A program made the translations under genes and the position numbers. From positions 34,287,220-34,307,219 of the forward strand of contig NC_057719.1 in NCBI RefSeq assembly GCF_004010195.1: a stretch of 20,000 bases of DNA, read 5' to 3'. Source of the stretch: Chiloscyllium plagiosum (lineage: Eukaryota). Of the stretch, positions 1 to 20,000 are shown piece by piece. A model generated the notes under the pieces. The model had not been told where the DNA came from. It saw only the letters and a list, made by a program, of their open reading frames with translations, and made no database searches. The stretch's first letter is position 1; each line of letters opens with the position of its first letter.

Positions 1-804
1 TGAACCAGCAGCCTCCACTTCAGCAGTGGGAGTCCAGAGAGCACAAACCAGGGGCAGCCGGGAAGGTAAATTTGAATATTAAATACTTACGTTGTGAATC
101 AGTGGAGCGATGGCTGAATAGGAGCAGAAGTGGACACAGGGACTGCTGGGTAAGTGGACGAATATATTCAGGCACTGGTTAATCTAAAACACTACATGCA
201 CAATGTGTCCCACCCGTCCTCCTCTTCTAAACTAAAAAAAGACTCTGTGTGGAGGGTTGTTAAGGTAAGGATGTTTATTTTTTTAATCACTTTTGGCAAT
301 GTAGAGAAGAGGGGATGGAAGCTAGGGCAGTTGCATGCTCCTCTTGTAGGATGTGGGAGGTAAGGGTCACCACTACTGTCCCTGCTGACCTCACTAACGA
401 TAAGTGCACCCAACTCCAGCTCCTCACAGACCGCGTTAGGGAACTGGAGCTGGATGATCTTCGGGTCATTTGGGAGGCTGAGGGGGTGATAGAGAGGAGT
501 TACAGAGAGATAATTACACCTAAGTTACAGAATAAAGGTAACTGGGTGAACATCAAGAGAGGAAAAGGGAATAAGCAGGGATCCCATGTGGCCATTCCTG
601 TCAATAATAAGTACACCACTTTGGATACTGTTGGGGGGGAACAACCTACCAAAGGAAAACCAGAACAGCCAGATCTCTGGCACTCAGCCTGGCTCTGTGA
701 CTCAGAAGGGGAGAGCGGAGAATAGGAGAGCAAAAGTGATGGGAGATTCAATGGTTAGAGGAACAGACAGGAGATTCTGTGATCACAAACAAGATTTCTG
801 GATG

Positions 805-966
805 TTCAAAATTTGGGCGAAGATTTGTAGCTCGGGTGCTCATTGCTGTGGTTCTGTTCGCCGAGCTGGGAATTTGAGTTGCAGACGTTTCGTCCCCTTG
901 TCCAGGTGACAACCTCAGTGCTTGGGAGCCTCCTGTGAAGCGCTTCTGTGATCTTTCACAGGATGA
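805..966 (-). mobile_element. Short Penelope-like pLTR fragment with hammerhead ribozyme, inserted in CR1 ORF1
   Basis: Interrupts ORF1 between RFCDHKQDFWM and CCLPG. Flanked by ATTTCTGGATG (794-804) and ATTCCTGGATG (967-977). HHR-like core on the minus strand at ~881-921. Confidence 0.8.
881..921 (-). ncRNA. Minimal type I hammerhead ribozyme relic (A9 changed to U)
   Basis: Minus strand GCA-CTGAGGT-TGTCACCTGGACAAGGGGAC-GAAACGTC-TGC: stem I GCA/TGC, stem II GTCACCT/AGGGGAC, palindromic ACGT stem III, GUC site. Confidence 0.7.
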
Positions 967-1489
967 ATTCCTGGATGGAATGTTGCCTCCCAGGTTCCAG
1001 GGTCAGGGATGTCTCGGATCGAGACTACAGGATCCTTAAGGGGGAGGGATAGCAGCCAGAATCATGGTACACATCGGTACCAATGACATAGCTAGGAAAA
1101 GGGATGAGGACCGAAAAGTGAATGTAGGGAGTTAGGTTGAAAACTAAATGACCGGATGAGCAGAGTAGTAATCTCAGGATTGCTACCAGTGACATAGGCT
1201 AGTGAGGCTAGGAACAGAGAGCGAGTGCAAATGAACACTTGGCTGCCAGGCTGGTGTAGGAGGGAAGGCTTCACAGATGTGGATCATTGGAATACCTTCT
1301 GGGGAAGGTGGGACCTGTACAAGGAGGGCGGACTGCATCTGAACTGAAGGGGCACCAATATCCTGGGCAAGAGGATTCCTAGAACTCTTCAGAAAAAGGA
1401 TGGGTTAGCTGGTAAACAGGCAGATACAGCATGCAGAGACTCTGTGAGGAAGGATAGACATTCGATAGGGCAAAGTTGCAGTCAGTGCG

Positions 1490-3873
1490 ATGGGTTGAAG
1501 TATGTCTATTTTAATGCAAGGATAATTGTTATGGACTCAGAGCTTGGATCAGTACTTGGAACTATGATGTTGTGGCCGTTATGGAGACTTGGATATCACA
1601 GGGGCAGGAATGGTTGTTGGATGTTCCAGGGTTTCAATGTTTCAAAAGGAAATTGGAGGGAGGTAAAAGAGGTGGGGGTGTAGCATTGCTAATCAGAGAC
1701 AGTATCACAGCTGCAGAAAGGGAGGTCATCGAGGAGGGTTTGTCAGAGTCAGTATGGGTGGAAGTCAGAAACAGGACAGCAGCAGTCACTTTATTGGGAG
1801 TTTTCTACAGACCCCCCAATAGCAACAGAGACACGGACGAGCAGATTGGGAGGCAGATTTTGGAAAGGTACAGAAGTAACAGGGTTGTCGTCATGGGTGA
1901 CTTCAACTTCCCTAATATTAATTAGAACCTTAGTGCGAATAGTTTGGATGGAGCAGATTTTAGCAGGTGTATCCAGGAAGGATTCCTGAATAGAGGGGAG
2001 GCCATATTGGATTTCATGCTTAAAAATGAACCAGGTCAGGTGTTAGATCCAAAGATAGGAGACCATTTTGGTGATAGTGATCGCAACTCCCTGACCTTTG
2101 GTATGGGAAAATATTTAACTGGCGGAGGGGAATAACATTACTATTAGGAACGGACTGTCGAGCATAAATTGGGAACAGATGTTCTCAGGGAAATGCACAA
2201 CAGAAATGTGGGGATTATTTAAGGAGCACTTGCTGCGAGTGCTGGATAGGTTTGTCCCACTGAGGCAAGGAAGTGATGGTAGGATGAAGGAACCTTGGAT
2301 GACAAGAGATGTGGAACATCTAGTCAAGAGGAAGGAGGAAACTTACTTGAGGTTGAGGAGGCAAGGATCAGACTGGGCTCTAGAGGGTTACAAGGTAGCC
2401 AGGAAGGAACTAAAGAATGGACTTAGGAGGACTAGAAGTGGGCATGATAAAGCCTTAGCAAGTAGGATTAAGGAAAGCCGTAAGGTATTCTATACTTATA
2501 CGAGGAACAAGAGGATGGCCAGAGTGAAGGCAGAGCTGATCAAGGATAGTGGAGGGAACTTGTGCCTTGAGTCAGTGGAGGCAGGGGAGGTCATTAATGA
2601 ATACTTTGCTTCAGTATTCACTATTGAGAGGGACCTTGTCTTTTTTGAGGATAACAGGCTGATATGTTCAAACAGGTTGATATTAAGAAGAAGGATATGC
2701 TGGAAATTGTGAAAAAAAAGACAACAGATAAGTCCCCTGGGCCAGAGTGGATATACCCAAGGTTACTACACAAAGTGAGGGAACGGATTGCTGCGCCTTT
2801 GGCGATGATCTTTGTGTCCTCACTGTCCACTGGAGTCGTACCAGATGTTTAGAGGGTGGCAAACATTATTCTCTTGTTCAAGAAAGGGAATAGGGTTAAC
2901 CCTGGGAATTACAGACCAGTCAGTCTTATGTCAGTGGTGGGCAAATTATTGGAGAGGATTCTGAAAGATAGAATTTATGATTATTTGGATAAACACAGCT
3001 TGATTAGAGATAGTCAGCATGGCTTTGTGAGAGGCAAGTCATGCCTCACAAACCTTACTGAGTTCTTTCAGGATGTGACAAAACATATTGATGAAGGTAG
3101 AGTAGTGGATATGGTGTATATGGATTTTAGCAAGATGTTTGATAAGGTTCTCCCATGGTAGGCCTATTCAGAAAGTAAGAAGGCATGGGATACAGGGAAA
3201 TTTGCTATCTGGATACAGAATTGACTGGCCCATAGAAGACAGAGGATGGTAGTAGATGGAAAGTATTCAGCCTGGAACTCGGTGACCAGTAGTGTTCCAC
3301 AGGGATCTGTTCTGGGACCTCTGCTTTTTGTGATTTTTATAAATGACCTGGATGAAGAAATGGAAGGGTGAGTTAGTAAGTTTGCTGATAACGTGAAGGT
3401 TAGTGGAGTGGTGGATAATGTGGAGGTCTGTTGTAGATTGCAACGGAACATTGACGGGATGCAGAGCTAGGCTGAGAAGTGGCAGATGGAACTCAATCTG
3501 GAAAAGTGTGATTCATTTTGGAAGGTTGAATTTGAATGCAGAATACAGGGTTCTTGGCAACGTGGAGGAACAGAAGAATCTTGGGGTGACTTGATAGAGG
3601 TGTACAAGATGAGAGGTGACTTGATAGAGGTTTACAAGATGTTGAGAGGCATAGATAGAGTGGATAGTCAGAGACTTTTTCCCAGGGCGGAAATGTCTAT
3701 CATGATGGGGCATAAGATTATTAGAGGAAGGTTTAGGGGAGATGTCACAGGTAGGTTCTTTACACAGAGGGTGGTGGGGCATGGAATGCACTGCCAGCGG
3801 TGGTAGTAGAGTCAGATGCATTAGGGACATTTAAGTGACTCTTGGATAGGCACATGGACAGCAGTAAAATGTA
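1490..3873 (+). pseudogene. CR1 ORF2 remnant: apurinic endonuclease + reverse transcriptase
   Basis: APE motifs YFNAR, ETW, GGGVALL, YRPP, GDFNFP, GDSD(R). RT motifs [42 protein letters not shown] (~3295-3321), KFADN (decayed FADD, ~3378-3392). C-terminal RGDLIEVYK and FFTQRVV. Split over many frames. Confidence 0.93.
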
Positions 3874-4705
3874 GGTTAGTCTGATCTTAGAGAATGATAA
3901 AAGGTCAGCACAACATCGATGGCCAAAGGGCCTGTACTGGGCCCTATGTTCTATGCTCTATGTTCTATACCCGAAATATCAGGTTGTTGTTGAGACTGAA
4001 GCCGTTGAAACTTATGAACTGCACCGGTTATTTGCTTGCTTTAACATCACAAACAGATACTTTATCTGGGTTTCATTTGATGTTACTCTACTTTACTAAC
4101 ATATAACTGATTGAATACACTATAGTAACTTGATTGCACTGAGAGAGTGACTGAAGGAAAGGCTAATACTGTCACATAGCATGTCTTGTAACTGTCTTAA
4201 AGTTTCACTGTCTGTATTATGTAGAATCAATCCAATAATACAATATCCCTGCTTTTTCATTTAAAGCATGAGATATGCACAAGGATGAAAATGATACAGT
4301 GTCTCTACACATTTAGATAATGCTTTGATGAATCTCCAACATGACCAGATCAAGCTCTTATTCAGTTATCACTGTTTGTCTACTTCATTCTGTGGTCTGC
4401 TGTTTATCATCACAGATGGATGTGTATATTTGTATATTTGTGGATGTCTAATTATTGTTTAGCATGACATCTTCAGTATCCGGGTCATCAGCCTGTGAGA
4501 CAGGTGATTGATTATGTGCAGTTAGATATATCACCTATTCCTTCTCCAGTCTTGACCATTTCTCAATGCTGTGTGCAATGATCTAGGTTGGACTCAATGA
4601 ACTAGTATCTCTCCAAAAACTCAAGTGTTTATAAAATGTCACATTAATACTTTATCCTGGTTCAAGTTGGGATAACTGTATAAACAGTGGGCTCTGCAAG
4701 GTCAT

Positions 4706-5280
4706 TAATAGACAAGCAGGAGGCTGGAAGAACACAGCAAGCTAGGCGACATCATGAGGTGGAGAAGTCAATGTTTTGGATATAAGCCCTCTTTAGGACT
4801 GGGGGTGGGAGTGGGGTGAGCTGCAGATAAAGGGGATGGCAAGGGCAGGGTGATGAGGTGGGGATAGGTGAAGACAGGTAGAGGATACAACCTGGTTGGT
4901 CAATGGGAGGAATGAATCCAGTTGGTGGCAGGGAGCAGTGGAGGGGAAGGGGAGGGGCTGAGAAGGAAGTCAGGGGATGGGACGGGAGGTTATTTGAAAT
5001 TGGAGAACTCAATTTTGAGTCCTCCGGGCTGTAGGCTGCCCAGGCGGAAAATGAGGTGTTGTTCCTCCAATTTATGGTGTGGTTCATTGTGTCAATAGAG
5101 GAGGCCAAGGTTGGTCATGTCGGAAGGGGAGTGGTCAGAAGAATTGAAATGGGCGGTGACGGAAGGCATGACAAAAAGGGAGTGGTTAGCGGTATGTCAG
5201 AAATGGAGTGGTTCGGGGCATGTCGGGCCTCCTGCTTCCTGCCTATCTATTTTGGATTCCAGCACCTGCAGTATTTTTGT
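4706..5280 (-). mobile_element. 5'-truncated Penelope-like element (GIY-YIG C-terminus + pLTR with HHR relic) with an inverted pLTR end
   Basis: Minus strand ~5160-4990 reads VTAHFNSSDHSPSDMTNLGLLY*HNEPHHKLEEQHLIFRLGSLQPGGLKIEFSNFK*, typical of a PLE GIY-YIG end. HHR relic AGTC-CTAAAGA-GGGCTTATATCC-AAAACATT-GACT at 4766-4800. AAGCAGGAGGC (4714-4724) is inverted at 5227-5237. Direct repeats CTCTGCAAG(G/A)TCAT at 4692-4705 and 5281-5294. Confidence 0.88.
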
Positions 5281-5399
5281 CTCTGCAAGATCATCAGGCT
5301 GAGAGTAGTGAGGAGAAGAGGTAGTATGTTAAAGTCTTCAAGAATTATTCTAATCCTAACCATTGGGGATATTTGTGGTGTGTTCACCTCCTGTTAGTT

Positions 5400-5960
5400 G
5401 TCTAACCTTCCACCACCATTCAAGAGCAGATGTGTTAGAACTGCAGAACTTAGATCTGATCAAGTGATCGTGAAATTACTTAGCCCCATTTATGGCATGC
5501 TGTTTCACTGTTTGGCATGCATCTAATTCTATATTGCAGGTTTACCAGGTTGACAATTTATTTTTAAATATACCTGCTGCTACTCCCAGCATGCTATCCT
5601 GTGTTCTTGGTTGAATCCAGATTGATCTCCCAATTTAGAGTCACGGTAAAGTGGGACATGTGGTGAACCATGAAGTTACAAATTGTGCTTGATTACAGTT
5701 CTGCTGTGACAGATGGCTCACAGAACCTCATAGATGCCCAACTTCAAAGTGCTATGACAATTTTGAGACTGTCCCATTTATATGGTAGTAATGACATATT
5801 ACTAGTAGTATCCTCAACGTGAAGACAGAACTTTGTCTCCACAAAGACTGTGCGGTGTTCATTCCAACAGATGCAGTCATGGACAGGCATATTTTCAAGA
5901 GGTAGATTGATGAAGACAAAGTCAAGTAAGTATTTTTCCCCTTGCTGATTCCCTCACTGT
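5400..5960 (-). mobile_element. Old CR1/L2-group LINE ORF2 fragment (end of APE domain and linker)
   Basis: Minus strand gives LDFVFINL (~5930-5905), HRTVFVET (SDH-motif relic, ~5858-5835) and GDQSGFNQEHRIACWE*QQVYLKINCQPGK (~5630-5540), resembling the PWF linker after APE. Confidence 0.65.
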
Positions 5961-5999
5961 GTGCCACAGACTTTTGAAGTTTGGATCAAGTGCCACAAT

Positions 6000-6087
6000 C
6001 AGATCCTCCATAATCTTGTCAAAGACAGACAGACTGAAAGGGCTGAATGGCCTACTCCAGCTTCTAATATGTATGTTCCTATGTAAC
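6000..6087 (+). mobile_element. CR1-group LINE 3' end fragment
   Basis: GGGCTGAATGGCCTACTCCAGCTTCTAATATGTATGTTCCTATG; same tail type as the minus-strand tail at ~11969-12005 and the one at ~14910-14950. Confidence 0.6.
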
Positions 6088-7285
6088 GTCTGCAAATAAT
6101 ATTACCCAAGACGAGAAAGGGATAAGAGACAATTTTTTGTCCTATTTGAAGTAAAACTTGCATAAAGAGGCAGGAATAAGAAAAAGAACATCTTGTCCTT
6201 CCGGCCACTGACATCATTACTAAACATGTTCAGGATATTGTCCACACACCAGTTGCAATGCCAATCTGCCTTGATATCAAATTTGTGTCATCCAATTCAA
6301 GTTGAGCTAGGAAACTATCCAATCAGGTTCTCCAAATTAAATTCTGCATAAGATTTCTTTTTGTTCAATTTGATGTTCTACACTCACTTGGTATCACTCT
6401 CTGTCCCTCTAATTTACTCTTCACCATCGTAATAATTTTCTCTCTCTCTCTCTTTCCTAGCCTGGTGATGTTGTACTGTCTATCCTTTCCTAAGCATCAG
6501 GTAATATTTTCTGTTAGAACTATTGAAGAAGTACAAAAAATATCGTACTGAATAGTCAGAATGAATTTTAACAGGGATAATTGTGCTGGACCCAAGCCCA
6601 TTAAATGTTTGAGCAGGTAACAGGAAGAGTATCTGTGTGTACGAGCCTGCAAAAGGTCACAAATAGTGAGCATCACAGTGACATTGATGGCCTCAGGCAT
6701 GAGCTTCTCAGCAAATCTGTGTGACTGCTGCTCTTGCTACACAATCCCACATATTTCAGTGACCAGGACAGGCTCAGTCACCTCTGGTATTGCCTCTGTC
6801 TGAAGGTGCATTGACACACTATGCTGTTATCCCTGGATGGCTGCATCCTGACTAAATTATCCCTTCGTCTGCCTGCTGCTTGTGTAGTAGTCTCAGTATT
6901 GTTCTTTGTCATATCCTTTCTTCCTGATCACAGAGTTGCAGGAATATTGAGTGAATGAGACCATGTATTATGGAAGCATTACAACTATAAAGCCATTTCA
7001 GTGGTGAGATTTATAAATTCTTCTGTTGTCCATAACCAAAACTCCACCACCACATTCTAGCTTATTACAAGCTCAAACTTACTTGTGATTTTGAAAATAT
7101 TGGCAAAATGGTAATGTCACGTTTGTGAAAGAACCAAAGCCTCAACTTTACCGACATCAATTGGTATTAATCCTTCAAATACATCCACATCATTACACCA
7201 GACTGTCTCACCTGTCAATTGAACTTGATGTCTTGCCCTCAAGTCTGCATATTTCCTCTGACAGCATTCTCAGTGTATGTGTTTT

Positions 7286-7648
7286 TCATAGAATCCCTAC
7301 GGTGTGGAAAAAGGCCTTTCAACCCATCAAGTCCTGCATCAACCCTCCAAAGATGTCCCACCTAGAACAAGCCCTAACCACCATTCTAGCCCCATGTCCC
7401 AGCATTTCCCAAGGCTAATCCACTTAACATGCACATTTCTAAGTACGACAAGATAAACTAGCATGGCCAATTCACCTAACCTGCACATCATTGGACTGTG
7501 AGAGGAAACCAGAGCACCCATAGGAAATCCACGCAGACATGGGGAGAACATGAAAACTCCACACAGACAGTAGGCACGATTGGAATCAAACCCATGTCCC
7601 TGGCACTGTGAGGCAGAAATACTAACCACCGTGCCACAATCCCACGCC
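7286..7648 (-). mobile_element. HE1-like (V-SINE) tRNA-derived SINE
   Basis: Minus strand: A-box region TGGCACGGTGGTTAGTA (7636-7620), B box GGGTTTGATTCC (7593-7582), V-domain-like TGTGTGGAGTTTTCATGTTCTCCCCATGTCTGCGTGGATTTCC, CR1-like tail ending GGGATTCTATGA. Family name from recall. Confidence 0.88.
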
Positions 7649-8439
7649 ATCACCTCCCCCTTTATGTTCAATTCCATGATTTTGACCTTTGATAATCCCA
7701 AGCCCAGACTGGAGCTGGCCCCTAAGGAATTGATCACTCTCGTGTGACTGTGAATATTCTCACTGCCAGTCAACACCCTGAGCTGGAGCCACAGGACTGC
7801 CATGCAGACAGCACGGACCTCACCATTTAGTATCCTCATTTCTGTTACCTTCACTGATTGCCTCAAGCATCAGCCCCGGCCTCACCTACCAGACATACGA
7901 CACTAGGTCTTTCCAACTTCACTCCTATCTGCCCCTGATCCCAACCTCCGTCTTTAGTTAGATCCTTCTTCTACTCTCCCATTCCTCTGACCTCACATTA
8001 CTCCAATCAAGCACTTTCTCCTCCAACATTCCAAACAAGCCATCGTTCTCCCTTGTGCTGCAGAGTTCAGCAAAGTCAACCGTCCACCTCAGGCATAACT
8101 GCACAAAGCTAACTGTTGCAATTCACATGGAGACAAAAGTGAATCATGTACCACTGTCAAAATTTCAAATGAGGATCTAATTTCCCATGACAATAATGAA
8201 AAGTAAATGTATTACAAATAGGAACATGACACAAGACATTGAGGCCAGTGCCGCCACACAGATTTTTCTCCAATTTCCATACCACAAAGCACCATCTGGA
8301 AATTGTAACTGAAGCTCCTACCTATTTGAGACATGCCACCCACTGTGATTTCTGTTCTTACAGACACTATAAAATGCCATCCATATTCTCTTGTACCTTA
8401 CTATGGGAAAAATGAGTCATGATACTTAACGTGAAGGGG

Positions 8440-8555
8440 TTCTTTTAGTGCAGTGGCAATGTGCCTACCTCTGGACCAGACAGCTTGGGTTCAAGTCCTA
8501 CCCACTCCAGAGGAGTGTAATAATATCTCTGAACTGGTCGATTAGAAGATATCCA
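8440..8555 (+). mobile_element. tRNA-derived SINE head (second family)
   Basis: A box TAGTGCAGTGG (8446-8456) and B box GGTTCAAGTCC (8488-8498) at tRNA-like spacing; no convincing cloverleaf, so not a tRNA gene. Confidence 0.6.
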
Positions 8556-8610
8556 TAATAATATATGAAAATCCCAAACTGAGTACAAATCAAGGCATTT
8601 ATTGGAAATG

Positions 8611-8737
8611 GAAGAAAGTGAGGACTGCAGATGCAGGAGATCAGAGACGAAAAGTGTGGTGCTGGAAAAGCACAGCCAGTCAGGCAGCATCTGAGGAGCG
8701 GGAGAGTCGACGTTTCAAGAATAAGCTCTTCATCAGG
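8611..8737 (-). mobile_element. ~127 bp Penelope-derived HHR cassette with TSD
   Basis: Flanked by ATTTATTGGAAATG (8597-8610) and ATTTAATGGAAATG (8738-8751). Downstream part (GCTGTGCTTTTCCAGC...GCATCTGCAGT) resembles the pLTR at 4711-4760/5227-5285. Confidence 0.88.
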
Positions 8738-8740
8738 ATT
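8705..8740 (-). ncRNA. Minimal type I hammerhead ribozyme with intact core nucleotides
   Basis: Minus strand AATC-CTGATGA-AGAGCTTATTCTT-GAAACGTC-GACT: CUGAUGA and GAAA intact, palindromic ACGU stem III, GUC triplet; stems I and II imperfect. Confidence 0.75.
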
Positions 8741-10514
8741 TAATGGAAATGCTTGTTTTACCCAGACACACAAACTTAGAAACTTTGACTAAAAATGTAA
8801 AATACAAAAGGCAAACACATTGATATTCAGAGCATTTCCTCCAATTCAGCTATTTCACATGTGACCTTAAAAATTTTACCAGGACTCCCACTGATTTCTG
8901 GCTTTAGTAAATTATGTTAGTTCAGGTTTACTGAGTCATCTCTCAGAAGCTGCACATTTTGAGAAAATGAAACTCAAGGAAGCAAAGTAATTATTGTGAT
9001 GATCATTTCAGATGCAAGAGTAACTGAAGGCATGTAAATATTACAAAGAAATTTATCAAGAACATCATTTGAAACAAGACAAATGACATTATCATGGTTA
9101 CAGTAATCATTGTTTGCATTATTTTGTTAACCCAGTCCAACCACGAATGTGCACAGCAGGTAACTTATTAAATGATCATCAGTACAGATTCTAGTCCAGA
9201 AATTGGAATTAAAAAAAACAATAGTCTATCTTATTCAGCAATTTCATCTCCACAAGACTTGTTAGCCATTCACAGAATCAGTGAACATGTCAATGCAGGA
9301 TTTCTAACAGGAACCATAGCTTAGTCAAGTATTTAAATATTAATGCATACAGAATGAGGGAGTGATTTGTTCGGTTGGTCAGGTGTTGGGCTGGGTTCAA
9401 TTTCAGTCTGGTTTCGTTAGACTTGGCAATTGCCTCTTGCTTGATGCAGAGTGGTGTCCCTTCAGCTTTACAATCAATATCTACCTGTAACAGAGGGATG
9501 CCTCTTGTCCTTTGAGGATGATGCCTAATGGCCGATCGCATAGAAGCTGAGCAATATTTGCTGCTCATCGAGCACTACCTACTCTTTTTGTCAGTTAATA
9601 TTGCCAGCTACAATTCTTACAGTAATTTGTGGGTTTCTTTACTCCAGCCAGTCGGATTCACTTCAGAACCAGCTCCTCCACATGAAAACAAAGAGGGATA
9701 ACACTATCAACAACATTTAATTGTATTCTATTGAATGGTCCAAGTAGTAACATTGGTTTTACTCAGGTTTTGCAATTTCTTTATTCTAACATTAGTGCCA
9801 CAACATTTTTGCAACATTTTATGCCAACATTTACAATAGGAAGTTGTATTCAACACTTGCCTGTCACTGTGTAATTGAAACCTTCTGTTCAAGATGTTTT
9901 TGTTCCCCTTTTTAAAAAAGAAGTATTACTGTTTGACTGTGCCTGAGGATTTTAATGTTTGAATAATTTGCATTTTTGAGCTTCTAGGTCTTTGATTCCT
10001 GTTTTGGTCTCCTTTTCCCATTTCAACCTTGATTGCAGCCATACAATTGGATGAGAGCCTGGTGTCTCCTATTTATCAACTCTGGCCTCCCAGACATGTT
10101 CTCTGAACATACCAACACTGCACACTGCTCCCTCCACCATCCCAACTCCCCTTCTCCTGGGCATCCGAGTCCGACCATGTTCTCCAACCATCACACTTGT
10201 TTTGGTAAATTCCACCCTGTACTTTTATTGATCAGCTCTGGGGTCCTGTATAACCTTGTGTTTCCATTTTTGTCTTCAACAGAAAATTGACACTCTGAGC
10301 TTTGTAATTTAATGAAAATGTGAAAGCACAAAAGTTCAGAGGTTCGCACTGGAGAATTTTGATAAGCTTTATCTCAGTGTCAAAGGTTACATGGCAAACA
10401 GATAACTAGGCTGTACTCACAAGCCTGTCGATGAGTTTAACCATGTAGCATGTGGGACTGTAGGTCTCACAACACTTTAACAGACTAGTGAACATTTTTA
10501 GTAGACAGTAGATA

Positions 10515-10670
10515 AGAACCATAGAACATCGAACATCGAACATTACAGCGCAGCCCTTCAGTCCTTGATGTTGCATCAACCTGTGGAACCAATTTGAAGC
10601 CCATCTAACCTACACTATTCCATTCTTATCCATATGCCTATCCAATGACCATTTAAATGCCCTTAAAGTT
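10515..10670 (-). mobile_element. CR1 LINE 3' end (strongly 5'-truncated)
   Basis: 7-bp tail repeats (GAACAT-based, 10515-10543), the reverse complement of the tail type at 3944-3968, followed by 3' UTR and the ORF2 end (minus strand AFKWSLDRHMD). Confidence 0.8.
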
Positions 10671-11063
10671 CAGATTCAAATATCACATATGTGTCATGCA
10701 CAAATCAGAGGGCAGGAGATTGTGGTCTTTTCAAGAAAATACATTTCTCATGTTAACCAACAAAGATTTTAGTAAGGGTTGGGCCTAAAGGACATACCAT
10801 GGCAACATTAATGCATCATTAGAAGAGATTCTGCTCTTGAAAATTACAGGTAGTTCTTCTGTAACATGATGCTTGCGTTCTTGTGCAACCCTATGTTATC
10901 AAAACATCGCACTTTAGAAATAGCACTTAAAGCGTTGACGATGTATTCATGTCATAACCGACACATTTTAAAAGTTTGTGCTGGGGAAACAATGTCTCCA
11001 GTTCGTCATTCACATTACAGTGAATTTGTTTTAAAGAAATGTGTGTTATAACAGAATAACCTG

Positions 11064-11485
11064 CATTTACTAAATAATTTACTACACTAATACTTACAAT
11101 GGAAACTATTTAAGATCATTATGTCAAACTGATAGAGTGATGCACTTACATGTACTAGAAGCTACAGATATAGATACACAGGACCCTCTTTTATGAAAGC
11201 AAAAGGAATTCATACAAACATTGCACCTTTTTCAAAAGTAGGTGTCTTGGAGACAGCCAATCTCTACTGCATCCCTCTGGCAACACCTTAACAAATCATA
11301 ACCCACCTGCCTGATCTGAGAATTAAGATTGATAGTTAACTGTTCTTCCGTAACTCCGTACCACTGATGGCCCAACCAATCAGCACCATCTTCTCATGCT
11401 GTGTAAAATGGTGTCTCTTTCCTGCAATTTAGTTTGTATGTTTTAGTTCTTGTGAGTGCAAAATGCAAAGCTTGCTGCTTGTATC
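11064..11485 (+). mobile_element. Old Penelope-like element 3' fragment (GIY-YIG C-terminus + pLTR relic)
   Basis: HLLNN (11064) and FKII (~11109), then 11143-11241 HLHVLEATDIDTQDPLL*KQKEFIQTLHLFQK*, resembling a PLE GIY-YIG terminus (LEAxxI...P.LCxQKE). Then a CCAAT box (~11377) and a decayed HHR-like CTTGTGA-GTGCAAAAT-GCAAAGCTT (11449-11473). Confidence 0.65.
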
Positions 11486-11761
11486 CTATCAGAAATATTT
11501 AAATTCTGAACTACTGAGAAACTATACATGAGATTTGTAAAAAAGGATTTGCATTGTTTTCCACAGTCTTCTGGATCGCAAACTTGAGATCTTAACTCTT
11601 TATTTCCTGTAACAAGGGATTACATCACAGAGATCTTTTTTCTTTCCTGAGCTTTAACTTTGTCCAAAACATTATAATCTGGTTTTAATTTATTTTAAGA
11701 AAAAGGAGATGATAATAATCTGTTGGCTCCTTTCCATTGGAGACATGTAGATTTGTCCTTG

Positions 11762-11946
11762 TGATTAGATTACTTACAGTGTGGAAACAGGCCCTTTGGC
11801 CTAACAAGTCCACACGGACCCTCTGAAGAACAACCCACCCAGACCCCTGACCCCTGACACCACGGGCAATTTAACATGGCCAATTAAACCTAGGTGTCTG
11901 GCGCTGTGAGGCAGCAGTGCTATCCACTGTGCCACTGTGCCACCCC
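11762..11946 (-). mobile_element. HE1-like SINE with internal deletion
   Basis: Head GGGGTGGCACAGTGGCACAGTGGATAGCACTGCTGCCTCACAGCGCCAG and tail (CCTGTTTCCACACTGTAAG) match the 7286-7648 copy, but the B box and V-domain are missing (fusion near 11885-11895). Confidence 0.82.
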
Positions 11947-12130
11947 AGGTTTATCTCTCCCTGAAATTACATACTTAAAAATAGGAGCCAGGACTAGGCC
12001 ATTCGCACCTTGAACTTGCTCTGCCATTCATGGCTGACCTGATTGTGGCCTTAATTTTGCTGCCATACCAACTACCAATATCCCATGATTCCCTTGTAAG
12101 TCAAATATCTATCTAGTTCTTCACTAAATA

Positions 12131-12662
12131 CAGAAATCACACTTTACCAGGTTATAGTCCAACAGGTTTACAGAGGGGCCTTGATTATCCAGCAATCAAT
12201 TAACTGAATTTCGGATTAGCCGAACAAGATCGCAAAGTCCTGATGCTTGGCGAGCTATTATCCAGCATTCAATTATCCAGCATTCGATTAACTGAACAAA
12301 ATACTCCCGCCTGTGTCCTTCAGATACAGGTTCCTCTGTATTTGGAAGCACTAACTTTCAGAGAACTGCTCCTTCATCAGGTGGTTGTGGAGATCATAGG
12401 ACACAAAATGTTTAGCAAAAGATTACAGTGTCATACAGTGATATATTGAATTAACCTGGATTGTTAAGCCTTTCATCTTTTAGAATATAGGTTTCAGTTC
12501 ATTAATATATATATGCTATAAATTCTGTGTCTTATGATTTCATACTCCACAACCACGTGATGAAGGAGTAATGCTCCGAAAGCTAGTTCTTTCAAATAAA
12601 CTTGTTGGACTATAACATGGTGTTGTGTGATTTCTAACTTTGTCCACCTCAGGCTCCTCTAC
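12131..12662. mobile_element. Fold-back (inverted pLTR) Penelope-derived non-autonomous element with an HHR in each arm
   Basis: Left arm 12132-12170 + 12341-~12417 is the imperfect reverse complement of right arm ~12514-12635. HHR (-) CAC-CTGATGA-AGGAGCAGTTCTCT-GAAAGTTA-GTG at 12349-12383; HHR (+) CAC-GTGATGA-AGGAGTAATGCTCC-GAAAGCTA at 12554-12585. Possible TSD TAAATA (12125-12130, 12668-12673). Confidence 0.85.
12171..12338. mobile_element. Tc1/mariner superfamily (Tigger/pogo-like) MITE, 168 bp
   Basis: TA duplication (12169-12170, 12339-12340). Termini CAGAGGGGCCT and AGGTTCCTCTG (9/11 inverted). Internal ATTATCCAGCA at 12184, 12257 and 12272. Removing it restores the match to the opposite PLE arm. 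Confidence 0.88.
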
Positions 12663-14074
12663 TTAATTAAATATATTCAGTGACACTGCTTCCACCACTG
12701 TCTGATGAAGAGAAGTTCACAAGTTCAGAGCCCCCTGAGAGAAAAAAAATCTCCTCTATTTTAAATGAGCGACACCTTAACTTTAAACAGTGTCCCCTGG
12801 TTCTCGTCTCTCTCACAAGGAGAACCTATATTGCAGCATCTTATCTTCAGGTCACCTCTGGATTTTACGTATTTCAATAAGATGCAATCTTCTAAACTCC
12901 ATTAGATACAGGCCCAATCTGTCCGACCATTTTTCCTAAAATAATCCTCTAATCCCAGAAATCATTTGGTAAAGTGTGATTTCTGTATTTCACTGAACTG
13001 AACTGCTTTGAATTATTTCTTTAATATGAAGACCAAATGTTTACACAGTCCTCTTGGTATGATTCTACTAGTGCCCTGTACGAAGCTTTGTAACTTGTAT
13101 TTTCCTTTACCCTTGCAATAACTTGCAATATTCCATTTGCTATCCTGATCACTTGCTGTACCTGCATATTAATGTCTTGTAATTCATTTTGTGACCTTGT
13201 GAATTATTTGCTACGTGTTCCTGATTGTCCCAAAAGCGGCAATGATTGTAATATAATCACAAAGCCAGTGTTGGAATGTAAATCACTTGATCTCTTTCTT
13301 GCTTAAGAGATTCATATTTATCCATATTGTGAATGAACAAATCACATTTTCAATCTTTGTTTTCAAGTACAGAACAATGCATTAACAATTCATTTTTTTT
13401 AAGGAACATTTTACACTGAGACAGGACTTTGCAATGACTTTGGATCTGTTACATCCACTTTGAAGAAAACACTGTCAATTTTGCTTGGATTTGATTCCTG
13501 AATCCTCATCTCTTTTTTTGGAAGTTACAGAAGGCTTTTATTTTTCATCAAAGAAATGAATGTATAAATATGGTGATTAAAATTCTGCCTCACACATTAC
13601 ATAGGATGCATTCACAATGGAAAGAATAGAAAGAAGCAAAAGACTAAAGGGTAAAACAATGTACCATGAGGAAAGATTAGATCACATTCTACAGTCCGGT
13701 GAGCATGGCAGTTAAAGCTGGACATGATGAAACAATAAACTATTAACATCAGTAAAGCAGGAAATCAGCAGCAAAGAACATCAATACAATTTAGTGAAAA
13801 GTCAATTTGTTAATTTATAACAGACATCAGGATGTCCTGCTTTACTCAAGGGAGCACTAAATTGTTCAAATAATCTGCCAAGTCAGGTAGCATGCCAAAG
13901 AACTGAGATGTTAAAATACAGTGAACTGCAAAGATACTTTGAACTTAAAAGATGAACCTTGACGGACTAAATTGCAATGTTCTCATTACCAAATGCGATG
14001 AAAGATGTATCATGTAATCTTTTAGAGCTTGCATTTCAAACTGGAGGCATATGCATGTCGGTCGCTTCAACAAA

Positions 14075-14452
14075 CATACATTCCCTCCACTACTAATGTG
14101 CAGCAGCAGTGTATGCCATCTAAAAGATGCACTGCATAAATTTGCCAAGGCTCCTTAACCCACAACCACTACCATCTAGAATAACATGTGCCACAGATAC
14201 ATAGAAATACAACCACCTGCTTGTTCCCCTCCAAGCCATTCACAATCCTGATTTGGAAATATATCACCTTTCTTATACTGTCGCTGAGTCAAAATCCTGG
14301 AACTCCTTCCCTCATATCACCAGGTGTAACGACAGCAAATGGAATGCAGCAATTTAAGCAGGCAACTAGCCATCAACATCTCAAGGTCAACTAGAGATAG
14401 GCAATAAATGTTGGCCCAGCCAATGCAGTCTATATTTTTCAATGAAAAAAAT
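14075..14452 (+). mobile_element. Old CR1/L2-group LINE 3' end
   Basis: AAAATCCTGGAACTCCTTCCCT (KSWNSFP), then tail GGCAATAAATGTTGGCCCAGCCAA...AATGAAAAAA. Homologous in inverted orientation to ~17395-17790. Confidence 0.75.
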
Positions 14453-14486
14453 AATCTGGCTGTCCTAGTTTGTGAATAACAATAGG

Positions 14487-14952
14487 TTCGTATGTAGGTA
14501 CAGCAATTAATTTGGAAAGCTAATGGAAAGTTATCATTCATTGTGGGAAGTATTAAGTACTAAATAGGAAGACTGTGCTTCATTTTACAGAGCATTTGTT
14601 AAACTATCTCATCATGTACTTCTTGTGGAACAATTTAAAATTGAAGTTACTGTATAAAATAAGGGTTTATCATGTGAGGTAATGGTTTATCATGAAGGTT
14701 TAAAATAAGGGTTTATCATAATATTTTATCACAATGAGCTGTGAATCTTTGGAAATCTTTTCCTCAAAAGGTGGTGGATACAGACTTTGAATATTTTTAT
14801 TGCAGTGGTCAATAGTTTCTTGAATAGGAGGTGAAAGGTGATCAGGATAGATAGGCATGTGGAGTAATCAGATCAGATATGATCTTGCTGAATGATGAAG
14901 CAGTCTTAAGGGACTGACAAGCCTTCTCTTGCACTTATTTCATGTTTATATA
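14487..14952 (+). mobile_element. Old CR1 3' fragment with internal deletion and local duplications
   Basis: QQLIWKANGKLSFI motif (~14500-14541), GTGAATCTTTGGAA (VNLW), and a CR1-type 3' UTR/tail to ~14950. Confidence 0.7.
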
Positions 14953-15624
14953 TAAGATAAATGTTTCTCAAAACCTGTTACTTTGTACCAATAAATTCAT
15001 AAACATGATGAAAACAATTCCATCTGCACACCATGAAAAAGTTCTATAGATTGCACTGCAACTGCAAGAAGAGCAACAGACTGGATTGTAAAGAAGTTGG
15101 GTTATGAGGAGAGAAACATTGTGTTAAAAAGTTTCTGTTAATTTAAGGCTGTAGAAGAATGCTACATGTTCGAAATAATTTGCCAAGTTATTTAATAGCC
15201 AGAAACCAATGGCCCGATTTGAACCATCAGCAGGTAGCAGATGGCTATCCCCATGGCAGTTTGAGTGATGATCTGACAAGTTTTAATGCAGTGACTGATT
15301 GGAATGTTGCAAGTCAGTTAATCTGTTTCAGCAGACCTCCATCTTCCAGCAAAACATGAAATGCTCCTTTGTAGTTTCCTAATTGACCTCTATAAAGCAT
15401 ATGGATCAATATTCCTGCCATTCAATCGTTAATTAAATGTACCTACTATTATTTGATGATCAATTGTCCTTTTTTTTATAAATGGGACAGGTTTCACTAA
15501 AGCAGTTCATTAGCTGAATAAAGAGATATTTAGGCTTTTGAAGCAGAGTTAAGAAAAGTCTGTCACCAGTTTCTGAAATGTTTAATGTTATGAAAATGGA
15601 ACTCATACCCTCTCCAACCTCTAA

Positions 15625-15662
15625 CTCTCTCTCTCTCTCTCACACACACACAAACACACACA
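15625..15662. repeat. Compound (CT)8(CA)~11 microsatellite
   Basis: Read directly; one interruption in the CA run. Confidence 0.95.
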
Positions 15663-16041
15663 GAGTCTGAACCTCATCATTTGGATAGGATTAGCTAGCT
15701 GACTAAGAAATGGCAGTTTTGATGCTGAAGGTTACAAACGTCTTGCAGAAGAGATGATTAGAAATTTTCAGAAGTGTTAATACTTAACTGTAAATATGTC
15801 TCTGTAGAATCAGGATTAACTGAACAATTTGATAAATGTTAAGAGTTCATGCGACCAACTAAATCTTCAAAAGCATATAACTTGGTGAATGAAATTGTCC
15901 ATAAGTTTCAAAGATCAGAATAACATTAGAAAAAGCAAAATTATGGATGATCATTTTAGTTTTTATTATGAAATCCCTGGTTTCATTTTGCAGTTAAATC
16001 AAATTCACATTTATATACACAAAGCAACTGTACATCGTTTT

Positions 16042-17025
16042 TGACAGGGATGAAGGCTATCTCAGAGTACAATGGGACCATGATCAGATGGGCCAACGGG
16101 CTGAGGAGTGGCAGATGGAGTTCAATTTAGATAAATGTAAGGTGTTGCATTTTCGTAAGACAAACCAGGGCAGGACCTATACAGTTAATGAAAGGGTCCT
16201 GGGGATATTGCTGTACAAAGAGACCTAGGGATGCAGGTGCATAGTTCCTTGAAAGTGGAGCCGTACATATGCAGGATGGTGAAGAAGGCGTTTGGCATGC
16301 TTGCCTTTATTGGTCAGTGTATTGAGTATAAGAGTTGGGACATCATGTTATCGCTGTACAGGATATTAGTTAGGCACTTTTAGAATTTTGCATTCAATTC
16401 TGGTCTCCCTGCTATAGGAAGGATGTTTTTAAACTTGAAAAGATTTAGAAAAGATTTCTAAGGATGTTGGCAGAGTTGGAGGATTTGAGCTATAGGGAGA
16501 AGCTGAATAGGCTGGGGTTGTTTTCCCTGGAGCATCAGTAACTGAAGGGTGACCTTATGCAGGTTTATAAAATCATGAGGGGCATGGACAGGGTAAACAG
16601 ACAAATTTACTAGCATAGGGAGTCCAAAACTAGAAGGTATAGGCTTAAGGTGAGAGGGGAAAGATTTAAAAAGGGACCTGAGGGGTAACTTTTTCATGCA
16701 GAGGATGTTGCATGTGTGGAACAAATTGCCAGCGGAAATGGAGGAGATGGATAAAATTACAACATTTAGAAGGCATCTAGATGTGTATATGAATAGGAAT
16801 AAGAGGAATATGGGCCAAATGTTGGCAAATGGGACAACATCAGATTGAAAACAATGAGTGCTGGCAATCACAGTGGGTCAGGCAGCAACCATGGAGAGAG
16901 AACAAGTTAATGTTTCGAGTCTAGATGACACTTTATCAGAGCTGGGTCGGACTGGGATATCTGGTCGGTGCAGACAAGTTGGGCTAAATGGTTTGTTTCT
17001 GTGTTGTATAACTCTATGACTCTAT
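16042..17025 (+). mobile_element. 5'-truncated CR1 LINE (post-RT ORF2 C-terminus + 3' UTR)
   Basis: EWQMEFNLDKCKVLHF, RDLGMQVHSSLKVE, KKAFGMLAFIGQ, GDLMQVYKIMRG, GNFFMQR; tail ACTCTATGACTCTAT at 17011-17025. Interrupted at 16848-16944. Confidence 0.93.
16848..16944 (-). mobile_element. ~97 bp Penelope-derived HHR cassette inserted in a CR1 3' UTR
   Basis: Absent from the related CR1 at ~19365-19395. Minus strand CAGCT-CTGATAA-AGTGTCATCTAGACTC-GAAACATT-AACT. Degenerate TSD ATCAGATTG (16839-16847) / GTCGGACTG (16946-16954). Confidence 0.78.
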
Positions 17026-17394
17026 CTCTCCTTAGCAGCTCAGCAAGAAGATATAATAAGAAAGCATCTCACCCATTAAAATTGCTGTTGGCTCTTGGCA
17101 TAGCCACAGAAATCTCCATGTCTTCACCCTCATTGACTTCCCTTTGCTACATCAACATCAGCCCAATCTACCAGGAGAAGCAAGACAGGCAGTGAAAGTA
17201 TTACAGTACTTTAGGTATCAAAGCTCCTCTTTGAATCTAAATATGATCAATCAAACTACTCAAATCAATCAAAGTGACTGAGGGCAGAACATGACTTAGA
17301 TCTTACAAATAATGTGTTTAATGGATCACAGGATTCAAGGGTTGAAGATCATATGACTGTGTTAAGTCAGTCAGTATGTGAAATAGCAAGTTTT

Positions 17395-18190
17395 TGGTTG
17401 TTACTCACTTATGGGATGTGAGTCTCACCTGGATAGGTTATTGTTTGTTGTCCATTCCTAACTATCCTCAAAAAGATGGTGGTGAGCTGACTTCTTGAAT
17501 TGCTGCACCTATCTGGTGTAGGTGCGTGCAGAATGCCGTTATGAAGGGACCTCCATGGTTTTGGCCCAGCAACACTGAAGAAAAGGTGATACATTTCCAA
17601 ATCAGGATGGCGAGTGACTTGAGGTCAAACTTAGATGTGACAGTGTTCTTTTTCCTTCTAAATGGTCATGGTCATGGGTTTGGAAGATGCTGTCTAACAT
17701 GAATGTTTGCACTATATCTTGTAGATGGGAAACATTGCTGCTATTGAGCTTCAGTGGTGGAAGAATGGAATACTTATGGATGTGATGCCAATCAAGCAGG
17801 CTGCTTTCTCCTGAATAGTGTCAAGCATCTTGAGCGTTGTTGGAGCTGCACTCATTCAGTTGAGTAGAAAGTATTCCATCACACACTCCTGACTTGTGCC
17901 TTGTAGATGGTGGACTGCACTGGGGAGTCACAAATTGAGTCAACACAACCACAACATTCCTAGTCTCTGGTAGGCTCTTGTAGCCACAGTTGAGTTTCTG
18001 GTCAATAGTAACGCCCAAAATGTTGATAGTGGGGATTCAGTGATAATGATCCCACTGAATGTCAAGGAGCAAGGGTTAGATTTTCCCTTGATGGAGATGG
18101 TTATTGTCCGGCACTTGTGTGGCATTAATGTTATTTCCCACTTGTCAGCCCAAGCCTAGATATTATCAGGATCTTTTTGCATTTGGGTAT
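17395..18190 (-). mobile_element. Old CR1/L2-group LINE 3' portion (same family as 14075-14452)
   Basis: Reverse complement aligns by eye with 14075-14452 (CATCTACAAGAT, ATCCTGATTTGGAAAT, CTGGGCCAAAACCATGGAGGTCCCTTC). Upstream decayed post-RT motifs (ADKWEITLMPHKC, ILGVTIDQKLN). Confidence 0.78.
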
Positions 18191-18194
18191 GTAA

Positions 18195-19296
18195 TGACCC
18201 TGTCTGGCATAAGAGTAAAACAGGGAAAGTGGCTCAACCATGATTAAAAAGGGAAATCAGGAACAGTGTTAAAGACAAGGAGGAGACATATAAATTGACC
18301 AGAAAAACCAGCAAACCTGAGGACTGGGAGAAATTTAAGCTTCAGCAGTGGATGCCAAAGGGTTTAATTCTGAAAGGAAAATAGAATATGAAAGTAAATT
18401 TCAGAAAACATAAAAACTGATTGCAACAATTCTTTAGATATGTGAAGAGAAAAAGACTGTTGAAAACAAAAGGAGGTCCCTTGTAGTTAGAATCAGGCAA
18501 ATTCATAATGGACAACAAAGAGATGGCAGGACAGATTAAACAAATACTTTAGATCTGTCTTCACTAAGGAGGACACAAATAATGTTCAGGAAATGTTTAG
18601 TGTCAGAAGGTCAAGCATGAAGGAGGAAATGAAGGAAATCTTTATTAATCAGGAAATGGTATTGGGAAATTGGGATTAAAACCTGATAAGGCCCCAGGGC
18701 CTGATGCTCTGCATCCCAGAGTACTTAAGGAAGTGCCTAGAAATAGCAGACACATTGATGATCATTCTCCAGCATTATGTAGACTCTGGAAGAGTTCCAA
18801 TGGCCTGGAGGGTAGCTAATGTGACTCCACTCTTTAAATAAAGGAGGGAGAGGGAAAATAAGGAATTATAGGCCAGTTAGCCTGACATCGGTGATAGGGA
18901 AAATGCTGGAGTTAATTATTAAAGATGCGATAACTGAGCATTTTGCAAGGAGTGACAAAATTGGTCCTAGTCAGCATGGATTCACTAAAGGGAAATCATG
19001 CTTGACAAAACTTCTGGCTTTTTTTGAGGATATAACCAGTAGAGTAGGCAGTATTGAATCAGTAGAAATTGTGTATCTAGGCTTTTGACAAGGTTCCACA
19101 TCACAGTTTTGTAAGGAAAATGAAAGCTCATGGCATCAGAGGTGATGTATTGACATGAATAGTGAACAGGTTGGCAAACAGCAAGTAGAGAGTTGGAATA
19201 AACAAGTCCTTTTCAGAGTGACAGGCAGTGATGAGAGGGGTGTCGTGGGGTTCAGTGCTGGGACCCCAACTGTTCACAATGTACTTTAACGATTTG
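18195..19296 (+). mobile_element. CR1 ORF2 internal fragment (linker + RT), cut by a younger CR1
   Basis: KAPGPDALHPRVLKE, WRVANVTPLF, NYRPVSLTSVIGKMLE, QHGFTKGKSCLTKL, GSVLGPQLFTMYFNDL; stops just before the expected FADD motif. Confidence 0.9.
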
Positions 19297-19301
19297 AGTA
19301 C

Positions 19302-20000
19302 AGTCATAGAGTCATAGAGATGTACAGCATGGAAACAGACCCTTCGGTCCAACCCGTCCATGCCGACCAGATATCCCAACCCAATCTTGTCCCACTTGCC
19401 AGCACCCAGCCCATATCCCTCCAAACCCTTCCTATTCATATACCCATCTAAATGCCTCTTAAATATTGCAATTGTACCAGCCTCCACCACATCCTCTGGC
19501 AGCTCATTCCATATGCGTACCACCCTCTGCATGAAAAAGTTGCCCCTTAGGTCTCTTTTATATCTTTCCCCTCTCACCTTAAACTTATGCCGTCTAGTTC
19601 TGGACTCCCCAATCCTAGGGAAAAGACTTTGCCTATTTATCCTATCCATGCCCCTCATAATTTTGTAAACCTCTATAAGGTCACCCCTCAGCCTCCGATG
19701 CTCCAGGGAAAACAGCCCCAACCTGTTCAGCCTCTCCCTGTAGCTCAGATCCTCCATTCCTGGCAACAACCATGTAAATCTTTTCTGAACCCTTTCATGT
19801 TTCACAACATCTTTCCGATAGGAAGGAATCTAGAATTGCACGCAATATTCCAACAGTGGCCTAACCGATGTCCTGTACAGCCGCAACATGACCTCCCAAC
19901 TCCTGTACTCAATACTCTGACCAATAAAGGAAAGCATACCAAACGCCTTTTTCACTATCCTATCTACCTGTGACTCCACTTTCAAGGAGCTATGAACCTG
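19302..20000 (-). mobile_element. Relatively young CR1 LINE 3' portion, running off the window
   Basis: Minus-strand frame QVHSSLKVE...LEYCVQF*...ERVQKRFT...RGDLIEVYKIMRG...RIWNELP, with only one in-frame stop (19830-19832) and no visible frameshift. (CTCTATGA)n tail at 19302-19319. Confidence 0.95.

Follow-up and report, generated by a model that had tools for sequence, protein, structure and literature searches.

Minimal hammerhead ribozymes (min-HHRs) were described in 2014 within the pLTRs of metazoan Penelope-like elements (PLEs) (Cervera and De la Pena 2014, PMC4209133). They have a type I layout with an extra base between positions 9 and 10.1, a loop-less palindromic stem III, and a short stem I, and the same layout is found in the motifs considered here, which lie in a 20,000-nucleotide stretch (the window) of the genome of the shark Chiloscyllium plagiosum. 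In the 2014 work, several stem II families are reported per genome, mostly as solitary copies, as in the window, and pairs on opposite strands are reported 100-700 bp apart; two of the motifs here, sites 5 and 6, are likewise paired, with 177 bp between their C3 positions. The sequence-only reading of this DNA was right in saying that the concept is known. Sharks are not named in the text and supplementary files of PMC4209133, as far as these were examined, and a literature search for hammerhead ribozyme and shark genome together found no paper.

Among endonuclease-bearing (EN+) PLEs, those of the Neptune/Nematis type have a C-terminal GIY-YIG domain preceded by a CX4CxxC linker, and the insertion pattern described for PLEs includes an inverted 5' copy and a one-sided tail (Craig et al. 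2021, PMC8557442). In the Poseidon element of Anolis carolinensis (PAc), the ribozyme cut site lies 26 nt and the 3' end 111-118 nt from the start codon (Frangieh et al. 2024, PMC11167929). Non-LTR retrozymes, which are related to pLTRs, are, like the short copies described below, short, non-coding sequences with a type I hammerhead (PMC7229834; 10.64898/2026.07.22.740005).

All seven motif-like stretches of the sequence-only reading could be parsed at the positions and strands it gave (Table 1), and its claim of at least five distinct stem II sequences agrees with a count of five different ones. The core, CUGANGA...GAAA, is intact at 2/7 sites (3 and 5), has one lesion at three, two at one, and three at one, and the core lesions are not the same among homologous copies. 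The extra base between 9 and 10.1 is present at sites 1, 3, 5, 6, and 7 (5/7) and missing at 2 and 4. The pair closing stem II, 10.1-11.1, is G-C at sites 1, 2, 6, and 7, G-U at 3 and 5, and unformed at 4; the second pair of this stem shows one double-sided change between sites 2 and 3 (G-C against A-U). The loop-less palindrome of stem III is perfect at sites 1, 3 (ACGU), 6 (AGCU), and 4 (AAGCUU) and carries one change at sites 2, 5, and 7. The minimum-energy folds of the monomers mostly do not show a hammerhead, and the cleavage site is spanned uncut in every insert.

Table 1. Features of the window; hammerhead parses are given as C3 and the cleavage-site base H17, and control counts are random controls as good as the duplication found.
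Feature	Position	Strand	C3 / H17	Description
Left target-site duplication, insert 1	794..804	+		partner 967-977, 10/11 identical; 5/300 controls
Insert 1 (site 1)	805..966	-	918 / 884	162-bp Penelope-like end, Poseidon-type geometry; A9>U
Left target-site duplication, insert 2	4692..4705	+		partner 5281-5294, 13/14 identical; 1/300 controls
Insert 2 (site 2)	4706..5280	-	4796 / 4770	Penelope-like copy lacking its 5' part, with ORF end and 3' UTR, a hammerhead relic, and an inverted terminal copy on 5' side; G5>A, G12>A, palindrome broken
GIY-YIG endonuclease frame, C-terminal remnant	4993..5160	-		one in-frame stop
26-nt tandem duplication, 2.3 copies	5165..5224	.		at junction where insert 2 is truncated and inverted
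Inverted terminal copy of insert 2	5225..5280	+		18/22 to left arm; 2/200 shuffles
Left target-site duplication, insert 3	8597..8610	+		partner 8738-8751, 13/14 identical; 1/300 controls
Insert 3 (site 3)	8611..8737	-	8736 / 8709	127-bp end-piece; all core bases and ACGU palindrome intact, stems weakened; G10.1-U11.1 wobble, stem II of 3 pairs
Site 4, unconfirmed relic	11449..11474	+	11449 / 11474	three core lesions (G5>U, A6>G, A13>C); base 17 is G; stem I absent; AAGCUU palindrome; boundaries not found
Left arm, site 5	12126..12500	-	12380 / 12352	core intact; 10.1-11.1 G-U wobble; palindrome AGUU; split by later element; inner boundary approximate
TA-flanked element, short terminal inverted repeats (MITE-like)	12171..12338	.		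in arm 5, downstream of hammerhead
Right arm, site 6	12514..12659	+	12557 / 12585	C3>G; TATAAA begins 40 nt ahead of C3
Insert 7 (site 7)	16848..16942	-	16939 / 16909	approximately 95-bp end-piece in 3' part of LINE copy; G8>A, palindrome broken

A descriptor consisting of the core plus stem II finds 2 sites with no mismatch (0.4 in 20 shuffles), 8 with one mismatch and at least 4 pairs (3.1 in shuffles), and 48 with two mismatches (45 in shuffles); the last two counts are about equal, and so a two-mismatch relic carries no meaning by itself. With the full descriptor (core, stems I and II, palindrome, and H17), for which 40 dinucleotide shuffles served as the control, the window has 3 sites with up to 2 lesions against 0 in the shuffles, 5 with up to 3 against 0.05, and 8 with up to 4 against 1.55. 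Lesion scores on this scale are 2 for sites 1, 5, and 6, 3 for site 3, 4 for site 7, and 7, which is chance level, for site 4; no site is free of lesions (0/7). Site 2 is identified by its homology to site 3 (56/75; 0/200 shuffles) and by the reading-frame remnant that accompanies it. Rfam covariance models gave 7 matches at E <=10, none of which is a hammerhead, meaning that these models miss 5-6 such pieces within 16 kb.

The six independent insertions proposed earlier become five, which together hold six motifs, with site 4 left without confirmation. As discrete insertions, inserts 1, 2, and 3 are marked by target duplications of 11, 14, and 14 bp, and insert 7 by its absence from a paralogous LINE copy, in which the empty site lies at 19377-19383; insert 7 has no clear target duplication (77/300 controls as good). 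For the insertion with sites 5 and 6, the evidence is its inverted structure, a search for its target duplication having found no convincing one (59/300 controls as good), and at site 4 neither boundaries nor a duplication were found (300/300). Homology along the 3' module joins inserts 2, 3, and 7 into one lineage rather than leaving them among five unrelated families, which gives three confirmed lineages plus the doubtful site 4. Insert 3 begins about 1 base ahead of its hammerhead core and insert 7 begins 3-8 bases ahead of its own, so that 5' ends within 8 bases of the core are found in only 2/6 confirmed motif copies. In the portion of the window searched with nhmmer, using a profile for each insert, no further copies were detected, the output being self-hits and three weak rows (E 0.2-0.5). 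Among the 24 runs listed for 8800-15800, 20 contain this stretch or part of it, none of them listed as an RNA run; the shares of 0.27 or less in organisms B and C are left out of account. A 21-nt pattern from insert 3 has 0 matches in viral contigs; its matches in six metagenome stretches were dismissed as chance, being only 22-25 nt long and in contigs of 49-68% GC.

Insert 2 ties the motif to a coding element. Relatives of its GIY-YIG remnant occur in whale shark and zebra shark as proteins that combine RT with GIY-YIG and contain the CX4CxxC linker of the Neptune/Nematis type. The remnant is 53% identical over 62 residues to the whale-shark protein P0006, in which Pfam GIY-YIG scores 23.2 bits, against a cut-off of 22.6, and RVT_1 scores 22.7 bits, short of its cut-off of 29.6; a Pfam search with the remnant itself matched no family, and no relatives of P0006 were found in viral contigs. 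An alignment of the read-through tail of the zebra-shark protein P0008 stays in register through the hammerhead region of insert 2 (3/300 shuffles); that with insert 3 is weaker (11/300 shuffles). C3 is located about 190 nt past the stop codon, which places the hammerhead in a terminal repeat downstream of the ORF. The inverted copy reaches further 3' than the left end does, and the tail is present on one end only. Across the inserts, the features of EN+ PLE insertions are seen, namely 5' truncation, an inverted 5' copy (insert 2 and the insertion of sites 5 and 6), a one-sided tail, and a variable target duplication. An ORF with the PLE arrangement of RT and C-terminal GIY-YIG is traced for insert 2 only and extends to inserts 3 and 7 by homology; at 1, 4, and 5/6, a search for a connected RT or endonuclease frame found none.

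An older LINE, of which endonuclease and RT remnants persist, lies downstream of insert 1. As in PAc (PMC11167929), a frame is open from the start of stem II; it runs for 36 codons between 912 and the 3' end. The cut site is 26 nt past the putative start codon, the same distance as in PAc, and the 3' end is 108 nt from it. This codon is TTG in the present copy and was presumably ATG in the original. Folding of insert 1 is no better than that of shuffles (z 0.72). Its peptide matched no PLE protein (0 hits among 18 candidates), and the matches from an Atlas search are all under 0.8. The better of two hits by E-value, the plant LRR protein P0025, was rejected as a repeat artefact with no passing stretch. 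The peptide also matches a hypothetical protein of the liver fluke Opisthorchis viverrini, P0026 (KER30136.1), with 18/28 and 13/17 residues identical, in a segment that is repeated twice, and the residues preceding the match correspond to what a hammerhead core would encode; no relatives of P0026 were found in prokaryote genomes. This likeness reflects conservation or, possibly, a transfer. A horizontal exchange of the insert 1 family between trematode and shark lineages is unlikely; if it did occur, one ribozyme-bearing Penelope family would be common to a fish-borne parasite group and cartilaginous fish. The match is the sole lead here that may go beyond the routine, and literature listings included no paper titled for a transfer of Penelope elements between sharks and trematodes.

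Sites 5 and 6 are the two arms of a single inverted insertion. Arm 5 resumes in register beyond the MITE-like element that splits it, the lesions of the two sites are mutually complementary, and the arms fold back together at -108.6 kcal/mol over 260 nt. The C3>G change present at site 6 is one reported to abolish cutting (PMC11167929). The surrounding host DNA aligns to the LINE copy at 14.4-14.9 kb, with the alignment ending short of the junctions.

Together, these results give a probability of roughly 0.87 to the reading that the six motifs are mutated minimal hammerhead cores within five short insertions, which are likely defunct copies of the 3' ends of Penelope-like, endonuclease-encoding retroelements from at least three lineages, made by the mechanism outlined below. 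A Penelope origin is supported directly for insert 2 by the GIY-YIG remnant, the inverted copy, and the target duplication; it is supported for inserts 3 and 7, which would share it by homology to insert 2, and for 1 and 5/6 by architecture. The earlier assignment of Penelope-like origin and minimal type I architecture is supported for six of the seven motifs and not for site 4. Intact parent elements are presumed. By analogy with the anole Poseidon element (PMC11167929), the Penelope protein would nick AT-rich DNA, reverse transcription would start inside the element's own RNA, at a point some 95-125 nt 3' of the hammerhead core, and the template RNA would be left uncut by the ribozyme. Copying may have halted within the reading frame at insert 2 and ended just ahead of the core, probably at the RNA start, at inserts 3 and 7, while insert 2 and 5/6 would have acquired an inverted second arm. 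In the parent elements the motif may be a weak cutter, acting as a dimer or with help from protein; the solitary copies here are predicted to be inactive and in neutral decay.

Site 4 stands apart, and its claim to be a hammerhead was not upheld, given its chance-level score and lack of boundaries. There is a real chance, if below even, that it is an accidental likeness in old non-coding or repeat DNA: its best parse has seven lesions, no target duplication flanks it, it resembles other inserts in 0/9 pairings, and no look-alike was found in an index of scanned DNA. Against this, a six-base palindrome is located where stem III is expected, and a CCAAT and a TATA-like box (TGTAAA) lie 73 and 47 nt upstream, which can be compared with the TATAAA ahead of site 6. 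A repeat of this kind, with palindrome, CCAAT, and TATA-like boxes, is presumably present in shark genomes.

The sequence-only reading also spoke of ribozyme elements with no coding sequence. As separate families, the short copies (3, 7, 5/6, and perhaps 1) would be non-autonomous elements or retrozyme monomers, spread as units via self-cut circular RNA with borrowed Penelope proteins. Such an origin is improbable. The short copies do have little or no coding sequence, and non-LTR retrozymes, with a proposed derivation from pLTRs, are reported in the one chondrichthyan genome sampled (10.64898/2026.07.22.740005), but no tandem array exists at any site in the window (searched except for a 600-base stretch holding no site); its tandem repeats (11 rows, longest period 30) include 0 at hammerhead sites, and head-to-tail units with a hammerhead were not encountered. 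Moreover, the inserts do not end at the cleavage site, inserts 3 and 7 share homology with the end of the coding insert 2, and the motifs are minimal, whereas those of coral retrozymes are canonical type I (PMC7229834). Short reverse transcription products of coding elements are the simpler explanation. Activity is likewise not supported, every copy being lesioned. Sites 3 and 5 nevertheless keep all core bases, the former with its palindrome, and protein assists cutting by the anole motif (PMC11167929), so that one copy, most plausibly site 3, might cut a host transcript, in trans with genomic copies elsewhere or aided by protein, to regulatory effect. This is very improbable: both sites lack the G10.1-C11.1 pair and have mismatched stems, and a pairing matrix across the window gave their cores no compatible same-strand partner from another site. 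In vitro, cleavage is poor even for intact min-HHR dimers (PMC4209133), reads ending at the cut site are reported as not seen for the anole element (PMC11167929), and no host exon was identified.

Because inserts record where reverse transcription starts and ends relative to the motif, shark genomes could act as a large natural mutation set on the role of the PLE hammerhead. That use depends on genome-wide data, beyond one window, and the present case has little significance on its own. Compared with the min-HHRs of PMC4209133, every copy here bears lesions and no copy lies beside a full reading frame. Insert 1 differs from PAc (PMC11167929) in having no RT or endonuclease sequence and a mutated start codon, the likeness being one of geometry. 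Of the Neptune/Nematis-type reading frame (PMC8557442), insert 2 retains only about the last 56 codons, its clade being read through its relatives. Unlike non-LTR retrozymes, the inserts occur as single or inverted pieces with target duplications and have no tandem units. These are ordinary shark examples of the ribozyme class described in 2014 (PMC4209133).

The hammerhead insertions in the window are real, ordinary, and mostly dead, and they are of a kind known since 2014, when minimal hammerheads in the terminal repeats of Penelope-like elements (PLEs) were described in several families, mostly solitary (PMC4209133). The same source gives thousands of such hammerheads per genome for coelacanth and Xenopus, and their cleavage as dimers is reviewed in PMC6765202. 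PLEs are reported in every vertebrate sampled in PMC4350176, including elephant shark, and as expanded in whale-shark introns (10.1101/443036), while retrozymes are described from the single chondrichthyan genome of a 2026 preprint (10.64898/2026.07.22.740005). Our literature search found no paper joining a hammerhead ribozyme with a shark genome; thus, the shark families may be uncurated.

All seven hammerhead-like motifs claimed by the sequence-only reading (sites 1 to 7) are present where it placed them. A loose descriptor of the core is near chance level once mismatches are tolerated, finding 2 sites versus 0.4 by chance with no mismatch, 8 versus 3.1 with one, and 48 versus 45 with two. 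Signal is told apart from noise by a full minimal-hammerhead descriptor, composed after the sites were seen from features in PMC4209133, in which each departure in the core, stems I and II, palindrome, or cleavage-site base counts as a lesion. In comparison with 40 shuffles, this descriptor finds 3 sites versus 0 at 2 lesions, 5 versus 0.05 at up to 3, and 8 versus 1.55 at up to 4. Sites 1, 5, and 6 have 2 lesions, site 3 has 3, site 7 has 4 (one of three such sites in the window), and site 4 has 7. All core bases are kept at sites 3 and 5 only, and at both the G10.1-C11.1 pair has become G-U. An Rfam search, proposed as a check in the sequence-only reading, gives no hammerhead match at E up to 10. 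The fifth site with at most 3 lesions lies outside the original seven and is a possible eighth relic, with 3 lesions that include A6>U; a shuffled window would hold 0.05 such sites on average. It shows neither a target duplication nor similarity to any other insert of the window.

Features of the window, with the number of random controls giving an equally good target duplication
Feature	Position	Character	Controls as good
Insert 1	805-966	direct repeats 11 bp, one mismatch	5/300 random window pairs
Insert 2	4706-5280	direct repeats 14 bp, one mismatch	1/300 random window pairs
Insert 3	8611-8737	direct repeats 14 bp, one mismatch	1/300 random window pairs
Insertion 5/6		two arms, head to head	59/300
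Insert 7	~16848-16942	breaks LINE copy; paralogue uninterrupted at 19377-19383	77/300
Site 4	11449-11474 (+)	doubtful relic	
Possible eighth relic	15149-15181 (+)	3 lesions	244/300
TA-flanked element	12171-12338	splits arm 5	
Inverted copy at arm 5	12126-12149 vs 12967-12990	perfect over 24 nt	
LINE endonuclease	1515-1922	Pfam Exo_endo_phos, E 2e-16	
LINE reverse transcriptase	2853-3158	Pfam RVT_1, E 1e-11	
Tandem duplication	3585-3641	30 nt, in old LINE's reverse transcriptase region	
Further LINE copies	16.2-17.0 and 19.3-20.0 kb	78.8% identity across 618 nt	
Short-repeat copies	11775-11947, 19323-19368	common 46-nt head	
Other old repeat	14232-14306, 17547-17621	inverted copies, 77-79% alike	

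Six independent insertions had been claimed. Three lineages in five insertions are confirmed, since inserts 2, 3, and 7 are mutually homologous (56/75, 67/95, and 64/87; 0/200 shuffles as good for each) and sites 5 and 6 are the arms of a single insertion (59/69 identical in the core region and 34/39 in the tail); the boundary search found none at site 4. Insert 1, site 4, and 5/6 are unrelated to inserts 2, 3, and 7, apart from two short matches, the core of 3 with that of 5 and 15 bases of the arm 5 tail with insert 7. No target duplication stands clear of the random controls for 5/6 or insert 7. Arm 5 was split later by an element that carries 15-nt repeats internally and short inverted repeats at its termini, and the position of this TA-flanked element indicates the order of arrival: LINE, Penelope-like piece, TA-flanked element. 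Where arm 5 diverges from arm 6, at its 3' end, its sequence is identical to a stretch lying 820 nt off. This inverted copy, 89% alike over 38 nt, points to a switch of template or a small inversion in the course of insertion.

Old repeats are abundant in the window, whose GC content is 41% and whose observed/expected CpG ratio is 0.22. Its first 4 kb contain a decayed LINE with endonuclease and reverse transcriptase remnants, and the latter region carries a tandem duplication. We take the old LINE and short repeats to be CR1 and SINE, the copies with a common head being presumably SINE-like. Another old repeat is present in two inverted copies.

The link to PLEs is most direct for insert 2, whose minus strand retains the end of a frame: ~56 codons, interrupted by one stop. 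This remnant matches shark proteins P0001-P0004 at 58-71% and, across 62 residues, whale-shark P0006 at 53%; its closest named relatives are whale shark and zebra shark proteins, hence a shark-like source for the DNA. P0006 has a GIY-YIG domain barely over the Pfam cut-off, a partial reverse transcriptase under it, and the CX4CxxC linker, a mark of the Neptune and Nematis clades (PMC8557442). In zebra-shark P0008 the tail is over-long, and it can be aligned in register across the hammerhead region of insert 2 (3/300 shuffles) and that of insert 3 (11/300 shuffles), modest evidence that the same motif follows the same frame in another genus. As annotated, this RefSeq protein continues in its last 128 residues through the 3' UTR of a Penelope element and on into the hammerhead, and several shark "uncharacterized proteins" (among P0001-P0024) are pieces of Penelope elements or of LINE-Penelope chimeras. 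Insert 2 also bears an inverted terminal copy that extends further 3' than the opposite end, the PLE insertion pattern described in PMC8557442. For 5/6, architecture alone makes the case for a Penelope-like element.

As inferred from PMC11167929 together with PMC8557442, DNA would be nicked by the element's protein, and this protein would prime reverse transcription at a point of the element RNA that lies downstream of the hammerhead. Because the cleavage site lies inside every insert, the templates were uncut; the anole element likewise used uncut templates in vitro (PMC11167929). The 3' end lies 114 nt from C3 in insert 1, 126 nt in insert 3, and ~95 nt in insert 7, and inserts 3 and 7 start at most 8 bases from C3. 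Site 6 has a TATAAA box 40 nt ahead of C3 (0.012 expected per 21-nt slot; a single case). This box and the starts of inserts 3 and 7 would fit a model in which the RNA leader is copied as far as its start, a model that holds for only 2 of 6 copies.

Hammerhead cutting by these copies today is unlikely, judging from their sequences, because site 6 has C3>G, a change that abolishes cutting (PMC11167929); the core is lesioned at sites 1, 2, and 7; full stems I and III arise in the pairing matrix between different sites only for the dead site 2 core with the site 3 strand; and a transcript across 5/6 is predicted to fold back on itself. Copies located elsewhere in the genome may pair with them in trans.

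The insert 1 peptide (window 805-960, minus strand) has two matches among 1.84 billion representatives. P0025 was rejected as a repeat artefact. The other match, P0026, is a hypothetical protein from Opisthorchis viverrini, partial in the record; its two matching stretches (18/28 and 13/17 identical) together give E 5.6e-4. The matched segment occurs twice in P0026, and the residues ahead of both stretches are those spelled by a hammerhead core, so that a fluke repeat probably shares the insert 1 module. The core peptide pattern, written only after P0026 was seen, occurs in full form in 7/20000 shuffles and in partial form twice in 0/20000. Core and downstream match share one frame in the fluke peptide, one base off relative to the window, which speaks against a start that was simply conserved. 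The resemblance is more likely to stem from constraint where ribozyme, protein-binding site, and first codons overlap than from horizontal exchange of the family between the trematode and shark lineages, which we consider improbable. Site 1 resembles the schistosome PLE motifs described in PMC4209133 in its stem II, 7-8 bp in those motifs, and in its extra base.

Insert 1 contains no reverse transcriptase or endonuclease sequence. Its frame is open from the start of stem II through to the 3' end; owing to lesion A9>U, the putative start codon now reads TTG, presumably in place of ATG. Counted from the first base of this codon, the cut site is 29 nt away (26 after the codon), and the 3' end is 108 nt from the codon. 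This geometry is comparable to that reported for anole Poseidon, in which the frame begins at stem II, the cut falls 26 bp past the start codon, and reverse transcription begins 111-118 bp into the frame (PMC11167929).
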